Origin: a virus
IMG/VR virus record: IMGVR_UViG_3300032268_001296
Span: 1 to 64,000 of that record
Reading direction: 5' to 3' (one strand)
Length of the DNA: 64,000 nt
Both the position numbers and the translations under genes were made by a program. The notes under the pieces are model-generated. The model made no database searches. It was not told where the DNA came from and was given only the letters and a program-made list of their open reading frames with translations. This document shows positions 1-64,000 of this stretch, piece after piece; position 1 is the first letter of the stretch, and each line of letters starts with the position of its first letter.

Positions 1-51
1 GACGATGCAATACGAATTAGAAAAATTGCAGTGGATATATATGAAAAGTTA

Positions 52-471
52 TTAAATGAGTTTTAAACTATTCCTCAAATTATCTTCTTGGCGTTTAAGA
101 ATTAAATCTCCGACTCCATGAATGTCTTTGTTACCGTGACGATTCTCAACAACAAGAGAAATGAACATAGCTCCAGCTTCTTTGGCAGCTTTTTCATAAA
201 AAGCAAAGTCCCTTTCTCTAGTGTTGGTATTGGCAACAATGATACACTTGGCATCGGTGTTTGTCAACCAATACATGAACATTTCTTGACATTGAGCGTG
301 AGCAAATGAAAGCTTACTTGCATCAAAGTTGTAATTACCATCGGTATCGGTGAAGTAATCATCAGCACACACAACAACATAACCTTCATTCTCAGCAAGA
401 AGATCGGCAACAGTGCTTTTACCAGCGCCACTAACTGATCTCAAAAGGATGACAGTGGTTCGTTCTTTCAT
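52..471 (-). CDS. P-loop nucleotide/polynucleotide kinase (AAA_33-like)
   Basis: Walker A SVSGAGKST, CADDYF motif and IIVANTN strand typical of PNK-like kinases. Confidence 0.75.
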   Translation of the reverse strand: MKERTTVILLRSVSGAGKSTVADLLAENEGYVVVCADDYFTDTDGNYNFDASKLSFAHAQCQEMFMYWLTNTDAKCIIVANTNTRERDFAFYEKAAKEAGAMFISLVVENRHGNKDIHGVGDLILKRQEDNLRNSLKLI

Positions 472-482
472 ATTATTTGTTT

Positions 483-914
483 TTAAATTTCAATCATTTC
501 AGGCCAATACTCCATCACACCTTGTTTACCATTCCCCACAGTAATATGTAAACCTTTGTAAGTGTTGTTTTCAACAACTCCAATCTTTCTTTTGATTCTT
601 TCCAAATCTTTAGAAAACACCTTGATATAAAACATCACAAATCCCTTAGTCAAACCACCTCTAACCATGTTTGGATCATAGTCGAAACATACGATTTGTC
701 CATGATAAAGATCATGAGCTTTTTGATAATCGATGTTTTTATGCAGCTTAGAATTAGCTAGGGTAATATGAGCACGATGCTTTGAAGTGTGAAGTGCGAT
801 CCAGTATTTCTTTTTGATAAACCAGTTGTAGTAACGCACAAAGTCTTGCGATACATCTACAACAATACGCTTGTTGGTTACATCAACAAAAACTTTTCCT
901 TGTGCGCAGCACAT
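483..914 (-). CDS. 2H phosphoesterase superfamily protein
   Basis: Two HxT motifs (AHITL, LHITV) about 73 aa apart in a 143-aa protein. Confidence 0.65.
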   Translation of the reverse strand: MCCAQGKVFVDVTNKRIVVDVSQDFVRYYNWFIKKKYWIALHTSKHRAHITLANSKLHKNIDYQKAHDLYHGQIVCFDYDPNMVRGGLTKGFVMFYIKVFSKDLERIKRKIGVVENNTYKGLHITVGNGKQGVMEYWPEMIEI

Positions 915-917
915 AAT

Positions 918-1040
918 TTAATCAAAGAAAGACAAAATAAATTCAACAATCGCTACTCCAATCGAAAATGAAGCTATGCTGTAGCAAAACAAGGCAAACA
1001 TAAAAACCAAAACAAGAAAAGGTTCAAAATCTTTTTTCAT
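918..1040 (-). CDS. small membrane protein (40 aa)
   Basis: Translated by hand: MKKDFEPFLVLVFMFALFCYSIASFSIGVAIVEFILSFFD; fills the gap between co-oriented genes. Confidence 0.5.
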   Translation of the reverse strand: MKKDFEPFLVLVFMFALFCYSIASFSIGVAIVEFILSFFD

Positions 1041-1050
1041 ATGTTTATAA

Positions 1051-1278
1051 TTAATTACTCCAGTCTTCTTTTTTACCGTAACAACAAAAAGTTTTTTCTG
1101 CTTGTAGTTTTGCGTTTTGAACTTTTAGACGAAGATTGTCACTTTCTAGCTCTGTTAGTCTAACAGAAGCTTCTAAGATCGCGGCATTTGCAACTCCATC
1201 TGGACTTTCAATTTCTTCAGACAGAATCCTCATTGCTTCTGCTAAAACATGTGTTTCAGTTCTCATAAAAAGGATCAT
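1051..1278 (-). CDS. hypothetical protein with coiled-coil C-terminus
   Basis: ORF in minus-strand gene run; heptad-like segment. Confidence 0.55.
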   Translation of the reverse strand: MILFMRTETHVLAEAMRILSEEIESPDGVANAAILEASVRLTELESDNLRLKVQNAKLQAEKTFCCYGKKEDWSN

Positions 1279-1900
1279 TTTCTTTACGCCATTCGGAAAT
1301 GATTGCAGAGATGTTGTTTAGAATGCTGATCAAATCGCTTCTGTCGTAGATTGCAGGCTTATTTTGAATCAGATTATCAATGCTGTCAACCATTCTTTGA
1401 GTCTTTGTGGGAGCATTTTTGCGAAGAAGAATCATTTCCTTTTTCATTTTTTCGCGAGCCTTCTGCGCCTCTGCTTCCTTAACGTCGATCTCTTCCTCGC
1501 TGAGTTCTCGTGGCAGTTTGATTTCGATAGGAAGAATCATCTCCACCTTTCCGCTCTTTACAATTGCTTTATAAAGAAACAAACCCGCCTCATAATAATG
1601 AGGATAGTCATAATCATAATTTGGATGGCGGCGATAATCGTAAAACTCAAAGCTTCCTGTGTAGTATGAGCAAAGATCCCAGCTCAAGTCTGTCTCAATT
1701 TCGGAGAATCCAGTTGGGCTTTCGAGACACTCTTTCCATTCGCGAGATACTCGCTTCACAAAAAGAAACCCATCCTCAGAAATCTTGTATGTTGACATGC
1801 CTTGACTTGGAGTTTCCTTGCTTTGAAAGCTTCGCAGCTCATACCCTTCGGGATAATTCTGAAGAGGCATTTCACAAATTACATAATCAAACATTCCCAT
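1256..1900 (-). CDS. hypothetical phage protein (MGMFD N-terminus)
   Basis: 214-aa ORF; MGMFDY start is common among phage hypotheticals. Confidence 0.65.
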   Translation of the reverse strand: MGMFDYVICEMPLQNYPEGYELRSFQSKETPSQGMSTYKISEDGFLFVKRVSREWKECLESPTGFSEIETDLSWDLCSYYTGSFEFYDYRRHPNYDYDYPHYYEAGLFLYKAIVKSGKVEMILPIEIKLPRELSEEEIDVKEAEAQKAREKMKKEMILLRKNAPTKTQRMVDSIDNLIQNKPAIYDRSDLISILNNISAIISEWRKENDPFYEN

Positions 1901-1907
1901 ATTTTTT

Positions 1908-2060
1908 TTATTTTGATTGTGCTATAATAAGTCCAATATTAGATACGGCATAGCCGCCCCACACGCAAGCCCATGCGTAATTACCCTTCAATGCGTGGCT
2001 AATAGCAACCACAGAATAAAGAATAAAAACCAAAAATACAACTATATTCTCGAAGTTCAT
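1908..2060 (-). CDS. small two-helix membrane protein (50 aa)
   Basis: Translated by hand: MNFENIVVFLVFILYSVVAISHALKGNYAWACVWGGYAVSNIGLIIAQSK. Confidence 0.55.
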   Translation of the reverse strand: MNFENIVVFLVFILYSVVAISHALKGNYAWACVWGGYAVSNIGLIIAQSK

Positions 2061-2065
2061 AAAAT

Positions 2066-2098
2066 AAAAAATTGCAGCGCTTGATGCGCTGCAATTTT
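2066..2098. terminator. intrinsic terminator hairpin
   Basis: AAAATTGCAGCGC-TTGAT-GCGCTGCAATTTT inverted repeat with A/T tails, downstream of rIIB. Confidence 0.7.
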
Positions 2099-2105
2099 AA
2101 ATGAA

Positions 2106-3080
2106 TTAAAGGAAAACAACTGGATTCGCATTATTTTCCCAAATATAACCAAGCTGATTCAGCGCATCAAGAATGCGAGTGCGAGATGGATAATCTGGAG
2201 AAAAAGAATTTTGAATCTGCTTTACAGTCAAAGATGTGTATCCTTGAGCCGTCTTTTTAGAAATGTAAGATTCAATTCTGCTTACAAAAGAGTTATAATT
2301 AGAAACGTCTTCTGAAACAATATCTTCTCCATCTTCAGAAGTGGCAGCGCAAGAAATTTCATTAGAGAAATCAGAAATAACCTTGTAAGCTGACACTCGG
2401 CACTTTTGGCAATTGCAATCTTCAGGAACAGAAACTACATCCTTGGGATTTACCTTTACAACTACAACCTTACCTCTTCCAAAGCTGGAAGCATAATTAA
2501 GAGATCCAATGTGCAAACCAAATGAGCAATGATGATTTCGATTGTCGTCAACATCATGACGAACCACTTCAATCTCTTCGCCAACTCCGTTAAAGATGCG
2601 CCCATACTTGTCTACAGAGCCTTTAACAACCTTGGTTTTGACATTACCAGAAATACTCCAGTAATCATCTTCCAAACCTTTGTAAGCAAGGAAACATCCA
2701 TCTTCAGTAATTGGAAGCTCCTTGTATGCAAGAAAGTCATACAGTTCTCGAACTGAAGAACTAGAAGGATTCTCCTTCAGATTGTCCCAAAACTTTCCAA
2801 AAAGAGAAACAGGCAAGCCTTCTTTTAGAAGGTTCAAAACCTTTGAAGCAAGAACTTCTGGCAAAGCTTCTCCCTTGTAGAAAACCTCCAACCCTTTGAC
2901 TTCAAAGCCATCCTTATTAAGATTTGGATCGATGATTTCGAGTAGCGCATCTTCCTGCTCTGATTCTGGAAGCTCGAATACTCGCAGAATCCGCGCATAT
3001 TGAGCAGATGACTTTTCAATTTTGACAGGCTTATTCTTTACGAAAAAGACGATGCCAGCATTATTAATGATATACTTCAT
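2106..3080 (-). CDS. rIIB: rIIB-like protein
   Basis: LYDFL..LPITEDGCFLAYK, CSFGLH and VKVNPKDVVSVP motifs; directly downstream of rIIA-like gene. Confidence 0.85.
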   Translation of the reverse strand: MKYIINNAGIVFFVKNKPVKIEKSSAQYARILRVFELPESEQEDALLEIIDPNLNKDGFEVKGLEVFYKGEALPEVLASKVLNLLKEGLPVSLFGKFWDNLKENPSSSSVRELYDFLAYKELPITEDGCFLAYKGLEDDYWSISGNVKTKVVKGSVDKYGRIFNGVGEEIEVVRHDVDDNRNHHCSFGLHIGSLNYASSFGRGKVVVVKVNPKDVVSVPEDCNCQKCRVSAYKVISDFSNEISCAATSEDGEDIVSEDVSNYNSFVSRIESYISKKTAQGYTSLTVKQIQNSFSPDYPSRTRILDALNQLGYIWENNANPVVFL

Positions 3081-3083
3081 ATA

Positions 3084-4970
3084 TTACTTTAGTTTTAGGA
3101 TGTTTCTGAGTTCTTCGCGAGAGAAATTGGACAAATAACGATAAGAGTTTGCATTTTCAATCGCCTGAATGATTTTACCACGAGTTGAATCTTCGTTCAA
3201 GATCTTTTTCCAAAAATCTGAAAGCTTGATTGCGTGCTTTGAATTTTTTGAAACATTAAGTGTGGTTCTTTCATTTAATTTGACCCAATGTTTTTTTGCA
3301 TTTTTAATGTTAAATTGATGCTCTTGTAGCTCAGATTCTTTTTTGCGAATCTTAGAATAAATTTCATTATATTCTTTCGAATTGAAAACAAGCCACCCCA
3401 AATCTACCAAAGACTTAAGAAGCTGCTTGGAAGATGCATAATAGCTACAGTAAGAACTCTTGCCAGCACAAGACGAATCTCCAATTGTAATCTGCATCAA
3501 CTGAGGAACATTTTCAATAGACTTGATAAATTCAAGATTAGCTTTTTTAGCTTCTTCTTCAGTATCGTAAGAAGTTTTGTTTGCGTAGTTGTGTAGAGAA
3601 AGAGCAGAGTGATTGCCAATCTTTGAGTATTGACTCCAAACAGAAAAGATATTTGTTTTTCCATTTTTGTCAAATTTAATTTTCCTTACGCTTTTGGCGT
3701 GAAAGAACTCACTAATCAAAGATTGATTTTTGTAGAAAAATACTTCGTCAATGCAGTAATAATTTACATTCTTTTCGGAGCTATAATTTCTGATCTTTGA
3801 ACCCCAATAGTCTGAAGCGTTATTATTTGGCATGAGAATCAAAACAGGCTTTGATTCCTCAAAAACAACAGGTTGATTTGAGGATTTGTTTGATTGCCAA
3901 ACTTTCGAAGCAATTTTCCAATCATCGCCGTATAGATTTGAAGCGTTAGTTGAAAAGATGTCTCCAACATACTCAGCTCCATAATTGAAGGAATTAAAAT
4001 CTTTAATAAGTTCAACCAGATTCTTGTCTTTAAATCTGTTTAAATCTTCTTCTGCCAAAGAATAAATCAAAGATGTGATTTCTTTAATGATTTTTTCGTT
4101 TGAAACGGTGCTTTCAAAAGACTCACGACTGATTGGAATACTCATCATTCCAATCGGAATATCAATAACCAAAACATGATTCTTTTTTACATAATTTGCC
4201 GTGTTAAACTTTTGATATGATACTCCTCCCATTTGAAGAATCACTTCTTTCAAATTAATTGAGCTTTTCTCAAAAAGCCGAAAATTGTAATGAGAAATCT
4301 TTTTTTGCCAAACAATTTTATTTGGGCGCAGAGTTTCATGATCAGAATGAAAAGCAATTTTTGCATTAGAAAAATCAATAAAATTGCAGATTTCTTGATA
4401 AAAAGCATTGTAATCTGACTTTTGAACAGTCAAAGAAATTTCAATGCCAGATTCATCAGTTGGCTGCTCATCAATTTTATAAATGTGGCCAATTGGAACG
4501 CCTGTATCTCCGCCTCCAAGCATGCAAGTGTAAGTAGACTTGACTCCTTTGAAGTGAGACGCGACGAAAAACGCATCAGTATAGCAGTGTCCAGCTTTAG
4601 ATCCTACTCCGAAACCTCCAATTGAATTGTTTGAAGTTGACTTTGTGCTTCGAAAATACATTCCAAACACATTGCGAACATCAGATTCGCTCAAGCCTTT
4701 GCCAAAATCACGAACAGAAAACGTGAATTCGCAGGCTTTATTTTCTTGCTTTAGAAGCTTGATTTCTACCTCAGAAGCAACCTTGTGCTTTTGGTGCTCA
4801 TCAATTGCATTGCAAGCATACTCACGAACTACAGCTTTGATTTTGTTGCTATAGATCTTGTCACGCAAAAACATTTGAGCAATTGCCGTGCCATTTTGAT
4901 CCATTCCCATAATAGAACCCTCCATTTGATCAGAAACAATCAGCGGAGAGGAAATTGCAATCGTCTTCAT
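3084..4970 (-). CDS. rIIA: rIIA-like protein with N-terminal GHKL ATPase
   Basis: IYSNKIKAVVREYACNAID, VRDFGKG, STK..GGFGVGSK motifs; start placed at ATG 4970, just after a sigma70 promoter. Confidence 0.85.
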   Translation of the reverse strand: MKTIAISSPLIVSDQMEGSIMGMDQNGTAIAQMFLRDKIYSNKIKAVVREYACNAIDEHQKHKVASEVEIKLLKQENKACEFTFSVRDFGKGLSESDVRNVFGMYFRSTKSTSNNSIGGFGVGSKAGHCYTDAFFVASHFKGVKSTYTCMLGGGDTGVPIGHIYKIDEQPTDESGIEISLTVQKSDYNAFYQEICNFIDFSNAKIAFHSDHETLRPNKIVWQKKISHYNFRLFEKSSINLKEVILQMGGVSYQKFNTANYVKKNHVLVIDIPIGMMSIPISRESFESTVSNEKIIKEITSLIYSLAEEDLNRFKDKNLVELIKDFNSFNYGAEYVGDIFSTNASNLYGDDWKIASKVWQSNKSSNQPVVFEESKPVLILMPNNNASDYWGSKIRNYSSEKNVNYYCIDEVFFYKNQSLISEFFHAKSVRKIKFDKNGKTNIFSVWSQYSKIGNHSALSLHNYANKTSYDTEEEAKKANLEFIKSIENVPQLMQITIGDSSCAGKSSYCSYYASSKQLLKSLVDLGWLVFNSKEYNEIYSKIRKKESELQEHQFNIKNAKKHWVKLNERTTLNVSKNSKHAIKLSDFWKKILNEDSTRGKIIQAIENANSYRYLSNFSREELRNILKLK

Positions 4971-4977
4971 ACACCCT

Positions 4978-5005
4978 AGTCTATCCAGATTCACTGCGGT
5001 GTCAA
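4978..5005 (-). promoter_or_regulatory. sigma70-type promoter for rIIA (probably leaderless)
   Basis: TTGACA-16nt-TAGACT, then 7 nt to ATG. Confidence 0.65.
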
Positions 5006-5042
5006 AGAATTTTCCAGAAATTTCGATCTTTGATTTATTTAC

Positions 5043-5080
5043 AAAAAAAAACTGGGTCGTGATAAAGTACCACGACCCAG
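5043..5080 (-). terminator. intrinsic terminator ending the lysis transcript
   Basis: CTGGGTCGTG...CACGACCCAG hairpin followed by a U-tract on the minus strand. Confidence 0.75.
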
Positions 5081-5108
5081 AGTAATTAATAAATTTAAAT
5101 ATTCAGTA

Positions 5109-5291
5109 TTATTTCTGCTTAGCCTTGCCAATATTAATTGCTAAGAAATCAATAATCTTGTAAACGCTGCTTAGAAAAGATCCTTCTTTTGGAGTTGGAG
5201 TGGCAGCGGCGATGGCTGAAGCCAATGCAACAATTGCAGTGACAACGTTAAACCAAGGATTTGATAGTAGTGTTTGAATAATGGTATCCAT
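5109..5291 (-). CDS. small holin-like membrane protein
   Basis: Hydrophobic helix, TPTP motif, basic C-terminus; near the endolysin. Confidence 0.5.
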   Translation of the reverse strand: MDTIIQTLLSNPWFNVVTAIVALASAIAAATPTPKEGSFLSSVYKIIDFLAINIGKAKQK

Positions 5292-5306
5292 ATAATTATT
5301 TACACA

Positions 5307-5432
5307 TTAAATTGAGTTTTGTTCTTTTTTATCTCTAAGTTTTAAATCTTGAAATTTTTTAAGCTGATCTTTTGAGAGTTTTTTCCCTGATTTCTTTTTA
5401 AAAATGCTTAAAAAGAGAGCGAGAAGTTTCAT
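5307..5432 (-). CDS. small basic protein (41 aa) in lysis cassette
   Basis: Translated by hand: MKLLALFLSIFKKKSGKKLSKDQLKKFQ...; ATGA overlap with the upstream gene. Confidence 0.45.
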   Translation of the reverse strand: MKLLALFLSIFKKKSGKKLSKDQLKKFQDLKLRDKKEQNSI

Positions 5433-5746
5433 TTTTTTATAAATTGTGAAGGGTTTGTTTGAAATTTTTTACCAAGTTTAACAACTCCATTGATGATTTC
5501 TGGACTAATTACGCCAATAATTCCATAACTAACAGCTTTATAAAGAGATGGAACGTCTGTTTGCTCTAAAATAAACCAAGCGATTCCAGATGCAATGGCA
5601 GCACTAATGATTTTTTTTAAATATTCTACAAAAGTTATTTTTACCGAGCTAGAAAGAAGTCGAGCAAGCATTGCTAATGCACCAATCAAAGGAATGATCC
5701 ATCCTCCCTCTACAAACTCTTTAAAAAGAGACTTTTCTGTTTCCAT
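5429..5746 (-). CDS. putative holin (three transmembrane helices)
   Basis: Three hydrophobic segments and a charged C-terminus, next to the endolysin. Confidence 0.55.
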   Translation of the reverse strand: METEKSLFKEFVEGGWIIPLIGALAMLARLLSSSVKITFVEYLKKIISAAIASGIAWFILEQTDVPSLYKAVSYGIIGVISPEIINGVVKLGKKFQTNPSQFIKK

Positions 5747-5759
5747 GATAGATTTTACA

Positions 5760-6401
5760 CTATACAGTCACACGAATGACGCTTCTAATTTGAGAAAGTT
5801 TTCTTTTTTTTGCTAATACAGCTCCACCTTCTCTGCTGCCAGCTCCATCTGTATTTCCTTCTACGGTAGACACAAATCCATTGCTGTCTGGACCGCTTGT
5901 AGCGATGCCAATGTGAGAAAACGTAAAGATCACTATGTCTCCAGCTTGGATGTCCGCATAATGAGGTTTCTTTAAAATAACTGAAGAATTTTGTTTTTTG
6001 GCCCAATTTTCAAAATCATATGCTCCTGCTGTTTGAGGACGCTCGAAAGTATATTTGCCGTCTTTCATTGATTCTCTAAACAACCAGCAAATAAAAGCAG
6101 CGCACCATGGCCAAGACTTTGTGGAATCTAACCATGTTGCAGATTTATACTCATTAACTCTTGGGCCACAATTAGTTCCATCTACTTCTTCAACACCAAT
6201 TTCTCTTTTGGCCAACGCAACCATTTTTTGTGACAAATTGCCTTTTAATGCTTCGATTGGTTCTTTTGGCTTGTTTAAAGCTTTTGGAATTAATTTATTA
6301 ACAATAGCTTTCCATGTATTGGGGCCATCAATACCATCTGCTTCAATTCCCAAAAACGATTGAACTGCTGTTACTAAGTCTTTTTTTTCTGTAAAGTTCA
6401 T
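5760..6401 (-). CDS. endolysin: peptidoglycan-binding domain plus CHAP amidase/peptidase
   Basis: VQ..LGIEADGIDGPNT binding motif; PWCAAF, SHIGI and VEGNT CHAP motifs. Confidence 0.85.
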   Translation of the reverse strand: MNFTEKKDLVTAVQSFLGIEADGIDGPNTWKAIVNKLIPKALNKPKEPIEALKGNLSQKMVALAKREIGVEEVDGTNCGPRVNEYKSATWLDSTKSWPWCAAFICWLFRESMKDGKYTFERPQTAGAYDFENWAKKQNSSVILKKPHYADIQAGDIVIFTFSHIGIATSGPDSNGFVSTVEGNTDGAGSREGGAVLAKKRKLSQIRSVIRVTV

Positions 6402-6423
6402 ATTTAATATTACACTAAATATG

Positions 6424-6738
6424 TTATTCTAAAGGGAAGGGTTTATTGAAATATTCATTTGGAACATCAATCCTAGTATCTAAATCTCCCAAAACATCAA
6501 TCATTTGTTGAAACTCTGGAAAGTCTTGAGGTGTTTGGATTGGATTTCCTATAAGTGGACAATTTATAACTGTGTCATCAAATGGCACGAAATATTGTCC
6601 AGAGTATACACCGCTTTCAATAGGCATTCCCTCGATTAGCCAAAAAACTGGCCAATTACGTGACAATTGTAAGTTACGGGTAATTTCCGTAATATTTTCT
6701 GCTACGTTTTTGTTTGTTAAGTATCCAATCATATTCAA
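6424..6738 (-). CDS. hypothetical protein
   Basis: ORF coupled by overlap to the upstream gene. Confidence 0.55.
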   Translation of the reverse strand: MNMIGYLTNKNVAENITEITRNLQLSRNWPVFWLIEGMPIESGVYSGQYFVPFDDTVINCPLIGNPIQTPQDFPEFQQMIDVLGDLDTRIDVPNEYFNKPFPLE

Positions 6739-7727
6739 GTAAATTCAAGCGAGGTGCATGAGCGCCAAAGAGTTCTCAAATTCGCAGCATACTCAGTATC
6801 TTCAGATTGAGTTAATTCTTCGCCTATACTAAAAGCTCCCATTGGGAGATTATGAGATAAAAGAAATGTGATATCTGAATTTGTTGGAAAATCATTTTGA
6901 ATTATATTCAAATTTCCAAACCTTTGCAACAAAGACCCCTGAGAGCCAAAGGCAGAAGTGTAACGACTTGTTGCATTGCCTCCAAGTGTTAATATTCTAG
7001 TGTTTTCTGGAGGTGGCCCAAATTCTTGGAAATAAAAATTAAAATCATTTTGAAATCTCCAATAAAAACTGCTTTGATCATCATTAAAAAGCAATTGAAA
7101 ACTATCTACTTCAAAAGGAAGTGAATAACCTACGTCTAATCCTTGAGGAGCTAAAAGTGCAATGTGATAACTTGTTTTATCAATACTTATTGCCGATAAA
7201 GTTGTGTTGGTATTAAAATAACTTAAAGCTCCGTCTGGAACAGTTGCGCCTCTTTGATTATGATTAAAAGGACCAACAAAAGTTCCATTTGTAAGAGACT
7301 TCATGCAAATAGCATTGGCTGCTGCATTTTGCCAAATTGGAAAATAAAGACGTTTGATTTTAGTCCATGTGTTTGCCGCTTTTTGCGCAACAATAAATGA
7401 ATTTATAGCGTCAGTTTGTGTTTCTGATACAGTTACTCCAGCAGTAGCGAGAGCTTGGATGTATGCAGATGTATCTGCATCAATTGGTGTTGATATCGAA
7501 GTGCCAATAAATCCGAACCCTGCATTAAAAGGAGAAATATATAAAGAAGAAGATTGATTTAATCTATCTATTTTTCTATTAAATTCGCGTATGAGATGAT
7601 TATCGAAATCTACTTTTGAAGTAGATGTATCATACATTGATTTAATACTGCTTCTGTATTCAGTCCAAGTATTTGATCCTGTAGAATAATCAGAGTGTAT
7701 TTGAGATTGTAATAGTCTTGGTCCCAC
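6735..7727 (-). CDS. probable virion-associated protein
   Basis: DADTSAYI..AG..Q..AIN.F...K...W motif seen in phage fibre-associated proteins; start moved to GTG 7727 because the longer ORF runs into a tRNA and GTGTAA lies 8 nt upstream of this GTG. Confidence 0.55.
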   Translation of the reverse strand: MGPRLLQSQIHSDYSTGSNTWTEYRSSIKSMYDTSTSKVDFDNHLIREFNRKIDRLNQSSSLYISPFNAGFGFIGTSISTPIDADTSAYIQALATAGVTVSETQTDAINSFIVAQKAANTWTKIKRLYFPIWQNAAANAICMKSLTNGTFVGPFNHNQRGATVPDGALSYFNTNTTLSAISIDKTSYHIALLAPQGLDVGYSLPFEVDSFQLLFNDDQSSFYWRFQNDFNFYFQEFGPPPENTRILTLGGNATSRYTSAFGSQGSLLQRFGNLNIIQNDFPTNSDITFLLSHNLPMGAFSIGEELTQSEDTEYAANLRTLWRSCTSLEFT

Positions 7728-7768
7728 AACATCTTTTACACAAAAACATAAATAAAAAACAAAAAAAG

Positions 7769-7855
7769 AGGAAAGTAAGGGATTCGAACCCTTGGAGGCT
7801 ATTAAACCCCAACACTTTAGCAAAGTGTCTCAATAAACCGCTCTGACAACCTTCC
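7769..7855 (-). tRNA. tRNA-Ser(GCT)
   Basis: Cloverleaf; ACACT-TTGCTAA-AGTGT anticodon arm, long variable arm, GGTTCGAATCC T-arm. Confidence 0.9.
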
Positions 7856-7863
7856 GAACAAAG

Positions 7864-8241
7864 TGGATCTGATGGGAATTGAACCCATTTCCTCAACTAA
7901 TTATCATTAACCTTCAAACATGCTTATATTGATTCATTAAAGAGAATCACTCTTAGGGACGCTCGGTTCTTGGTAGTTCCTTGCATCCTCCACCATTCAA
8001 TCAGACAGGACTGAAACTGTTTTTTGCTCGATTTGATACTCAGAGTAGAGCGAGCGTACCTCTGAGCGTTAACGCTTAGGCAGCGAAAGCTACAGTTTTT
8101 GAGCTGTAGTTTGGCTTGCGGAAGCTGACAATTTTATTGTTGCCGTTTACTTTTTTTTGATCGGATTTTTAAGGAGCCATCTGATCAACTCCTGCATGCT
8201 AATTAATGAGTCACTAATCAAGTCGAAACCAGAACAGACCC
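7864..8241 (-). ncRNA. ssrA: tmRNA; predicted tag (A)GNNKIVSFRKPNYSSKTVAFAA
   Basis: 5' GGGTCTGTTCTGGTTTCGAC; acceptor stem with G3:U70; GCATG pairing; pseudoknot 1 followed by GTAAAC and a resume codon; tag ORF ends AFAA-stop; 3' T-arm. Confidence 0.92.
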
Positions 8242-8245
8242 TTTT

Positions 8246-8440
8246 TTAATCTTTCAAAATCAACATTTCATCTTCTCCAAGCTCAACTACACCATCAGCA
8301 GAAGCCTTTGCTTCCTTAAAGGAATTGTAGCAAATCGCTACAGCTTGCTTATTGTTTTCATATTCGCTTGAAATTTCAGAAACGCAGCGACTTACATAGT
8401 CACTTCTCTTTTCTTTATTTTTAACTTTAGGAATAGGCAT
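8246..8440 (-). CDS. small conserved phage protein (MPIP...SRC...QAVAICY)
   Basis: Motif recurrent in phage head-associated genes; GTGTAA-N8-ATG upstream. Confidence 0.6.
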   Translation of the reverse strand: MPIPKVKNKEKRSDYVSRCVSEISSEYENNKQAVAICYNSFKEAKASADGVVELGEDEMLILKD

Positions 8441-8469
8441 ATAAAATATTACACTTTTTTATAAAAAAA

Positions 8470-9123
8470 TCAATAAGAAAAACCCTTTTTATAAAAGGCA
8501 CCTTTTTTATCTACACATTCATGAAAAAGCTTCATAAGATCCATATCAATTTTAGAAAAGCAAGACATCGGTTGCAATTTTTCAGGCATTTTTTCTAAAA
8601 TCAAAGGATGGTAAATCGAAGTCGAATTAATCCATTTATTTGTTAGAAAGATGTACTGATAATAATAAAGATAAAGATTTGCTTGTTTTGCATAGAGAGC
8701 ATTGTCAAATAGCTCCCACTTCTTAGAAAGTGCCAAAGCCCTTTTTTCACAATCCCTTTCTAGGGCAATTACTTCTAGAATTTTATCATAGCTTTTAATT
8801 GAGAATCCTTTTGATAAATCATTCCAAAAATCAAAATCATCATTCCAAAGAATGGAATTTTCTACGCATTGAGTCATATGAGAAAACTCATGAACATAAA
8901 CTTGTTCAAACAAAGGATTTTTAAAAGCTACGACAATCTCATTTCCGTCGCACCATCCAGAGCATCTTTGAGATGGAGCCATGCTTACAAAGCGACCATT
9001 CAAAAGCTTTACTTTTTTCTTATGCTCGCACAGATAATCAAGAGACCAGTCAAAAAACTTTTTAAAATTCTTGGACCTGCCCTTTAGAGCTTTGCTAATT
9101 TTGCTTTCGTGCGACGATTTCAT
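8470..9123 (-). CDS. zincin-like metallopeptidase
   Basis: VHEFSH (HExxH) plus downstream ERDCE. Confidence 0.6.
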   Translation of the reverse strand: MKSSHESKISKALKGRSKNFKKFFDWSLDYLCEHKKKVKLLNGRFVSMAPSQRCSGWCDGNEIVVAFKNPLFEQVYVHEFSHMTQCVENSILWNDDFDFWNDLSKGFSIKSYDKILEVIALERDCEKRALALSKKWELFDNALYAKQANLYLYYYQYIFLTNKWINSTSIYHPLILEKMPEKLQPMSCFSKIDMDLMKLFHECVDKKGAFYKKGFSY

Positions 9124-9127
9124 ATTA

Positions 9128-9370
9128 TTATTTTTTTAAAAGCTTCAAAACCCCGCAAATAAAATAGTCTTTTTCATCAGCTTCTCTTACTATACGAGTA
9201 TCACTCCAAGAGTGAGATCCACCCATCAACACGGTTTCAACTACATTTTCATCAAAAATGTCATAATTGAATTTCCATTGAAAAAAATCATACAAATAAC
9301 TCAGGCAAATTTGTTTTTGCTGAGCATTTGAGATTTCGACATCCATGTTTACTGCCGCATTGATTTTCAT
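9128..9370 (-). CDS. hypothetical protein
   Basis: ORF in minus-strand run. Confidence 0.55.
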   Translation of the reverse strand: MKINAAVNMDVEISNAQQKQICLSYLYDFFQWKFNYDIFDENVVETVLMGGSHSWSDTRIVREADEKDYFICGVLKLLKK

Positions 9371-9371
9371 A

Positions 9372-9491
9372 TCAGCCTTGTCCCCTATAAAGCTTCTTGT
9401 AGTTTTTTGAATTCTTTAGCTTAGATGTTTTACTCTTCGCATGAACACCCTTGCGCTTTACCTTCTTGATATTCCGTTCTTGCTTTTTCAT
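9372..9491 (-). CDS. small lysine-rich protein ending YRGQG (39 aa)
   Basis: Translated by hand: MKKQERNIKKVKRKGVHAKSKTSKLKNSKNYKKLYRGQG; below the ORF-track cut-off. Confidence 0.7.
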   Translation of the reverse strand: MKKQERNIKKVKRKGVHAKSKTSKLKNSKNYKKLYRGQG

Positions 9492-9501
9492 AAAATTAAA
9501 G

Positions 9502-9786
9502 TAGCCATGGTCGGACTCGAACCGACAAGCCCGAAGGCGGCAGATTTTCTTACCACTATAGTTTTCACTACCTTTACAGTTTGTGGTCTGGACTATACCT
9601 TGATCATAGTATTTCTACTTTAGATCCTTGCCGTCTAGTCTCTACACCTTCCTAATTTCTTAGGCTTGGCTCGGTATTAGCATTTTAAAGCCTTCACCGA
9701 ATTTGACAAGTTCTACTCCCACCGTTTCCGATGAGGCACTCAAATTATCTATAAGTCTGCTGTGTTTACCATTTCACCACATGGCC
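9502..9786 (-). tRNA. tRNA-Leu(TAA) interrupted by a group I intron
   Basis: 5' exon ends GCAGACTT and 3' exon starts AAAATCTGC; joining gives GCAGA-CTTAAAA-TCTGC with a long variable arm. Confidence 0.92.
9549..9752 (-). mobile_element. self-splicing group I intron (IC3-like), about 204 nt, no ORF
   Basis: P AAATTCGGTGAA, Q AATACCGAGCC, R GTGTAGAGACTAGACGG, S AAGGTATAGTCC; exon U before the 5' splice site; terminal G. Confidence 0.9.
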
Positions 9787-9797
9787 ATTACTCCTTC

Positions 9798-9825
9798 AGT
9801 ATAACAGAGCTTTTGAAGAAGTCAA
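9798..9825 (-). promoter_or_regulatory. sigma70-type promoter for tRNA-Leu(TAA) and downstream genes
   Basis: TTGACT-16nt-TATACT with extended TG. Confidence 0.6.
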
Positions 9826-9833
9826 TGAAAAAG

Positions 9834-9907
9834 TAAGCGAAAAGGGACTCGAACCCTTAATCATGACGCTCTAAACATCATTGCTTTACCAATTAGCACA
9901 TTCGCTC
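9834..9907 (-). tRNA. atypical tRNA, anticodon TAG (nominal Leu), short variable loop
   Basis: Complete cloverleaf; TGATG-TTTAGAG-CGTCA arm; only 5-nt variable loop; overlaps the 3' end of the glutaredoxin ORF. Confidence 0.7.
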
Positions 9908-10116
9908 TTTAAAAATTCAATAATATTATCCACTCCGCAGATGTTTTCTTCTCCGACAACCAAGGTTGGAACCTTTTTGATTTTTTTTTCTTTAAAAAAT
10001 TCAATATCGTTTTCCATTTCTTTAAGCTCTACGTTTAAAGAATTTTCGGCAATGAATTTTTTAATCAATTTGCACGGACCACAAAACTCGCTTGTTGCTA
10101 AAATTAGTTTTTTCAT
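9886..10116 (-). CDS. glutaredoxin/thioredoxin-like redoxin
   Basis: CGPC active site and VPTL motif. Confidence 0.85.
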   Translation of the reverse strand: MKKLILATSEFCGPCKLIKKFIAENSLNVELKEMENDIEFFKEKKIKKVPTLVVGEENICGVDNIIEFLKSECANW

Positions 10117-10145
10117 ATTTTGTATTTGGAAGTGTAATAATTATT

Positions 10146-11480
10146 ATGTCTCAGTATTATACTTTTAATAATCTTGCTCAATTATCTCACACAGCAGGAC
10201 AAATTCCATTTATTTACGATAGAGTAAGCGATAATTACAGACCATTAGAGCAAAAAGATCTGAGCTTTGCAAATTCCGCTGGATCAACTTCTTTTGATGC
10301 TTTCGGGCGCATGAGAACTTCCGATCCTATGACATTATTTGATTCTAGCCACAGATACTCTGACAACAGTCTTTGGTCTATTGCAAGTGGAGTTGGTGGA
10401 GGCTCAGTTTTTAATGCGAATCAAGGATTAGTTGATTTAAATATAACAAGCGGATCTGGTTCGTATGTTTACAGAGAAACAACAAAAGTTTTTGCTTATC
10501 AACCAGGAAAATCTTTATTAGTATTAAATACTTTTGTCATGTCACCAGCAAAAACTGGTTTGACTCAAAGAGTGGGTTACTTTGGCGCTGATAATGGAAT
10601 ATATTTAGAACTCGATGGTTCTACTTTAAATTTTGTCGAACGTTCTTTGGTCAATGGATCTCCTGCTACAGAAATAAGAGTATCTCAAGCAAATTGGAAT
10701 GGGGATAAGCTAGATGGAACTGGCGCTTCTGGTTTAACTTTAGATATTACTAAGGCTCAAATTTTATGGATGGATATTGAGTGGTTGGGATTAGGTTCAG
10801 TAAGAATGGGGTTTGTTATTAACGGACAATTTATTTTGTGCCACACATTTCATCATGCAAATGTTATTGCTTCAACTTATATCACTACAGCATCTTTGCC
10901 ATTGAGATATGAAATATTCAATACTGCCGCAACTTCTGGCAGCAGTACATTAAAACAAATATGCTCTTCTGTAATTTCAGAAGGTGGATACGAACTTAGA
11001 GGATTACAACAAGCTGTGAGTGTTCCCATTAACTCTCCAAGAACTCTTGGAACTATTGGTGTAAAATATCCTGTTATAAGTATTCGTTTAAAATCAACAC
11101 CGATAAACAGATTAGATGCGATTGTTATTTTAACAGCACTATCTATAATGGGTGATAGTGCAGGAAAGTTTAATTGGTCTGTAGTTGCCAGTGGTGTAAC
11201 AACAGGTGGTACATGGCAATCTGCTGGAGACTCTTCTGCTGTTGAATATAAACTTAATGGTATTAGCTTTAGTGGAGGAAGAACATTAGCTTCTGGTTAC
11301 TTCACCTCTACAAGCACGGTATCAACAAACTTAGATATTTTGAAAGAAGCATTGTTTAAATTTCAGTTAGAAAGAAATACTTTTACTGGTGAAGCGTTTG
11401 AACTGACATTAGTTATTGCATCTGATAGTTCAAGCGACAGAGTTTTTGCTTCTATGGATTGGGAAGAAATATCAAGATAA
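10146..11480 (+). CDS. probable virion structural protein
   Basis: DAFGRMRTS..TLFDS and YQPGKS motifs common in aquatic phage structural genes; G/S/T-rich; GTGTAA-N8-ATG at 10146. Confidence 0.6.
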   Translation: MSQYYTFNNLAQLSHTAGQIPFIYDRVSDNYRPLEQKDLSFANSAGSTSFDAFGRMRTSDPMTLFDSSHRYSDNSLWSIASGVGGGSVFNANQGLVDLNITSGSGSYVYRETTKVFAYQPGKSLLVLNTFVMSPAKTGLTQRVGYFGADNGIYLELDGSTLNFVERSLVNGSPATEIRVSQANWNGDKLDGTGASGLTLDITKAQILWMDIEWLGLGSVRMGFVINGQFILCHTFHHANVIASTYITTASLPLRYEIFNTAATSGSSTLKQICSSVISEGGYELRGLQQAVSVPINSPRTLGTIGVKYPVISIRLKSTPINRLDAIVILTALSIMGDSAGKFNWSVVASGVTTGGTWQSAGDSSAVEYKLNGISFSGGRTLASGYFTSTSTVSTNLDILKEALFKFQLERNTFTGEAFELTLVIASDSSSDRVFASMDWEEISR

Positions 11481-11484
11481 AAAG

Positions 11485-11557
11485 TCCGCGAGTCAGGACT
11501 CGAACCTGATTAGTAGGAGTCACAATCCTAGGCATTACCACATATGCTACTCTCGGA
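11485..11557 (-). tRNA. tRNA-His(GTG), with U-1/A73 instead of G-1/C73
   Basis: TAGGA-TTGTGAC-TCCTA arm; canonical T-arm. Confidence 0.85.
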
Positions 11558-11562
11558 AAAAA

Positions 11563-11634
11563 TACGGAATGTAGGATTCGAACCTACGACCTTCTCCGTG
11601 TAAAGGAGCTGCGCTACCACTGCGCCAATCCCGC
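11563..11634 (-). tRNA. tRNA-Val(TAC)
   Basis: Canonical cloverleaf; loop TTTACAC. Confidence 0.9.
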
Positions 11635-11640
11635 TTTGGA

Positions 11641-11841
11641 TCAATAATGTATTTTAGACCTTACTATTTCTCTACTACGCAACCTATCAATCTCGTTCCT
11701 TGCTTCGAGGTATGAAGCGTATCTATTGGTCCCATGATCACAGTCCACCCAAAAGAAACGAAGGAACCTTTCTTGAATAAGATACACTGATCTGCCATTG
11801 GCTTTAATGCATTGTTTAATTCTGTATTTTGTTTTAAACAT
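11641..11841 (-). CDS. hypothetical protein inside the tRNA array
   Basis: Fills the gap between two tRNAs; YRIK...YLIQER...FW pattern seen in phage hypotheticals. Confidence 0.6.
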   Translation of the reverse strand: MFKTKYRIKQCIKANGRSVYLIQERFLRFFWVDCDHGTNRYASYLEARNEIDRLRSREIVRSKIHY

Positions 11842-11844
11842 AAG

Positions 11845-11916
11845 AGGCGTGAGTCAGAATCGAACTGACATGAATCAACTTTGCAGGCTGTTGAGTAACC
11901 ATTCCCCCATCACGCC
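11845..11916 (-). tRNA. tRNA-Cys(GCA)
   Basis: Loop CTGCAAA; U73 discriminator. Confidence 0.9.
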
Positions 11917-11924
11917 GATAAAAG

Positions 11925-12000
11925 TGGAGACTGAGGGAGTTGAACCCTAAGTTTAACTTGCGTGCAAGGCAAGTGCTACACCCATGTAGCCACAGTCCCC
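11925..12000 (-). tRNA. tRNA-Ala(TGC) with non-canonical 8/4 fold
   Basis: GGGGACTG/CAGTCTCC 8-bp acceptor with G3:U70; 4-bp T-stem; 6-bp D-stem. Confidence 0.8.
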
Positions 12001-12007
12001 AAAAAAG

Positions 12008-12080
12008 TAGACACGGTTGGACTCGAACCAACGACCCCAGCTTTATCAAAGCTGTGCTCTCCCAGCTGAGCTACGCATCC
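12008..12080 (-). tRNA. tRNA-Ile(GAT)
   Basis: CAGCT-TTGATAA-AGCTG arm. Confidence 0.92.
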
Positions 12081-12086
12081 ATTAAA

Positions 12087-12167
12087 AGCCTGAAGTGGGA
12101 TTCGAACCCACGTTGTTTATATTCCATTTTACAAGAATGGTGCAATCGACCACTATGCGATTCAGGC
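12087..12167 (-). tRNA. tRNA-Thr(TGT) with 12-nt variable region
   Basis: CCATT-CTTGTAA-AATGG arm. Confidence 0.88.
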
Positions 12168-12171
12168 GGAA

Positions 12172-12403
12172 AATTTCGTGATTGTAACACTTCCGAAGAA
12201 GATAGTCAACCTTCAAAGCTTTCGCTCCAGCAAACAGTTACATAACAAGCTTCACGCAGCCGAGGCATCCTTCCCAAGAGTCACCTTGAGCTAGACTTGC
12301 GATTTTTACCAGTATTACTGGCTTCCCTTCATGTGGACTCAATGGTGCCTTACCATCAAGTGTCTATCGCGAACACACTAGCTGATGACTAGTCAGCGTG
12401 TCT
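12172..12403 (-). ncRNA. unassigned structured RNA, about 230 nt
   Basis: Many nested helices, GAAA and UUCG tetraloops, two possible pseudoknots; no convincing ORF. Confidence 0.6.
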
Positions 12404-12412
12404 TTTTTAAAT

Positions 12413-12526
12413 TGGAGTTTCTCGCTACAAGATCTCACAGACTGCTAATCCTGTGACGTTTCGTTGTCCTACTAGTTGCATTCTTGTAATTCACCTCGTC
12501 AGCTATATCTGCACAATACGAGAAAC
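12413..12526 (-). ncRNA. unassigned small RNA with terminal helix plus UCCA
   Basis: GTTTCTCG/CGAGAAAC closing stem; internal TACAAGA/TCTTGTA and TCACAG/CTGTGA helices. Confidence 0.55.
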
Positions 12527-12530
12527 AAAT

Positions 12531-12604
12531 TGGAGCTTGGAGTTTTTGTAGAGTCTTGAGGTACCGCCCCTCATTATGCATGCTCTTCCAGACCCTCTCC
12601 AAGC
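12531..12604 (-). ncRNA. tRNA-minihelix-like small RNA with terminal helix plus UCCA
   Basis: GCTTGGAG/CTCCAAGC stem; inner 7-bp stem stacked on a TGAGG-GGCGGTA-CCTCA T-arm-like hairpin. Confidence 0.55.
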
Positions 12605-12879
12605 AAATTTGTTAGATCTTCATCCCAGCGTTGATGGAACGTTTCTTCTCCATCGTCACCGCTAACCAACCAATCGATTCTTTGTGCCATGATAGCAGCT
12701 TGACTTAGAATGTCAACGGCGGTTCGGAACTTTTGGATCGTGCCATCGCTGTAGCTGCGGATGGCGACGGTGCCGTATTCATTGGTCTGATCAGAATTGT
12801 TATTCTTGATCAGACGCTCGATCTCTCTAGCGATTTCGAAAATGTCGTATTGTTTGTAATCAAAATGTCCTCCGCTCAT
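12574..12879 (-). CDS. hypothetical phage protein (MSGGHFDY start)
   Basis: MSGG.FDY...IDWL.SGD.GE pattern; TATAAT-6nt-ATG upstream. Confidence 0.7.
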   Translation of the reverse strand: MSGGHFDYKQYDIFEIAREIERLIKNNNSDQTNEYGTVAIRSYSDGTIQKFRTAVDILSQAAIMAQRIDWLVSGDDGEETFHQRWDEDLTNLLGEGLEEHA

Positions 12880-12912
12880 ACTGTAATTATATTAGTGTTC
12901 CTTTGAATTTGA

Positions 12913-12984
12913 CTCCCAGTCTTGGCAACGATCCAAGCTCACACCGCTTAACAGGCGGGCCGCACCCCATGTGCGTTACTGAGA
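12913..12984 (-). tRNA. tRNA-Asn(GTT), atypical D/T loops
   Basis: Loop CTGTTAA; G73; T-loop ATCGTTG; A at position 8. Confidence 0.8.
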
Positions 12985-13022
12985 TTTAAATTTTTTTCTT
13001 TCTTCTGCAAAGAAATTAAAAG

Positions 13023-13093
13023 TAGGGGTAGAAGGTAACGCTCCTTCTTCTACGGTTTAAAAGACCGTTACATCACTTTAATGTTTTACCCCC
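13023..13093 (-). tRNA. tRNA-Lys(TTT), atypical D/T loops
   Basis: ACGGT-CTTTTAA-ACCGT arm; T-loop AGCGTTA; A at position 8. Confidence 0.8.
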
Positions 13094-13101
13094 TAAAAAC
13101 A

Positions 13102-13194
13102 TTCTACCGTGCAGGATTCGCCCGACTCAAACAATCAGGCCGAAGCACTACGATCATTATATCACCGTTCCTTATAGGCTCTTATCAGGTAGAA
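13102..13194 (-). ncRNA. unassigned structured small RNA
   Basis: TTCTACC/GGTAGAA closing stem, two hairpins, possible AGGA/TCCT pseudoknot. Confidence 0.45.
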
Positions 13195-13198
13195 AAAG

Positions 13199-13269
13199 CA
13201 GGCATAGAGGGAGTCGAACCCCCACACACTGAGTCAAAGTCAGTTGCGCTACCATTACGCTATATGCCA
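13199..13269 (-). tRNA. tRNA-Gln(TTG)
   Basis: ACTGA-CTTTGAC-TCAGT arm. Confidence 0.9.
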
Positions 13270-13278
13270 ATTAAAAGG

Positions 13279-13365
13279 CGGGTGCGGTAGGATTCGAACC
13301 CACGGAGGCTTTGAGACCCCTCTAGTTTTCAAGACTAGCACAATCGACCACTCTGTCACACACCC
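13279..13365 (-). tRNA. tRNA-Ser(TGA)
   Basis: CTAGT-CTTGAAA-ACTAG arm, long variable arm, G73. Confidence 0.92.
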
Positions 13366-13376
13366 ATAAAAAATCT

Positions 13377-13478
13377 TAAACATGGCGGGGATTGAACCCG
13401 CGTCGTCAGAGCTTCTCTCTTTTGCGGTGTAGCTTACCATCATAGAGAAGATGTGATCTACCACTGAACTACATGTTT
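13377..13478 (-). ncRNA. tRNA-like RNA with an expanded anticodon arm
   Basis: Recognisable acceptor, D- and T-arms, but about 47 nt in place of the 17-nt anticodon arm. Confidence 0.65.
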
Positions 13479-13481
13479 AAT

Positions 13482-13558
13482 TGGTCTGGTATGTAGGATT
13501 TGAACCTACGATCTCCTGAATCCAAATCAGGCGCGATACCAAGCTTCGCTAATACCAG
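13482..13558 (-). tRNA. tRNA-Pro(TGG), CCA encoded
   Basis: CCTGA-TTTGGAT-TCAGG arm. Confidence 0.92.
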
Positions 13559-13567
13559 ATATTTGAT

Positions 13568-13633
13568 TGGTGGGTTCCAGATTCATAGCGCCGTCTTAGG
13601 CTACGTTCCTAAGTGCATTTTGATCCTTCCCCC
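13568..13633 (-). ncRNA. unassigned pseudoknotted small RNA ending ACCA
   Basis: GGG/CCC, symmetric GGAA/GGAA loop, GGAT/ATCT, CTTAGG/CCTAAG hairpin; CGTAGC can pair with downstream GCTATG. Confidence 0.45.
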
Positions 13634-13644
13634 ATTAAAAAGAG

Positions 13645-13715
13645 TGCGGGATGAGAGAATCGAACTCTCGACTTCAGCTTGGAAGGCTATTGTTTTACCA
13701 TTAAACTAATCCCGC
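13645..13715 (-). tRNA. tRNA-Gly(TCC), A73
   Basis: Loop CTTCCAA; GCGGGAT acceptor strand. Confidence 0.9.
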
Positions 13716-13720
13716 GAAAT

Positions 13721-13789
13721 TGGTTGCTCGCCGTCTAGTTCTCACAGCACAGGCTATCCTGATCGCGACATGCAGGATTCCAGCGAGCA
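13721..13789 (-). ncRNA. unassigned small RNA with 9-bp terminal helix plus ACCA
   Basis: TGCTCGCTG/CGGCGAGCA stem; ATCCTG/CAGGAT hairpin; possible loop-loop pairing. Confidence 0.55.
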
Positions 13790-13796
13790 TTGAAAG

Positions 13797-13825
13797 TAGG
13801 TCGTGAGGGAATCGAACCCCCGTTG
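13797..13825 (-). pseudogene. 3' half of a tRNA (T-arm and acceptor 3' strand only)
   Basis: GGGGG-TTCGATT-CCCTC-ACGACCT-A with no matching 5' half; abuts the HNH gene insertion. Confidence 0.65.
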
Positions 13826-13870
13826 ATTTTTTTTTTGAACGATGTTGTATTCATTCGTGTAAATACTAAT

Positions 13871-14392
13871 ATGAAATGCTTACATTGTCAAGAAGAAACT
13901 AAAAATCCAAAATTTTGCTGTCGTACTTGTGCAGCGATATATAATAATAAAAAAAGTCCAAAAAGAAAATTAACTAGATTGTGTTCATGTTTAGACTGCA
14001 AAAACATAGTAAGAAACTATAGATCTTCTCTATGCGAGACTCACTATCAAGAGTATTTAAAATGTAAAAAAGATTCTATACTAGAGACTACGATAGGAGA
14101 ATATAGAGATAGAAACAAATTGCTTCATAGTTCATCAACTCATGCACACATAAGAGGATTAGCGAGAAGCTGGTTCAAAGAGTTAACAAAAAAACCATGT
14201 GCTGCTTGTGGTTATAATAAGCATGTTGAACTGTGCCATATTAAATCGATGGCTTCTTTTGCAGAAGATAGCTTAATTAAGGAAGTAAACAACAAAGACA
14301 ATATCGTTCAATTATGTCCAAATTGCCATTGGGAATTTGACAATGGTTTATTAAACAGAGAGCAGGGATGGCAGGACTCGAACCTGCATTGA
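13871..14392 (+). CDS. HNH endonuclease (homing-type), antisense to the tRNA array
   Basis: N-terminal C..C/KFCC..C zinc finger; C..CG..ELCHI...N...LCPNCHWEFD motif; GTGTAA-N8-ATG. Confidence 0.85.
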   Translation: MKCLHCQEETKNPKFCCRTCAAIYNNKKSPKRKLTRLCSCLDCKNIVRNYRSSLCETHYQEYLKCKKDSILETTIGEYRDRNKLLHSSSTHAHIRGLARSWFKELTKKPCAACGYNKHVELCHIKSMASFAEDSLIKEVNNKDNIVQLCPNCHWEFDNGLLNREQGWQDSNLH

Positions 14393-14437
14393 TCCTTTAC
14401 GGTGCCACGCATTAGAAGTGCGTTCCGATACATCCCC
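14363..14437 (-). tRNA. D-armless tRNA-Arg(TCT)-like RNA
   Basis: 7-bp acceptor; 7-nt connector instead of a D-arm; ACGCA-CTTCTAA-TGCGT arm; 19-nt variable region; canonical T-arm. Confidence 0.7.
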
Positions 14438-14448
14438 ATTGAAATTGC

Positions 14449-14510
14449 ACGGTCTTTTCTTTTACATCAGGCGACCGAAACCCTGATTGTCTTTCGGGTC
14501 TTTCCCGAAT
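14449..14510 (-). ncRNA. hairpin plus H-type pseudoknot
   Basis: TTCGGG/CCCGAA hairpin; ATCAGG/CCTGAT stem whose loop CGGTC pairs with GACCG after an A-rich linker. Confidence 0.45.
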
Positions 14511-14516
14511 GAAGAG

Positions 14517-14598
14517 TGGGCAGTGCTGGACTCGAACCAGCGAACTCCGAAGAGGGGAGATTTACAGTCTCCTGCAATTGCCGCTATGCGAACTACCC
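14517..14598 (-). tRNA. tRNA-Tyr(GTA)
   Basis: GGAGA-CTGTAAA-TCTCC arm, long variable arm. Confidence 0.92.
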
Positions 14599-14608
14599 GA
14601 AAAATATA

Positions 14609-14680
14609 TGGGTTGTTAGGGAATCGAACCCCAATCTTCTAGTTCGTAGCCAGATGTCCTATCCGTTGAACGAACAACCC
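14609..14680 (-). tRNA. tRNA-Arg(ACG)
   Basis: TCTGG-CTACGAA-CTAGA arm. Confidence 0.92.
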
Positions 14681-14686
14681 AAAAAA

Positions 14687-14763
14687 GGTAGCGGGTGAGG
14701 CGCTCGAATCCTCCAGAAAAACAGCTTATGAGACTGCCGACTAACCATCTTGTCCTACCCGCT
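14687..14763 (-). tRNA. tRNA with CAT anticodon (Met or Ile2), atypical T-stem
   Basis: GCAGT-CTCATAA-GCTGT arm; A53/G61 mismatch; lacks the three initiator G-C pairs. Confidence 0.8.
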
Positions 14764-14776
14764 ATTAAAAATTTAG

Positions 14777-14850
14777 TACTCCATGCTGGGCTTGAACCAG
14801 CGACCCCGCCTTTATAAAAAACGCGCTCTGACCAACTGAGCTAATGGAGC
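14777..14850 (-). tRNA. tRNA-Ile(TAT)
   Basis: CGTTT-TTTATAA-AGGCG arm; canonical D- and T-arms; A73. Confidence 0.85.
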
Positions 14851-14861
14851 GTGTATACATA

Positions 14862-14933
14862 TACTCCCACGGAGAATCGAACTCCGATTTGTAGGTTGAA
14901 AACCTAATGTCCTAACCGTTAGACGATGAGAGC
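14862..14933 (-). tRNA. tRNA-Glu(TTC)
   Basis: TAGG-TTTTCAA-CCTA arm; GTCTAACGGTTAGGAC D-arm. Confidence 0.9.
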
Positions 14934-14948
14934 GTTTCTTGAAAATGA

Positions 14949-15058
14949 AATGTAAAAGATCTATTTGAACAACCGCGCTTTCGGGTTGCTATCAGTCAGT
15001 GGCGGCTCGCCGTCGCTGATGATGTAGTAACAGTATCACACGACAACCGATTTGTCAA
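14949..15058 (-). promoter_or_regulatory. tRNA-operon promoter and leader with boxB-like hairpins and boxA-like element
   Basis: TTGACA-17nt-TACTGT with extended TG; GC-rich hairpins; then AGATCTTTTACA. Confidence 0.65.
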
Positions 15059-15189
15059 CCACTCTTTTACAATTTCTCAGATTTTTTCTCCAAGCTTCGC
15101 AGCTTCAACCTCGGCCAATCTAAAACGCCGTACGCTTGGGCGTTTCAGGCACTCCCTCGTCATGAGCCTTTGTTCTGTATTTAAAACAT

Positions 15190-15216
15190 AAAAAACCCAG
15201 CTTTTGGCTGGGTTTA
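15190..15216 (-). terminator. intrinsic terminator (possible attenuator)
   Basis: AAACCCAGC-CAAAA-GCTGGGTTT followed by U-tract. Confidence 0.7.
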
Positions 15217-15348
15217 GAGAAAAGAAAACATTTAAACCCAAAAACAAATCAACAAGCCACTCCGAAAAACGGCTTGGCTTGTCTCAATGAATTTGGCGAA
15301 TATTTACTCACTAAAATATAATACACATAAAATACACAAAATCAAATT

Positions 15349-15633
15349 TTATTTGTAATAAATTTCTCTTTCCAATTTTCGAAAGCGAGCATCAGAATGC
15401 CAAACTTCATCTGCTTGAGGAGAATACACTCCATCAAGAGTTTGAATCTTTTGATCTTTCTGAAGCCTTAGAGTAGAAGGTTGATAAATGTTCAAGTTCT
15501 GATTTTTCTCGTCGGAGTTCAAGGCGCAAGATGTCTGCGCGATCAGAAGAATTGCTATCGCCGCGAGAGCGCAGTTTTTCAATTTCTTCAATAATTTCGT
15601 TTTGACGTTGTTTTGATTTTTCTCTAATTTCAT
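15349..15633 (-). CDS. lipoprotein, o-spanin-like
   Basis: Basic N-region, hydrophobic core, lipobox-like QTS-C; overlaps the next ORF in another frame. Confidence 0.5.
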   Translation of the reverse strand: MKLEKNQNNVKTKLLKKLKNCALAAIAILLIAQTSCALNSDEKNQNLNIYQPSTLRLQKDQKIQTLDGVYSPQADEVWHSDARFRKLEREIYYK

Positions 15634-15703
15634 AATAAAATAATTTGTTTTTTAAAGATAAAAATAACTCTAAAGATTTAATCAATGAATGCAATATGCT
15701 CAT
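15434..15703 (-). CDS. coiled-coil protein, i-spanin-like
   Basis: Amphipathic N-terminus then charged coiled coil; Rz/Rz1-like overlap. Confidence 0.45.
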   Translation of the reverse strand: MSILHSLIKSLELFLSLKNKLFYYEIREKSKQRQNEIIEEIEKLRSRGDSNSSDRADILRLELRREKSELEHLSTFYSKASERSKDSNS

Positions 15704-15709
15704 AATCTT

Positions 15710-16273
15710 TTATAAAAAAGATTCCCATTCTTTTCTAACTTTATTTACATTAAATATGAAAGACGGAATTGATGGTGCTTGAGGCACATTTCCATTAATA
15801 TCATACCAAGGAGTATAAGATCCCTTTTTGCAATTACAAGAACGACAAGCGAGAACTCTATTCGAGTGATCGTCTGTGCCACCTTTGCTTCGAGGATGAA
15901 TATGATCGATTGTTAAATCAGAAATATTCTTCTTTGTAAAACAATACTGACAAACATAGCCGTGGATTTTAGCTAGCTCATAAACAGTGAGCTTTTTTCT
16001 TTTAGGCTTAGTGAAGTATTTGCTTGTTACAACAAGCAGTGTTGGAATTGGCCAAACGGCTTTTGCGCTACGAAGAACAGGTTGATCTTCATAAAACTCT
16101 GCATGCTCATTCCAAGCTTCTAGCGAATGGAAAAGATTACTATTTTTATCGAGAGCTGTAACGTTATCTTTGAGCAGATGCAAAAAAGCATCTTTAGCAG
16201 TAATCGTAGCAATTGGTTGCCACGCGCTATTCAACAATAAGGTTGTTTTAAAATCTGAATCTACTACATTCAT
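15710..16273 (-). CDS. HNH endonuclease (McrA-like)
   Basis: TLLLN..WQP start; CQYC..LTIDHIHPRSKGG...N.VLAC..CN. Confidence 0.88.
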   Translation of the reverse strand: MNVVDSDFKTTLLLNSAWQPIATITAKDAFLHLLKDNVTALDKNSNLFHSLEAWNEHAEFYEDQPVLRSAKAVWPIPTLLVVTSKYFTKPKRKKLTVYELAKIHGYVCQYCFTKKNISDLTIDHIHPRSKGGTDDHSNRVLACRSCNCKKGSYTPWYDINGNVPQAPSIPSFIFNVNKVRKEWESFL

Positions 16274-16279
16274 TTTAAT

Positions 16280-16936
16280 TTAAATTTTAAGACAGTCCGC
16301 GCAAGACAATTCACCAGCATCATAGTAAGTTTTTTCAGACTTTGGATACTTGCTTGCTACTTCATATGTCAGTTTTTCGCGCATTGATTTCTTTTGATTT
16401 TTAGATCCCACGAAATAAAAATATCGATGCTTTTGAGAGGGTTTAATTTTTGAGATGTTGTTTTCCTTTGCCCATTCGCTGGGATTAGTGATTTTATACT
16501 TGTCGCGAATAGTCATTGCGTGAGTTGGAATACCATCAATCACATAAAGACTGTCATGAGATACTGTAGCTCCAGTATACAACCAGTTTGTTGCTTGATA
16601 AACAATTCCACTGTGTCCAAAAGCAGAGTCAGCGTAACTAACAATTGCGCACGGTTTTTCTTTTAGCATTTCGATTGCCCGACTAATCAAAAAAGAAGCT
16701 GCATTTTTATGTCCAGAATCAACAACCAATCTTGTTAGCTCGTAAAGCCTAAAGTTCCTATCTTTAAAAGAGTACTTTTGGATAGGAGCAGAAGGTTGAC
16801 CAAAGCAACAAACTCCAATTAGAACATCATTCTTAAAAAGTCCAAATCCTTCCCAAAAGATACCCAATCGTCGTGAGTAATGTTTTTGAGAAACAATAGA
16901 ATTTGCAACTTCTTTAGTGATTTTTTTGACAATCAT
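16280..16936 (-). CDS. Mom-like DNA modification protein (GNAT fold)
   Basis: ELTRL, ASFLISRA, IVSYAD...H.G.VYQATNW.YTG and K.RY.Y motifs. Confidence 0.75.
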   Translation of the reverse strand: MIVKKITKEVANSIVSQKHYSRRLGIFWEGFGLFKNDVLIGVCCFGQPSAPIQKYSFKDRNFRLYELTRLVVDSGHKNAASFLISRAIEMLKEKPCAIVSYADSAFGHSGIVYQATNWLYTGATVSHDSLYVIDGIPTHAMTIRDKYKITNPSEWAKENNISKIKPSQKHRYFYFVGSKNQKKSMREKLTYEVASKYPKSEKTYYDAGELSCADCLKI

Positions 16937-16943
16937 GATTTTG

Positions 16944-16976
16944 AAAACTCCCAGCCAAAATTAATCAGCTGGGAGT
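16944..16976 (-). terminator. intrinsic terminator
   Basis: ACTCCCAGC...GCTGGGAGT hairpin with U-tract. Confidence 0.6.
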
Positions 16977-16983
16977 CTATTTG

Positions 16984-17268
16984 TTAGTCGATATTAACAT
17001 CAAGAACCAACTCCGAAATCTTTTCACAACGAGATTCAATCTCGTTCGACTTCATGAATTTAGAAGAAGATTTCAAAGATTCAATAGTTGAATAGCACTC
17101 TTTGTAAAGAGAATTTTGCTCAAAAACTTTCTTTGTAAGATGATCGTAAATTCCAAATGGCATTACTTCATATCGATCTTCGAAATCAATACAGCACTCA
17201 ATTGGATGTCGCAGGGTATTTCCAACTGCGTATCGGAAAATATCGTGTTTGTTAATAGCAATCTTCAC
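16984..17268 (-). CDS. hypothetical protein
   Basis: ORF in coupled run. Confidence 0.6.
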   Translation of the reverse strand: MKIAINKHDIFRYAVGNTLRHPIECCIDFEDRYEVMPFGIYDHLTKKVFEQNSLYKECYSTIESLKSSSKFMKSNEIESRCEKISELVLDVNID

Positions 17269-17465
17269 TTTGCCCGAAGATCAAAGATAACCTTTTGAGA
17301 AACTTCCTTTTCATTTTCAAGAAGCACTTCTACAACGTAACCATTGACACGCTTCGCACAATCAGAAGCCCAATTAACAGAACCCTTAAGCTTGTCGCTG
17401 TAGGTTTGCTGATGGTTGTTCTTTGCGTCGAAAACGCGATACTTGATTTCCTTGTTGTTTTGCAT
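17265..17465 (-). CDS. hypothetical protein
   Basis: ORF in coupled run. Confidence 0.55.
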   Translation of the reverse strand: MQNNKEIKYRVFDAKNNHQQTYSDKLKGSVNWASDCAKRVNGYVVEVLLENEKEVSQKVIFDLRAK

Positions 17466-17532
17466 TTTTGTTTGTTTGTTCTGTTGTTTGTTTTTCTTTG
17501 TAGAATGAGCTTAAAGTAGGTTGTTCATATTG

Positions 17533-17787
17533 TCAATCAGATTTTCCAGACTGGCAGAGAAATTCGAAGGCAATTTTCCCGAGGTATTCATCGTTTGTGA
17601 TAAAACCTTCTATAAAAATAGAATTTTTATTCGAAATCGAACAGCTTTTAAATTCAAAAAAATATTTTTTGTTTTGGTGAATAAATTCGTATTGATTTTC
17701 TCCAGTAGACTCGAAATCAAGATCAATTTCTTCGCCAAGATTAAAATGCTCCAAATTTGGTGTTTTTCCTACTACTTTAGTTTTCAT
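17533..17787 (-). CDS. hypothetical protein
   Basis: ORF in coupled run. Confidence 0.55.
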   Translation of the reverse strand: MKTKVVGKTPNLEHFNLGEEIDLDFESTGENQYEFIHQNKKYFFEFKSCSISNKNSIFIEGFITNDEYLGKIAFEFLCQSGKSD

Positions 17788-18452
17788 TAAAATGTATATT
17801 TAAAATTTTCTATATCTTGTTTGTAAAGCTGAGAAACAAAAGTTTTTGAGCTTTCATTATAATAAGATTTATAATGGTTATGATCTGAAGAATTTTTATG
17901 AGGAAGATCTTTGGAAATGTGAACAGCTCCAATCTCTTCAATCATATTTGAAAAATCTTCTTTCAAGTTTTCGAATTTAAGAATCTTATTTACGTCAAAA
18001 GCTCCAGCAGTCCATTCTGATTGATTTTGAATTGGAAAGAAATAAGGATCATTTTCTTCTTTTTTGATTTCACAGATTTTACAAAACTCCTCAAACGAAG
18101 GTTCTTTTTCCAAGCCAAAAAGCTTCCATAGTTGATGTTTAATCGAAAACGAATACATGGAAACAAATCTGTCCCACGGATTCCTTACGACAGCAAAAGA
18201 AAAGTAGTTTTTTGGATTTGCTGGTAGGATGCTTTTTATTTCGTTTGGTTTCGCATGAGTTGGATCAAAAAAGTTTTTATAGAGAGGGCTTTTTAAATTC
18301 TTTAAAAAATTATCTTGATATTTGTTTACAAGATTATAAGCTCCAAGATGATCGTATATGGAAGTGCTGGCGTTTTTTGGAATTCTAACAAAAATCAAAT
18401 GAAGCACCCATTTTTTTTCAAATGATGGAATAAATGATAACTCTGGATTCAT
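17787..18452 (-). CDS. sulfotransferase family 2 protein
   Basis: PAPS-binding motifs FVRIPKNASTSI and VRNPWDRFVSMY. Confidence 0.85.
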   Translation of the reverse strand: MNPELSFIPSFEKKWVLHLIFVRIPKNASTSIYDHLGAYNLVNKYQDNFLKNLKSPLYKNFFDPTHAKPNEIKSILPANPKNYFSFAVVRNPWDRFVSMYSFSIKHQLWKLFGLEKEPSFEEFCKICEIKKEENDPYFFPIQNQSEWTAGAFDVNKILKFENLKEDFSNMIEEIGAVHISKDLPHKNSSDHNHYKSYYNESSKTFVSQLYKQDIENFKYTF

Positions 18453-18982
18453 TTAGAAAGTAGAGAGTATTTTACATTAGATATAATGTCGCTCATTTTG
18501 ATAAGAGAGAGAACATCTTCTCGGTTGCGACGTTGATATCCAGTATAAAGAGGCATTTTTACATCGACATTCATTTTTGTCAAATCGCAAAGTCTTTCAC
18601 AAAGACGAGCTAGAAGCTTTCTCTCAACAAGCAAGAAATCATTCTCTCTTTCAAAAGCCAAGAGATCTGCCGCTCCATACAGCCAACCCCTTTTTCCTTG
18701 AACATTCTTGAACTCGATCCAAACAAGATCATCGTTAACTGACGAATCGGACCTCTTAACCTTCTTGCGAGACTTCACTTCAACACTCATCTCAAGTTCT
18801 TTTGAAGTGCTGAGATTGATGTGGAAATCGATATGGCGGAATTCGTCTTTCGCCTCAGATTTCCTTATCGCAAGTCCAGCTTTCTTTGCGGCAGAAACAA
18901 AAGATGATTCTGCGTTTGCTCCCAAATTAAAAGAAGCGCCGTCTTTGTCGTATTTATTTCTATAAGCCATTATGTATTCCAT
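18449..18982 (-). CDS. PD-(D/E)xK nuclease-like protein
   Basis: E...HIDF...VEVK and WIE...G..GWL pattern. Confidence 0.6.
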   Translation of the reverse strand: MEYIMAYRNKYDKDGASFNLGANAESSFVSAAKKAGLAIRKSEAKDEFRHIDFHINLSTSKELEMSVEVKSRKKVKRSDSSVNDDLVWIEFKNVQGKRGWLYGAADLLAFERENDFLLVERKLLARLCERLCDLTKMNVDVKMPLYTGYQRRNREDVLSLIKMSDIISNVKYSLLSK

Positions 18983-19404
18983 AATACGCAGATTTTCTCA
19001 TTGTCAAGATTAATTTCTGCATTCTTATCTCTTTGTTTAATCAAACGAAGAAATTTTTCTTTTTTGTATTCACGTTGTATTTCTGTGTAAAACTTTTTTA
19101 TTTTCTTGTTTTTGTTTTTCAAGAATGCTCGAAACTCTTCGAAATCAGAAATAACTTTGAACGGCAATCCAATTATGAATTGAACAATTGCTGTTTCATT
19201 CTCAAACGAAATAGCAACGAAAAAACCTTTTCGTATGTAAACGTAGCAATTTTCTAACAGAAAATCTATATACTCATTTATTTTGAATATGGATAAAGAC
19301 ATTGATGGCATTTGACAGAATGGATAAGGTTTTGATTTCAAAAAAAAGTTAACTAGATTTTTTCTTTCTGATTGTTCTAATGTTTTTATTAGCGTAAAGT
19401 TCAT
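18970..19404 (-). CDS. hypothetical protein
   Basis: First gene of the leftward unit at a divergent junction. Confidence 0.55.
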   Translation of the reverse strand: MNFTLIKTLEQSERKNLVNFFLKSKPYPFCQMPSMSLSIFKINEYIDFLLENCYVYIRKGFFVAISFENETAIVQFIIGLPFKVISDFEEFRAFLKNKNKKIKKFYTEIQREYKKEKFLRLIKQRDKNAEINLDNEKICVLWNT

Positions 19405-19437
19405 GATAAATCTTTATTATAATGTGTAAAATAGCTC

Positions 19438-21801
19438 ATGGGACAAGGACAAAATAAAATAGCTTTAAGTTTGACAGATTTACAGCCTACTGCTATTGTG
19501 GAGCTGTTTGAATTAATTTTAGACACTGTAGATAAAAGCTCTTCTATTATAAGATTTCATGGAGGTGGCATATTCCAACAAGACATAAAATGGCAAGGTA
19601 ACAATTATCCCATTCTTCCTGTGGAATCTGAAGGTTTCGAAGTTACCGCAAATGGTCAAATGCCAAGACCAAAAATTAGACTTTCTAATAAAGACTACTA
19701 TGTTACTCAATTATTATTAAATAACAACGATTTACAATTTGCAAAAGTTATTAGACGAAGAACTTTTGTAAAATATTTAGATGATGTTAATTTTGATGGA
19801 GGAAATCCATGGGGACAAGCAGACCCTTCCGCTGAATTAAGCGTGGACACTTTTGTTGTTAGTCAAAAAACAGCAGAAAATAAAGTTTTTGTAGAGCTTG
19901 AATTATCTTCTCCACTTGATTTAGAAAACTTTGAAGTTAATTCTAGGCTTTTAATGTCTCGTTATTGTTCTTGGTATTATAGAGGAAATGGATGTAATTA
20001 TGGAGGACCACCAATAGAAACCGAATATGGATTAGGTCTTCAATTAAACAAAGATTGCGTAAAAAGTTTTACAAGTAATGGCTCGGCAATATTTGCAACT
20101 GGAAATTGGAAAACTGGAATTGCATATAAAAGTGGTGATGCTGCATACATAGAAAATCCTAATATAATTATTAATCCACGCCCAGAAGACAAAGACAAAA
20201 CATTAAAATACGCAAAAATTTGGTATGTTGCTCAACAAGAGCATACCTCTTCGTCTACTACTCATCCAGATAATAATGAAACATTTTGGCTTAGAGATGG
20301 TTGTAATAAAAAATTAGAAGGTTGCAAAAAAAGATTCCAATCAAAAGAAACTCAAAGTATTCCATCTTCAGGAACTTCTCTTACAAATAACTTTATTGAT
20401 TTTTCTCATAAAAGCTTATTTAATAGTAATAATATTGCATCTCAAGCTACAATAACAGGATCTAGCGTAATTAGTGGATCAGCATTCAGAAACGTTGCAG
20501 ATGGTTTAACTGGAAGCTCCGCTAAAAATGCAGACTTGGTTTATTCGTGGATCAGTTCTGGAACTGCTAAACCGTATATAGAATTTACTTGGCCAGAAGT
20601 AAAGAAAATAAATAGAATTGATTTATATGATAGGAGTTCAAATGTGGATTTTAAAACTGCAAGAATTCAACTTTTTAATGGAGTAACTCAAGTTCTAAGT
20701 GGGGATATTAATGTTATAGCTAATGGATCTAAAACTACAACTGGATTTGCTATTACAAATGCAGATAGATTAAGAATAAGTGGAGTAAATTCTGATGCTG
20801 GAGCAGGATTAGGAGAAGTTTGTGTTTTCGAGCCTTCTGGATTAGGTTTGTACAACGACACTTTCTTATCTAGTGGTTTGTGTATTAATCCCGATCTTCA
20901 TATAGCTTCTTGGATTCAGTTTGAAAGCGGTGTTACTTCTACAAATCAATTACTTAATGTTTTTCATAATGTCGAAAATGGAAATCAATATAGCGGATTA
21001 AATCTTTATGTAAGTGGAGGTAATAATTTAGTATTAGATTTTGCGACTGTTGAGCTTAGTGGCGCACCATCAGGAGATTATATAATTAGGCGAAAATCAA
21101 TATCTATACCATTTGCTCCAAGAGATTTGCAGCCAATTCATCTGGAAACTTATGGAGGAAATACTTCTTCATCAACACCGACATCTTTTCCAGATGGAAG
21201 CATAAAAATTTCTAATTTGCAAAATAGCGCAGAGTATGTATTGAAGCCAAAAAACATAAGTACAAAATTTTCTGGAGAATTTTTCTTATTCAAAAATCCA
21301 TCTTATACAGGATCTACTTCTAATTTATTTTTTGGAGTTAATAATTGGCAATATCCAACAGGAAATTTGAATTTATCCGATTCTGGAATTTATTCAAATA
21401 CCCAATTAACCAGTAGTATTAAAATTGGATCTACCGCAATTTGGACTGGTCAAAGTGGTTTGGATTTTAGAAAAAACTTTTTTAACAGAGAAGACGTTAT
21501 TGGAGACGACGTAGTATATGAAAACAAAATCCCAAGAACTTATGAAGAGTTGACAGGCTCCAAACCTATATTAAAAACAGGTTTATTTGCTTGGTGGGAT
21601 ATGGACTTGAGTTCACCTCCTTATCAAATTATTGCATCTAATGATGCGAATCAAAAAATATACTTAAGTGGAGAATATGCAGCGTCTATAGAATCCGAAA
21701 AAACTAATATATTTAAATACGTCGAAGCTTATATTACTCAAGAAACTAGAGATTATTTACCATTTGGTGGATTTCCTGGAACAGATAAATATGGAAGATA
21801 A
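19438..21801 (+). CDS. minor tail protein L (lambda gpL-like) with large internal insertion
   Basis: IVELFEL, G.MPRPK, RRRTFVKYLD..NF, CSWYYRG..C.Y.G, CNK.L.GC..RF and terminal LPFGGFPG. Confidence 0.88.
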   Translation: MGQGQNKIALSLTDLQPTAIVELFELILDTVDKSSSIIRFHGGGIFQQDIKWQGNNYPILPVESEGFEVTANGQMPRPKIRLSNKDYYVTQLLLNNNDLQFAKVIRRRTFVKYLDDVNFDGGNPWGQADPSAELSVDTFVVSQKTAENKVFVELELSSPLDLENFEVNSRLLMSRYCSWYYRGNGCNYGGPPIETEYGLGLQLNKDCVKSFTSNGSAIFATGNWKTGIAYKSGDAAYIENPNIIINPRPEDKDKTLKYAKIWYVAQQEHTSSSTTHPDNNETFWLRDGCNKKLEGCKKRFQSKETQSIPSSGTSLTNNFIDFSHKSLFNSNNIASQATITGSSVISGSAFRNVADGLTGSSAKNADLVYSWISSGTAKPYIEFTWPEVKKINRIDLYDRSSNVDFKTARIQLFNGVTQVLSGDINVIANGSKTTTGFAITNADRLRISGVNSDAGAGLGEVCVFEPSGLGLYNDTFLSSGLCINPDLHIASWIQFESGVTSTNQLLNVFHNVENGNQYSGLNLYVSGGNNLVLDFATVELSGAPSGDYIIRRKSISIPFAPRDLQPIHLETYGGNTSSSTPTSFPDGSIKISNLQNSAEYVLKPKNISTKFSGEFFLFKNPSYTGSTSNLFFGVNNWQYPTGNLNLSDSGIYSNTQLTSSIKIGSTAIWTGQSGLDFRKNFFNREDVIGDDVVYENKIPRTYEELTGSKPILKTGLFAWWDMDLSSPPYQIIASNDANQKIYLSGEYAASIESEKTNIFKYVEAYITQETRDYLPFGGFPGTDKYGR

Positions 21802-22201
21802 AATTTCAAATAAGTCTCTATCTGTTATTAGAGATTTCTTAGTTAATCATTCACTTAAAAATACAATGAGTGAGATATGTGGCTTTGTTGGTTTCGACAA
21901 AGAAAAAAAACAATATGTAGCAACAATTGAAAAAAACCAAGCAAATGATCCAAAATCTTTTTTTGCAATAAATCCAGTTAGTTATTTGAAGTTTAAAAAT
22001 TCATATTCTCTCGTTGGTGTTTTTCACAGTCATGTAATAGGAGATGAGTCCGCTTCGGAATTTGATATTAAAATGTCAGAGTCTTGCTGTTTACCATTTG
22101 TTATTTACTCAATAAATAGTAACAAATTTAATATTTATGAGCCTAAAAATAAAGATTATGATGTAAACATACTAGAAAGGATTAAGGTTAAATTGAAATG
22201 A
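21791..22201 (+). CDS. tail assembly protein K-like, JAB/MPN domain only
   Basis: EICG and FHSH.....S..D JAMM motif; between gpL and gpI. Confidence 0.8.
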   Translation: MEDKISNKSLSVIRDFLVNHSLKNTMSEICGFVGFDKEKKQYVATIEKNQANDPKSFFAINPVSYLKFKNSYSLVGVFHSHVIGDESASEFDIKMSESCCLPFVIYSINSNKFNIYEPKNKDYDVNILERIKVKLK

Positions 22202-22866
22202 CTGTTATTAATTTACATGGTATATTAGCTCATGAGTTTGGAAGTTCATTTTTAATGCATATTAAAAAGCCCAAACAAGCTATTGAAGCTATAAATGCGA
22301 ATAAAACGTCTTTTAAGAAAAGAATTTTTGATCTTTCTCAACAAGGAATTCATTATGTTATTTTAGTTGATGGCGAAAATGTAAATTGCTATGAACAGCT
22401 TGAAATCAAAAAAGAGAATACAACTATAGATATACTTCCAATGATTTGTGGGAGTGGATTTGTTGCCGCTTTGACTACTCTCGGAACCTTTCTTGCTAGC
22501 GGTGCTGCTGCTGGTAGTTTTGCAGCAACGTTTGGAGGCTTTTTAGTTTCAAATGCTGCTATAATAGGAGGAGCTTTAAATGTTATAGCAACAACTCTTA
22601 TCCAACAAGCTTTATCTCCTTCTCAGAAATCAGAAAGAACAGAAGCTACAATCAGTGGAGCTAAAGAGTCTTTCTTGATTGGATCAAAAGCAAATTTAGC
22701 CCAACAAGGAAATCCAATTCCAGTCGGATACGGAAGGTTAAGAGTTGGAAGTTCTATTATACAAACAACAATCAAATCTTATCCACAAGCGTATCAAACC
22801 AAAAAAGCTTTAATTGGAAAAAATAAAAATTCTCAAGATGCAGCTATAAGAGAGCAAAATAAATGA
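22198..22866 (+). CDS. tail assembly protein I-like
   Basis: I.LHG.L...FG start; QG.PIPVGYGRLRVGS. Confidence 0.85.
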   Translation: MTVINLHGILAHEFGSSFLMHIKKPKQAIEAINANKTSFKKRIFDLSQQGIHYVILVDGENVNCYEQLEIKKENTTIDILPMICGSGFVAALTTLGTFLASGAAAGSFAATFGGFLVSNAAIIGGALNVIATTLIQQALSPSQKSERTEATISGAKESFLIGSKANLAQQGNPIPVGYGRLRVGSSIIQTTIKSYPQAYQTKKALIGKNKNSQDAAIREQNK

Positions 22867-25800
22867 AACATTTAATTAATAAAAATCTATTTCAAGGAGG
22901 AGGCAAAGATAAACCAAAGCCTCAACCTCCACTTTTAAAGCCGCCTAAATTGGGAGCTTATAAAATGCTGAATTCTTATAGTGTTGCAGAAGTTATTGAT
23001 TTAATTTCCGATGGACCAATAGAAGGAATTGTTAATCAAAATGGATATCGCCTTGGCGAAGGATCTAGCATTTTACAAGGAATTTATTTAGACAATACCC
23101 CTATAGAAAAAACACCAAGCCAACAAAGCGTTCTCTTAAAACAAGAAGATGTTATTGGCGATCTTGATATAAGCGAAACTTTAAAAAAACTTGGAAACAT
23201 ATACTATGAACCAAATGGAGTTTTCAAAAGAGATTTTCATAAACCCGCTGTTACTCTCAATGGAAAATTTTTAAGAACAGATACGCCAGAAGCAAAAATC
23301 ATTTCTACGAATGCCAAAGAGGCTGGAGATTCAAAAGAATATTACTATTCTCCATTAATAGGTAAAATACTAGGGAAAAATAATAACAATGGAAATGGTT
23401 GGGAATGGATTGGAGATTTAAATGATAACAGTCCTAGATTTTTTAGGACACAAATCACCAAAGACTTAGAAATCCATTATGAAGATCCAAATCAAAGTTT
23501 ATTTTCTCCTTTAACACTTCTTACTAAAATAGAAACTAAAGTTAAAGCTGCAAATACTGGAGCATCAGCAAGTATAAAGCTTACTAATGAAAAAATTATA
23601 AATAAAATAACAAATTTAAAAAATTCAATTGCATCTAAAAAATTCAACTGGTCTTCTAAAAACACATGTTTTGTTGTAATAGAAATTTTAAACCAATCAC
23701 TAACACCAAGGTATACATCAAGCGCTGAAAAAAAAGTACTTGATAATAATGGAATACTTAAAGAGGTATCTTTTGAGCTTTCTGATTTTAGTAGTAATAT
23801 TCCTCAAGCGCAAATACATAAAATAATTATTCCAGAAATTCAAAATGATGAATATACGGGCAAAGTTGAAGGATGTTTGGTCATTGAAATTCCAACAATA
23901 TATTTAGAAATAGAAGGTTCCGCAGAAGACTTTTATGCCGCACAATCTTCAACAGCAAAAACTACGACAGTTCCATTAAAAATAAATTATGATTTTCATT
24001 ATAAAAGACAAATATTCACTGATTTAAGTGGCTTTATAAAAGATAATACAAAATTAATTTTTAAAAAAGGTCCAGAATCAGATATTTTGGGGCCTTCTAA
24101 ATATAACTTTTTAAATGTTTCTTGTGAATTTAAAGATGGAGGTGAATTTCAAGAGCCTTTGGAATATTTTAAAAATATCTATATCGATTATGATTACGCA
24201 TCTCCATTATCTGGACCGTTTAAAACTAGCGGAATAACAAGAAGAATTGTAGGAGATTGGAATACTAATGGAGCTAAAAATCCAAAATTAAATATAGAAC
24301 TTGGTCAAGAAGAAGGTTCTAACGATTCTAGAGCGCAAACAATAAACAGTTCTAGACAGAGCTTTTCTGATTGGAATGATGATAATCAATATGATGAATT
24401 AGCAATACCAATTGTTCACACAATTGAAAATCCAAATGTTTCGTCTGTTTTCTTTACGCTAGGTATTGCTAGTTTAAGTGATACCGTAAGTGTTTCTACT
24501 GATCAAAAAAGAGATCAAGGAGATAAAGTTCCAAGTATAGTAGAAATTGAAGTCGAGTGGGGTAAAATTTCAAATGGCGAAACTTTAAGCTCACAAACGC
24601 GAAAATATGCAATTGCAGCAATTGTTGAAGGTCAAATGTTGATTGATTTTGGATCTCCAGATTTGGAAGATGTAGAAAATGCAACTTTAGAATCTGTTAG
24701 AGATATAGGAGAAAACACTTTTGAAACCGAAGCTGTATTATCGAAACTTTTTACATTGCCATCTTTAAGCAAAGAAGAAAATCCATCTATTACTAAAAGA
24801 TATATTAAAATAACAAAGCTCTCAGCGGAAACAAATTCTGTTTTATTGAAAAAAGATATTTCTCTTTATAAAGTTACAGAGGTATTAGAACAAAATTTTT
24901 CTTATCCATTCTCTTCTATTGTTGGAGTTAAAATAGATGCTCGAACATTCAGCTCTGTTCCAGAGAGAACTTATGATTGCAGGTTTAAAAAGATAAAAAT
25001 ACCTTTAAATTACTTTCCATTAGAAGATAACGGAATTGATAAAAGATATATTAAATCTGAAACTAATTATAAAATTCCAAATTTAGTTTACGACGGAGAC
25101 TGGAATGGAGAATTTAAAGAAGGTTGGACTGATAATCCAGCTTGGATTATTTATGATCTTTTAACTAGCAAGCGTTATGGATTGGGCTCTTATCTAGAAC
25201 CAGAGCAAATTAACATATGGGAACTTTATAAGATAGGACGTTTTTGTGATGCGGTTGATAGCGAAGGTTATTTTGAAGGAGTATCAGATGGTGTAGGAGG
25301 TTTAGAGCCAAGATATTCATGCAATATTGTTTTTAGAGAACAAACGAAGATATTTGACGCTATCAACATAGTAGCTTCTTTATTTAGAGGAAGTGTATTT
25401 TTTAGTAACTCAGAAATACAATTTTTAGATGATAGGCCGCGAGATCCAATCTCGATATTCACAAATTCAAATGTCAAAGACGGAGTATTTAATTATATTA
25501 ATAATAGAAGAGACCAGCAATTTAATACTGTTGAAGTTGCTTACTTAGATAGATTTGACAACTATCAAACTAAAATTGAATACGTTCAAGATGAAGCTGA
25601 TATTAGAAAAAGAGGTGTTTTCAAAACAGATATAAATACTCTTGGCGTAACATCTAGAGCGATGGCTAGACGCATTGGACAGCATTTGATTTATCAAACA
25701 ATAAAAGAAAATCAAAGTATTGAATTTAGAGCTGGTTTAGAGTCTTTGTTATGCAGACCTGGAGATTTAGTTATTGTAGAAGATGAAATGAAAACACTTT

Positions 25801-27065
25801 CTACAAATTATGGAAGAATTTTAGAAAAAAGTTTAAATACGCCGAAAAGTTTAACAATTGATAATTTTTATGATACTGGATCTTTCACTGGGAAGGTTAC
25901 AGTTTATAGTCCAACAGGATTTACAACTTCGCAAGAGCTTAAAGATATAAGTAAACTAAAAAGAAACAGAGTTCCTTATTTTGATATAACTGGAGAATTA
26001 TTAAATTCATCAGATACTGCATTAACTGGAAGATATTATTTTTCTGGTTATGCCGCTGGATATGCAACTGGAAATTCATTTGGGCTTCCAAGTCAAGTTC
26101 CGTTGTATACTGGTAGTGGATCTAGTGGAAGCTTTTTTTGCTATTATAACACTGGAGCTACTGGTTTTGTTTTTTCAACTGGTCTCGCTTATCAAAATAA
26201 TAATATTTATGATAAAGTAATATGCAGCACTGGATTAACTGATATCACATATTTTGAAAGTGGAGCTGATCAAACTGGTTATAGATATGATTCTGCATCA
26301 CCAAATAAAAGAGGCGCTCTATCTGATAAAATTAATGAAAATTTTATAGTAGAATTTAAAAATAGCTATGAAGGCATTTTGGATAGTGAAATAAGCACTG
26401 TAAATAATCCACAGATAACGACATTTGATATAACTGGTGTTACTAATTTAGATTATGGAGCGAGATTGTTTTTAGATCCTAATGATATAAATATAAATCT
26501 TTTGCCATTAGTTTCAGAAGGTAGTGTTTATAGAATTCAACGAAAAAATGCCACAGATCAAGTTTATAAAATCATAAGCATTAGAGAAGAAAATCAAAAT
26601 GAATATAATGTATATGCTTCTAAATATGATACTGGCAAATTCAAAGAAATAGAAAATCATATAACTTCGGATTTCCTTCCAGAAACATTTGCTACCTCCA
26701 TACCTGTGATTAATGGTCAACAAATTATTGAACTTAGTCCTCCAAATATAAATACCTTTACTACTGGATCTATTTCTTCTACAGGATTTAGCTTAAGCGG
26801 ATCATGGAGTGGTGTTGCTGGTGCAACTGGATATTTAATTAACGTAGAAAATTTAACAACCAAATCATCAAGAAGTATAATTCAAGCGTCTTCTCCATTT
26901 AATATTTCTGGATTAAAAGATATGGGATATTGGGAGATGAGAATTCTTTCTCTTGCTACAAGTCCTAATATAGATTCTGTTGTTGCTAAAACTGGATTTT
27001 TTGCAGCATATCAAGCTGCGGCTCAACTAACTGCTACTGCCGTAGTTGGAGCTGATATAAAATAA
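22863..27065 (+). CDS. tail tip attachment protein (lambda gpJ-like)
   Basis: DLISDGPIEG, YPFSS, WTDNPAWI.YDLLT..RYGLG, GVTSRAMARR and PGD motifs; FN3-like C-terminus. Confidence 0.9.
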   Translation: MKHLINKNLFQGGGKDKPKPQPPLLKPPKLGAYKMLNSYSVAEVIDLISDGPIEGIVNQNGYRLGEGSSILQGIYLDNTPIEKTPSQQSVLLKQEDVIGDLDISETLKKLGNIYYEPNGVFKRDFHKPAVTLNGKFLRTDTPEAKIISTNAKEAGDSKEYYYSPLIGKILGKNNNNGNGWEWIGDLNDNSPRFFRTQITKDLEIHYEDPNQSLFSPLTLLTKIETKVKAANTGASASIKLTNEKIINKITNLKNSIASKKFNWSSKNTCFVVIEILNQSLTPRYTSSAEKKVLDNNGILKEVSFELSDFSSNIPQAQIHKIIIPEIQNDEYTGKVEGCLVIEIPTIYLEIEGSAEDFYAAQSSTAKTTTVPLKINYDFHYKRQIFTDLSGFIKDNTKLIFKKGPESDILGPSKYNFLNVSCEFKDGGEFQEPLEYFKNIYIDYDYASPLSGPFKTSGITRRIVGDWNTNGAKNPKLNIELGQEEGSNDSRAQTINSSRQSFSDWNDDNQYDELAIPIVHTIENPNVSSVFFTLGIASLSDTVSVSTDQKRDQGDKVPSIVEIEVEWGKISNGETLSSQTRKYAIAAIVEGQMLIDFGSPDLEDVENATLESVRDIGENTFETEAVLSKLFTLPSLSKEENPSITKRYIKITKLSAETNSVLLKKDISLYKVTEVLEQNFSYPFSSIVGVKIDARTFSSVPERTYDCRFKKIKIPLNYFPLEDNGIDKRYIKSETNYKIPNLVYDGDWNGEFKEGWTDNPAWIIYDLLTSKRYGLGSYLEPEQINIWELYKIGRFCDAVDSEGYFEGVSDGVGGLEPRYSCNIVFREQTKIFDAINIVASLFRGSVFFSNSEIQFLDDRPRDPISIFTNSNVKDGVFNYINNRRDQQFNTVEVAYLDRFDNYQTKIEYVQDEADIRKRGVFKTDINTLGVTSRAMARRIGQHLIYQTIKENQSIEFRAGLESLLCRPGDLVIVEDEMKTLSTNYGRILEKSLNTPKSLTIDNFYDTGSFTGKVTVYSPTGFTTSQELKDISKLKRNRVPYFDITGELLNSSDTALTGRYYFSGYAAGYATGNSFGLPSQVPLYTGSGSSGSFFCYYNTGATGFVFSTGLAYQNNNIYDKVICSTGLTDITYFESGADQTGYRYDSASPNKRGALSDKINENFIVEFKNSYEGILDSEISTVNNPQITTFDITGVTNLDYGARLFLDPNDININLLPLVSEGSVYRIQRKNATDQVYKIISIREENQNEYNVYASKYDTGKFKEIENHITSDFLPETFATSIPVINGQQIIELSPPNINTFTTGSISSTGFSLSGSWSGVAGATGYLINVENLTTKSSRSIIQASSPFNISGLKDMGYWEMRILSLATSPNIDSVVAKTGFFAAYQAAAQLTATAVVGADIK

Positions 27066-27078
27066 AATTATTAAAAAT

Positions 27079-28260
27079 ATGTTCGAATTTGAAACAGCAT
27101 TCAATGTAAATACTGGAGCTTTATCTCAAACTTACACAGGAAGTGGAGTACATTTAAAAAAAGATGTTACTCTTTCTTTCACTTTGTTAGATCCTCAGCT
27201 CAACTTAATTAAAACAGATTCTGATTTGATTAACAATCCTTTAACTGATATTGTTTCTTTTGATATTTTAAATTCCAACGGCAGTGTTGTTTTCCCAAAT
27301 TATAAATCTGGAACAAGCAGCAGAAGCTTGACTTTAACTGAAATAGAAAATGCAAGTATTTTTGGATCTTATAATAAAGATTTCGGCGTCAGAGCAACAG
27401 TTACGAATAATTTAAACAATAATAAATTCCAATGTGAATTTTATGCTTATGGAAATGTTCCAGAAATAGATATTGGTGCCACTTTTATTTATGATGGTGG
27501 AGCTTTTGCTCCAGCATCACAAGATCCTTATAGTCCTTATCCATTTCCAACGGGTGGCAATGAAACGCAATTAGGCCAAATCAAACTAGACATTGCTTTA
27601 AAAAATTCCCTACAGTATATAGAGATGCTGAAATATGATATTTATGCTTCTCTCGAAGATAATATTGTAGTTTACGATGATCCAAATTTAAATCCATCAA
27701 CTAATCCATATTTTTTATACAGTCAAAGCGTTCAGAGCGTTGAAGAAACTAAAACTTTAGTAATTAAGCCTATAGGTCTTGCTTATAATACAGAATATTA
27801 TTTTACAGTTGTTCCTTATTCAAACTTAGGTTCAGGAACGCACATTAAATTTGGTCCCAAAATATTTACAAAAGAATCAGACGATAATGTTCCTTTTGTA
27901 CTATCAGCTAATCAATTTGAACTTATTAATGGAGAATCTACAGTCAATTTATCTACTCTTAGCGGAGAAACAACAACTCCTGCTACAACATTAACCACTA
28001 TTGATACTCTGCAAACTGGAACTTATAATACAATTCTTTATGCAGTTCAATTCAAAACAGGAGATCCAGCTTCCTATATCTCTTCTGAACTAAAATTAGT
28101 TTATGGAGGAAGCGATCCAGACTCTTTATTAGAGTCACCTATAACAAACACTGGGCAACTGATTTACTCAGTTGCCACAGGTGTCAGCGGAGTGCGTTTG
28201 CTGCAAATAAGCGGAGCGCCTCCAAACTCAACTTATAAAATATATAAAACTTCTTTATGA
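27079..28260 (+). CDS. tail-associated protein
   Basis: Follows gpJ; FN3-like YYFTVVPY segment; T/S-rich. Confidence 0.55.
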   Translation: MFEFETAFNVNTGALSQTYTGSGVHLKKDVTLSFTLLDPQLNLIKTDSDLINNPLTDIVSFDILNSNGSVVFPNYKSGTSSRSLTLTEIENASIFGSYNKDFGVRATVTNNLNNNKFQCEFYAYGNVPEIDIGATFIYDGGAFAPASQDPYSPYPFPTGGNETQLGQIKLDIALKNSLQYIEMLKYDIYASLEDNIVVYDDPNLNPSTNPYFLYSQSVQSVEETKTLVIKPIGLAYNTEYYFTVVPYSNLGSGTHIKFGPKIFTKESDDNVPFVLSANQFELINGESTVNLSTLSGETTTPATTLTTIDTLQTGTYNTILYAVQFKTGDPASYISSELKLVYGGSDPDSLLESPITNTGQLIYSVATGVSGVRLLQISGAPPNSTYKIYKTSL

Positions 28261-28416
28261 TGCGCTCATCATTTCTCGAAGATATTCAATAAACAATGGC
28301 TTTGCTTGTGCCGACAATTTAGCATAGCGCTTTTTGGCTCTACGATAATTTCTCTTTCCAATAGGATCTGATGGATTGATAATTGATCTAATTTCTTTTG
28401 CTTTTCTTTGGTTCAT
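28255..28416 (-). CDS. small basic protein (53 aa)
   Basis: Translated by hand: MNQRKAKEIRSIINP...YRRAKKRY; ATGA overlap with the GNAT gene. Confidence 0.55.
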   Translation of the reverse strand: MNQRKAKEIRSIINPSDPIGKRNYRRAKKRYAKLSAQAKPLFIEYLREMMSAS

Positions 28417-28871
28417 AATTTTGAAATATAAGTTTCGGAATCTTTTAGAAATCCCATTTTTTCATAAAACGATTTGATCTTTTCGTGTTTTTCATGAGCT
28501 ACTACAGTAGACATGGAAATGTAGTCAAAGTTATTTTTTCTTGCGAAATCGACTGCCGTTTTAAATAATGCATATCCGACTTTTGGATTTTTGGAAAGCC
28601 ACAAAAATTCCGAGAAAATTCTCTTATTGAATTTCGCGCTCTTTTCATTAAAAAAAATAATACAAGAATCAAAATTTGATTCTGATTGATGCCCCCAAAC
28701 AAACAAATCCCAATTTAAGATTTGGACATGCCCGAAAGAGGCTTTAATTGTTTCTGCATCATGCTTAATTAAACGATGACCAGAATGGAGATCCTCCTTT
28801 TCGAAGAGGATCTCCATATCATCAATCAGCCTGCAAAAATCTACAGGATTAGTTATCCTTTGAATTTTCAT
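28413..28871 (-). CDS. GNAT-family acetyltransferase
   Basis: G.ALF..A..FAR and FYEKMGF motifs. Confidence 0.65.
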   Translation of the reverse strand: MKIQRITNPVDFCRLIDDMEILFEKEDLHSGHRLIKHDAETIKASFGHVQILNWDLFVWGHQSESNFDSCIIFFNEKSAKFNKRIFSEFLWLSKNPKVGYALFKTAVDFARKNNFDYISMSTVVAHEKHEKIKSFYEKMGFLKDSETYISKL

Positions 28872-29700
28872 TAACAACCTTCAATAAAACACGAGAAGCC
28901 TTAGCTGGAATATCCTTGAACTGCTTCCAATCTTTTGCTTCTTGCAGAAGAGAAAGCATAATTTCATCATTAGCTTCTTGAGCCTTCTTCCACAGTCCTC
29001 TCAGAAAGGCTTTGAATGCCTCAAAATCTTTGAGCTTGAGCTTTTCGTTAACTACCTTCTCAAGAGTTCCTTGAGCGGTAATTGGAAGAGCGTTGGACGC
29101 TACAAACGAATCTGGAATTTCTACGACACGATTTTTCGACTTATCTACTTCGTCTGCGCCAACAATATGAATATTCAAGAAGTTTCTAACACAGCGCACA
29201 AAAGCTCTATTACAAGCAATAGTTTCTAAAAACTTCAAGCAGAAGTCATCCGTGTTTGATGCGGTAGCGTTTGCAACATCTTGATAAGTAATATAAGCAC
29301 CATCATTTTCATAGTTTGGAATCCATTGAATGGTGCATTTTGCAACGACATAATCTTCACGAACGTTATTTACGTCATATTCAACAGAAATGAAACCTCT
29401 CAGCTTTGCAAGCTCCTTGATACCTCCAAGCATAATAAGCAGCTGCTTGTCTTCAAGACCTTCAGCAGAAGGAGGAATAGGAATCTTACGAAGATCAAAC
29501 CAATCTTTATTGGGATAAAGGAATTCAGGCTTAATCATAGCTCGCCAATTCACAGAGCCATCTTCATTAAAGACGTAATCAACACCGTTGATTAGTCCAT
29601 CTTCATTTCGGATGTAAGACTTTTTGTGAAGCTTTTTAGGTTCATCTAAAGCTTCCGTCGAAACGTCATCAGTCAATTCTTCGTTATTTTGTTCGCTCAT
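28849..29700 (-). CDS. possible Rad52/Sak-like DNA annealing protein
   Basis: GIKELA, VVAKC and A.NRAFVRCVR..LNI...G.DE resemble the Rad52-superfamily core; weak call. Confidence 0.4.
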   Translation of the reverse strand: MSEQNNEELTDDVSTEALDEPKKLHKKSYIRNEDGLINGVDYVFNEDGSVNWRAMIKPEFLYPNKDWFDLRKIPIPPSAEGLEDKQLLIMLGGIKELAKLRGFISVEYDVNNVREDYVVAKCTIQWIPNYENDGAYITYQDVANATASNTDDFCLKFLETIACNRAFVRCVRNFLNIHIVGADEVDKSKNRVVEIPDSFVASNALPITAQGTLEKVVNEKLKLKDFEAFKAFLRGLWKKAQEANDEIMLSLLQEAKDWKQFKDIPAKASRVLLKVVNENSKDN

Positions 29701-30850
29701 AAATATAAAAATGTTGTAAATCTTCCAACAGAACGGGATTATCCAACAAATTTAGATTTTTGTCAACAGATTCTTTTCCATTTAAGAAATCATATTTGGA
29801 CGAATATCTTTTGTTTTTTGATAAAATAACCTTTGATGAGCTAAAAAATGATTTAGAAAAGTCCAGATTTTCCTTTTCTAAAAGGGACTTATCACCTTTG
29901 TAATAAAAATAAACGTCAAAATCAAAATACTTTTCCCGAATTTCAGGTAAATCTTCTTCATTCTCAACTAAAATAGTCACGCTTATGTTTAAATTTCGGA
30001 TGGCGAGCAAATGATCATCTTCAATGAAGCTATCTTTTTTCAAGATATAAGAGATGTTTTTTATTTTGTGAGAAAAGTGTTGACAAAATTTAGTATCTAA
30101 CTGAGAGCGACTAAATATTGAATAACTATTTAAATAATCACACCAATTTAATAAACTAGCTTCATCCAATCCATAGTCAGGTCGAATAAATACATGATGA
30201 TTCTTCAAATTTTCAGCTAAGGAAAAAAAGTTTGGAACAATTTCGATAACCTGTTGATTATAAAAATCTCCGATAAACTTCGTTTTCATGTTGATCTTAT
30301 CTTCAATTTTTAATTGAATTAAAATATTTTTGGCAATTTCTTCTGGTTTAATTTTGTTAATAGAATCGTTTGTATCAACTGCTCCAAGACACGGCTTTAT
30401 TTTCCATGGAGCTTCCATAGAAATTTGATTCTTGCTCCAATAACCCTCAGAAACTGTTTTATATATGTTTCCAAAAACAGTAACCATCGGTAAATTAATT
30501 GAACTCGCGTAATGAGAGTAAACATTATCGACTCCAATGTGAAGCATTGATTTTGAAATCACATAGGCAAGATTTTTAAAGTTTAAATCAAACAAGCAAA
30601 GATCCACATTTTGCAATCGAGCTTCTTTTGCAGATCCAATTTGGATTATTTTTATACCCATTTTACTGAGCGACTGTTTAATGATATCAATTACAATATT
30701 ATAATGTTTGTAATTCTTAGATGGAATTTGAGTTTCCGTGCAAATGGTAATGTATTTTTCGTGAATAATTGGCCAAAAGTGTTTTGACACAATAGGTTTC
30801 GAAATTTTGACACCTAAGTTTTTTGAATATTCTTCTATTAAATGACTCAT
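29684..30850 (-). CDS. glycosyltransferase family 9-like protein
   Basis: K.Y, IIQIG and HIGVD...SHYA...P.VTVFG motifs. Confidence 0.65.
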   Translation of the reverse strand: MSHLIEEYSKNLGVKISKPIVSKHFWPIIHEKYITICTETQIPSKNYKHYNIVIDIIKQSLSKMGIKIIQIGSAKEARLQNVDLCLFDLNFKNLAYVISKSMLHIGVDNVYSHYASSINLPMVTVFGNIYKTVSEGYWSKNQISMEAPWKIKPCLGAVDTNDSINKIKPEEIAKNILIQLKIEDKINMKTKFIGDFYNQQVIEIVPNFFSLAENLKNHHVFIRPDYGLDEASLLNWCDYLNSYSIFSRSQLDTKFCQHFSHKIKNISYILKKDSFIEDDHLLAIRNLNISVTILVENEEDLPEIREKYFDFDVYFYYKGDKSLLEKENLDFSKSFFSSSKVILSKNKRYSSKYDFLNGKESVDKNLNLLDNPVLLEDLQHFYIYERTK

Positions 30851-32730
30851 TGTAAAGAAAATTGAATTTTGTCTTTGCCGTTATGAACGTATGTAATTAC
30901 CTTTTGAGTTGTGGCATTTGGAAAAAATGCTAAATCAAAGTATCCAGCGTGCTCTGATATTCCCTCTAAAACCGCTGGACTGTCTATTTGATCTGAGTAT
31001 GGAATACATTTATGAATGTAAGGATTATCTTCAATATAGGCAAAATACTCTGGTTTTGTGATTACATAGATATTATGTTTTGGATATTGTTTTTTCAAGT
31101 TTTTCATCAATCCATTAATCAAAAAAAGATCTGTTTCTGAAGCTGGCATGACAACTGCAATTCTATTGCCATCGTCATCTTTATCAAGCATGTCATTGAA
31201 ATCTACAGGCTTAAATGTTTTTGATAAAGCTTTATTTTTGAGATTTTTTATAAACTCTGCTTGTGCATCTTGACTTTGAAAGATATTTTTCCACTGTTGA
31301 AAAATAGAACTATTTACGTCTATCTTTTCATTTAAAAATCCTGAGTAGCAATCTATGATAAAAGAATCAACATTAGAAGTTGGCTTAGGCTCATAATTTG
31401 GATTGATAGAATCGTTTTCTAACAAATTTGTTTTGTCTCTTTCTGGAAGAGAATCAATAATTTCTTCGAGCTGCTTTCCAATAGCTTCAATAGAGCAATG
31501 CTCAACCACGAAATTTCTAGCTCGAATACCAAGCGCTACTCTTTCTATAGAAGGCATTTCGTGAACCATTTTTAACTTGCGTGCGATATCAATTGGGCAA
31601 GTTGACGCTTTAATAAATTGAGTTCCTGGTTCTCTATATTCATTCCACTGCAAAGGAAAGCCTCCGCTTTCTTCAGTGCAATAATCTTCGCCACAGGAGT
31701 AATCTGTAACTAAAGTAATTAGTTCTGCGAGCTTTGCTTCTTGAATGGGGATTTCTTGACCACCGCTAGTGAAAGGGTGACAATACACATCCATAAGGTT
31801 ATAAATTTCATTAAGCTGTATTTCATTGACTCCGTTATTTATGTTTGTTGTGTTTACAGTTTTTTGTCCATTGCAATAGCGGCAATTTTGCTGCTCGCCT
31901 ACAAATGACTTAATTTCGTATTTTTTGCAAGAGCTGCAAAAATAAGTTGTAAGTATATCTGAAGCATTGATGGATTTTTCCTTTAAAAGATCTGGAATAT
32001 TCCATCCTTCTGACCAGTGAGTATGAAGTAAAAGTTTCGCGTTTGGAACTTCCCTTTTAAACTCTTTGAAGCCTTCTAAAATATTTGGAACGCTTTTTCT
32101 GAGTTGATTTCTGAAAACAAAGCCAACAATAAATTCATCTTTTAATCCAAAAGATTTGCGAAGATTTGATCTCTCTTCATCAGACATTCTATAAAACTCA
32201 TTTACATTCAAGCTACCTCTCAAAGTTTTTACATGATCATAACCAATTTTCTTCATTGCTTTTTCTGCAAAAGAAGCCCAAACATAATAGTGATCAACTT
32301 TTGGAGCAGCATCAATTGCTGTTTGCAGTATTGGAAGACTATCTAAAGTCGTCCAAATCATGGAGTTGATTTTGCTCCACCAAGGTTTTTCAAAGAAATT
32401 GTTAAAAGCCCAGATATCTTCAATACCAATGTAAAGATCAGGCTTAAATTCTTCAATAGCTTTATCAATCATATAAGATCCATATGCAGCGGCTCTTTGT
32501 TCGTTTGGATCAGAGATGCGAGATAACACATTTGGTTCGGGCAAAGAACCAACACACTTCCAAGGAAGATTTTCTAAAGATGGGTCGTTCCAATGGCGAC
32601 CGTTAGCAAATTCTACAACATTATACTTTCCTGTCTTAAAAAGATAACGAAGTATGTTTTTCTTGTGCTTTCCAAAACCTGTAAAAGCTTTGCAAAAATT
32701 ACTATGAATCAAAACAGTTTTCTTATTCAT
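30847..32730 (-). CDS. GT-B (family 4-like) glycosyltransferase with zinc-ribbon insert
   Basis: TGFG, RNQ.RK, YN.MDV...SGGQEIPIQEA; CxxC...CxxC insert; C-terminal GT9-like fragment. Confidence 0.75.
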   Translation of the reverse strand: MNKKTVLIHSNFCKAFTGFGKHKKNILRYLFKTGKYNVVEFANGRHWNDPSLENLPWKCVGSLPEPNVLSRISDPNEQRAAAYGSYMIDKAIEEFKPDLYIGIEDIWAFNNFFEKPWWSKINSMIWTTLDSLPILQTAIDAAPKVDHYYVWASFAEKAMKKIGYDHVKTLRGSLNVNEFYRMSDEERSNLRKSFGLKDEFIVGFVFRNQLRKSVPNILEGFKEFKREVPNAKLLLHTHWSEGWNIPDLLKEKSINASDILTTYFCSSCKKYEIKSFVGEQQNCRYCNGQKTVNTTNINNGVNEIQLNEIYNLMDVYCHPFTSGGQEIPIQEAKLAELITLVTDYSCGEDYCTEESGGFPLQWNEYREPGTQFIKASTCPIDIARKLKMVHEMPSIERVALGIRARNFVVEHCSIEAIGKQLEEIIDSLPERDKTNLLENDSINPNYEPKPTSNVDSFIIDCYSGFLNEKIDVNSSIFQQWKNIFQSQDAQAEFIKNLKNKALSKTFKPVDFNDMLDKDDDGNRIAVVMPASETDLFLINGLMKNLKKQYPKHNIYVITKPEYFAYIEDNPYIHKCIPYSDQIDSPAVLEGISEHAGYFDLAFFPNATTQKVITYVHNGKDKIQFSLQ

Positions 32731-33208
32731 TGCTCTTTCCGTTATTATAAGCGTTTAAATTTCTAAAATTAAAAGTCTTAGCTAGTACACCCTTAAAGAA
32801 TTCTCTGATAACGTAAGCTTCACCGATCTCAATACCAATGCCGAATTTAAGCGCCGAGTTTTTAGAAATGGAAAGAGAGAAAGCTTTCGCGCCATTGTTT
32901 TTTGTATATGGCTTAAACTGAATTGAAGTCTTGTTATCTTCGAAAGTGTGGAAGGTATTATACTCACAATAGTTTTCAATTGCGTGAATAAAACCACCCA
33001 ACTCAAATTCATTAAACTTAACAATAATTGTTTTGTCTGGATTTTTTGCATTTTCAGAAAACGAACCATTTTTGATTTTATCATTCCAAGAATGCTGCAT
33101 AATGGCGTTGATATAAACGCAAGGCTCCTTTGCTTTACCTGTTTGACCGAGATTGAAAGAGAATGCGCATCCAAGATTTCGCGAATTTGGTTTGTATAAA
33201 GCTATCAT
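32723..33208 (-). CDS. Whirly/PC4-like ssDNA-binding protein candidate
   Basis: Two beta-sheet-plus-helix repeats; F...ELG, FH, F.LSI and I...E..V pattern recalls Whirly proteins. Confidence 0.45.
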   Translation of the reverse strand: MIALYKPNSRNLGCAFSFNLGQTGKAKEPCVYINAIMQHSWNDKIKNGSFSENAKNPDKTIIVKFNEFELGGFIHAIENYCEYNTFHTFEDNKTSIQFKPYTKNNGAKAFSLSISKNSALKFGIGIEIGEAYVIREFFKGVLAKTFNFRNLNAYNNGKSNE

Positions 33209-33270
33209 ATTGCAGTATATTAATTGAAAACAAACACTTGTCAATTTTGTTTTTTTAAGTAAAATTTATT

Positions 33271-33909
33271 ATGCCTTATTTAAATCATAACATACCAACC
33301 ATCACATGTTTTATTCGAAACGAGTATCTTTTTAATCATGAAAAAGGTCATGGTGAGTACACTCCATGCGACGTTCATAGCGTAGCATCTATCGAAAAAA
33401 GAGTTCCTTTGTTTGAAGCGTTTTTAACTAATGGAGTTAATTGGACTAGAAGACCCATCACCGCATTTTGTTGGAAACCTTGTGATCCCGTGCCTCTTGA
33501 AAAAGCTATGTATTGGAATTGCTTTAGTCCTTATGTTGATGTTCAAATTAGAACTAGAATGGCTGGACTTAAAGCGCAGTTAATTAATCCCGATGGCAAA
33601 AAGGAATGGGGAGAGTATATGTTTACGCTAGATTGGAGCTGGGAAAATAAAAGCATTCTTGATACCAATTTTTCAGAAACCCCCGAACACAAATGTGCTC
33701 ATTTGTTTAAAATGGATAATGGTAATTTTTATGCTTATCCAAACAATAGAATTGTGTGGCATGATGATGCTTGGGTTGATGTTCCAATTTCAAAAAATCC
33801 AGGATATCAAATAGACTTAAATATATACAGTGTTGAAAACAAAAGAATTCAATACACGGACTATAGTTACATAACTGAATTTACAAATGAACCGCAAACA
33901 AAAGATTGA
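33271..33909 (+). CDS. conserved phage hypothetical protein
   Basis: YLN.NIP...EYL...GHGE, Y.FT.DW, EHKCAH and PNNR motifs. Confidence 0.7.
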   Translation: MPYLNHNIPTITCFIRNEYLFNHEKGHGEYTPCDVHSVASIEKRVPLFEAFLTNGVNWTRRPITAFCWKPCDPVPLEKAMYWNCFSPYVDVQIRTRMAGLKAQLINPDGKKEWGEYMFTLDWSWENKSILDTNFSETPEHKCAHLFKMDNGNFYAYPNNRIVWHDDAWVDVPISKNPGYQIDLNIYSVENKRIQYTDYSYITEFTNEPQTKD

Positions 33910-34294
33910 AAAAGAAATACTTCACGATATCGTGGTGAAATTGGCTCCGAGCAAGATTACAAATGCTGGAGTTGGAGTTTTTGCTTTAACTAATATCGAA
34001 AAAGGAGAAGTGGTATTTCGTCCCGAAAAAAATGAATTCATTACATGGGAAAGTTTGAAAGGTTTAGAATCTAATATATTTAACCACATTAAAAGCATTT
34101 GCAATAATGATGATTACGGATTTTGGATTGACTGTTCAATCAATAAAGTAAATCCCTCTTATTATGTAAATCATTCCAATACTCCAAATTTATATCATGA
34201 TTTACAAACAGACATCTTTTCCGCTATTGAAAATATACAAATTGGAGATGAATTGACTTGTAAATATTTGCCCAAAGAGATTGATTGGGTGTAA
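33887..34294 (+). CDS. SET-domain methyltransferase
   Basis: GVGVFA..I.KGE, NHS..PN and I..GDELT..Y. Confidence 0.85.
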   Translation: MNRKQKIEKEILHDIVVKLAPSKITNAGVGVFALTNIEKGEVVFRPEKNEFITWESLKGLESNIFNHIKSICNNDDYGFWIDCSINKVNPSYYVNHSNTPNLYHDLQTDIFSAIENIQIGDELTCKYLPKEIDWV

Positions 34295-34303
34295 TAAAAT
34301 ATA

Positions 34304-34636
34304 ATGAGTGCAGCTTATACTGGAATAACTATTGAACAAAGAGAATGCTTTGATTTGACCCTAACTATATCAAAGAATGGCTCTATTTATGATTTAAGCG
34401 GCGTAAATTTAACTGGTGAAATTAGAAGAGATTTCGACAATAAACTCCAAGTAGTTTTTAAAACTGAAATCATTAGCATCCCAAGTGGTATCGCCAAAAT
34501 AAGTTTAAGTGGATCTGAAACAGCTCAAATAGATTTGTCTCCTTGTAGTTGGGATTTATTTGCAGATAAGTTAAATGCTTGTCCTGATAAGCTTATGTAT
34601 GGCCCAGTTTATTTAATTAAAAATATTACTAAATAA
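34304..34636 (+). CDS. small virion adaptor-like protein (BppU N-domain-like)
   Basis: I.I.Q...F...DLSG...IR...G.A.ISL...T pattern; GTGTAA upstream. Confidence 0.5.
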   Translation: MSAAYTGITIEQRECFDLTLTISKNGSIYDLSGVNLTGEIRRDFDNKLQVVFKTEIISIPSGIAKISLSGSETAQIDLSPCSWDLFADKLNACPDKLMYGPVYLIKNITK

Positions 34637-35790
34637 TGAGCGACCAAATCTCCATAAACGTTATTACAGATCAAACCGTCAACATTTCAGTTGAAGAAAA
34701 TGATAATAATTTTTTATTGGCTCCAACTGATTTAAATCAGGAGCAGTTTTATCCCCTAAGTAATCCAAGTGGATTTATTACAGCAAGTCAAACGGGAGCG
34801 TTTTACCCAGCGAGCAATCCTAGCGGATTTCTCACTGGCGTAGATCTTTCGCCATACGTAACGGGCGACGTAGTTCGCCCGAGTCAAACGGGAGCGTTTT
34901 ACCCAGCGAGCAATCCTAGCGGATTTATCACTGGAATTACTAATATAGTATATACTACTGGCGATCAATCAATTGCTGGAAATAAAACTTTTTCGGATAA
35001 TATAGTCGCAAACGGAATGTTTAATCGTTTGCCAAACCAATTATTATCAACTGATGCTGCTATGAATTATCGATTAGCTCAGATAATACAAAACACACAG
35101 TCTTTAACATTAGCGCCAATGATAAATGGATGGAGTAATGTAACAACATTGCAGCCAAATACTAGTATTGCTACAGATAGAGGATTTATAAGACTAGATG
35201 CTGCTAGTAATATAGGTTTTGGCGCAATAACTGCATACATGGTTGGTGGCGAAGTTGCATGTATAGGCCAACAAGTTGCAGGTAGAGACGCTTATGTTAA
35301 TTTGTCCAATAGAGTTGGAATATCTTTTTTAGTAAAAAGCGGAGGAGATTCATTCAATCCTTTGGTTCAAGATTGGGCTTTTGCATATGGAACATATGAC
35401 GCTATAACAGGTCATAGTATGGATAATTTATATCCAATATCACAAAGCACGGCTGGATATAGAGCATATGTTTGCGTAACATGTAACTCTGGTGAAATTC
35501 GATTAAGGGTATGCGACAAAAACAGAACCCGCGTAGACTCACAGGTTTTAGAAACTATCACAGGAATTAGTCATTTTTCTAGAAATTATGCTATTATATT
35601 AGATGCAGGGACTGCTTATTTATACAAAAATAGAACATTATTAGGTCAAGTAACTGGAGCAACAACGCATAATGATTTAAATGGAGCTGCTGGAGGGGCA
35701 TTTTTTAATCATACAGCCTCCATGACGGGAACCGCTACTAGAAGAAGACTTACTTTAGTTAGTTCTAAAATTTGGTGGGAAGACATTTAA
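34636..35790 (+). CDS. tail fibre-like protein
   Basis: FYPxSNPSGF repeats and VYTTGDQSIAGNKTF fibre motif. Confidence 0.65.
   Translation: MSDQISINVITDQTVNISVEENDNNFLLAPTDLNQEQFYPLSNPSGFITASQTGAFYPASNPSGFLTGVDLSPYVTGDVVRPSQTGAFYPASNPSGFITGITNIVYTTGDQSIAGNKTFSDNIVANGMFNRLPNQLLSTDAAMNYRLAQIIQNTQSLTLAPMINGWSNVTTLQPNTSIATDRGFIRLDAASNIGFGAITAYMVGGEVACIGQQVAGRDAYVNLSNRVGISFLVKSGGDSFNPLVQDWAFAYGTYDAITGHSMDNLYPISQSTAGYRAYVCVTCNSGEIRLRVCDKNRTRVDSQVLETITGISHFSRNYAIILDAGTAYLYKNRTLLGQVTGATTHNDLNGAAGGAFFNHTASMTGTATRRRLTLVSSKIWWEDI
34786..34926 (+). repeat. 45-bp perfect direct repeat, two copies (34786-34830 and 34882-34926)
   Basis: AGTCAAACGGGAGCGTTTTACCCAGCGAGCAATCCTAGCGGATTT twice; a diverged third copy near 34745. 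Confidence 0.85.
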
Positions 35791-35793
35791 TTT

Positions 35794-36168
35794 ATGATAA
35801 CGAATAAAACACAACTAGAAAAAGACATCAACAATATAGACCAAATGTCTCAAACTGCCATACTCGCAGCTTCCGCTTTTGCGCATTCTTTAAACAACGC
35901 ATATATAGCTCTTTGGTCTCTTCCTGAAGACAGATTGCTTCCAATACTACAAAAGATGTATGACGACAATACATTTTTAAAAATATTTGGCGATCATAAT
36001 TATGCAGCAAGCGCAATCAACACAATATTAAACAACGGAAATCATCAAGGTGTTCGAGCATATGATGCAGCTCCAAAAGAAATAGAAATTACAGATGGCA
36101 TACTTTCTTTCAAAGTAATTCCAGTTCCTGAAATTGTTGATGAAAATGTTGATAACATAATTATATAA
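35794..36168 (+). CDS. hypothetical protein (possible fibre chaperone)
   Basis: Immediately follows the fibre-like gene. Confidence 0.5.
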   Translation: MITNKTQLEKDINNIDQMSQTAILAASAFAHSLNNAYIALWSLPEDRLLPILQKMYDDNTFLKIFGDHNYAASAINTILNNGNHQGVRAYDAAPKEIEITDGILSFKVIPVPEIVDENVDNIII

Positions 36169-36185
36169 ATCAAACCTATTAAATC

Positions 36186-36773
36186 ATGAGCATTGTAAAT
36201 GCATTAAATCAAGAAGTGAATTCTTTTAATACTTTAACAGGTATATCGTTAAAGCCTCAAATTAATTTCGAGCAGATGCCAACAGTTAATGGCGAGCCTT
36301 TAGATGGAGGTGGAATTTCTAGCATCCAGTTTAAAAAATTAACTTCTTTATCTACTAGAAACAATAATACATATACAAAAGAAAGCGATCTTAGTAATTT
36401 TTCTATAGATGCTGGTTCTACTTATAAAGTAGAAATTCAATTAATAGCATCATCTACAAGCGCTGATGGAATAAAATGTAGAATAACAACTCCATCTACA
36501 ATAAGTACATCTGTTTTTAATGTTGGAAACGCTGTTGATTTTTCTAACGCATTTAAAAGTTTATCTTATTCAAATGACAGCAACACAGAGATTATTCTTT
36601 TTGCGTCAGCTATTTCGATTCCTCAATTCCGCGCATTTACGGGATTTTTTATTTTTACAGCAAATCAATCTGGAGTTTTAGATTTTGAGTGGGCTAAGCA
36701 AAATAATACAGCTGGCCAAACAACATCTCTATCGATAAATAGTTGTATTACAGTCACAAAATTATCTACTTAA
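36186..36773 (+). CDS. probable virion structural protein
   Basis: MPTVNG motif; beta-rich C-terminal domain with F.WA. Confidence 0.5.
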   Translation: MSIVNALNQEVNSFNTLTGISLKPQINFEQMPTVNGEPLDGGGISSIQFKKLTSLSTRNNNTYTKESDLSNFSIDAGSTYKVEIQLIASSTSADGIKCRITTPSTISTSVFNVGNAVDFSNAFKSLSYSNDSNTEIILFASAISIPQFRAFTGFFIFTANQSGVLDFEWAKQNNTAGQTTSLSINSCITVTKLST

Positions 36774-37833
36774 AACTCAAAACTGGCTCTAATATAGACT
36801 TATAAATAAACTCATAATGCTTCTTTACAGAAGCTATCTTAAAGAATTTATTATTGTTTCTGGCAAATAAATCAATAAGATCCAAAATCTTCATTGGTCT
36901 AGAAGAAGAGAATACGTAAACCTCTTTCAAGTATTGCGTCAAGATCTCTAGGAATATTTTTCTTTGGCTTATTTGATTACAAACTTCATACTCAAAATAG
37001 TCTTGTTGACATGGTGTTTTGCCGTTTGATTTGATAAAGCAATCAAGGAAGAATCTTTCCTGCTCTTCATTAAAGCCAGAGTAGATGCAGAAAGCTGATA
37101 AATCTAAATATACATTGCCGAGATAGCTTTCAGTAAAATCAACAAATTTGAAAGTACCTCGATTAAATAAAATATTTGAAGCTTTTAATCTTCCATGACA
37201 CAAAGAGTTTTTTCTCACCACTTTAGGATCAGATAAAACAAATAATTCCTCTTCTACGCTTTTTATTGTTTGTTTAATTAAGTTGAGATCACTAAAGCTT
37301 TCTATAGCCTCAATGCTTTCTTGTGGAAGATTGTTAATGTTTACTGAGTTTAAAAAATCATTTAAATGCTCGTTGTAGCTTCTTAGTTGGAGATTTTCTT
37401 GCTGCAAAGAGTTATACTTGATAAAGAACTCATCAAGATTTTCCATGATTAAAGAAATGCCTAAGCTTTTTAGATCAAAAGCTTTTTCAAAAGAAATGAT
37501 TGAATAATGAATTGTATCGCCGAAAACTTTAGATCCATAATGAGCAGCTTTTGCTGTTGAGTAATTTGGCAGTAGATTTAAAATATCAAATTCTCTTTTT
37601 ATACTGCTGTTTTTTGAATCCATACTATACTTTATGCAGTAGGAGTTATTTTCAGAGTCAGCTCGATAAACATCGTAGTCTTGATTCGATGCGACGAAAG
37701 AAATTGAAAAATTACTTGGATCTATTGCTGCATTTTTTAAAATTTCAAAAACTATTTCATCGCCGCCTTCAAACGTATCTTTTTCAATTTCAAAGAAATA
37801 AGGTTCGTTTTTGTATATAGAATCAAAACTCAT
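36766..37833 (-). CDS. APH/choline-kinase-like protein with degenerate catalytic loop
   Basis: IK...RE..IL, LCHGRLKASNILF, FVDF and DLS motifs. Confidence 0.65.
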   Translation of the reverse strand: MSFDSIYKNEPYFFEIEKDTFEGGDEIVFEILKNAAIDPSNFSISFVASNQDYDVYRADSENNSYCIKYSMDSKNSSIKREFDILNLLPNYSTAKAAHYGSKVFGDTIHYSIISFEKAFDLKSLGISLIMENLDEFFIKYNSLQQENLQLRSYNEHLNDFLNSVNINNLPQESIEAIESFSDLNLIKQTIKSVEEELFVLSDPKVVRKNSLCHGRLKASNILFNRGTFKFVDFTESYLGNVYLDLSAFCIYSGFNEEQERFFLDCFIKSNGKTPCQQDYFEYEVCNQISQRKIFLEILTQYLKEVYVFSSSRPMKILDLIDLFARNNNKFFKIASVKKHYEFIYKSILEPVLSFK

Positions 37834-37842
37834 ATCTTATGA

Positions 37843-37874
37843 TAAAAAAAAACCTCAGTCTTTCGACTGAGGTT
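37843..37874 (-). terminator. intrinsic terminator
   Basis: AACCTCAGTC-GAAA-GACTGAGGTT followed by a long U-tract. Confidence 0.8.
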
Positions 37875-37897
37875 CGAATAAAGAATGTTGAGTTTTA

Positions 37898-38116
37898 TTA
37901 CGAGATTTGAACAGCTCCCATGCCGAACTTAGAAAGACTAGTCTTATTGAGGCGACGATGAGTGAAGTTATTTCGGTCGTAAATGACTACAGTCTTTGGA
38001 GTTTCATATGCGAACTGAGCATTGATGAGTTGTCCATGCTTAGTGCTAAGGCTGAAGAATCGACCTTCACTAAGACGCATTGCTTCGACGATTTTATTTT
38101 CAGTATTGTTTTTCAT
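37898..38116 (-). CDS. hypothetical protein with its own sigma70 promoter
   Basis: TTGACA-17nt-TAAGAT-8nt-ATG upstream (38125-38153). Confidence 0.65.
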   Translation of the reverse strand: MKNNTENKIVEAMRLSEGRFFSLSTKHGQLINAQFAYETPKTVVIYDRNNFTHRRLNKTSLSKFGMGAVQIS

Positions 38117-38127
38117 ATGTATAGATC

Positions 38128-40401
38128 TTAGCAGATGTTCAGCTTGTTGTCAATCATTTTTGCAGAAACTTGCTTCGCATTTGGATTTTGAATCAGGAAT
38201 TTTGCAATTGGGATCTCGATGTTTTTTCGAACAATCTTTTTGATGTCGCGAGCATGATCTTCGTTTTTAAAATCAATAAAATCTGAAGCTTCAATCGACA
38301 TTTGCAGATCAACGCCATTCTTCTTCATGGATTCTTTAATTTCATTCAATTTAAAACTAAAGATTTTTGACACAGATGCTGAAGACAGAGAGTTGAATAC
38401 TACCACCTCATCGATGCGAGAAGCCAGCTCTGGCGCAAGGTAGCTGTTTACGGAAGCTTGGTAAGCATCTTGCTTGTCGATCTGTTCTGGAGCGAATCCA
38501 AGCTGCTTAGACTGCACTGAGTTAGAGCCTACATTGCTGGTCATGACGATAATGCATCGTGAAAAATCAATAGACCTATTCAAATTATCTTTCAAAGATG
38601 CTTCGTCTAGAATTTGCAACAAGAGATTTAAAACATTTGGATTGCACTTTTCGGCTTCATCAAACAAAATCAAACTATTGGGATTCTTCCTCACAAACTC
38701 TGTAAGCAGCCCCCCCTCTTCAAAGCCGACATAGCCAGCGCTAGCTCCAATCAAACGAGAAATAGAAGATTGCTCTTGGTATTCGCTCATATTGATTTGC
38801 AAAAAGCTTTTTTCGTTTCCGTAAAACTCTTTTGCAATTTTTTTAGCTGTGAAAGTTTTGCCGACGCTTGTCGGGCCAACAAAAAAGAAGCTGGCAATTG
38901 GGCGAGTGGAACTTTGCAATCCAACTTTAGCACACGCTAGCAAATCATAGATTTTTGAGATATTTTCTTCTTGTCCATAAACATATTGATTAATGCTTTG
39001 CTCAAAAGAGCTGAACTTTTTAGAACTCGATTGTTTGATTGTTTCAATATCAACGTTAATTTTTTCAGCAATTACTGAATAAATATCATTTGCCGAGACT
39101 TTTGTATTTTTTCTCTTGCTTCTAATTCTCGCTTTGGAAGAAGCCAAGTCAATAACATCAAAAGCTTTATCTGGAAATCTTTGATTTGGAAGATAGGTTT
39201 CGCACAATTTAACAGCCAACTCTCCAAGTTCATTAGAGAATTTAATGTTGTGATGCAATTCATAACCAGGTAGCGATCCTTGAATCATCAAAAGAGTATC
39301 CTTTGCATCAGGCTCATCTACATACACGGCATGAAATCTGCGAGCAAGAGCTGCATCTTTTTCAAAATGCTTTTTATATTCAGAAGATGTTGTAGCTCCA
39401 ATACATTTAATTTCTCCACGAGCAAGAGAAGGTTTGATTATATTGGCAAAATCTTGAGCGCCTTCTTTGCTTCCAGCTCCAACGATAGTATGAATTTCGT
39501 CAATAAACAGAATGCAGTCTTTTTCTTTTTTAAGCTCAGAAAGAAGCTGATTCAATCGAGCTTCAAATTGACCTCTATATTTAGTTCCAGCAACTAAAGC
39601 TGCAACATCCAAAGAATAAATATTCTTGTTCTTTAGTGGACCATTGTAATCTGGATCTTCAATCAATTGAGCTAGACCTTCTACAATTGTAGTTTTGCCA
39701 GTTCCAGCTTCACCAATCAAAACACAGTTGCTTTTCAATTTGCGGCACAAAACTTCTTGCATTAATCCGATTTCTTTTTCTCTTCCAGAGATTTTTGAAA
39801 AAGATGGAAGCTTTACTTGTTCATTAAGAAGAGAGCAGTATTTATTAATACTGCTAATGCTGGAATGTTCTTCATCTTCATCATCCTCGTCTTCATCATC
39901 TAAAACAAGATCTTCGTCTCCAAACATGGTATTTGGATTTTCTCCAGCAATAAAAGCAAGAACAGAAAGTTTTAGATGTTCTGTGTCGATGTCTCTTTCC
40001 AAGAGCAAATCGCAAAATCTTGGATGGCTTTCCAAAAAGGAATAAATAATATGCTCAGTGCCAACATATGCATGTTCATATTTTTTAGAAATCTTGTGAG
40101 AAGCAATCAGAAGAACACCTAAGTCCTTTGAAACTTCGAAAGACTTAAGATTATTGTTAATAAACGCAGAAGGATTCTCTTTTGCAATTTTGTCAATGAC
40201 ACTGATGATTTTTTTCTGCGTAAGCAAGATTCCCCTGCTCTTAAGAAAACTTTCGAAACATCCACTCGAATTTTTAAAGCACAAATAAAACATGTGCATT
40301 GAGTTTCCCACGCTGTGACCCTCTTGATCTGCAAAATCTTTTAGTTGATCTAGAGATCTAGAAGCACTAGAGGTAAAATTAATCTTTCCTACGTCCATCA
40401 T
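38128..40401 (-). CDS. ClpA/ClpC-type AAA+ unfoldase
   Basis: Clp N-domain; NBD1 GEAGTGKT/FIDEIH; NBD2 GPTSVGKT/LFDEAEK; LGF loop; no ClpB middle domain. Confidence 0.9.
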   Translation of the reverse strand: MMDVGKINFTSSASRSLDQLKDFADQEGHSVGNSMHMFYLCFKNSSGCFESFLKSRGILLTQKKIISVIDKIAKENPSAFINNNLKSFEVSKDLGVLLIASHKISKKYEHAYVGTEHIIYSFLESHPRFCDLLLERDIDTEHLKLSVLAFIAGENPNTMFGDEDLVLDDEDEDDEDEEHSSISSINKYCSLLNEQVKLPSFSKISGREKEIGLMQEVLCRKLKSNCVLIGEAGTGKTTIVEGLAQLIEDPDYNGPLKNKNIYSLDVAALVAGTKYRGQFEARLNQLLSELKKEKDCILFIDEIHTIVGAGSKEGAQDFANIIKPSLARGEIKCIGATTSSEYKKHFEKDAALARRFHAVYVDEPDAKDTLLMIQGSLPGYELHHNIKFSNELGELAVKLCETYLPNQRFPDKAFDVIDLASSKARIRSKRKNTKVSANDIYSVIAEKINVDIETIKQSSSKKFSSFEQSINQYVYGQEENISKIYDLLACAKVGLQSSTRPIASFFFVGPTSVGKTFTAKKIAKEFYGNEKSFLQINMSEYQEQSSISRLIGASAGYVGFEEGGLLTEFVRKNPNSLILFDEAEKCNPNVLNLLLQILDEASLKDNLNRSIDFSRCIIVMTSNVGSNSVQSKQLGFAPEQIDKQDAYQASVNSYLAPELASRIDEVVVFNSLSSASVSKIFSFKLNEIKESMKKNGVDLQMSIEASDFIDFKNEDHARDIKKIVRKNIEIPIAKFLIQNPNAKQVSAKMIDNKLNIC

Positions 40402-40417
40402 AATATTTTTACACAAG

Positions 40418-42976
40418 TTATTTAACTTCTGAGAGCTTCATATAGATTTTATCTTCAAGCAAGGACAATTTATCGATAATCACGATATCGTTGCTTTTCT
40501 TGCCAATCAAAACAAATACGTCACCCTTCTTGGGAAGCTTCTTTCCAGATTTAATGTATTGAGAGTATTTTGATTCGCGAGCGGAGTCCAAAAACAAACC
40601 AGTGACTCTGCCGCACTCATCGTAAGCTTCGATACGAGCATACTTATTACCATTCAAACTAGTTCTTGCTACAGTATCGCTCACTGTTCCAACAAAGCGA
40701 ACAATGCTATTATTTTCTTGATCAGAAATCGTGCCACTTGACAACAATTCTCCACCAACTTCATGCTTAAAGATCTCTCGAATATTTTGCGAATAGCTAT
40801 ATCCAAGAAGTTTAGATTCAAAATGCCAATTAGCGAATTTTAAGTGCTTGCGGTTTTTTTCGTAAATTTCTTTGTATGGAGAGTATTTCTTTTTAAATGT
40901 TTCAAATCTCTTTTCTGAAAAGATTTTTTTGTTGTCGTCTCCAATCAAAGATTCTTTGACTGCCGCACTGATAGATTCCAGAATATCGAAATCGTATTTT
41001 TCGCCCAAAGAAATAAAATTTCTCTTTTCTCTGTCTGTTAGAGAGTTGAAGGTCTGAGCTTCTAGAACAAGTCGGCATCTATCCTTTTTAACAAAGGCGT
41101 CTAGAACTCCAGCTTGAATCAAAGCAGAAAGAACTCCGATATTTACGCCAACTTGCTTTGCAGCCATGAATACTTCGTATTTATTGGCAAACTCAGATTC
41201 TCTGAACTCCAAAAGAGATTCGAGAACTTTGGTTGAAACTCCTTTGATGGTATTCAATCCATAACGGATATTCTTGCCTTCAATGCAAAAATCAATCTGA
41301 GATTTCGAAAGATCAGGCGGCAAAAGCTTGATATCGAAATAGCTCAACTCTTGAGTAATCTTATGAATTTCTTCGTGAGGATTTGGCTCAAATTGAGCAT
41401 ATTTCAAAAGACTAAGGAAGAATTGTTGTGGATAGTTAAACTTAAGATAAACAGTAATTGCAGCTAGATTAGCGTAAGAAATACTATGGCTCTTATTGAA
41501 TGAATAGTTTGCAGAGTCTTCTGCGACCTTCCAAAGAATATCCGCAATGTTTGGATCAAGCTGGTTCTCAGAAACCTTTTCTCGAATCTTCTGCTGCCAA
41601 GAAGCCATTTGGTCTACCTTCTTCTTGCCAACAATTCGACGAAGCTGTTCCGCTTCATCCAAACTGAAACCGACTTTTGTAGCCATCTTCATCAACTGTT
41701 CTTGGTAAAGGGGAATTCCTCCCGTATAACTTAGAACGTCATCAAAGAAAGGATGGACAGATTGGAACTCTCCATTGCGAGCGTAATCTGCATAGCGATC
41801 CATGAAATCGAGAGCGCCTGGTCTTGCGATAGCAACAACAGCAGAGAGCTGTTCTAGATTCTTAGGAGCAACCTTCTGAGCGACCCTGAAGTTCGTGTCA
41901 GCTTCGATCTGGAATAGTCCGCTTGGAGCTTTGATCGTTTGCAGCGCAGCGTAAATAGTCGGATCATTTACATCAATATCGGAAGCCTTGATTCCAATTT
42001 GCTGGCAAACATCATGAACCACCGAAAGAGTTCGGAGACCAAGAATATCGAACTTTACAGTCAGTTCAGACACATTATTCATGTCGTAACCAGACATTAC
42101 CGCTCCATCGCCTGTGTTTTGCATTGGCATGATTTCATCCATTTTATAATAGCTGATGGCAATACCAGATGGATGAACGCCAGTGTTTTTGGCAAGACCT
42201 TCGATCTTCTTTGCAATATTGAAAATCTTTTTATTTTTTAAAGCAAATGATTTAAAAGCTTCACTTTCTGAAAAAGCTTCTGACAATTTTGCAACTTTGC
42301 CAAACTTCTTTGGAATAGTATCGCTGATTTCATTAACAGAAGATTCTGACATTTCTCCAACAATCTTACCGCACTCTTTAATGCACAGCTTACTGCTTAG
42401 AGTATTTAAAGTGAGAATCTTAGATGTTTTCCCTTTGTACTTTTTATTAATATAATCAATGACTTCCTGACGACGATCATAACTAATATCGTTATCAACG
42501 TCTGGAGCTAGGCTTCCGTCAAGAAACTCTTCTCCGTTAACAATGATTTTTTTAGCTCTGCTTTTAGAAACGAATCTCTCAAAGAATAGATCATACTTGA
42601 TTGGATCGATATTCGTCACTCCAATAACATAAAGCACAAGAGATCCTGCGGCACTGCCTCGACCAGCGCCAGTAGGAATGCCAGTTTCATGACAGAAGTT
42701 TATAACGTCCCAGTTCAATAGAACATAATCAATGAAACCTAATTCATTAAACACACCAAGCTCCATAGAAAGCCTATCGTAGTACTCCTGCTTGTTTGGC
42801 AAAGAATCAATTCCCTTCTGCTTCACTTTCATGAAGCATAGCTTTCGAAGGAACGTAAAATTGCTAATAGTAGAGGAGCATCCAAGCATGTCATAGTATT
42901 TCTGTTCAATGTGAATACTTGGAAGCTTGACTCCAGCTGGAAATGGGTTTTGGTATTCTGCAAATAAATCTTTCAT
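40418..42976 (-). CDS. dnaE: DNA polymerase III alpha, catalytic part lacking the PHP domain
   Basis: GRGSAAGSLV, FERF, PDVDND, KFDILGL and YSFNKSH; C-terminal OB fold. Confidence 0.92.
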   Translation of the reverse strand: MKDLFAEYQNPFPAGVKLPSIHIEQKYYDMLGCSSTISNFTFLRKLCFMKVKQKGIDSLPNKQEYYDRLSMELGVFNELGFIDYVLLNWDVINFCHETGIPTGAGRGSAAGSLVLYVIGVTNIDPIKYDLFFERFVSKSRAKKIIVNGEEFLDGSLAPDVDNDISYDRRQEVIDYINKKYKGKTSKILTLNTLSSKLCIKECGKIVGEMSESSVNEISDTIPKKFGKVAKLSEAFSESEAFKSFALKNKKIFNIAKKIEGLAKNTGVHPSGIAISYYKMDEIMPMQNTGDGAVMSGYDMNNVSELTVKFDILGLRTLSVVHDVCQQIGIKASDIDVNDPTIYAALQTIKAPSGLFQIEADTNFRVAQKVAPKNLEQLSAVVAIARPGALDFMDRYADYARNGEFQSVHPFFDDVLSYTGGIPLYQEQLMKMATKVGFSLDEAEQLRRIVGKKKVDQMASWQQKIREKVSENQLDPNIADILWKVAEDSANYSFNKSHSISYANLAAITVYLKFNYPQQFFLSLLKYAQFEPNPHEEIHKITQELSYFDIKLLPPDLSKSQIDFCIEGKNIRYGLNTIKGVSTKVLESLLEFRESEFANKYEVFMAAKQVGVNIGVLSALIQAGVLDAFVKKDRCRLVLEAQTFNSLTDREKRNFISLGEKYDFDILESISAAVKESLIGDDNKKIFSEKRFETFKKKYSPYKEIYEKNRKHLKFANWHFESKLLGYSYSQNIREIFKHEVGGELLSSGTISDQENNSIVRFVGTVSDTVARTSLNGNKYARIEAYDECGRVTGLFLDSARESKYSQYIKSGKKLPKKGDVFVLIGKKSNDIVIIDKLSLLEDKIYMKLSEVK

Positions 42977-43605
42977 ACTTCAATATCGTAAATTTGTTTT
43001 AGGAAAATTTGGAATGTCATTTCGATGTCATACAAAGCATCGTGGAGCTTGTGTGGATCGTGAGGAATATTGTAATGCTTCAACATACTAGCTTGAGAAG
43101 TCTTGAGTCCTTTCTCTTTGTGGTTTAAAAGCTTATACTGCCAAGACAAAAAATTAGATTTGTCTGGAAGAATATTTTTAAAGATTGCTGTTGACAAAGA
43201 CTTTGTATCAATGATGCGATCAAGATATGAGTAGTCACTTTTTCTACCCATCTCTTTTAGCCAAACATTCAACATGTAAACATCAAAGCCCAAAATGTTT
43301 TGACCAATAACAATATAACTAGGATCAAAAAGATATTTAGAAAGATCGCTCCAAACTTTTACTGGATCTTCTGCTCGCCTTTCATATTCATCTTCGGAAA
43401 ATCCAGTGATTTTTGCAGCTCCATCAGAAACTTGCAAACTTTCCCACTTGATAAATCGATCATTTTTACTTGTGATGTTTCTGCCTTCCGCAGTAATCCA
43501 TGCGCATTGCCAAGGACGAGAGCGAACCAAATTTAAGCCTTCTGTCTCACAGTCAATAATGAGATATTTTTGATTTTTTTGAAATCTAAGTAGTTCTTCT
43601 TTCAT
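42973..43605 (-). CDS. DEDDh 3'-5' exonuclease (epsilon-like)
   Basis: IDCETEG, GQNI.GFD and HDALYD. Confidence 0.88.
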   Translation of the reverse strand: MKEELLRFQKNQKYLIIDCETEGLNLVRSRPWQCAWITAEGRNITSKNDRFIKWESLQVSDGAAKITGFSEDEYERRAEDPVKVWSDLSKYLFDPSYIVIGQNILGFDVYMLNVWLKEMGRKSDYSYLDRIIDTKSLSTAIFKNILPDKSNFLSWQYKLLNHKEKGLKTSQASMLKHYNIPHDPHKLHDALYDIEMTFQIFLKQIYDIEV

Positions 43606-44345
43606 TGTTCTTCAAATGATTCCCAGCAGAATTCCTCGCTGCCGAAATGGTTTAGGTTGGGGGATGAGAGCGTAGCTTGCTTTCCGAAGCTACGATTACA
43701 AATAGCTTTATAAGTTTGAAGAGCTTCACAGTCAGACCGATACCTATAGTAAATAGATTTTGCCAACTGGACGTTACTATTTCTTATTGAAGCGTAATCT
43801 ACAACAGCCTTTTCAATCATTTCATCGAAAGGTAGACCGTTTCTTTCGACAAAATATACTGGATTAATATCTTGAAAATCTGGAGTGCAGTTTGCTAGAT
43901 AAAGATGATTCCTAAAAATAAAAGAATCATAAAATGGCACAGCCAAAAGCATATTCTGAGTCCACAAGCGACAGAGATCTTCATTTGTCACGACGCCATC
44001 ATATTCAGTATTAATATGGCTGTAAAAGGAATACAGATCTCGACAACCCTGATCATTAAGAGCAAATGCGATAAGCTTGTGATGAGAATCTGAAGAATTC
44101 TTATCTGTGCAGCAAGAGAATCTATAACCAAAAATAAGCTTAAATCCAAGCTCCTTTGCCTTCTTGAAGGCATCAAAGAAGCCGATCATTGAATCTTCTA
44201 CTAGATAGACAGTATCTAGCTTTGCATCTTGCGCTATAGAAAAAATACTATCTGGACCATCATCGCGAACTTTGTCGGGATGGTCCAGAGTCAGAATACT
44301 TTTTCCAATTGAATTGGTAGATTTAAATAGTGGAATCATTCTCAT
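43602..44345 (-). CDS. stand-alone PHP domain of DNA polymerase III alpha
   Basis: S.GKS.L, K.IFG, H.LIAFA.N.QG..L and S.YY..D.EA match the DnaE N-terminus; metal ligands degenerate. Confidence 0.75.
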   Translation of the reverse strand: MRMIPLFKSTNSIGKSILTLDHPDKVRDDGPDSIFSIAQDAKLDTVYLVEDSMIGFFDAFKKAKELGFKLIFGYRFSCCTDKNSSDSHHKLIAFALNDQGCRDLYSFYSHINTEYDGVVTNEDLCRLWTQNMLLAVPFYDSFIFRNHLYLANCTPDFQDINPVYFVERNGLPFDEMIEKAVVDYASIRNSNVQLAKSIYYRYRSDCEALQTYKAICNRSFGKQATLSSPNLNHFGSEEFCWESFEEQ

Positions 44346-44395
44346 TGAAGAGAATACCATAACCACGCCGCAAGTCAATCATTAATGCAGGATTT

Positions 44396-45499
44396 TTATT
44401 TTTTAGAAGAATAAGCTTTTTTATTGAATGCTGGGCATCCAGCATAATAACGCTTCTCAAAAGTATGCTTTTCTGGAACTAAAGAAATTTCAAACTCATT
44501 TTCATGATATGATTTTACAAGCTTTCCACTTTCATTTAAAATGGCAATATAATGAAAATCAAACTTCATTGGACAATGCCACATTGGAGTTCCATCTTTC
44601 TTAAGTTGCCCTTTGACTTTTGCGAAACCGCATTGAAGTGGACCGCTAAATGAGTTATCAGATGGAAATGGTTGAGTTGCTGCAAGGTTTCCACAGGAAT
44701 CTTTTTCTGTGAAATTATCAAGATAAGCCTGCATTCCGCTTAACTGATACTCAAATCCAGAAAGATCGTCTTCTGAGATAGGTTGCATTAAAACGACTCC
44801 ACAGCCTTTTTCCCTCTTCTTATCAAGAAGGCTGTTTGCACCATACCTAAGCTTAGCTGATTTTTTATCATCAAGATCAAATTTCAAAAACAAGAATTCA
44901 CTCTGTCTATTTTGATAATCTGGATAAAGATGTTTCACAGCAAGACTATACATGTAGTCTTGAAGATTATCAGAAATTTCCTTACCTTTAAAGACTTGCT
45001 TGCTGCTTTTAAAGTCTCGAATCAAAGCAAACTTGTTTTCTTTATACAAGAACAGCTTATCAATGAACCCTTTGATTTTGTACTTAATCCCCTCATCCTC
45101 TGAAACATGAACGATTTCGAAATCTTTTTCTGAAATAGCTTCTGTTGGGATATTAGAGTTTTCTCCATAGAAATCATATTCTAGACCATTTAAGGTCATT
45201 TCCTTGATCATCTCAATATTCTCTTCATCATCTACGCCAGATTTTTTTGCGTGTTTTAAAACCAAGCGCTTCACAGACTCAACGGCAAAGATATCTTCTT
45301 CTTCAATAATTTTTTGGTATGTCTTCTTTCGACGAGGCTCGCCCAACAATTCAAAAACTAAGTGACAGATTGATCCTCTCTTAGCTCCATCGTTTGATGA
45401 ATCAGGCAGGCTCAATTTATACTTTGCCCAATACAACCAACTACAAGATTGAGCGGTTTTGATTCTACTGGCAGACAAAGGTGTTTCTGGATTACTCAT
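44396..45499 (-). CDS. PD-(D/E)xK exonuclease (RecB/Cas4-like)
   Basis: LSASRIK...C, G...H, KGFIDKL...DFKS and Q..MY. Confidence 0.82.
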   Translation of the reverse strand: MSNPETPLSASRIKTAQSCSWLYWAKYKLSLPDSSNDGAKRGSICHLVFELLGEPRRKKTYQKIIEEEDIFAVESVKRLVLKHAKKSGVDDEENIEMIKEMTLNGLEYDFYGENSNIPTEAISEKDFEIVHVSEDEGIKYKIKGFIDKLFLYKENKFALIRDFKSSKQVFKGKEISDNLQDYMYSLAVKHLYPDYQNRQSEFLFLKFDLDDKKSAKLRYGANSLLDKKREKGCGVVLMQPISEDDLSGFEYQLSGMQAYLDNFTEKDSCGNLAATQPFPSDNSFSGPLQCGFAKVKGQLKKDGTPMWHCPMKFDFHYIAILNESGKLVKSYHENEFEISLVPEKHTFEKRYYAGCPAFNKKAYSSKK

Positions 45500-46568
45500 A
45501 ATTTTCGATTAGTTTGATCAAAGAAGCAGCCTCTTTCTGTTTAAAAAAGTTCATGTATTTTTTAACATACGAATGAAGATTTTGAAGATAATTCTTTTTA
45601 TCAGTTTCTGTATTATACCAAGATTTAAGATCTTCTCCACTTTGATAAGCATCAGATAGATCATTAAATCCTTCTGGCGGCATTCGGATCTCCAAACAAT
45701 CAAAGTCAAAATAAGGACGAAGAGACATCAAAATCTTAACCGCTCCTTTGTATCCATGATTTGTGGAAGAATGAAAATCGTTATTTGTAGAAATAATAAT
45801 CTTCTTGATTGGCATGGAATTTAGATAAGCAATAATTGAAGAGCTGCATCCAATTCCAAAAGTAACAATATTATTTTTAACTCCAGATTCAAAAAGAGCC
45901 ATGCTATCTCCGATACTTTCCACAAGAACAACTTCTTGCTTTTCTTTAATCACAGAATCAATAGAAGATTCGTTTGGAATATAAGCTGGATATACCCAGT
46001 TCTTTCTCTTCCCAAGATGCTTCCACTTTGGAGAAAGTTCATTTCCTTCGTCAATTTTACGACCACTAAACCCAATAATTTGGGAATGCTCATTGTATAT
46101 AGGAAATACCATTCTTCGATACATTTTTCCAGCACCAGCAAGTCCAGTTTTGTAGAACTTCAAAGTGTCTTCTGAGAAGCCCTTTTTGGTGTAAAAGTTA
46201 TAATTTGGGAAAAGTTTTTGAAGGATTTCTTTTGGGTATATTTCTTCCATTTCGATAGTTTCTTTTTTAATGTAAACAAATTCATCGGACTTCTTCAAAG
46301 AAGCTGTGATTTCATTGATCTTTTTCTTATCCGAACCAATAGTAAGTTGCAGTAGCTTTTCGAAAGGAAGAGATTTTCCTCCATTTACGAAATCAGTCCA
46401 GACTCCAGTATTTTTATAGATACGAATCGACATTCTATTGTCGCCGCCTCTATACAAAGCATTGGTTCTCCAATGATTTCCAAAATCAACCAGAGTATAT
46501 CCAATTGTTTCTAGAGTAGATTGGATTTGAGATGGATCAACCGAAGTCTGGGATTGAGTCGTTGTCAT
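45492..46568 (-). CDS. DNA primase (DnaG-like, Toprim)
   Basis: R.VFPI...IGFSGR, PKW and VLVES.GD; N-terminal domain lacks the CHC2 cysteines. Confidence 0.82.
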   Translation of the reverse strand: MTTTQSQTSVDPSQIQSTLETIGYTLVDFGNHWRTNALYRGGDNRMSIRIYKNTGVWTDFVNGGKSLPFEKLLQLTIGSDKKKINEITASLKKSDEFVYIKKETIEMEEIYPKEILQKLFPNYNFYTKKGFSEDTLKFYKTGLAGAGKMYRRMVFPIYNEHSQIIGFSGRKIDEGNELSPKWKHLGKRKNWVYPAYIPNESSIDSVIKEKQEVVLVESIGDSMALFESGVKNNIVTFGIGCSSSIIAYLNSMPIKKIIISTNNDFHSSTNHGYKGAVKILMSLRPYFDFDCLEIRMPPEGFNDLSDAYQSGEDLKSWYNTETDKKNYLQNLHSYVKKYMNFFKQKEAASLIKLIENYE

Positions 46569-48045
46569 TTTCGTCTAGTTCCAAGCGTCCTTCTGCAAGA
46601 GCAGCAATATCTCGAAGATCTCCTCTTTCTGTAATACAGAAGTTTTTGAATTCAAGATTGATAAAATTCTTTCTAAGAGTATCGCCAATCTGAACTGGTT
46701 CAACTGCTCCAGCAATATCTTTTCCAAGATGTCGAGCTTTTACGTTGATAAATTTATGAGTTCCAAAGCTGCGACCTTCGATCTCAATTTCATCAGCTGT
46801 TTTATTTCTCAAGATAAACATGTGGGAGCAGAACTGAGTGATTCTGTCAGAAAGAGAGACGATGCTTTCATCGTCAACAATATTTTGAGACTGACGATTA
46901 TTTGTAATACCGCTTCTGTTAGATTGAACAGAAGTAATCATTGGAATAACTGGATTTCCATCATGAAGAATTTCTTTTTGGATACACTTCTTGAATTTAT
47001 CAACCATTTCGCCAACGATCTGCCATTCGTTCTTTCCTCCAGAAGCTTCTGATGTAGTTTTGATATAGTCGAAAGAAAAGATCATTTGATTGCCTCTGCC
47101 GACTTTACCGTAGTAAAACCTCTTAAGAGTTTTAATCATAGAATCTACATCCATACCGCCAACATTGTAGTAATAGAATTTCATAGACTTGATCTTTGGC
47201 CAAGCTTCACGAACTTTGTTTACCACATCTTGACCAGCTCTGCGCCAATCTCCAGTTTCGAGCAAATGCATGGGAACACCAGTAATGGCAGCGCATTGAC
47301 GCATGATAAGTTCTTCTTTGCTCATTTCTCCATTATCAAAATGAAGAACGGGAACACCATATTTAATGCCGACCTTAGTGCTATAATCCATGCACCACTG
47401 AGTCTTACCAACACCAGAACGAGCAACAACAACTGTGATGTTGCCAGGTCTAAGCAAAGAACCATAAATCTGATTGATCTTTTCATGCGGACCCATCATC
47501 CCGAATTCTTTAATCGGATTGTTTCCGCGCTCCTCAATCATAGCCTCCATCTCATCATAGATGTTTTCTGGAGTGTCATTGCCAATTTCGTATAGATTAA
47601 TACGAGAATTATAAACATTGTCTGCTTGCTCAATAATTTGAGAATAAGGAGTTTCTGGAGAAACCGACTTCATCTTTTTCGCAATTTCCTGAGCAGACTC
47701 AAAAATCTCGCGCCTAATCGTAAACTTCTTCAACTCTTTAGCAGTTTTGATCAAGTTGCCTTTTGGAACTTTTCTCAAAGCGAGAGAGCGAATATAATCT
47801 GATGGATTAACTCGATCCTCAAAAGACAAACCCAAAGTGCTAATTCTTTGAGCGATAATGACTTCATCGATCTGCTCCCCAGAATCAATAGATTGCTTCA
47901 CAATCGTAAAGATTGTGCTGTGAAGATTAGAATCTTCTGAATAAAAGTCTTTCGAGCTAATAAAATTAGAAATTTCAGAGTAGCTTTCTGGCTCTTTAAT
48001 CAAAGCCGCAAGAAGTTGTTTTTCTAACTCAAGATTATATATCAT
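46537..48045 (-). CDS. dnaB: replicative DNA helicase
   Basis: N-terminal E..LL...DFY domain; ARSGVGKT, EMS, FDYI and QSNR. Confidence 0.88.
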   Translation of the reverse strand: MIYNLELEKQLLAALIKEPESYSEISNFISSKDFYSEDSNLHSTIFTIVKQSIDSGEQIDEVIIAQRISTLGLSFEDRVNPSDYIRSLALRKVPKGNLIKTAKELKKFTIRREIFESAQEIAKKMKSVSPETPYSQIIEQADNVYNSRINLYEIGNDTPENIYDEMEAMIEERGNNPIKEFGMMGPHEKINQIYGSLLRPGNITVVVARSGVGKTQWCMDYSTKVGIKYGVPVLHFDNGEMSKEELIMRQCAAITGVPMHLLETGDWRRAGQDVVNKVREAWPKIKSMKFYYYNVGGMDVDSMIKTLKRFYYGKVGRGNQMIFSFDYIKTTSEASGGKNEWQIVGEMVDKFKKCIQKEILHDGNPVIPMITSVQSNRSGITNNRQSQNIVDDESIVSLSDRITQFCSHMFILRNKTADEIEIEGRSFGTHKFINVKARHLGKDIAGAVEPVQIGDTLRKNFINLEFKNFCITERGDLRDIAALAEGRLELDENDNDSIPDFG

Positions 48046-48079
48046 ATCCAATTATTGCTATGTATTTCGAAAAGTCAAT

Positions 48080-48487
48080 CTACAAAATCACCCCAAACGA
48101 CTCAAAAAGCTCAGCACAAATTTTATCGCTTGGATAAATCTCCACGAGATTGATATTATTTATTTGGCAAAATCTGAGTTTTTTATCGTCTCGCTTTAAC
48201 TGCTCAAGATACTTCATTCGATTTCCATGAAAGAATTTAACATATTTAGTATGCTGAGCGCCCTGCACTTCAATTGCAACTTTTTTGCTTGCGTTGTAAA
48301 AGTCAAAAGAAAGCCGAGTTCCGACTAATTTGAATTCCTCAAAAACAATATCAGATCTCCAGTAAGGATATAAAAAATCCTTAACAGAGAACTGAAACTT
48401 GCTCTTACTTTCCGCTTCCCATTTTACCAAATACTTCCTTGCATTTCTAAGCTCAGCTGTCGATCCAGAAAGAGTTTTAAACTTCAT
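48080..48487 (-). CDS. Vsr/DUF559-like endonuclease
   Basis: FDFY....AIEVQG.QH...RD..K. Confidence 0.7.
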   Translation of the reverse strand: MKFKTLSGSTAELRNARKYLVKWEAESKSKFQFSVKDFLYPYWRSDIVFEEFKLVGTRLSFDFYNASKKVAIEVQGAQHTKYVKFFHGNRMKYLEQLKRDDKKLRFCQINNINLVEIYPSDKICAELFESFGVIL

Positions 48488-49610
48488 TAGAAATTGTTTT
48501 TTTAAAGTAATTAGTCAAGAAATCACAGAGCTTTTTGTCTGACTCGATAAAGCTGAAAAGAGCGTCTTGACCTTGGATCTTTTCAAACGGAGGGAATCCA
48601 TTTTCTTGCAGAAGCTCATTAAACTCTTCTGTCGGAGAAATCCAAGAAGTCTTTTTGGTCAAAAATTCCCAAAGGAACAGCAAATCAACAATTTCTTTTT
48701 CCACCCAAATAGAGCTTCCATTTGTTCTTCCATATTTAATTGGATAGGGAATTGTTAGATTTGTTTTTTCGTTTGGTGATTTTTTGACAGTGACTTTTGC
48801 AAAGTGTCCAACAATTGGATTGTTCACCAAATCGATTTTGTTTTCAGCTGGATTTTTAAGAATCAAATCTCCCTTGTTTCTCGGTTCAAATTCAAGAATC
48901 CAGTTGGCAAAGTGAAGAAGCGCGTTTCCTCCTGTTGCAGAAGTTTGACGAATAGGAGCTTTTGAATATGGATCTAGCTTAATATCCGCTCGAACTTGAC
49001 TAATGAATACAGCAATATGCCCACGCTTTGCCAAACCAATAGAAAGACGCTTCATGAAGTTTGCAGCAATTACAGCTCCTCCAGCAACCTTATTTGAATC
49101 TTCAAAGCTTTTGTCTAAGTCCCCTTTGGAAATGAGACCGTCAACAGAATCGAGAAGGAAATAATAAACATTTCCTTCTTCGTTTTTTGCAACCAATTGT
49201 CTCATTACATCGACAACTGTTTCATAAATATTGCTTTCAAATACGAAGCAAGTTCCTTGTTCCCATTCATCTGCACTAAAAACAAACTTGATTCCAGATC
49301 GCTCCTGCATTTCTTGAGAAAGCCGACCTTCTGCTTTAATATAAAAGCCTTTTGCTTTTGGAGTCTTTTCTAAGAAATTTTTCATAAAGGAAAGAGCTGC
49401 ACTTGTCTTGCCTCCCTCATTCATTCCAACAAATCTATGCAGACCTGGCCCAAGACCACCTCCTAAATGAAGATCTAATTGAAGAGAACCGCTAGAGACT
49501 TTGTAGTCAATGGCTTCTTCAAAATTGTAGTGATCTGTAGCGTTTTGCTTTAAAAACGAATTTAAAATATCGCTTGACTTCTGGACTTCTTTTTCTTTGG
49601 CTTTACTCAT
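48477..49610 (-). CDS. RecA/UvsX-like recombinase
   Basis: SSGSL.LD..LGGG, G.NEGGKT, LDSV, ISQVR and TGGNAL.H. Confidence 0.88.
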   Translation of the reverse strand: MSKAKEKEVQKSSDILNSFLKQNATDHYNFEEAIDYKVSSGSLQLDLHLGGGLGPGLHRFVGMNEGGKTSAALSFMKNFLEKTPKAKGFYIKAEGRLSQEMQERSGIKFVFSADEWEQGTCFVFESNIYETVVDVMRQLVAKNEEGNVYYFLLDSVDGLISKGDLDKSFEDSNKVAGGAVIAANFMKRLSIGLAKRGHIAVFISQVRADIKLDPYSKAPIRQTSATGGNALLHFANWILEFEPRNKGDLILKNPAENKIDLVNNPIVGHFAKVTVKKSPNEKTNLTIPYPIKYGRTNGSSIWVEKEIVDLLFLWEFLTKKTSWISPTEEFNELLQENGFPPFEKIQGQDALFSFIESDKKLCDFLTNYFKKTISNEV

Positions 49611-49953
49611 GTAAAAAATCTTTAATTGTTTTAGTTAATTTGGGAACATGACAGTCATCCCCAACCTTATCACCTAGATGATAATCTTCATACTTAGAAA
49701 GATCAACACAATAATTAAAAGCTCTGAATTTTTGATCCATAGTTTCTTTTAGTTTATCGCATGCTATATAAGCCAAAGAATCAAACTTTCTGTCAAAAGA
49801 AACGATATTCATAAACTCAAGAGAATACCTTTCGCATAGATCATTTAAAAACTTCATTTCTCGCATATAAAACAAACGCTTGTCCTTTTGAGGAACAAGC
49901 GTAAGTCTGGCAAGTATGTGTTTTTTGTTGATTTTAGACTTGGCCATGCTCAA
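49603..49953 (-). CDS. hypothetical protein
   Basis: ORF coupled to recA. Confidence 0.6.
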   Translation of the reverse strand: MSMAKSKINKKHILARLTLVPQKDKRLFYMREMKFLNDLCERYSLEFMNIVSFDRKFDSLAYIACDKLKETMDQKFRAFNYCVDLSKYEDYHLGDKVGDDCHVPKLTKTIKDFLHE

Positions 49954-50983
49954 GTTTATACTCGTTCAAATCATTTGCAACCATTTTTTTGACCAAATCT
50001 TTGAACGAAGTTTTTGGAGTCCAACCTAATTCATTGCGAGCTTTAGTAGAATCTCCCAATAAAAGTTCCACTTCTGCTGGTCTATGAAACTTAGAATTAA
50101 TAACTAAAAGAACTCTACCAGTTTCGTTTTGACGAAATTCTTCTTGCAAACCATCGCCAAACCAAGTTCCTTTTATTCCAGCAGCTTCAAACGCTAATTC
50201 AACGAATTCACGAATGGAGTGGGTTTCATTGGAAGATAAAACGTATTCCTTTGGTTCTTTTTGATTAAGCATTTTCCAAACTCCATCTACAAAATCTTCT
50301 GCATCACTCCAATCTCTAAGCGCATCTAGATTACCTAATTCAAGAAGAGAAAAGGATTCTTGTTTGTCTATTGCGTTTTTTATTCTCGCTACATTTTTAG
50401 TGATTTTGCGAGTTACAAATTCTTCTCCTCTGCGAGTGCCTTCGTGATTGAATAACCAGCCCTGAATTGCATAAAGATCATACGAGTCTCTATATACTTT
50501 AACCAAATGTCGAGCAGAGGCTTTTGCTGCTCCATAAGGACTACGTGGACGAAGAGGATGCTCCTCTGACTGAGGAACAGTCACTACGTCGCCAAACTCT
50601 TCAGAAGAGCCAGCATTGTAGTATTTACACTTTGGAGCAAATTTTCTAATAGCTTCTAGTTGATACAAAACTGGCATACAGTTTGTATTAAAGTGATGTG
50701 TTGCCATAGTCCAGCTATTACCGACAAAAGAATTTGCAGCAAAATTAATAAAATAATCTGGTTTTTCTTGCCTTATTATTTCTTCAACATTTCCCTGATC
50801 AGTTATATCCAGATCGACTAACTTAAATCTTGGATTATGTATGAGATTTTGAATGTTTTTATGATTTGGAACACTCAATCTTCTTACTCCACCAATAATG
50901 ATATGATTTGTATTTTTGATGAGGTATTCCGCCAAGAATGAGCCGTCTTGACCTGTTACTCCAGTTATGATTATTTTTTTCAT
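49934..50983 (-). CDS. gmd: GDP-mannose 4,6-dehydratase
   Basis: ITGVTGQDGS.LA, PRSPYG.AK, LFNHE..RRGE.FVTRKIT, GNLDA.RDW and RPAEV..L.GD. Confidence 0.92.
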   Translation of the reverse strand: MKKIIITGVTGQDGSFLAEYLIKNTNHIIIGGVRRLSVPNHKNIQNLIHNPRFKLVDLDITDQGNVEEIIRQEKPDYFINFAANSFVGNSWTMATHHFNTNCMPVLYQLEAIRKFAPKCKYYNAGSSEEFGDVVTVPQSEEHPLRPRSPYGAAKASARHLVKVYRDSYDLYAIQGWLFNHEGTRRGEEFVTRKITKNVARIKNAIDKQESFSLLELGNLDALRDWSDAEDFVDGVWKMLNQKEPKEYVLSSNETHSIREFVELAFEAAGIKGTWFGDGLQEEFRQNETGRVLLVINSKFHRPAEVELLLGDSTKARNELGWTPKTSFKDLVKKMVANDLNEYKLEHGQV

Positions 50984-51459
50984 GAATCTCTTTTACTTAA
51001 AATAGGATTATCAATTGGCCAATGAATATTATATTTTGGATCATTCCATTTTAATGTGAATTGATCGTCGCAGTCAATATAATTTCCATCATATGATAAT
51101 TTATAATTATAAACGCAAAAATCAGAAAGAACCAAAAAACTATTTCCAAATCCAGCTGGGATTAATAATTGTTTTTTATTTTCAGAACTTAAAATGAAAG
51201 TTTTATGCTTTTCAAAATCTTTTGAATCTTTTCTATTATCTACTATTACAACAAAAATTTTGCCCCAAAGACATGTTATTAATTTTGTTGTAGAAAAATC
51301 TCCGTGAATTCCTACTAAGCTATTTTTGCATCTAGTAGCGATTTTATCATGATTGAATTTAATTTGATGATCTTTTTGATCAAAAATAGTATAAATCTCT
51401 CCTCTAAAATCTTCGAAAGATGTAAGTGTATATTCTTTTATATCGTTCAAGCTTTTCAT
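50980..51459 (-). CDS. NDP-sugar 3,5-epimerase (RmlC-like cupin)
   Basis: F.D.RG, G.HGD, IPAGFGN.F.VLS, WNDP...WP and LS.RD. Confidence 0.85.
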   Translation of the reverse strand: MKSLNDIKEYTLTSFEDFRGEIYTIFDQKDHQIKFNHDKIATRCKNSLVGIHGDFSTTKLITCLWGKIFVVIVDNRKDSKDFEKHKTFILSSENKKQLLIPAGFGNSFLVLSDFCVYNYKLSYDGNYIDCDDQFTLKWNDPKYNIHWPIDNPILSKRDS

Positions 51460-52367
51460 ATTGGCTTCCATATTACGAGGGTGTGACCTTCTATGAATTT
51501 ACTTCCATAATTAAGGCGCTTTACATCTAAGATAATAATTTTCTCTTCTTTTTCAAGTTCTCGAAGTCTTGTTAAATAATTTTTTAAATAATTGCGTTTT
51601 TCAAAATATTTCTTTGTAAGATAATCTTGCAAAATATTATCGTCTAAAACTTCAGAAATAGGCTCAAAATTAATACAAAGATCTGGCTTTTTATCAAGAA
51701 TATAATTAATAAATTTATCGTGTTTTTCTCCAATTTGTTCTAGAGATGCTACTGTATAAATGCATGAGCCAGAAATATCTACTGAATAATCTGGATCAAA
51801 ATAATTAAAATTTTTAGCATCTACATTTTTTATTTGATTAGATTCGCAATAAGAGCGAATAGCTTGCTGAGATGAATCCGTCCAATCTAGACCGCAAAAT
51901 TGTTTATCTCCCCATTCTTTTCTCAAACGGAAAAGATGATATCCTGTTCCACAACCAAATTCAAATATTTTGTCAAACTTTTCTGCATATTCAAAAAGTA
52001 CAGCATCAACAAAAAAAGAATTTAACTGGTAATCAAAATCTTGAATATAATTTTTAATAATTTTGCCATTAAATTTAGCAATATTATTTTTCGTATGATA
52101 CTTTGGAATTAATGAAGAAAATTCACCAGAATCTACGAACTCGGAAACATTTTCAGCCCAACCTCTTTCCCATTGATCTTTACGCGAATCTCCTGCTTGA
52201 ATCAAGTCTTTGTTAAGGGTTTTGATATATTCGAGAATATAGTCTTTAAGATCCTCGATTGAAAGATAATTATAGATCAAGCGCGAACTTGCTATTCTTT
52301 TAATCAAATTTCTATTCTTGATTCGGAATCCTAAACTTTTTTCAATTGTTTTTTTATTGACTATCAT
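51456..52367 (-). CDS. class I SAM-dependent methyltransferase
   Basis: IFEFGCGTG, GLDW and SLEQ. Confidence 0.78.
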   Translation of the reverse strand: MIVNKKTIEKSLGFRIKNRNLIKRIASSRLIYNYLSIEDLKDYILEYIKTLNKDLIQAGDSRKDQWERGWAENVSEFVDSGEFSSLIPKYHTKNNIAKFNGKIIKNYIQDFDYQLNSFFVDAVLFEYAEKFDKIFEFGCGTGYHLFRLRKEWGDKQFCGLDWTDSSQQAIRSYCESNQIKNVDAKNFNYFDPDYSVDISGSCIYTVASLEQIGEKHDKFINYILDKKPDLCINFEPISEVLDDNILQDYLTKKYFEKRNYLKNYLTRLRELEKEEKIIILDVKRLNYGSKFIEGHTLVIWKPI

Positions 52368-53274
52368 GAGCGAGATTTTTTATGCCTTGATATAAAGGAA
52401 TTGTGTTGAGCGTTCCAAATTCTTTTTCATATCTTTCGATAGATACTATAACATCTTTAGGGCTATCTTTAAAGCTATTTTTTGGATCGCCAAGTTTTAT
52501 TTTTCTACTAAATACGTCGGCAACAATTTGAGCTATTTCTTTAATTGTTGTTTTTTCTGATCCTCCAATGTTATATAGATTATTTTTACTAGATTTTGTA
52601 ATATTAGCAATAGCTGTTATACAATCATCGATATGGATATACCTTCGGATCGCTGAGCCATCATCCATTAATTGGATATCCCCGCTTCTAGCCTTGTTTA
52701 TGAACTCTGAAAGGACTCGTTTATCGTCTTCTTTGAATCCCTTACCGTAGCAAAGGCATATTCTCAAACTTTTAGCTTCAATCCTAGAATTAAAACTTAA
52801 AATAGACTCACCAAAAAGTTTACTAAGAATATAACAATTTCTTGAGTTATGAGGGTTGATTGTGATTGGAGAGTCTTCGGTATTTAATTCTGATCCAGAA
52901 TATACTTCGCTACTACTCATAAAAATAAACTTCCCACCATCAATAACTTTTTCAGAAAGTTTTTGAGTCGATAGTGTATTTAAAGAAAAAGTCTTTTCTG
53001 GATTCATGCAAAACTTTTGCGGTTGACCATAACCAGCACAATGGAAAATGACATCAAACATTGGTAGCCTTTTGATGGCATCTAAGTCTGTTATGTCGAA
53101 ACGATTTAGGATAAATGAATTATTTTTAAAATCTTCTGCTATATCTGATAAATAGTTTAAAAAGATTTCACAATTACTTGATGATCTGATAGACTTAGCC
53201 AAATTCGAGCCAATAACCCCAGATCCACCAGTAATTAATATTTTTTTGTTATTTAAAAAAGAAAAACTATTCAT
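52354..53274 (-). CDS. NAD-dependent epimerase/dehydratase
   Basis: ITGGSGVIG, SSSEVY and YILSK. Confidence 0.88.
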   Translation of the reverse strand: MNSFSFLNNKKILITGGSGVIGSNLAKSIRSSSNCEIFLNYLSDIAEDFKNNSFILNRFDITDLDAIKRLPMFDVIFHCAGYGQPQKFCMNPEKTFSLNTLSTQKLSEKVIDGGKFIFMSSSEVYSGSELNTEDSPITINPHNSRNCYILSKLFGESILSFNSRIEAKSLRICLCYGKGFKEDDKRVLSEFINKARSGDIQLMDDGSAIRRYIHIDDCITAIANITKSSKNNLYNIGGSEKTTIKEIAQIVADVFSRKIKLGDPKNSFKDSPKDVIVSIERYEKEFGTLNTIPLYQGIKNLAHDSQ

Positions 53275-53993
53275 AAATTTTGCTCTACAGTCAATATATT
53301 AGATTCGGAATATTCTTTCACTTCATCATTTCTTGTTAAAGAAAATTGATTATTTTCAGACCAAAGATTAATTATAACTGGCCTATCTACACCCCAAAAT
53401 TTACTGCATAGACTGCTATTATCTTTTTTTTGAAATTCAGTATTTTCATTGCAGATATAATCAACAAATACTGTTTTATACCCAGCTAAAGAAAGCCTCA
53501 TATATAAATCTAATTCACCCATTACTCCCATAAATCTTCTATCTATTCCTCCAACTTTTTTATAAGCCTCTCTAGGGTAGAGCCCACAGACAGGCAAAAG
53601 AGGTAAATAATTTGAAGCTTGACCAGCAATATTTTGATATTGAGTATAATCGAGATGTATATCTTGATAGTAATGACATGTGGCCATAGAACTTGGATTA
53701 TTTTTTACCACATCATACATTGCTTCAATAGCTCCATCTTGGTAATCAATATCATCTACAATCTGCAATAACATTTCTCCTTCACAAAAAAATGCTGAAG
53801 CGTGTTGGCATTGAGATGGCTTTAAATCACTTTTAAAAAATCTAATTTCAGGCGGCAATTCAAAATCTGGTTCAATTGGACCAACAATTACTATTTCAAA
53901 ATTTAAATTTGTTTTAGCAATCATTTCGTGTATTCTCATCCATCTATAGGGTCTAATAGATGTCATATAAGCACTAATATTAATTTTTTTCAT
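53271..53993 (-). CDS. GT-A (family 2-like) glycosyltransferase
   Basis: EIVIV, VDD and VGG.D.RF...ELDL..R. Confidence 0.7.
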   Translation of the reverse strand: MKKINISAYMTSIRPYRWMRIHEMIAKTNLNFEIVIVGPIEPDFELPPEIRFFKSDLKPSQCQHASAFFCEGEMLLQIVDDIDYQDGAIEAMYDVVKNNPSSMATCHYYQDIHLDYTQYQNIAGQASNYLPLLPVCGLYPREAYKKVGGIDRRFMGVMGELDLYMRLSLAGYKTVFVDYICNENTEFQKKDNSSLCSKFWGVDRPVIINLWSENNQFSLTRNDEVKEYSESNILTVEQNL

Positions 53994-54873
53994 AAATTTT
54001 TTGTAACTGTTTGATTATTGATTCATCATCAAATTGCAAATAACAATCTATATTTTCTTTTTTTCCATATTTTTCAATAAATAATTTAGGAATTGAAATA
54101 CAATTTATTGACTCTATGTTTTTAACACTTGTCGCTATTTTAGATAAAATACCAGAATCATAACATGGTTCTATTATTGTTATATTTTTGATAATATCGT
54201 TATTGTATATAATGCTATTTAATTTAAAAATATCAAATTCTGAAATATTTGTTGTATATAAAATGGTACAATTTAAATTTGACAATTTATTAAAGTCTTT
54301 TATTGCATTTCCAACAATAATACATATGCCATTTTTATTTAAATTCAAAATCTCAAGGTCTTCATAATTATTTTTTATTAAATTTAAATTATTTTCAGTT
54401 TCTGATAATCTAATATATTTAGGATGTTTGATATTAATATTTTCATTAATAATATTTTCTACATCTTTTGAATTTCCAGGACAATATGTTTTAAAATTTG
54501 GTATAGATGAAATTATTCTAAGATCATTTGGACAATGGTGAGTACATCCTAATGCTGCATAATCATATGAATTGCCGACACTAACAACAAAAGCATTTAC
54601 ATCTTCATACCCAAAATTTAATTTTAATTGTTCATAACATCTTTCTGTTATGAACGGAGCTATTGAATGAATAAATGGTATAAATCCACTTTTAGATAGT
54701 CCACAAGCAACTCCAATCATTGATTGCTCCATAATACCCATGTTATATATTCTTCTGCAATCTAAATCAAAACTATCTTTAAATGAAAAAACTCCTATAT
54801 CTCCTAATAAAATAGATATTTTTTCATTATTTTTAAATAATTTATTAAGATAATTATAAAAATGTTTTCTCAT
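53980..54873 (-). CDS. transketolase-like protein, C-terminal subunit
   Basis: N.GI.EQ.MIG.A.G, R.YEQ, G.THH and YIRL. Confidence 0.88.
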   Translation of the reverse strand: MRKHFYNYLNKLFKNNEKISILLGDIGVFSFKDSFDLDCRRIYNMGIMEQSMIGVACGLSKSGFIPFIHSIAPFITERCYEQLKLNFGYEDVNAFVVSVGNSYDYAALGCTHHCPNDLRIISSIPNFKTYCPGNSKDVENIINENINIKHPKYIRLSETENNLNLIKNNYEDLEILNLNKNGICIIVGNAIKDFNKLSNLNCTILYTTNISEFDIFKLNSIIYNNDIIKNITIIEPCYDSGILSKIATSVKNIESINCISIPKLFIEKYGKKENIDCYLQFDDESIIKQLQKIYEKN

Positions 54874-54879
54874 ATTGAT

Positions 54880-55620
54880 TTATAAGTTATTTATTATATT
54901 CAGATATTCAATTTCTGATGATGGATATTTATGGTGCCATTCTGGATTGTTTTCCATTATTTTACATCCAAAACCTTTAACAGTATTTAATTGAACGAAT
55001 TTTGGCAATTCATTATTTTCAAATTTATTAAAAATTTTTGATATAGATTTTTGATTATTTCCATTTTTTACTAAAAATGATTCCCATCCAAATGATTTAA
55101 ATTTATTAACACAAGAATCTAGTTTAATAGCTCTTTCGCCTGACTTATTAAAGTCCATGATACATATTAAATTATCTAATTTATAAGTAGATGCTATTAA
55201 TGCTGATTCCCAAATTGTGCCTTCATTAGCTTCTCCGTCGCCAATTAAACAATAAATATTACCAGATTCATTTTTCATTTTCTTTGCTAATGCTAATCCC
55301 ACGCAAAAAGGAAGTCCGTGGCCAAGTGATCCAGTAGATAATTTAATTTCTTTAATTTTTTTAGAAGAAGGATGCCCTCCTAAAATAGAACTCTCTTGAG
55401 AAAAACTATAAAAGTCATCTTCTGTTATAATTTGTTTTTCGAGAAAAATAGCATATAGAGCTAAACTTGCGTGACCTTTGCTCAGAACGAATTCATCATT
55501 ATCTGTTTTTTTATTGAAATATAAAAAGTACAAAAAATCTAATATAGAAAGAGCGCTAGCTATATGTCCTTCTTTATTTAAATAAGAAGTTTTTATTATA
55601 TTTTTTATAAGTTTTTTCAT
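54880..55620 (-). CDS. transketolase-like protein, N-terminal TPP-binding subunit
   Basis: GH...ALS, LSKGH, STGSLGHG and GDGE..EG..WE. Confidence 0.9.
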   Translation of the reverse strand: MKKLIKNIIKTSYLNKEGHIASALSILDFLYFLYFNKKTDNDEFVLSKGHASLALYAIFLEKQIITEDDFYSFSQESSILGGHPSSKKIKEIKLSTGSLGHGLPFCVGLALAKKMKNESGNIYCLIGDGEANEGTIWESALIASTYKLDNLICIMDFNKSGERAIKLDSCVNKFKSFGWESFLVKNGNNQKSISKIFNKFENNELPKFVQLNTVKGFGCKIMENNPEWHHKYPSSEIEYLNIINNL

Positions 55621-56345
55621 TTATTAAGTAAATATTTATATTTTTCTTTAATTATTTCAGCTTCTTTTGAATTTGAAGATTGACTATTTGTAGATAAACC
55701 ATTTGGATTATAGTAATAAGATCCAATAATTTCATAAATCTTATCAAATCTTGCTCCTTGGCTTAAACATCTTAGCCAAAAATCGAAATCAGAAGCTGTT
55801 GGGTATTTATTATCAAAATAGCCTAACTTAGTATGAAGACTTTTTCTCCAAACGGGAAGGCAATGAGGAGAATTATTTATCATCATTGATTCTGGAGTTA
55901 CAATATCACATGGATATATATCTTTTAAGTTATTATCTTCAAAACTCTCATTTTCTTTATAACTCCATGCTACATAACCATAACAAATATCACATAGTGG
56001 ATTATTTTCCATATAGTCAATTTGTCTTTTTAATGAAAAATTACTTCTTCTATCATCTACATTCCAAATTGAAATAATATCTGAACTCGATAAAGTGATT
56101 CCAATATTTAGAGTATCAGTTACAGAAATTCTTTCTGGTAATTTTTTATATACAATGCTATTATGTTGATAGTTATTAATTATATCACTTGTCGAATCTG
56201 TAGAATCTGCATCAAGTAGTAAAATTTCTATTTCATTTATGCAATCTTGATTTAACACGTTTTTAAGAAACTGATGAAGAAATTTTTCACCATTATATAT
56301 TGAACAAATTACCGTAGCCCTAGGTTTAAATTTAAATTTATTCAT
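55617..56345 (-). CDS. family 2 glycosyltransferase
   Basis: YNGEKFL, D..STD.T, NVDD and D.DFWLR. Confidence 0.85.
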   Translation of the reverse strand: MNKFKFKPRATVICSIYNGEKFLHQFLKNVLNQDCINEIEILLLDADSTDSTSDIINNYQHNSIVYKKLPERISVTDTLNIGITLSSSDIISIWNVDDRRSNFSLKRQIDYMENNPLCDICYGYVAWSYKENESFEDNNLKDIYPCDIVTPESMMINNSPHCLPVWRKSLHTKLGYFDNKYPTASDFDFWLRCLSQGARFDKIYEIIGSYYYNPNGLSTNSQSSNSKEAEIIKEKYKYLLNK

Positions 56346-56347
56346 TT

Positions 56348-57154
56348 TTATAAAAGTTGTTGTTTTGCTGCTTTTTTAAATGAGTCTAAGTCGGATTGAC
56401 TAAGGTATATGTTTACGTAAACTTTAGAGCGAGGCAATACATAAATTTTCCCATATCTAGATATGTCATAACACATATTCACATGATCACAATGAAAGTC
56501 GCTATGCCATCTAACTTTATTAAAAATATCTGATTTAATAAAAGCGAAACCACCAAAAGAACTCATTGTTATGATTGGCTTTCCTAATGACCAGTTAAAT
56601 CTATCTTCTTCTCTAATAAATGGAGAATCACTCCAGTATAATCCAGCATTACCATATGCATCTCTAAATGCATACGTATCATAATATGAATCTAATGAGC
56701 TATTGAAAGTTAAATCTGCTATATTTTGTCTAACATTGGCTGTAACCATAACAGCATCATCTAATTGATTTATGTTTTCGAAATGCATCAGAAAATTATC
56801 ATTATTGAATTCTATGTCAGAATCAATCAATAAAGAATAGTCAAACTGATTTTCTTGAGCTAGACTTTTGCATTTATTTCTACACTCGCAAAGAAATTTC
56901 ATTCTTTCTGGATCGGCAGTACTTCCAAATTTAGGAGCATTTAAAATCTCAGACAAAAAAGACCCATTTCTTTTACTCATCCATTCAGATAAAATTTCAA
57001 CTGTTTTGTCTTTAGAGTCATTCTCGTAAAAAAAATAAGAGAACTCAAAGCCATCAATAGACTCTAAATCCTCTAATTGTTTGAGAGTTTTAAAAATTGT
57101 CTGTTCTGAATCTCTCCAAATACAAAATACTGATACTTTTTTAACCATGCTCAA
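56348..57154 (-). CDS. GT-A glycosyltransferase-like protein
   Basis: ENDS.D.T, RN, IDSD, YD.YA.R, SFGG and CDHV. Confidence 0.7.
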   Translation of the reverse strand: MSMVKKVSVFCIWRDSEQTIFKTLKQLEDLESIDGFEFSYFFYENDSKDKTVEILSEWMSKRNGSFLSEILNAPKFGSTADPERMKFLCECRNKCKSLAQENQFDYSLLIDSDIEFNNDNFLMHFENINQLDDAVMVTANVRQNIADLTFNSSLDSYYDTYAFRDAYGNAGLYWSDSPFIREEDRFNWSLGKPIITMSSFGGFAFIKSDIFNKVRWHSDFHCDHVNMCYDISRYGKIYVLPRSKVYVNIYLSQSDLDSFKKAAKQQLL

Positions 57155-57168
57155 TGCATGATAATAAA

Positions 57169-58140
57169 TCAGAGATCGTCTTCTTCAATAAAAACTTGAA
57201 CCTCTGACAAATATGTCCACTCTCCAAGGATTTCTTCTTGATCTACAAAGGTAGAATCATCCCAATCCCATTCTGTATCATCTTCATCACTCAAAAGAAT
57301 TTCTTCTGAAGCTAGAGAAGAAACAGGTTTCTTACTCCAAAACTTACAGCTCCAGTAGCGAGCTTTCCACTTTGGCCCAACATTGGTATCGCATTGATGA
57401 CGGGCTCTGAAATTTTTTCTGCGATTTGGATCGTCTCTTCGAATTTCCATATTTGGATCTCCAAACTTGACCATAACAACGTTCCCCTTGTCATTCTTAA
57501 CATATACGCCGAATTTCTTATTCGATCCGCTAGGAAGCCTGAACGGCTTGTTAAGAGTCTTCTTTTCAGCTTCGGAATAATCTATATCAAATAAATCGAT
57601 ATTAGCTTCTTCATCAAGATCAACATTCGCTTTGATCAAATCAATTCGAGCTAAATCAAAATCAATAGAATCAAACTGCCAAAAAACATCTTCTGGTTTT
57701 TGCTCGTAATACAACTCCTCGCCCTTAGCGACATCTTGATCTGCGGCACGATAAGAATCTTTCACTTTTCCACCTCTCATCATCTTCAAAAACATATTTA
57801 CTCTAGCCATAGCCCAACTACTTCTGCTTTGACCTGGACGATGAGAAGACGAAAAAGCTCCAAGACCTCTTCTATAAACTTTCTTTAATTGAGATAAAGA
57901 AACTTTCTTTTCGTACTTTTCATTATGAGAATTGACTTTTTCCTGAAGAGAATTAACAACTTTTTCAGCAAATTCTATTTTCCCGCCATCAGTTCCAGCA
58001 GATCCTTTTTTGTTTTTATCTGAACCTGTTTTTTGATCTGATTTTGGAGCGGGAGTTTGAGCTGCGCTTTTTGGCCCAGATCTTTTTGCTTCTGAGTTAT
58101 CAAATAACTCTTTAATTTTTAAAGAAAAGTCAACTTCCAT
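57169..58140 (-). CDS. two-domain basic protein, probably virion-associated
   Basis: L..VYRRG.GAF..SHRPG...WA.ARVN domain plus KKF.VYV...V.FGD...FRARH.C...YWSC..W domain; GTGTAA upstream. Confidence 0.6.
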   Translation of the reverse strand: MEVDFSLKIKELFDNSEAKRSGPKSAAQTPAPKSDQKTGSDKNKKGSAGTDGGKIEFAEKVVNSLQEKVNSHNEKYEKKVSLSQLKKVYRRGLGAFSSSHRPGQSRSSWAMARVNMFLKMMRGGKVKDSYRAADQDVAKGEELYYEQKPEDVFWQFDSIDFDLARIDLIKANVDLDEEANIDLFDIDYSEAEKKTLNKPFRLPSGSNKKFGVYVKNDKGNVVMVKFGDPNMEIRRDDPNRRKNFRARHQCDTNVGPKWKARYWSCKFWSKKPVSSLASEEILLSDEDDTEWDWDDSTFVDQEEILGEWTYLSEVQVFIEEDDL

Positions 58141-58170
58141 ATATAAGATATATTACACTTTTTTTTTGTT

Positions 58171-59823
58171 TTATGCCTCACAAGTTTTGCAAGACATGAT
58201 AGAACGAGCTAATTCTTGAGCTGGATTAGCGCTTCTTTGGTAATACATGCCCTTGATTCCATTTTCCCAAGCAAAAATCATTAATTCATTTACATCTTTT
58301 GGAGATGCATTTGGAGGAATCATGATATTTAAGCTCTGTCCTTGATCAATACTCTTTTGTCTTTGCGCTGCTTGAATAACGATTTCTTTTTGAGAAATCT
58401 CTCCAAAAGTTTTGAAAACTTCTTTTTCTTGCTCAGTTAAGAAATCAAGATGCTGAACACTTCCACCGTGAACTAGAATAGATTTCCAAATTTCAGTAGT
58501 GTCAAAACCTTTAGAATTTAGAAGCTCTTTCAAGTGTGGGTTTTTGTAAGTGAATTTTCCCTTTGCAAGATCTTTTACAAAGTAGTTGCTGTTTAATGGT
58601 TCAATCGACGGAGAAACTTGTCCTAAGATAAAAGAACTTGATGTTGTTGGAGCAACAGCCAAAGTCGTAGAATTTCTGCGACCATAACCGTTTAGCAGAG
58701 GAGCTTCGCCGAACAACTTAGAAAGCTCTTCGGAAGCTTTGTCTGCGCGAGTTCTAATGCTTTTCCAAATTGAAGAATTCAGAAGCTTAGCATCCATAGA
58801 TTCAAAGCTAATCATCTTCGATTGAAGGTATGTGTGCCAACCTAAGACACCAACTCCAAGAGCACGCTGATTAATAGCGAAACGTCGTGGAGCTTCCATA
58901 AACGGCATATCCTGCGTTTTGTTAATAAACTCGGTCATAACCGCGTCCAAGAAGAAAACAAGAGTTTCTACAGCATCTGTCTTTTCAATTTCATCCCACT
59001 TTTCAAGATTCAGAGAAGACAGGTTACAAACAAAAGATTCATCTTCGGAACTCGAAAGCATGATTTCATTGCAAAGGTTACTTGCATTGATCTTAAGATT
59101 TTTATCCTTATACACTTGTGGAGCTTGATTGTTAGCATTATCAGAAAAGAACAAATATGGATATCCACTTTCAAATCTCTTCTTAATGACAAGACCCCAA
59201 ATCTTTCGAAGATCTTTATCTCCATCAAGCATCTTCTTCATCCATTCATCAGAAACACAAACACCAATAGACATTTCTTGAATTTCATGACCATCAGAAC
59301 GAATTTTCAAGAATTCTTCAATATCTGGATGATCAATCGGAAGATAAGCTGCAAAAGATCCTCTGCGAACGTTGCCCTGAGATACAACATTCATAAGCTT
59401 ATCGTAAAGCTCCATGAAATGCACAGCTCCAGTTGATTCGCCTCCAGAACTAATTGGCGCTCCTCGTCCACGAAGCTCTCCAAAGTATGCAGAGGTGCCA
59501 CCTCCAGCTTTCGTCATCATTGCGACTTCGGAAAGCTTATGCCCAGCAATCTGCTCCAGCTTATCAGAGATATAAGAACCAAAACAGCTAATAGGCAATC
59601 CTCTTGATCTTCCGAAATTACTCCAAATTGGAGAAGACAAAGAATAAAAACCACGAGACATATAAAATTCGAATTTTTCTGCAAAACCAGAGATGCCTAG
59701 AAGGTTCTCAGCTGTGTTCGCGATTTCTAAAATTCTTTGCTCGGCGGTTTCGCCAGCAAGCAAGTAACCTCTCTCAAGAAACTTTCTTGAGTCTGCATTA
59801 AGCCAATAGTATTTTTCAGTCAT
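58171..59823 (-). CDS. nrdA: ribonucleotide reductase class I alpha subunit (no ATP cone)
   Basis: ISCF, GGG, SNLCNEI, APT.SSS and C-terminal CxxC. Confidence 0.93.
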   Translation of the reverse strand: MTEKYYWLNADSRKFLERGYLLAGETAEQRILEIANTAENLLGISGFAEKFEFYMSRGFYSLSSPIWSNFGRSRGLPISCFGSYISDKLEQIAGHKLSEVAMMTKAGGGTSAYFGELRGRGAPISSGGESTGAVHFMELYDKLMNVVSQGNVRRGSFAAYLPIDHPDIEEFLKIRSDGHEIQEMSIGVCVSDEWMKKMLDGDKDLRKIWGLVIKKRFESGYPYLFFSDNANNQAPQVYKDKNLKINASNLCNEIMLSSSEDESFVCNLSSLNLEKWDEIEKTDAVETLVFFLDAVMTEFINKTQDMPFMEAPRRFAINQRALGVGVLGWHTYLQSKMISFESMDAKLLNSSIWKSIRTRADKASEELSKLFGEAPLLNGYGRRNSTTLAVAPTTSSSFILGQVSPSIEPLNSNYFVKDLAKGKFTYKNPHLKELLNSKGFDTTEIWKSILVHGGSVQHLDFLTEQEKEVFKTFGEISQKEIVIQAAQRQKSIDQGQSLNIMIPPNASPKDVNELMIFAWENGIKGMYYQRSANPAQELARSIMSCKTCEA

Positions 59824-59828
59824 ATATT

Positions 59829-60539
59829 TTATTTATTTTTATTCCTTCTCTTTTCCCAAGCCGCTCTCATTTTTTCTTTAGCAGATTCGCTATGTTTTTT
59901 TCCATACATATTATTCGACTCTCCAGAGTTTAAATTTTGTAATTTTTTTCGAGTTTCTTCTGAAATTGAATTTTTTTTATAGTAATCAATCATTATTTTT
60001 CTATGCTGTTCTTTTTTTTCATCACTCCAATACTTAGCATTAAATAATTTAATTTTTTCACGCTGCTCTTCAGAGATCCATGGTTTGCCGCTATTCTTTC
60101 TAGTTTCAATCATTTTTCTATAAGATTCTTTTGATCTATTTTTGAGAGCTTCTTTTTGTTTTTCGATTGTTTCTTTTGATTTTGGTTTTTTCATTTTGTT
60201 TTTTGTAGATTCAGATAGTTTGTATCCGCCCTTATTAACAAAATCTTTTCCGCCGTTATGTAAGTTAAGAAACTTTTCGTTTTCAGCAGCATTGACCTTC
60301 TTAAGAAATCTATTTTCATAAATTAAAGCTTGTTTTCCATTTTCAAAAACTTTAATTTTTAATACTAAGAATGAATTAATTCCATCTTTTTCAATTAATT
60401 TTTTGACTACTTTAGAGGTTGTTCTATAACCTTCTTGAGTCATTAAGTTACATGGATCTGCTGAAGAATTAATTTTGCAGCCAGCATAATATTTTTGACT
60501 TGGAATATGTTTTATAATATAAAAATACGGCTGTGTCAT
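59829..60539 (-). CDS. GIY-YIG/NUMOD3 homing endonuclease
   Basis: YFY...KYYAG, E..F, FLN; repeated S.ET..K motifs and NNMYGKKHS; GTGTAA-N8-ATG. Confidence 0.82.
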   Translation of the reverse strand: MTQPYFYIIKHIPSQKYYAGCKINSSADPCNLMTQEGYRTTSKVVKKLIEKDGINSFLVLKIKVFENGKQALIYENRFLKKVNAAENEKFLNLHNGGKDFVNKGGYKLSESTKNKMKKPKSKETIEKQKEALKNRSKESYRKMIETRKNSGKPWISEEQREKIKLFNAKYWSDEKKEQHRKIMIDYYKKNSISEETRKKLQNLNSGESNNMYGKKHSESAKEKMRAAWEKRRNKNK

Positions 60540-60571
60540 AATATGTTTTACACCAAACGACCTGTTGAATA

Positions 60572-61543
60572 TCAAAATAATTCAAGTTCATCAAAACATT
60601 GAGATTTTTTAGAATACCCAATATCTTTACTATGAAAGAAGTCGGTCATGTTATTCCCTAAAAGCTCTTCATCGAACCAAGTCGTTAATGATAACAGATC
60701 TTGATCAATTTCAAAGACTTTTTTAAAGCCAATTTGAGCCATCGATTCATTGATTCTGTTTTTGATGAACTCTTTGAGAATTGGTGCAGACAAAAACTCT
60801 TCATTCAATCCATTGATCATCCAGTCTACAATCTTGCTTTCAGATTCAAAAGCTTGAACTGCTTCATGAGCGATCTTTGACTCAAGATCAGAATCAAATA
60901 GTTCTGGATACTCTTCTCTGATAGTATTGATAATTTTGATGCCAACTAGAGCATGGATATTTTCTTCATTGCGAGTGTACTTGACTTGTTGATCAGTATC
61001 CTTCAATACATTTTTGAAACGAGCAAAATGATTAATAATATAGAACTGACTAAACAAAGAAACGTTTTCAACGAAAAGAGTAAAAAGAATCAAAGCATAC
61101 AAATATTGTTTTTTTGAATCTTTGTAAAATTTGTGAGTATACTTTCTGAGGTATTTAACTCTACCTTGAATCCACTCAAGCTTAAGGTTTTCTTCAAAAA
61201 TATCTTCTAAATCTAAAACGTTAAGAAGCCTTTCATATGCATTGTTGTGAATAACCTCCACGTTGGCCATAACGTAGCCTAAATCCTGCATGGATGGGTG
61301 TGGGAGGTTGTCTCCAAGCTTTGCCCAAAAGGTCTTTACGGCGACTTCTATTTGCCCAATTGCCGAAAGGGTTCTCACGATCACTTCTCTTTCTTGATCG
61401 GTGAGAGAGACCTTAAATTGTTGAACATCAGACTTGAAATTGAACTCCTTGTCAGTCCAAAAGCCATTATGCATTGCCTCTATAAATTGCTCTGTCCATG
61501 GGTATCTATTTGGCTTTCTTGAAACTTGCTCGGTAAAAATCAT
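60572..61543 (-). CDS. nrdB: ribonucleotide reductase class I beta subunit
   Basis: FW...E, E..H..AY, ENVSLFSQF, EE..H and DFF. Confidence 0.93.
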   Translation of the reverse strand: MIFTEQVSRKPNRYPWTEQFIEAMHNGFWTDKEFNFKSDVQQFKVSLTDQEREVIVRTLSAIGQIEVAVKTFWAKLGDNLPHPSMQDLGYVMANVEVIHNNAYERLLNVLDLEDIFEENLKLEWIQGRVKYLRKYTHKFYKDSKKQYLYALILFTLFVENVSLFSQFYIINHFARFKNVLKDTDQQVKYTRNEENIHALVGIKIINTIREEYPELFDSDLESKIAHEAVQAFESESKIVDWMINGLNEEFLSAPILKEFIKNRINESMAQIGFKKVFEIDQDLLSLTTWFDEELLGNNMTDFFHSKDIGYSKKSQCFDELELF

Positions 61544-61815
61544 AGTAGTATATTTTACACGGTACTTTAGATCCAGCTCTTTTGCAACTGAAAATTTTTC
61601 TTAATTATTTTCTTGACAACTAGAAAAAATATACTACGATTACGTAGTTGCTTTTCGATTAAAAAACAAAGAACTTTTGATGAGCCAAGAACAAACAACG
61701 ATTAATATACTACGAATACGATTAAATTAATTTTAAGTGAAGTTGTTCTATGCGTATTCGGTTTTCCTTTCTAAAGTTATCCAAAATTAATTTAATGCAT
61801 GAAAATTTTGATTAT

Positions 61816-61843
61816 TGACAAATTTGAGAACATCTGATATATT
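61816..61843 (+). promoter_or_regulatory. sigma70-type promoter (probably leaderless)
   Basis: TTGACA, then TG-A-TATATT about 16-17 nt downstream, then about 8 nt to ATG 61852. Confidence 0.6.
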
Positions 61844-61851
61844 ACATTGAC

Positions 61852-62133
61852 ATGTCAAAAGAAACCGTATATCAGTCGTACCTCTGCTCTAGCGCAGACT
61901 GGAATATCGTTATCGACGATGCAGTATCTCATGAAACTGCTGCTTCTTTAGCTTTAGAAAAGCTTTTGGAATCCGATGGCGATAAATTTTCAGTTGGAGC
62001 TGTCATTTCAGTGATTCCAATCAAAAAAGACATAGAGGAAACTCGTCTTATATACTCACCTTCTGTTTTGGCAGATATCGGTATGCATAAATATGCTGCT
62101 GAATTAATTAAACATATTGACAAAGATGATTGA
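61852..62133 (+). CDS. hypothetical protein
   Basis: First gene after the strand switch. Confidence 0.6.
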   Translation: MSKETVYQSYLCSSADWNIVIDDAVSHETAASLALEKLLESDGDKFSVGAVISVIPIKKDIEETRLIYSPSVLADIGMHKYAAELIKHIDKDD

Positions 62134-62641
62134 AAATAATAACTTATCTATTGTTCAGATTAACTCTGAATCTAATGTATTGAAGCCTGCTCATATTGGT
62201 GATGCTGGATACGATGTAATAGCTGCTTCAGATCCAATTATTGTTGGCAAGCGACAACTTGACTATTACTATAGTTCTATTGATTATATAGAATACGATA
62301 CAGATTTAATTATCTCTCCGCAAGAAGGATATCATACTTTTGCTTTCCCAAGGTCTTCAATTTCTAAGACTAACTTAACAATGGCTAATAGTATTGGTCT
62401 TATTGATAACGGGTATAGAGGTACTATTAAGTTTAGATTTAAATATGTGCCTCAGCCAGATAATTATATTATTGGGCATGGCGGTCTACTACTTGAAGTA
62501 GATAAATCTAAGATTTATAAGAAGGGCGATAAGATCGGGCAGCTTGTGTTCGCAAAAACATATACTCCAGATCTTCATCTTGTTTCATCTTTTGAAGAAA
62601 CCAATAGAAATTCGGGAGGCTTTGGCAGCACTGGAGCGTGA
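62126..62641 (+). CDS. dut: dUTPase (trimeric)
   Basis: AGYD, PRSS, GLIDNGYRG, GD.IGQLV and R..GGFGSTG. Confidence 0.92.
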   Translation: MIENNNLSIVQINSESNVLKPAHIGDAGYDVIAASDPIIVGKRQLDYYYSSIDYIEYDTDLIISPQEGYHTFAFPRSSISKTNLTMANSIGLIDNGYRGTIKFRFKYVPQPDNYIIGHGGLLLEVDKSKIYKKGDKIGQLVFAKTYTPDLHLVSSFEETNRNSGGFGSTGA

Positions 62642-63225
62642 AAATTATTGGAATTTCTGGTGCCGCAAGAAGCGGCAAAGATACATTTGCTGATTGTTTG
62701 ATCGAAGTTTTGAGCAGCATGAACATCGCTTCTCATAAAATGTCTTTCGCAAATCAATTAAAGATCGAAGTAAAAGACTTCTTGCAAAAGACAATCGGAA
62801 TTGACTCTTTTACTCAAGATGATGAGGAAAAAAAGATAATCCGACCATTTCTAGTAACATGGGGAACTGAAGTTCGGAGAAAGCAGAATCCAAATATCTG
62901 GATCGATCATGTTGAATCTCAACTTGATGAAAACAAAGTTAACATTATAACTGATGTTAGGTTTGGTAATGAAATGGATTGGCTTAAAGACAAAGGAGGA
63001 TATTCTGTTTTTGTAAGCAGATATCTAGAAAATGGCGCTATGGTTGAACCAGCAAATGAAACAGAATCTGAGAATAACGATATTCTCATAAATCGTTCTG
63101 ATTTCCAATTATCTTGGACTACTGTTGAAAATTTAAACTGGCTAACAGCCGTAGCTTATGAAACACTTCATAAGCTTGTTCCAGAAAAAGAATTAGAATT
63201 ATGGACTCAGACTTGTCGCTTATAA
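62638..63225 (+). CDS. deoxynucleoside monophosphate kinase
   Basis: IGISG.ARSGKDT, R.FL..WGTE..R and ITDVRF.NE. Confidence 0.85.
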   Translation: MKIIGISGAARSGKDTFADCLIEVLSSMNIASHKMSFANQLKIEVKDFLQKTIGIDSFTQDDEEKKIIRPFLVTWGTEVRRKQNPNIWIDHVESQLDENKVNIITDVRFGNEMDWLKDKGGYSVFVSRYLENGAMVEPANETESENNDILINRSDFQLSWTTVENLNWLTAVAYETLHKLVPEKELELWTQTCRL

Positions 63226-63770
63226 TCAAAATAAAAGATAATCAGGACAGTGATAGTCTAAAAGAGTTGATAAATAGGCACTCTGGTATTTATCTTGATA
63301 TGGTTAATAAAACTGTATCTGATAGTTGTAACTTTATTAATAAAGCAGATATAATACTAGATAAAGACTTTTCTATTTATTCTGCCGCTTTAAAATATAA
63401 AGCAGATAAAAATACAAAATTCCCAACTTATTTGGCAAATGAAACTCGCTGGAAGTGCCTCAATCTATATAATAAGAATAAAAAAATGATTGAAGAGCCT
63501 CTTGATGATTCAATCAAGGAAAAACAAAGCTCAGAGGATTTCTTGTCAGATGTTCAGTCTAAGGAAATCTTGAAAAGAGTTTTAGACATGGCTGAAAAAA
63601 ATTCAGATTCAAGAGTGAAAAAGATTATTGACATGAGATACTCTTTCGGATATAATAAAGCTCATTCTTGGAAAGAAATCTCCAAAGAACTTAATATGAG
63701 TATTCAAGGATGTATTGATATTCATAATAAGTTTATCAACAAAGCAAAAAACGAAATAAAAAATGTATAA
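63201..63770 (+). CDS. phage RNA polymerase sigma factor (sigma70 family)
   Basis: Region 2 (A..Y.....KF.TY) and region 4 HTH (I..RY...SWKEISKELNMS). Confidence 0.75.
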   Translation: MDSDLSLIIKIKDNQDSDSLKELINRHSGIYLDMVNKTVSDSCNFINKADIILDKDFSIYSAALKYKADKNTKFPTYLANETRWKCLNLYNKNKKMIEEPLDDSIKEKQSSEDFLSDVQSKEILKRVLDMAEKNSDSRVKKIIDMRYSFGYNKAHSWKEISKELNMSIQGCIDIHNKFINKAKNEIKNV

Positions 63771-64000
63771 CACAATTATCGCAATCGGTCATCTTGTTAA
63801 AGATCCAGAAACTCGCGTCACGAATACTGGAAAGTCTATTTGCACTTTCCGAATTTGTATCTCTGAAAGTAACGCAAAGAATAAGTGTTTTATTGATGTG
63901 GAAACTTGGGAGAAGACTGCTGAAGTTTGCCAAAAGTATTTGGTAAAGGGTCGTGAAGCAATGGTGGAAGGAGAACTTTCCATGTCTAGTTGGACTGGAA
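63763..64000 (+). CDS. ssb: single-stranded DNA-binding protein (runs off the window)
   Basis: Translated by hand: MYNTIIAIGHLVKDPETR...FIDVETWEKTAE...YLVKGR..VEGEL. Confidence 0.88.
   Translation, partial: MYNTIIAIGHLVKDPETRVTNTGKSICTFRICISESNAKNKCFIDVETWEKTAEVCQKYLVKGREAMVEGELSMSSWTG

Follow-up and report, generated by a model that had tools for sequence, protein, structure and literature searches.

A probable 8/4-form tRNA-Ala(UGC) with a short variable loop in the tRNA array of a freshwater phage

The DNA analysed here (the window, 64,000 nucleotides) comes from a freshwater phage and covers the first 64 kb of its 112-kb IMG/VR virus record. The record has a G+C content of 36%; among its genes are those for siphovirus-type tail proteins, RIIA, a DNA polymerase, a ribonucleotide reductase and a Clp-type ATPase. 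An array on the minus strand (∼7.7–15 kb) contains 17 tRNA genes, as identified by ARAGORN, and a tmRNA. The tRNA-Ala(UGC) gene of this array is separated by 6 nt from tRNA-Ile(GAU) and by 8 nt from tRNA-Cys and is the sole tRNA-Ala gene of the whole 112-kb record, the other tRNAs of the phage forming a nearly full U34/G34 set. Alanine is encoded in the phage by GCU (51%), GCA (32%), GCG (11%) and GCC (6%); nearly all of these codons could be read by a tRNA-Ala with U34 (GCU, GCA and GCG together make up 94%). ARAGORN reports the gene as tRNA-Ala(tgc) at 11924–12000. The Rfam tRNA model RF00005 accepts it with 41.6 bits (gathering score 29) in an alignment that requires the deletion of one T-stem pair. 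Positions 11925–12000 have no read cover in four public runs (two DNA and two RNA), and the RNA read depth near them stems from a tRNA-Ile-like sequence.

Several neighbouring features of the array were also recorded. The tRNA-His(GUG) gene at 11484–11556 (minus strand) has C1, an A4·G69 mismatch and A73, with a run of U upstream and no encoded G−1; the same gene is carried by two relatives of the phage (L005 and L010). A region of non-tRNA small RNA at 12222–12695 is covered by a 357-nt metatranscriptome contig (run X15) and by DNA contigs (run X3), all of which skip ∼120 nt (from 12408 to 12527–12531); as the skip recurs in the DNA runs, it reflects an insertion/deletion difference between strains and not splicing. 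Three protein genes, at 13790–14392 (plus strand), 15710–16273 (minus strand) and 16280–16936 (minus strand), comprise two HNH endonuclease genes inside or beside the tRNA array and a gene for a Mom-family protein just past it.

Table 1. Parts of the tRNA-Ala(UGC) gene, in coordinates of the window.
Feature	Position	Strand	Description and basis
Whole tRNA-Ala(UGC) gene	11925–12000	minus	76 nt, from G1 (12000) to the discriminator A (11925); CCA not encoded, single C next
Acceptor stem, 5′ strand, nt 1–8 (GGGGACUG)	11993–12000	minus	G3 wobbles with U70; fold and alignment
Acceptor stem, 3′ strand, nt 68–75 (CAGUCUCC)	11926–11933	minus	Fold and alignment
Connector UG, 2 nt, acceptor to D stem	11991–11992	minus	Invariant in all nine family members
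D arm	11975–11990	minus	6-bp stem GCUACA/UGUAGC, loop UGGG; fold and alignment
Anticodon arm	11956–11974	minus	6-bp stem including A26–U44, loop CUUGCAC; fold and alignment
Anticodon UGC	11964–11966	minus	ARAGORN
Variable loop UAAACUU	11949–11955	minus	7 nt; the final U is former position 49, faces C and is unpairable
T arm	11934–11948	minus	4-bp stem AGGG/CCCU, canonical 7-nt loop UUCAACU; Rfam alignment, fold and alignment

The minus strand of 11925–12000 reads exactly as transcribed in the initial annotation, which had proposed a tRNA-Ala with stems of 8 bp (acceptor, containing G3:U70), 4 bp (T), 6 bp (D, closed by a 4-nt loop) and 6 bp (anticodon) and with a short variable loop. Both the minimum-energy and the centroid structure computed by RNAfold display this 8/4 fold with all of its parts (Table 1), at −29.6 kcal/mol (z = −3.0; none of 200 shuffled sequences was as stable). 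Canonical tRNAs have a 7-bp acceptor stem and a 5-bp T stem, and U8 is near-universal in them. In the fold of the phage gene, the first C of the acceptor 3′ strand (11933) pairs with G8 and abuts the T stem, which gives a continuous stack of 12 bp, and the U that follows the eighth acceptor pair occupies the place of the canonical U8. ARAGORN draws the gene with a 7-bp acceptor stem, a 3-nt connector GUG and a U·C mismatch as the outer T-stem pair; this drawing is the 8/4 fold with the G8–C pair left open. The anticodon loop, C/U-U-UGC-A-C/A, is normal for tRNA-Ala.

Homologues were collected with a pattern that constrained only the connector, the core of the D arm and the anticodon loop, so that the acceptor and anticodon stems, the variable loop and the T arm could vary freely. 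This pattern matched nine stretches of the metagenome collection (eight family members and one chance match) and four of IMG/VR. The family comprises nine distinct sequences, some of them found in more than one contig: the phage gene of the window, L307 (identical to L309), L308 (identical to L314), L315, L312, L310 (identical to L316 and L317), L311, L226 and L250. Several are close to one another, and the contigs that carry the eight further homologues, of phage or metagenome origin and 1–140 kb long, are all rich in tRNA genes. Over 185,579 prokaryote species, searched with one genome per species, the sole match (L318) is not a tRNA. Removing the anticodon constraint added no members and revealed no other anticodon on the 8/4 scaffold, freeing the inner D-stem pairs added no members and no covariation at those pairs, and the family model R1 added none over ∼1.9 Mb of loci. 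The members score 75–96 bits with R1; the 7/5 tRNA-Ala genes of the relatives reach 31–43 bits, and canonical tRNA-Ala genes in the scanned loci 31–38 bits. Patterns that demanded C32 or a GTTC T loop returned only L226 and L250, since the T loops of most members are not GTTC. A loose pattern for the 5′ half gave almost only chance matches; among the matches listed were the tRNA-Ala genes of L106 and L117 (the same as L002), which were rejected as family members because they are of a different, 7/5 type. These two genes (L002:4011–4087 and that of L106, a 332-kb contig) are themselves unusual: CCA is encoded, the variable loop has 8 nt, and the D arm has a 5-bp stem containing G·U pairs and the 7-nt loop CAUGGGG.

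On the alignment of the nine sequences (A1), the 8/4 structure is paired in 216 of 216 cells, with compensatory changes on both sides at 13 of its 24 pairs; none of 500 shuffles was as good, and partners slid out of register pair in 39–49%. RNAalifold, run with no structure supplied, returns the 8/4 consensus. Seven sequences have G:C as the eighth acceptor pair (8:65) and two, L226 and L250, have A:U; the compensatory change at this pair rests on these two related sequences. The pair specific to the 7/5 register (49:65) forms in two of the nine and is U·C in the other seven. In the seven members of the G8 type the 8/4 fold is better than a 7/5-type fold by 2.5–2.8 kcal/mol (ViennaRNA); in L226 and L250, which have A8, A49 and U65, A49:U65 can form too, and these two are ambiguous, with the registers within 0.4 kcal/mol of each other. 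ARAGORN draws L312 as 8/4, and L308 and L315 with a 7-bp acceptor stem and a 3-nt connector. G1–C72, G2–C71, G3·U70 and A73 are invariant in all nine members, and the CCA encoded immediately 3′ of A73 in L310, L226 and L250 fixes both the acceptor end and the register. The register of the Rfam alignment, in which the first G becomes −1 and the C becomes the discriminator, was rejected as it shifts the G·U pair to 2:71 and contradicts the CCA after A in these three relatives. A 5-bp T stem with a 4-nt loop, an alternative in L310 and L311, was likewise rejected as it cannot form in the other members. Comparison of the homologues, which the initial annotation had put forward as a way of separating the 8/4 and 7/5 registers, thus supports the 8/4 register. 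The proposed 8-bp acceptor stem with G3:U70 and the 4-bp T stem are borne out by the minimum-energy fold, the complete pairing and the RNAalifold consensus, as are the 6-bp anticodon stem and the short variable loop by the minimum-energy fold, with all pairs kept in the eight homologues.

The members differ most visibly in their loops. The variable loop has 6–8 unpaired nucleotides in the seven G8-type members and 11 in L226 and L250. The T loop is a non-canonical GUCAGUA in L307 (1892–1967), L310 (956–1032) and L311 (4136–4210) and AUCAAUA in L308 (660–735), L312 (980–1055) and L315 (777–852). Its positions 54 and 58 change together, being U/A in the phage gene, L226 and L250, G/G in three members and A/A in three. 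U55–C56 of the T loop and G18–G19 of the D loop are invariant in all nine. These loops bear on detection: the copy in the window is recognized by standard finders because it has a canonical T loop, the T loop of most relatives being GUCAGUA or AUCAAUA. Five of the eight relatives (L226, L250, L307, L310 and L311) go undetected by ARAGORN, and six of the seven that were tested with RF00005 (L226, L308, L310, L311, L312 and L315) fall below the gathering score, L250 being the sole one to pass, with 29.9 bits. L226, L310 and L311 are missed by both.

The 6-bp D stem with its 4-nt loop, as initially annotated, is present in the minimum-energy fold, and its outer four pairs have covariation or wobble support in the nine sequences, but the two inner pairs (C–G and A–U) are invariant, were fixed by the search patterns and carry no covariation support. 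A26–U44 is likewise invariant in the nine. A canonical 8-nt D loop would carry A14 and A21, and both are absent. The 6-bp stem is better than a 4-bp stem by ∼4 kcal/mol; since the two inner pairs never vary and were fixed by the patterns, the 6-bp stem rests on this energy difference and on the absence of A14 and A21. We infer that the D arm consists of a 6-bp stem and a 4-nt loop and that position 26 pairs with 44, adjustments as in tRNA-Sec and allo-tRNAs.

The gene could also be regarded as a defective 7/5-type tRNA, with a 7-bp acceptor stem, an unpaired G8 in a GUG connector and a 4-bp T stem followed by a tolerated U49·C65, the 8/4 fold being an artefact of the energy model. This is how ARAGORN draws the phage gene, L308 and L315. 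Unpairable 3-nt connectors occur in tRNA-Met genes of related arrays (L002, L003 and L009), so an extra connector base is tolerated, and a full 5-bp T stem is possible in L226 and L250. We nevertheless judge such a defect very unlikely: positions 8 and 65 are Watson–Crick complementary in all nine sequences while 49:65 fails in seven, no spacer separates C65 from the stacked helices on either side of it, the energies of the seven G8-type members favour the 8/4 fold, ARAGORN itself draws L312 as 8/4, and the U next to the eighth pair sits at the canonical place of U8. Still harder to credit is that the RNA is not a translation adaptor at all and represents a decaying tRNA pseudogene, or a tRNA-like RNA acting as a processing signal, primer or decoy. 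Several tRNA-like non-tRNA RNAs are present in the same operon, the Rfam score of 41.6 bits is low for a tRNA and most relatives fall below the gathering score; against this, all 24 pairs are kept in the nine sequences with compensatory changes, the anticodon loop, G18–G19, U55–C56 and the complete AlaRS identity set are invariant, and the gene is the only tRNA-Ala in a phage whose tRNA set is otherwise nearly full. The random decay that the initial annotation had considered as a possible refutation is not seen, both the pairing and the AlaRS identity set being strictly conserved. We therefore regard it as probable that the phage encodes a working tRNA-Ala(UGC) which truly has the 8/4 form and keeps its acceptor/T helix at the normal 12 bp.

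The 8/4 tRNAs published in 2017 (Mukai et al., Nucleic Acids Res 45:2776, PMC5389517) include phage tRNA-Ser and tRNA-His, minor tRNA-Cys and tRNA-Sec, and allo-tRNAs, in which a tetraloop caps a long D stem and the anticodon stem is lengthened. The phage gene has the (8/4) branch in the sense of that paper (an 8-bp acceptor stem plus a 4-bp T stem). As described there, the phage (8/4) tRNA-His and tRNA-Ser resemble it in lying in phage tRNA clusters, in a 12-bp branch split 8/4 and in a cognate anticodon, and tRNA-His also shares the short variable loop; the gene reported here differs from both in its alanine identity (G3·U70 and A73). The initial annotation had held that tRNAs of this shape normally carry long variable arms, which is so for allo-tRNAs and tRNA-Sec, but the short loop of the phage 8/4 tRNA-His makes a long arm not obligatory. 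Allo-tRNAs (8/4 and 9/3 with G3:U70) have in common with the phage gene the 8/4 branch and the alanine determinant G3:U70, and their long D stem with a tetraloop and lengthened anticodon stem match the predicted D and anticodon arms of the gene. They differ in having a long variable arm, mostly Ser-type G73/U73 and mismatched anticodons (GCG and UUA in the alanine-charged examples), whereas the phage gene has a 7-nt variable loop, A73 and a cognate UGC anticodon and so lacks the features that define an allo-tRNA (the long variable arm, and a mismatched anticodon or G73/U73). Bacterial tRNA-Sec resembles the predicted fold of the gene in its 8-bp acceptor stem, its 6-bp D stem with a 4-nt loop and its extended anticodon stem, but its 13-bp branch is split 8/5, its variable arm is long, its anticodon is UCA and SerRS charges it; the 12-bp branch, UGC anticodon and short loop of the phage gene set it apart. 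Neither the main text of PMC5389517 nor the searchable literature yielded an 8/4 tRNA-Ala that carries its own UGC anticodon. On the sequence, the phage gene would thus add a new species, a tRNA-Ala with a short variable loop and a cognate anticodon, to the known 8/4 tRNAs.

The features by which AlaRS recognizes its substrate are present in the sequence of the phage gene (G3·U70, together with A73, G1–C72 and G2–C71). According to Mukai et al. (2017; PMC5389517), 8/4 and 9/3 tRNAs with G3:U70 are processed, charged mainly with alanine and used by E. coli ribosomes. The invariant acceptor end of the family and the analogy with these tRNAs suggest that the phage tRNA is chargeable, and its function as a tRNA-Ala is likely. 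In the proposed sequence of events, the gene would be transcribed within the minus-strand tRNA operon and the tRNA excised by host RNase P, cutting at G1, and by 3′ processing enzymes; a host enzyme would add CCA (a single C being encoded), host AlaRS would charge the tRNA through G3·U70 and A73, and EF-Tu would deliver it to the ribosome, where it would read GCA, GCG and probably GCU, which are 94% of the alanine codons of the phage.

A neighbouring virion protein of the phage has hundreds of relatives in IMG/VR, the best at 84% identity. The closest relative of the phage, L002, reaches 84% with the virion protein and with the DNA polymerase alike. In the relatives that have tRNA arrays (L002, L003, L005, L010, L014 and L072), the tRNA-Ala(UGC) genes are of the 7/5 type; the gene is canonical in L005 and L010, where it lies in the same Ala-(Trp)-Ile-Thr neighbourhood, and it is also canonical in L003, L014 and L072. 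The genes of L005 and L010 share with the phage gene the anticodon, the GGGG...CUCCA acceptor end with G3·U70 and A73 and the place by tRNA-Ile(GAU)/tRNA-Thr(UGU), but have a 7/5 branch, U8, a 4-bp D stem, a 7–8-nt D loop and a 4–5-nt variable loop, and they score 31–35 bits on R1. The viral records that bear family members (G001, G002, G003 and G004; 18–65% complete) contain no match to the DNA polymerase or the virion protein of the phage, and the ORFs of the phage have no tblastn match in the family loci, where the flanks are short. In three other viral records with a family member, that member is the sole match to the family model and thus the only tRNA-Ala there. The lack of marker-protein matches in the family records, together with the 7/5 genes of the true relatives, hints at exchange or replacement of tRNA-Ala genes in mosaic arrays; the distribution fits either neutral or selected spread.

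Other unusual tRNA genes were encountered in these and other phage contigs. Short tRNA-Ala(UGC)-like genes of 68–70 nt (L240:4271–4339, identical to L272:2691–2759; L295:4636–4703; L267:1941–2010; and L257:5714–5783) have a D arm reduced to a mini-hairpin on the same octamer, CAUGGGUG, and that of L240 has a 4-bp T stem with a G·A mismatch above. The arrays of L240 and L272 that hold this short tRNA-Ala also contain a tRNA-Trp(CCA), which ARAGORN draws as 8/4 with a connector of 3 nt, a D stem of 3 bp and a D loop of 5 nt. Among arrays that hold an 8/4 tRNA-Ala, those of L312 (406–493) and L309 (4889–4977), both on the minus strand, include a tRNA-His(GUG) of 88–89 nt with a paired long variable arm as drawn by ARAGORN. 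The tRNA-Pro(UGG) of L310, L316 and L317 has an acceptor stem of eight positions in which G8 can pair with C65, an internal A·A mismatch, the same UG connector and only 3–4 pairs in the T stem; this array may hold a second tRNA of the 8/4 type. Genes for tRNAs with the amber-reading anticodon CUA are present in L309 (10629–10703, identical to L307:4622–4696) and L295, whose arrays also hold unusual tRNA-Ala genes.

A further reading, added to that of a working 8/4 tRNA-Ala and raised in the initial annotation as possible evasion of host tRNA-targeting enzymes, takes the shape itself as an adaptation: the 8/4 branch, the closed D arm and G8 would let the tRNA escape a host enzyme that reads the canonical geometry of tRNA-Ala (for instance a modification enzyme, or a defence or toxin nuclease that attacks the acceptor or elbow region), with charging by AlaRS kept. 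With the D-arm/anticodon pattern the family is found only in phage-type contigs, with no true match in the 185,579 prokaryote species at one genome each, its members occur in records that share neither marker protein with the phage while the closest relatives are 7/5, which looks like gene replacement, and a family member is the only tRNA-Ala wherever it occurs. A neutral variant spreading among mosaic tRNA arrays predicts the same distribution, however; no host, candidate nuclease or defence gene is linked to the tRNA-Ala, its anticodon loop is ordinary, and 8/4 tRNAs for other amino acids occur in bacteria too. On balance we regard an adaptive origin of the shape as unlikely. It is similarly improbable, in our view, that the 8/4 scaffold with a short variable loop and a closed D arm is a phage-specific architecture, kept because it escapes a host enzyme and remains a substrate of AlaRS, EF-Tu and the ribosome, and spread between unrelated phages as a counter-defence cassette. 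If it were, many phages scored as having no tRNA-Ala would carry one, since standard finders miss most members, and tRNAs would have an escape through global architecture besides the published changes in the anticodon loop.

For the 8/4 tRNA-Ala as such, the annotation gap means that the tRNA complements of phages are under-counted. A compact 8/4 tRNA charged through G3·U70 alone could be a scaffold for engineered tRNAs. The gene adds to the natural 8/4 tRNAs (Ser, His, Cys, Sec and mismatched allo-tRNAs) a tRNA-Ala for ordinary sense codons that has a short variable loop, and it is likely that the bacterial translation apparatus accepts the 8/4 geometry in a class I tRNA with a different identity.

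Follow-up and report, generated by a model that had tools for sequence, protein, structure and literature searches.

The 64-kb stretch of DNA analysed here (hereafter, the window), which forms the first part of a 112-kb IMG/VR virus record, carries in the middle of a phage tRNA operon a strongly conserved, folded RNA module of about 235 nt that matches no catalogued RNA family. We regard it as moderately probable that this is the gene of an autonomous non-coding RNA with a compact fold, representing a new family and acting in trans as a stable RNA cut from the tRNA precursor. The predicted fold has a 5′ domain organized around a multiloop and a 3′ domain organized around a three-way junction, the latter capped by GAAA and UUCG tetraloops, along with two long-range pseudoknots between loops and strands and perhaps a third.

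Genomic setting and boundaries of the RNA module

The source phage is a freshwater relative of T4-like cyanophages. The virion structural protein encoded at 10092-11480 shares 60-65% identity with the counterparts of T4-like Synechococcus myoviruses, and the contigs and runs sharing the stretch come from lakes, rivers, and other fresh water. Its minus strand, read from 14933 to 7768, bears 18 tRNA genes detected by ARAGORN or Rfam, and the RNA module lies on the strand of these tRNAs, midway in their operon, between an ORF and a tRNA-Thr gene. The landmarks of this array are the following.

12879-12574, minus strand: 101-aa ORF, upstream neighbor of the RNA
12170-12408, minus strand: whole conserved RNA module, about 235-240 nt, beyond both points of which the homologues lose all similarity
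12167-12087, minus strand: tRNA-Thr(UGU), 81 nt, with its 5′ start at 12167
9567-9762, minus strand: group I intron of the tRNA-Leu(UAA) type (Rfam RF00028)
7861-8241, minus strand: tmRNA (ARAGORN and Rfam)

The module opens with an A-rich flank on its 5′ side, closes with the 3′ tail CACGAAAUUUU, and stops 3-5 nt before tRNA-Thr(UGU). A first-pass annotation, made from the letters of the window alone, had placed the RNA at 12172-12403, and these ends agree with the points at which homologous contigs diverge, about 12408 and 12170; all the sequence elements that it listed are indeed present in their given places on the minus strand. It had also described the RNA as richer in G+C than the coding DNA, and a higher content was recovered in the comparison that we made, which was against the window as a whole (0.44 vs. 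0.34). The covariance model R2 matched the window at 12166-12408 with 302 bits and identified the RNA as single copy in its own genome.

By combining blastn against fetched loci with pattern scans of IMG/VR and JGI metagenomes, we retrieved eight further copies, carried by L002, L003 (the same as L004), L005, L145, L152, and L140 (the same as L154), which brings the number of distinct sequences to seven, window included, with identities of 78-95%. Each of these copies belongs to a tRNA array on a phage contig from fresh water, where the gene order is always tRNA-Asn, RNA, tRNA-Thr, tRNA-Ile. The contents of the flanks differ between contigs, which argues that the RNA is a module in its own right, neither the tail of an ORF nor the leader of one particular tRNA. 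Indeed, the RNA is kept as a unit while its neighbors change: it is 94-96% identical where the DNA of the 101-aa ORF is 69-84% identical, being the better kept of the two in four of five comparisons, and L152 retains the RNA with another sequence in place of the absent ORF. Upstream, a 107-nt element (12421-12527, minus strand) separates the 101-aa ORF from the RNA in the window and in L005 only (87% identical), with no counterpart in L002, L003, L145, and L140. Downstream, an element of about 109 nt lies between the RNA and tRNA-Thr in L003 (3056-3163), L152 (242-349, minus strand), and L145 (2365-2477), with 97% identity among the three, and a 138-aa ORF of L145 (1928-2344) directly follows the RNA, again ahead of tRNA-Thr. 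A Pfam search of the ORFs inserted beside the RNA in L145 and L152 gave no match.

A few features of these flanks can be recorded alongside. The 107-nt element, one of those that the first-pass annotation had called CCA-ended small RNAs, has a short direct repeat, CTCCAATTT, on either side, and the insertion carrying the 138-aa ORF of L145 is flanked by a repeat of the last ~12 bases of the RNA (CACGAAATTTT). The element of about 109 nt is present together with a tRNA-Thr of normal length (72-73 nt in L003, L145, and L152) and absent where the RNA abuts a tRNA-Thr of 81-88 nt (88 nt in L002, 81 nt in L140); in the window, this tRNA bears a 9-nt insertion in its variable region. Finally, a T4 late-promoter box, TATAAATA (or TATAAATC), is found at the 5′ edge of the RNA in L005 (3683-3690), L002, and L140, and just past its 3′ end in L003 (3049-3056), L152, and L145; the window has TAAAAAAG at the 5′ edge.

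The RNA family is narrow, being found only in a clade of freshwater cyanophage-like contigs. Scans of IMG/VR with exact and degenerate DNA patterns yielded the same four contigs as the only real matches: those on L086-L107 were due to chance, and that on L104 (20 bits) falls within a 310-aa ORF and owes its score to the very pattern used to fetch the locus. Neither nhmmer nor the covariance model detected the RNA at 76 further loci of the 101-aa ORF, most of them outside tRNA arrays, and there was no match in 80 loci (1.05 Mb) of relatives by the virion structural protein, searched with default filters, nor in four more loci; a pattern scan of bacterial genomes returned 34 loci, none of which was real. 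The closest relatives by the structural protein, L157 and L158 (84% identity, with large tRNA arrays), lack the RNA under default filters, which makes it dispensable for this group of phages. The arrays of these two relatives hold 20-27 tRNA genes and many gaps of 300-1000 nt, and their gene order and content are so unlike those of the window as to indicate that these arrays evolve via rapid gain and loss of cassettes.

With filters switched off, a weak partial look-alike of 16.5 bits emerged in L158 (10825-11014, minus strand). It displays a similar 5′ hairpin, whose loop reads CUAGUAA, together with a GC hairpin and a junction that bears GAAA and UUCG hairpins, is devoid of the central multiloop, and touches tRNA-Asp with its 3′ end; no homologues of it were found, and its minimum-energy fold differs. 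It is possibly a distant, domain-deleted relative, to be taken as a lead rather than as a member of the family, and it hints at a wider superfamily whose common core would consist of the 5′ hairpin and the GAAA/UUCG three-way junction.

Predicted fold and its covariation

The structure model was built by hand from the changes observed between homologues and was scored on an alignment (A3) of the seven distinct sequences. It comprises 64 pairs in 11 helices, namely nine local or closing helices plus the pseudoknots PK1 and PK3, and pairing is seen in 95.3% of its cells. Compensatory double changes affect 12 pairs, as opposed to 1.9 ± 1.3 in shuffled alignments (none of 500 shuffles reaches 12), and sliding the partners by 1-3 columns lowers the pairing to 27-43%. 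The single-sequence folding energy is unexceptional (z = −1.16), and the evidence for structure is comparative rather than thermodynamic. Most of the double changes stem from one divergent lineage, L002, so independent events are few, and an all-against-all tally of columns shows many that covary by descent alone; what makes the pair assignments convincing is their context, as five of the six G-to-A changes of L002 stand exactly opposite five of its six C-to-U changes, within runs that are complementary otherwise. The elements of the model, with the additional candidate PK4, are listed below.

12375-12401, minus strand: hairpin Ha, inner GCUGA/UCAGC (12397-12393 / 12385-12381), 7-nt loop CUAGUCA
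12299-12370, minus strand: helix Hb, GCGAU (12370-12366) / AUCGC (12303-12299), closing the multiloop that holds Hc and Hd
12337-12361, minus strand: hairpin Hc, ACUUGAUGG (12361-12353) / CCAUUGAGU (12345-12337), loop UAAGGCA
12308-12322, minus strand: hairpin Hd, GCCAG (12322-12318) / CUGGU (12312-12308), loop UAAUA
12263-12350, minus strand: pseudoknot PK1, AGGCA in the Hc loop (12350-12346) with UGCCU (12267-12263)
12273-12290, minus strand: hairpin He, CUCAAGG (12290-12284) / UCUUGGG (12279-12273), loop UGAC
12248-12261, minus strand: hairpin Hf, GGCU (12261-12258) / AGCU (12251-12248), loop GCGUGA
12177-12256, minus strand: pseudoknot PK3, CGUGA in the Hf loop (12256-12252) with UCACG in the 3′ tail (12181-12177)
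12183-12242, minus strand: helix Hg, UGUAAC (12242-12237) / GUUACA (12188-12183), closing the three-way junction
12216-12227, minus strand: hairpin Hh, GAGC-GAAA-GCUU, with a GNRA tetraloop, invariant in all seven sequences
12189-12202, minus strand: hairpin Hi, (U)CUUC-UUCG-GAAG(U), with a cUUCGg tetraloop
12203-12391, minus strand: candidate pseudoknot PK4, UAGUCA in the Ha loop (12391-12386) with UGACUA in the Hh/Hi junction (12208-12203)

Changes on both sides occur in Ha, Hc, Hd, He, Hf, Hg, PK1, and the base of the UUCG hairpin (the latter in L002 and L140). In Ha, pair 14-26 turns from U-A to C-G in L140 and pair 16-24 from A-U to U-G in L005; in Hc (92% paired), pair 57-65 turns from G-C to U-A in L002 and pair 49-73 from A-U to G-C in L152. 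Single pairs are likewise replaced in L002 in Hd (90-100, C-G to U-A), in Hf (153-162, C-G to U-A), and in PK1 (62-147, G-C to A-U), while Hg undergoes two adjacent double changes in the same lineage (U-A to C-G, G-C to A-U), these four helices being 100% paired. He is rebuilt in L002 as GCUGA/UCAGC (C-G to G-C, U-G to C-G, C-G to U-A, with a 2-nt insertion) and shows a G-U to A-U change in L152. Next to Hi, position 210-223 is U.U in five sequences, window included, U-A in L002, and C-G in L140. Hb, complementary and invariant in all seven sequences, and the invariant cores of the GAAA and UUCG hairpins offer no covariation to draw on and are compatible with the model.

These comparisons bear directly on the helices proposed by the first-pass annotation, which had named their conservation in related phages as a check: they are kept there, with compensatory changes. 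This is the case of the GCTGA/TCAGC hairpin (by the changes in L140 and L005), of the CUUGAUGG/CCAUUGAG and GCCAG/CUGGU helices, of the CTCAAG/CTTGGG hairpin (here in the longer form CUCAAGG/UCUUGGG), and of the TGTAAC/GTTACA closing helix, as well as of the suggested AGGCA/TGCCT pseudoknot. A second suggested pseudoknot, TAGAC/GTCTA, had to be abandoned, with A-C mismatches in three of the seven sequences and a direct competition with GCGAU/AUCGC. As for the CGTGA/TCACG pairing, it is retained, but not in the role of a simple closing stem of the 3′ domain in which it had been cast, because its 5′ strand sits in the loop of the covarying 4-bp helix Hf, which makes a pseudoknot (PK3) the better reading. 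PK3 encloses the 3′ three-way junction and is 100% paired, with one U-A to U-G change (in L005) and no double change. The layout of PK1 and PK3 would be that of classical H-type pseudoknots, the 3′ part of the loop being paired and no spacer preceding the returning strand of the stem.

Some alternatives were considered within the model. The outer ACAC/GUGU pairs of Ha are weak, the outer pair 8-34 being broken in three of the seven sequences, and GUGU (12378-12375) could pair instead with ACAC (12363-12360), a pairing that is 100% kept with wobble changes and that would turn GCGAU/AUCGC into a further loop-to-strand knot. A long-range helix predicted by RNAalifold (GACACUU/AAGUGUU and neighbors) is broken in L002 and L140 and was rejected. 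A U79-A97 tertiary pair was set aside as well: the data accommodate it, but its sterics are awkward and common descent alone may account for it.

The locus thus displays the generic features of a structured non-coding RNA gene, that is, compensatory helices, no conserved reading frame, and boundaries independent of its neighbors, and its fold is under purifying selection. In this regard, we consider it extremely improbable that the conserved stretch is not an RNA gene at all, and is instead either a small protein gene or a non-functional spacer conserved by recent descent. A 20-codon frame starting at 12268 (the AUG of AAGGAUGCC) does remain open in all seven sequences, with two of its six differences in L002 being synonymous, and all carriers are fairly close relatives. 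Yet this frame spans only a quarter of the conserved module, its Shine-Dalgarno-like AAGGA abuts the AUG with zero spacing, and all longer frames are broken by 1-nt and 2-nt indels that fall in loops and bulges of the RNA when homologues are compared; moreover, neither 12 compensatory double changes nor a conservation above that of the neighboring protein gene would be expected of a spacer.

The candidate PK4 may be a third long-range pairing, formed within one molecule or between molecules. It is 97.6% paired; at pair 19-208, L140 has G-C in place of A-U whereas L002 has the mismatch C.A, and at pair 18-209, L140 has U-G in place of U-A. Covariation is blind to whether a pairing is intra- or intermolecular, and PK4 links the loop of the 5′ hairpin to the 3′ domain, which is a head-to-tail geometry. 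One could accordingly imagine a small analogue of ROOL, GOLLD, or the phi29 pRNA, in which some pairings, chiefly UAGUCA/UGACUA, would be intermolecular and would give rise to a homo-oligomeric, RNA-only assembly, given that ROOL and GOLLD, likewise near phage tRNA islands, form cages (PMC12286853). We hold such an assembly to be very improbable: PK4 shows one compensatory change and one mismatch, L002 and L140 no longer have the palindromic CUAG of the Ha loop, and the RNA, a third to a half the size of ROOL and GOLLD, has no homology to them.

Comparison with known RNA families

The first-pass annotation could match the RNA to no RNase P, group I or group II intron, or riboswitch, and this is borne out by Rfam 15, whose 4227 covariance models include those families along with GOLLD, ROOL, and ribozymes. 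At gathering scores over the whole window, no model matched the RNA; at E ≤ 10 with permissive filters over 12050-12950, only tRNA or chance-level matches appeared; and no family matched the RNA at the homologous loci L140, L152, and L002. The scan was working, as it picked up, at other positions of the window, the tmRNA, 18 tRNAs, and the group I intron. Dedicated tests agreed. ARAGORN and the Rfam clan CL00001 found a tmRNA only at 7861-8241, so the RNA is not a tmRNA. There was no Rfam match to RNase P, whose CR-I (GAGGAAAGUCC) and CR-V core sequences and P4-type pairing are absent from the RNA. RF00028 found the intron at 9567-9762 and nothing at the RNA, whose helix order lacks a P3/P7 crossing around P4-P6; besides, the RNA has no exons, since its flanks are non-homologous between contigs. 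Finally, a "distant" blastn search against phage GenBank records gave no match to the RNA.

Among phage RNAs, the species 1 and 2 stable RNAs that T4 encodes as rnaC and rnaD at the end of its own tRNA cluster offer a likeness, being non-tRNA RNA genes located beside a tRNA, on the tRNA strand of a T4-type phage cluster in which a homing-type endonuclease is encoded as well (segB in T4, HNH ORFs in the window). They are, however, 139 and 119 nt long, against ~235 nt and two to three pseudoknots for the RNA of the window, and R2 run with filters off on T4 70.5-72.7 kb reached a best score of 6.7 bits, not on rnaC or rnaD, which amounts to no detectable homology. GOLLD (RF01998) and ROOL (RF03087) are RNAs of phages and prophages with elaborate, pseudoknotted folds, and their genes often lie close to tRNA islands (PMC12286853), a location that the first-pass annotation had rightly given. 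It is in this setting only that they resemble the present RNA. Their models do not match 12050-12950 of the window, or L140, L152, and L002, even at E ≤ 10 (the inclusion of both families in the Rfam search having been asked for by that annotation), and they measure about 580 and 800 or more nt, compared with 235 nt here. The tRNA-Leu(UAA)-type group I intron is of similar size, pseudoknotted, and equipped with GNRA loops, and one sits in the same array (9567-9762), whereas the RNA of the window matches no intron model, is not inserted in a gene, and lacks the P3/P7 crossing. The cyanophage motifs manA, wcaG, glnA, and PhotoRC are read as cis-regulatory elements located upstream of protein genes; none of their Rfam models matches the RNA, which by contrast lies between tRNA genes. 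By the tests made, the RNA is homologous to none of rnaC/rnaD, GOLLD, and ROOL; it constitutes a new family within a kind of element already known.

From a functional perspective, the first-pass annotation had described a ribozyme-sized RNA of no known class; the RNA is structured, unmatched, and of the right size, although "ribozyme-sized" describes size only and catalysis finds no support. A ribozyme, whether a self-cleaving processor of the array, an agent of tRNA cleavage, ligation, or repair, or the seat of some other chemistry, is in our view decidedly unlikely. Its size, its compact multi-pseudoknot fold, and its invariant unpaired stretches are typical of catalytic or ligand-binding RNAs, and its gene is placed among substrates of RNA processing. 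Against this, no Rfam ribozyme matches even at E ≤ 10, the strand order of the helices fits neither a group I intron nor RNase P, and we see neither a cleavage site nor a conserved flanking substrate, the flanks varying between contigs. It is likewise unlikely, in our estimation, that the RNA would exemplify a new class of compact, multiply pseudoknotted functional RNAs specific to phage tRNA operons, such as a ribozyme or a tRNA-binding RNA acting on tRNAs of the phage or of its host, or a miniature self-assembling RNA like ROOL and GOLLD.

Putative transcription and mode of action

Six metatranscriptome runs contain a small share of the stretch, and in each of the four that were examined, from four studies, contigs cover 12194-12408 at a depth of 3-9; such cover, read as low-depth contigs, carries no information on ends, strand, or level and may include DNA carry-over, and 12087-12193 and 12410-12511, which have no cover, are uninformative. 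One of these contigs joins the 101-aa ORF to the RNA, in a form without the 107-nt element, which is compatible with co-transcription of the RNA and its upstream gene. Very deep cover at 12015-12073 was set aside, as it corresponds to a bacterial tRNA-Ile-like sequence from other organisms.

Under the interpretation that we favor, that of a trans-acting stable RNA, the RNA would be transcribed within the polycistronic tRNA precursor and released by tRNA-maturing enzymes, with RNase P or RNase E as the putative processors. Its 3′ end would result from RNase P cleaving where the adjacent tRNA-Thr or tRNA-like element begins, and the rest would be set by cleavage in the single-stranded, A/U-rich flanks; the RNA would then act in trans. 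Long unpaired stretches of the module are invariant (e.g., UAGUGUGUUC, CACAUGAA, GUAAAAAUCGCAAGUC, and GAAGGUUGAC), and the strong conservation of unpaired segments, in addition to that of helices, speaks for a specific surface to which a factor of the host or phage would bind, rather than for a passive spacer. This factor would most plausibly be tied to tRNA or to translation. The variability of the adjacent elements also makes it unlikely that the RNA controls a single downstream gene in cis.

A cis-acting role of another sort, in which the conserved stretch would be an element of the tRNA operon, namely a structured leader or processing platform with an internal sigma-70-type promoter, deserves consideration, and we deem it rather unlikely. 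It draws on the following feature.

12181-12209, minus strand: sigma-70-like promoter match, TTGACT, 17 nt, TACAAT, with an extended −10 TG (TGnTACAAT); a match to the consensus only

On this basis, the promoter would restart transcription of the Thr-Ile-Ala-Cys tRNAs, and the fold might shield the upstream transcript from 3′ exonucleases. The site matches the consensus at 10 of 12 positions and would start transcription ~5-10 nt before tRNA-Thr; the key −35 and −10 positions are kept in all seven sequences (with TTGACA / TATGAT in L002 and TTGACC / TACAAT in L140), and conservation ends just beyond the predicted start. However, promoter-like matches are common in this A+T-rich DNA (12 found in 4 kb vs. 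7.5 ± 2.6 expected), and the −10 hexamer lies in Hg, whose partner strand, 50 nt upstream, changed in step with it in L002 (TG to CA, CA to TG), something that only a constraint at the RNA level explains. A promoter would, in addition, leave 180 nt of conserved, covarying upstream structure unexplained, and in L145, L003, and L152 other elements stand between the RNA and tRNA-Thr. The cis and trans readings are compatible with each other, and the promoter may represent a second, DNA-level role of the same stretch.

To our knowledge, the purpose of the extra stable RNAs of phage tRNA clusters, known since T4, has never been explained, and GOLLD and ROOL show how unexpectedly elaborate the RNAs of such clusters can be. 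Here, the well-delimited new family adds to Rfam one that it lacks, at a tractable 235 nt and with a model of 11 helices and two to three pseudoknots; its narrow distribution limits its immediate weight. It may serve as a small model for the roles of non-tRNA passengers in phage tRNA operons, among which those of decoy, scaffold, catalyst, and assembly can be conceived. In the phages from which it comes, the operon further includes a tmRNA, a group I intron, and several more elements that are not tRNAs.

With regard to the remainder of the array, two HNH endonuclease ORFs lie in or beside it, at 13790-14392 (plus strand) and 15710-16273 (minus strand), one of them inside the array on the opposite strand, an arrangement that can be likened to segB in the T4 tRNA cluster; a gene for a Mom-family protein is found at 16280-16936. 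In the spacer that separates tRNA-Gln from tRNA-Asn, the initial ~114 nt (13084-13197 of the window, minus strand) are 93-97% conserved in L145, L165, L005, and L002 and adopt a closed multi-hairpin fold with a cUUCGg loop, which makes this segment a further uncatalogued RNA candidate within the array.

Follow-up and report, generated by a model that had tools for sequence, protein, structure and literature searches.

The 64,000-nt stretch of freshwater phage DNA analysed here (the window; record IMGVR_UViG_3300032268_001296) contains an array of tRNA genes, mostly lying 5–11 nt from their neighbours, among which four small elements, designated E1–E4, are interleaved, set off from the adjacent genes by 4–15 nt just as the tRNAs are. 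The features concerned are the following:

7863-8241: phage tmRNA, with G3:U70 and a T-arm and no encoded CCA
12413..12526, minus strand: E4 (114 nt), whose 9-bp closing helix encloses a three-way junction and is followed by UCCA
12531..12604, minus strand: E3 (74 nt), in which the closing helix of 8 bp stacks on a second one of 7 bp, then UCCA
12574..12879, minus strand: 101-aa ORF (phrog_6724), the last 31 nt of which, stop codon included, are the 5′ strand of E3
13568..13633, minus strand: E2, a 66-nt RNA with a 3-bp GGG...CCC closing stem, then ACCA
13721..13789, minus strand: E1 (69 nt), a rod-like RNA closed by a 9-bp helix, then ACCA
13790..13835, minus strand: 3′ remnant of tRNA-Arg(UCU) (T-arm and acceptor strand), directly upstream of E1, the 5′ half being missing
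13790-14392, plus strand: HNH endonuclease ORF, in the place of the missing 5′ half of tRNA-Arg(UCU)

A first-pass annotation had described the four elements at these positions of the minus strand as a helix followed by NCCA and had held that none of them is a tRNA; the former reading is confirmed, and so is the latter. Indeed, neither ARAGORN nor Rfam, the latter searched at E ≤ 1 and at gathering score, assigns E1–E4 to a tRNA or to any other family, RF00005 giving no match even at E ≤ 1 (the 19 surrounding tRNAs score 39–70 bits, the threshold being 29 bits), and the T-loop motif UUCRA (TTCGA/TTCAA) is absent from all four. A candidate fifth element, the 75-nt ACCA-ended unit of L083/L106, was found to be a tRNA-Phe(GAA) with a degenerate T-loop. 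No intrinsic terminators were found between the modules on the minus strand. Two further self-closing non-tRNA modules of the array, S5 and S6, do not encode CCA, so that E1–E4 represent a subset of a larger group of odd RNAs; self-closing and without CCA is also the 165-nt Gly–Pro spacer of related arrays.

The ends of E1 (13789..13721; UGCUCGC...GCGAGCA, then ACCA) form seven Watson–Crick pairs next to the tail, or nine pairs with the addition of a U·G and a G–C. E1 is located 5 nt ahead of tRNA-Gly and, in relatives, 5–7 nt past tRNA-Arg(UCU), which is intact in L001, L004, L083, L086 and L089. Proceeding inward from its ends, E2 consists of the 3-bp stem, an invariant GGAA/GGAA internal loop in which tandem G·A pairs are possible, two helices of 6 bp (interrupted by a bulged A) and 3 bp, and a terminal 6-bp hairpin whose 7-nt loop may form a 3-bp pseudoknot. 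The ends of E3 (12604..12531) read GCUUGGAG...CUCCAAGC followed by UCCA, replaced by GCCA in some relatives, and enclose first a bulge of invariant sequence (ACAAAAA) in the 3′ strand, then an internal loop and a hairpin of 5 bp. E4, which begins 4 nt past E3, has the ends GUUUCUCG...CGAGAAAC (12526..12413), followed by UCCA.

As to the ORF overlapping E3, its stop codon occurs 12 nt earlier in L002–L004, where E3 is retained, and the ORF is missing altogether from L083/L090/L106, where E3 is found 14–15 nt past tRNA-Asn; the occurrence of E3 alone behind tRNA-Asn in some relatives indicates that the ORF is a later insertion. That E3 is part of the ORF message was considered and rejected because an E3-like element is absent from distant ORF homologues and E3 exists without the ORF; in the scan of the ORF-homologue loci for an E3-like element, 6 of 65 gave a score, two true copies being among them. 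Since cleavage directly ahead of E3 would cut the stop codon off the ORF, any one transcript could yield either E3 or a complete ORF message, but not both.

Conservation and covariation of the four elements

E1–E4 are at least as conserved as the adjacent tRNAs. Identity amounts to 93–96% for E1 (copies in L001/L087, L004/L085, L083/L090, L086, L089 and L115), 85–97% for E3 and 75–93% for E2, to be compared with tRNA means of 71–86% and with ~75% for nrdB coding DNA. These high values could be due in part to recent spread by gene conversion within a mosaic array bearing homing endonucleases, and not to selection alone. The element families are narrow, encompassing about 10 related contigs, and the covariation described below rests on 4–6 sequences.

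E2 is the best supported of the four elements. In an alignment of four distinct variants (the window, L106/L107, L105 and L001/L115), 6 of its 21 pairs, including those of the closing stem, are compensated on both sides and 100% of the cells are paired; none of 500 shuffles is as good, and slid alignments are only 23–42% paired. The loop nucleotides CGUAG remain invariant while the helices covary. Furthermore, E2 occupies three different slots among the arrays and is present also in the unrelated phage L105, as the final member of the chain with no tRNA downstream. The first-pass annotation had regarded this very element as the weakest, with a CCA that might itself be paired; instead, its covariation is the strongest and, since the 3-bp closing stem covaries, the register in which the CCA would be paired is excluded. 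As for E3, three pairs are compensated among six distinct variants and 99.2% of the cells are paired; a single shuffle out of 500 reaches the covariation score and slid alignments are 23–58% paired.

The changes seen in E1 are one-sided, affecting three pairs with retention of pairing, and there are no double changes. The weakest element is E4, of which two copies are known, the other one (86% identity) being in L004/L085. In this sole homologue two internal pairs are compensated (UACAAGA/UCUUGUA versus UACAAAG/CUUUGUA) and the CCA is retained, but three of the eight closing pairs are lost; E4 is absent from L001–L003 and from the relative represented in RNA-library contigs, and searches with its cores yielded only chance matches, with the exception of L085. 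Thus, of the covariation that had been proposed as a check, E2, E3 and two internal pairs of E4 provide evidence and E1 none, and the helix joining the ends holds in all copies of E1–E3 and is broken in the second copy of E4. The broader claim that conserved and structured non-tRNA modules are interleaved with the tRNA genes stands.

Covariance models were built for E2 (R1) and E3 (R2); over ~325 kb of loci they recovered the known copies and no divergent ones. A metagenome scan for E2 returned a single match, L109, which is unrelated, and L108, L110 and L111 were set aside as partial chance matches. Contigs from RNA libraries of three riverine studies, possibly originating from DNA carry-over, contain S5, E3 and the 3′ part of the ORF of a relative lacking E4; displaying no RNA ends and no usable coverage of E1 or E2, they speak neither for nor against transcription.

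Could the helices and the CCA be coincidental, arising in spacer DNA that is richer in G+C? A bare motif consisting of a 7-bp helix, any nucleotide and CCA, with a span of 45–200, is found 161 times when both strands of the window are counted, and ~6 are accordingly expected in the array by chance; in a loose scan of the pooled spacers CCA is not enriched compared to other trinucleotides, and the fold energies of E1–E4 are unremarkable (z = −1.1 to −2.2). The loose motif, being frequent by chance and with its CCA unenriched, was therefore dropped as evidence in favor of a slot-filling test, in which a helix plus NCCA filling the slot was obtained 9 (E1), 3 (E4) and 25 (E3) times per 20,000 dinucleotide shuffles, that is with p ~1e-4 to 1e-3 per slot. 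This geometry, together with conservation over about 10 contigs and the covariation of E2 and E3, makes coincidence a most improbable account; for E1–E3 it is already refuted by conservation and covariation. Decay of tRNA genes, with acceptor stem and CCA kept and the interior drifted, would find some justification in the tRNA-like size of E1–E3 (66–74 nt), in the many atypical tRNAs and the truncated one present in the array and in the closing helix of E4, which is decaying in L004. However, compensatory changes maintain helices of E2 and E3 that do not belong to a cloverleaf, the identity exceeds that of the functional adjacent tRNAs, relics of CCA-less tRNAs are not expected to encode CCA and no residual similarity to the tRNA model is detected at E ≤ 1; this origin is accordingly very unlikely overall and largely refuted for E2 and E3. 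At least three of the spacers are RNA genes under selection and fall outside known families.

Encoded CCA and the proposed processing route

NCCA conservation had been listed by the first-pass annotation among its checks; the CCA is invariant in 17 of 17 element copies. The preceding base is A in E1 and E2 and U or G in E3 and E4 (U for both in the window), and the invariance of the CCA, while discriminator and trailers vary, indicates that the NCCA is under selection. In the window, CCA is encoded in four of six RNAs lacking a T-arm and in one of 21 possessing it (Fisher p = 0.004), the latter group comprising three Rfam-only tRNAs, one tRNA-like RNA and the phage tmRNA; the earlier statement that tRNA-Pro is the only true tRNA encoding a full CCA is therefore correct. 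In eight related arrays, taken as the comparison set, 8 of 110 tRNAs encode CCA, and in 81 of the 102 that do not, TTT follows. The rule that an RNA without a T-arm encodes its own CCA is a tendency and not a strict one, insofar as tRNA-Pro combines a T-arm with an encoded CCA, both are missing from S5 and S6, and T-arm RNAs of L105 do encode CCA.

We consider that small non-coding RNAs with a definite structure are encoded by E1, E2, E3 and, probably, E4, which would be independent modules of a head-to-tail tRNA transcription unit and, most likely, RNase P-type substrates, a reading to which we assign a probability of roughly 0.55. In bacterial RNase P RNA it is the L15 loop that pairs with NCCA, and RNase Z and the CCA-adding enzyme both read the T-arm. 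Host RNase P would cut at the 5′ end of the closing helix; with no T-loop available to its specificity domain, recognition would be provided instead by the encoded NCCA and by U(−1)/G(+1), in the same way as with pre-4.5S RNA and the C4 RNA of phages P1/P7. The 3′ end would be generated by the RNase P cut of the next gene, 4–9 nt downstream, followed by exonuclease trimming to the CCA, and the products would be RNAs of 66–114 nt having a tRNA-like acceptor end. On the other hand, the phage tRNAs, the tmRNA and the tRNA-like RNA presumably gain their CCA through RNase Z and the CCA-adding enzyme. We propose, therefore, that the elements encode CCA because they have no T-arm and their recognition by RNase P needs it. 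Judging from their sequence, the element junctions resemble sites of RNase P cleavage: the predicted site has U(−1)/G(+1) in E2, E3 and the E4 of the window, the A(−1)/U(+1) of E1 not being the optimal junction, and no copy has a G(−2)G(−1) leader able to pair with the CCA.

Matches to PF01743 (CCA-adding enzyme), PF09414 (RNA ligase) and RF00010 (bacterial RNase P RNA) are absent from the record, which is estimated to be 87% complete. A 4.7-kb contig carrying E1 and E2 is binned into a Cytophagaceae MAG, a binning that by itself does not fix the host; about two thirds of the tRNA genes belonging to this MAG are without CCA.

U(−1)/G(+1) and a 3′ RCCA are RNase P determinants, and in 4.5S and C4 RNAs an extended stem replaces the T-loop (PMC10731613). 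Like pre-4.5S RNA and P1/P7 C4, E1–E4 replace the acceptor/T-arm stack by a long and largely uninterrupted helix, have no T-loop and bear NCCA directly after the helix, although the RCCA form is restricted to E1 and E2; U(−1)/G(+1) is present at the predicted sites of E2, E3 and the E4 of the window, with A(−1)/U(+1) at that of E1, and C4 too is phage-encoded. Unlike these RNAs, with which they share no sequence or Rfam similarity, they comprise four different folds in one operon, lie among head-to-tail tRNA genes, whereas C4 belongs to an immunity operon, and are cleaved only by prediction; furthermore, no conserved antisense target was found for them among phage messages.

Another precedent is offered by rnaC and rnaD of T4 (the species 1 and 2 stable RNAs), likewise small non-tRNA RNAs of a phage tRNA operon, encoded on the same strand a few nt from a tRNA gene, in a cluster that also contains a homing endonuclease gene. 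However, rnaC, as annotated in NC_000866, has a canonical T-arm (GGUUCGAAUCC) and no CCA end, the opposite of E1–E4, and rnaD, despite its ...GCGCACC(A) terminus, does not form a closing helix of its ends in the minimum-energy fold; among the matches listed by blastn against a phage collection there were only tRNA genes and the ORF, and no similarity to rnaC/rnaD. Release as small RNAs in the manner of rnaC/rnaD seems the most likely fate of the elements. In light of rnaC/rnaD, C4 and 4.5S RNA, the claim of an “undescribed system” put forward by the first-pass annotation was overstated. In a literature search, with older T4/T5 papers mostly outside its coverage, no account of elements of this type within the tRNA arrays of phages was encountered.

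An acceptor end with CCA on a non-decoding RNA is a property shared with tmRNA and with the tRNA-like 3′ ends of plant RNA viruses. These, however, have a T-arm or an equivalent pseudoknot and are aminoacylated through known identity marks, neither of which applies to E1–E4: no tmRNA or viral tRNA-like Rfam family is found over them and the alanine mark G3:U70 is absent, the third pair being C–G in E1, G–C in E2 and U–A in E3 and E4. The elements also resemble the synthetic minihelix and hairpin substrates of RNase P and CCA-adding enzyme, in which ~12 or more stacked pairs end in NCCA (the stacks being 8 + 7 bp in E3 and, in E2, 3 bp plus four possible G·A pairs plus 6 bp), but they are natural, conserved and endowed with elaborate interiors (junction, bulges, possible pseudoknot). 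Finally, YrlA-type bacterial Y RNAs are non-decoding tRNA mimics, some of which are phage-encoded (PMC4201824); these mimic T- and D-arms and their ends form the Ro-binding stem (PMC4201824), and E1–E4 have no Rfam match.

Possible roles as decoys, punctuation or antisense RNAs

What could be the purpose of an acceptor-like end in an RNA that does not decode? The decoy or sponge role put forward by the first-pass annotation, namely titration of host readers of tRNA ends (defence toxins that cut or modify the tRNA 3′ end, CCA-adding enzyme, EF-Tu), whereby phage and host tRNAs would be protected, is suggested by the fact that this end is the sole feature common to four otherwise unrelated folds. 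The presence of E2 in unrelated phages, as is often the case with accessory counter-defence genes, would fit, as would the location of the elements in a tRNA array, phage tRNAs being a known means to counter tRNA-cutting defences (PMC11555353, PMC13096335). On the other hand, a recognisable identity set is lacking (none has G3:U70), a single gene copy per phage would have to out-compete the abundant tRNA ends of the cell, and the conserved interiors differ among the four, a difference for which a generic end decoy would have no need. Anticodon or variable loops, where the well-studied defences against tRNAs make their cuts, are lacking in E1–E4. Such a decoy function, which would be added to the RNase P-substrate reading rather than replace it, is in our opinion unlikely.

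We regard as comparably unlikely a cis-acting role, in which the elements would punctuate the precursor as folding insulators or as additional RNase P entry sites ordering its cutting, the excised pieces being by-products. The tRNA-like t-elements of plant mitochondria define transcript ends, and the position of E1–E4 exactly between genes with tRNA-like spacing, the existence of other self-closing spacers without CCA (S6 and the Gly–Pro spacer mentioned above) and the location of E3 at the close of an inserted ORF, the message of which would have its end defined by processing there, are all compatible with this role. Yet most tRNAs of the array are 5–11 nt apart and need no insulator, the elements are conserved above the tRNAs that they would serve, E2 shifts slots and in L105 comes last with no tRNA after it, and GGAA/GGAA and CGUAG (E2) and ACAAAAA (E3) are invariant amid covarying helices, which argues for sequence-specific recognition; the conservation of nucleotides that are left unpaired suggests a specific ligand and not mere punctuation. 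Even less probable are antisense regulators matured by RNase P, with loops pairing with phage or host messages in the manner of C4 of phage P1, which by its end architecture is the closest known phage RNA (PMC10731613). Adjacent nrdB sites (61271-61292) do offer complements of 11 nt to the loop of E1 and of 12 nt to the hairpin loop of E2, but these lengths are within the range of shuffled elements, and the nrdB site is neither kept in the relatives bearing E1/E2 nor changes together with the loops, so that this pairing was rejected.

A possible class of acceptor-end RNAs in phage tRNA arrays

Phage tRNA arrays are now viewed as counter-defence and translation-tuning islands, and annotation pipelines treat the stretches between their tRNAs as empty spacer. 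Beyond the RNase P-substrate reading one may tentatively, and with the odds clearly against it, envisage an unrecognised class of phage accessory RNAs, host-matured, in which nothing but the acceptor end is borne on unrelated, ligand-specific folds, each engaging a different reader of the tRNA 3′ end. If this were true, such RNAs could blunt end-attacking toxins or tune CCA repair, RNase P activity and charging during infection, and portable modules of this kind would have their prototype in E2, with its covarying stems, its invariant GGAA/GGAA and its occurrence in unrelated phages.

The array suggests the rule that CCA is encoded in the gene when the RNA lacks a T-arm and is not encoded when the RNA has one, and this rule predicts a division of the work of RNase P, RNase Z and CCA-adding enzyme on a mixed precursor. 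The models R1 (E2) and R2 (E3) can be used as seeds for Rfam-style families. Should the RNAs prove to be stable and to bind host factors, the short list of natural non-tRNA substrates of RNase P would grow and the fifty-year-old puzzle of T4 rnaC/rnaD would be given a second chance.

The array and its four CCA-ended elements

The window lies within a 112-kb record of an uncultured virus, detected mainly in freshwater metagenomes, and represents its first 64 kb (34% G+C); the encoded proteins are only distantly related to those of GenBank phages, the DnaE-type polymerase being at most 33% identical. The RNA genes form a head-to-tail array on the minus strand from about 14.9 to 9.8 kb, in which 16 tRNAs are called by ARAGORN and three atypical ones are added by Rfam; the tmRNA and one further tRNA are found at 7.8–8.2 kb, tRNA-Ser(GCU) starting 7 nt after the tmRNA. 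Upstream of the array are two terminator-like hairpins and promoter-like sites, and no terminator was found between members of the window array.

Elements E1–E4
13789..13721, minus strand: E1, closing helix UGCUCGC/GCGAGCA, end ACCA
13633..13568, minus strand: E2, closing stem GGG/CCC, end ACCA
12604..12531, minus strand: E3, closing helix GCUUGGAG/CUCCAAGC, end UCCA
12526..12413, minus strand: E4, closing helix GUUUCUCG/CGAGAAAC, end UCCA

Other features of the region
7863-8241, minus strand: phage-encoded tmRNA (124.6 bits), tag peptide GNNKIVSFRKPNYSSKTVAFAA, G3:U70 acceptor, no encoded CCA
9567-9762, minus strand: group I intron (Rfam, 56.9 bits), adjoining the tRNA-Leu region at the array end
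12574-12879, - strand: 101-aa ORF, phrog_6724, no Pfam family, 192 relatives in viral contigs
13023-13093, minus strand: tRNA-Lys(UUU), non-canonical T-loop, Rfam only
about 13796-13820, - strand: 3' remnant of tRNA-Arg(UCU), a tRNA that relatives have intact upstream of E1
13790-14392, + strand: HNH endonuclease ORF, occupying the gap left by tRNA-Arg(UCU)
14363-14437: second, different Arg(UCU) tRNA, aberrant D region
14682-14775, minus strand: atypical 94-nt tRNA-like spacer with 8-bp acceptor-like helix, CAU anticodon-like loop and weak T-arm; CC and a U-run come next; called by neither ARAGORN nor Rfam

The first-pass annotation had placed four helices followed by NCCA here, and the sequence reads exactly so. 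As it had also claimed, none of the four is a tRNA and tRNA-Pro alone among the true tRNAs of the window encodes a full CCA. A search of 4227 Rfam families at E≤1 gave no match for any element, to the tRNA model or otherwise, and a T-loop motif is absent from all four. The observation is confirmed, and its interpretation, that the RNAs are tRNA-end mimics released by host processing, is supported in part.

The bare motif (7-bp helix plus NCCA, span 45–200 nt) is uninformative, with 161 occurrences in the window; in the pooled spacers of related arrays a helix precedes CCA no more often than it precedes several other trinucleotides, and the fold energies of the elements are just 1.1–2.2 sd below those of shuffles. 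The informative feature against chance is the geometry of the slot, i.e., the gap between neighbouring genes: each element begins 4–15 nt past the previous gene and stops 4–9 nt before the next, and a slot-filling helix with NCCA arose in only 9 (E1), 3 (E4) and 25 (E3) of 20,000 dinucleotide-preserving shuffles.

Comparative evidence for the folds

Relatives were collected with the ORF embedded in the array as anchor and by conserved-core scans of IMG/VR, yielding about ten related contigs and a 4.7-kb contig assigned by binning to a Cytophagaceae MAG; no GenBank phage among the matches listed carries E1–E4. Besides the window, E1 occurs in seven contigs and E4 in one, while E2 is found in five contigs (three further sequence variants) and E3 in seven (five further variants); neither E2/E3 covariance models run on the collected loci nor a metagenome scan returned extra copies. 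The elements are 75–97% identical, compared with averages of 71–86% for tRNA alleles and about 75% for nrdB DNA.

E2 is functional as a structured RNA with a probability of about 0.9. All 84 cells of its 21-pair structure are standard pairs, and two-sided compensation is seen at six pairs, a covariation reached by no shuffle; when the partner is slid, pairing is 23–42%. The suspicion that its CCA could itself be paired is excluded, despite the single-sequence fold, because the 3-bp closing stem varies from GGG/CCC to GAG/CUC, which settles the register with the CCA unpaired. An invariant GGAA/GGAA loop, symmetric and potentially forming four G.A pairs, separates this stem from the next helix, and the resulting stack would extend from the CCA over about 13 layers, the length of the acceptor/T-arm stack of tRNA. 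The hairpin loop CGUAG is complementary to a downstream CUAUG, CUACG or CUGCG; since two of these downstream positions belong to a covarying helix, the candidate pseudoknot is limited to 3 bp.

In the window E2 is flanked by tRNA-Gly and tRNA-Pro, and in the related locus L001 it precedes tRNA-Arg(UCU). It also occurs at 5301-5367 of L105, an unrelated phage (nrdB only 30% identical), where it is the last member of a chain that also includes the 3' end of a tmRNA and a tRNA-like RNA bearing G3:U70. The latter unit, which takes up the 112 nt immediately before E2 (complement of about 5368-5480), is an odd alanine-type tRNA mimic: its 7-bp acceptor bears G3:U70 and A73, its CCA is encoded, and two T-arm-like hairpins (GGGUUCGAUUCCC twice) lie inside it.

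For E3 a functional structure is very probable: 99% of the cells are paired, three compensated pairs are spread over two helices, and the 8-bp closing helix and an ACAAAAA bulge are invariant. In L083/L090 and L106 E3 follows tRNA-Asn by 14–15 nt and the protein gene is absent; in the window and L001–L004 the 101-aa ORF is inserted there, its last codons and stop forming the 5' strand of E3. The ORF stop shifts between relatives with E3 unchanged, and nothing E3-like accompanies distant phrog_6724 homologues. A tRNA array again houses this ORF in another phage group, unrelated to the first (L020, L022, L027; 25 tRNAs each).

E1 is likely to be functional too. Its five variants differ at six positions, and three of the changes fall in pairs and keep the pairing (G-C to G.U, U.G to U-A); none of the five variants displays a double, compensatory change, so that the fold is consistent but unproven. 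The chances for E4 are evenly balanced, its sole homologue (86% identical) having two internal pairs compensated and three of eight closing pairs lost. E4 is present in some arrays and absent from others, and the modules of the array behave independently of one another.

Encoded CCA and the T-arm

The CCA is kept without exception in the 17 copies of the elements (eight arrays), whereas 102 of the 110 tRNAs of the same arrays lack an encoded CCA. The position before the element CCA is occupied by U or G in copies of E3 and E4, and the positions after it vary. TTT(T) directly follows 81 of the 102 CCA-less tRNAs (window array at 9.8–14.9 kb, loci L083–L106) and represents a conserved trailer or leader signal that is not common to the tRNA genes of the Cytophagaceae MAG; in the elements the CCA is followed by one base and then TTT.

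To escape the selection inherent in the first-pass annotation, every module of the window was counted, including three further RNAs.

12168-12412, minus strand: S5, 245-nt non-coding module between E4 and tRNA-Thr, no Rfam match
13094-13197, minus strand: S6, 104-nt non-tRNA module between tRNA-Gln and the atypical tRNA-Lys
13377-13478, minus strand: S7, 102-nt tRNA-like RNA (Rfam tRNA, 40.9 bits), no encoded CCA

A CCA is encoded by four of the six modules without a T-arm (E1–E4, not S5 and S6) versus one of 21 T-arm RNAs, tmRNA and the tRNA-like RNA with a long anticodon arm included (Fisher p = 0.004). S5, whose identity (96–97% in L002–L004, 86% in L001) exceeds that of the neighbouring protein gene, looks like a further structured RNA. 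S6, closed by UUCUACC/GGUAGAA and followed by UG and a U-run, is 94–99% conserved in five relatives. S7, 95–98% conserved in ten loci, is normal in its acceptor, D and T arms, but in place of the anticodon arm it has a stem of about 9 bp topped by a loop of about 23 nt. A tRNA-Phe(GAA) missed by ARAGORN (L083 3674-3748, L106 5125-5199), whose T-loop is degenerate and whose ACCA is encoded, is another case of a weak T-arm accompanied by an encoded CCA.

Possible roles and maturation

As small non-tRNA RNAs of a phage tRNA operon, E1–E4 resemble T4 rnaC and rnaD in kind, and in architecture the 4.5S/C4-type RNase P substrates, cleavage being here a prediction; they are homologues of neither. The T4 record shows a canonical T-arm but no CCA in rnaC, and no closure of the ends in rnaD. 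What is new is the occurrence in one array of four unrelated folds having only the acceptor-like end in common, the covariation support for E2 and E3, and the CCA contrast with T-arm-bearing RNAs.

The decoy role suggested in the first-pass annotation is possible. The alanine mark G3:U70 is absent from all four elements. Antisense pairing within the phage is unsupported: in the one striking case the loops of E1 and E2 have adjacent complements in nrdB, and these are not retained in relatives. Invariant unpaired nucleotides lie beside covarying helices, which favours specific ligands over pure punctuation between genes. Contigs from RNA libraries (three river studies) span S5, E3 and the 3' part of the ORF of a relative lacking E4; they are without ends and may stem from DNA.

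Maturation of the RNase P type is slightly favoured. Bacterial RNase P recognises the T-loop together with the acceptor/T-stem stack, U(-1)/G(+1) and, by pairing through its L15 loop, the 3' RCCA; two natural substrates, pre-4.5S RNA and phage C4 RNA, have an extended stem in place of the T-loop (PMC10731613). U(-1)/G(+1) is found at E2, E3 and the E4 of the window, and no leader able to pair with the CCA was seen among the element copies examined. RNase P would thus release the 5' ends, and the CCA 3' ends would result from its cut at the next gene followed by exonuclease trimming. RNase Z and the CCA-adding enzyme read the T-arm, and the elements may encode their CCA because these enzymes cannot serve them. 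Since neither a CCA-adding enzyme nor an RNA ligase nor an RNase P RNA is found in the phage record, processing would fall to host enzymes. If E3 is cut free, the message of the overlapping ORF would be left without a stop codon.
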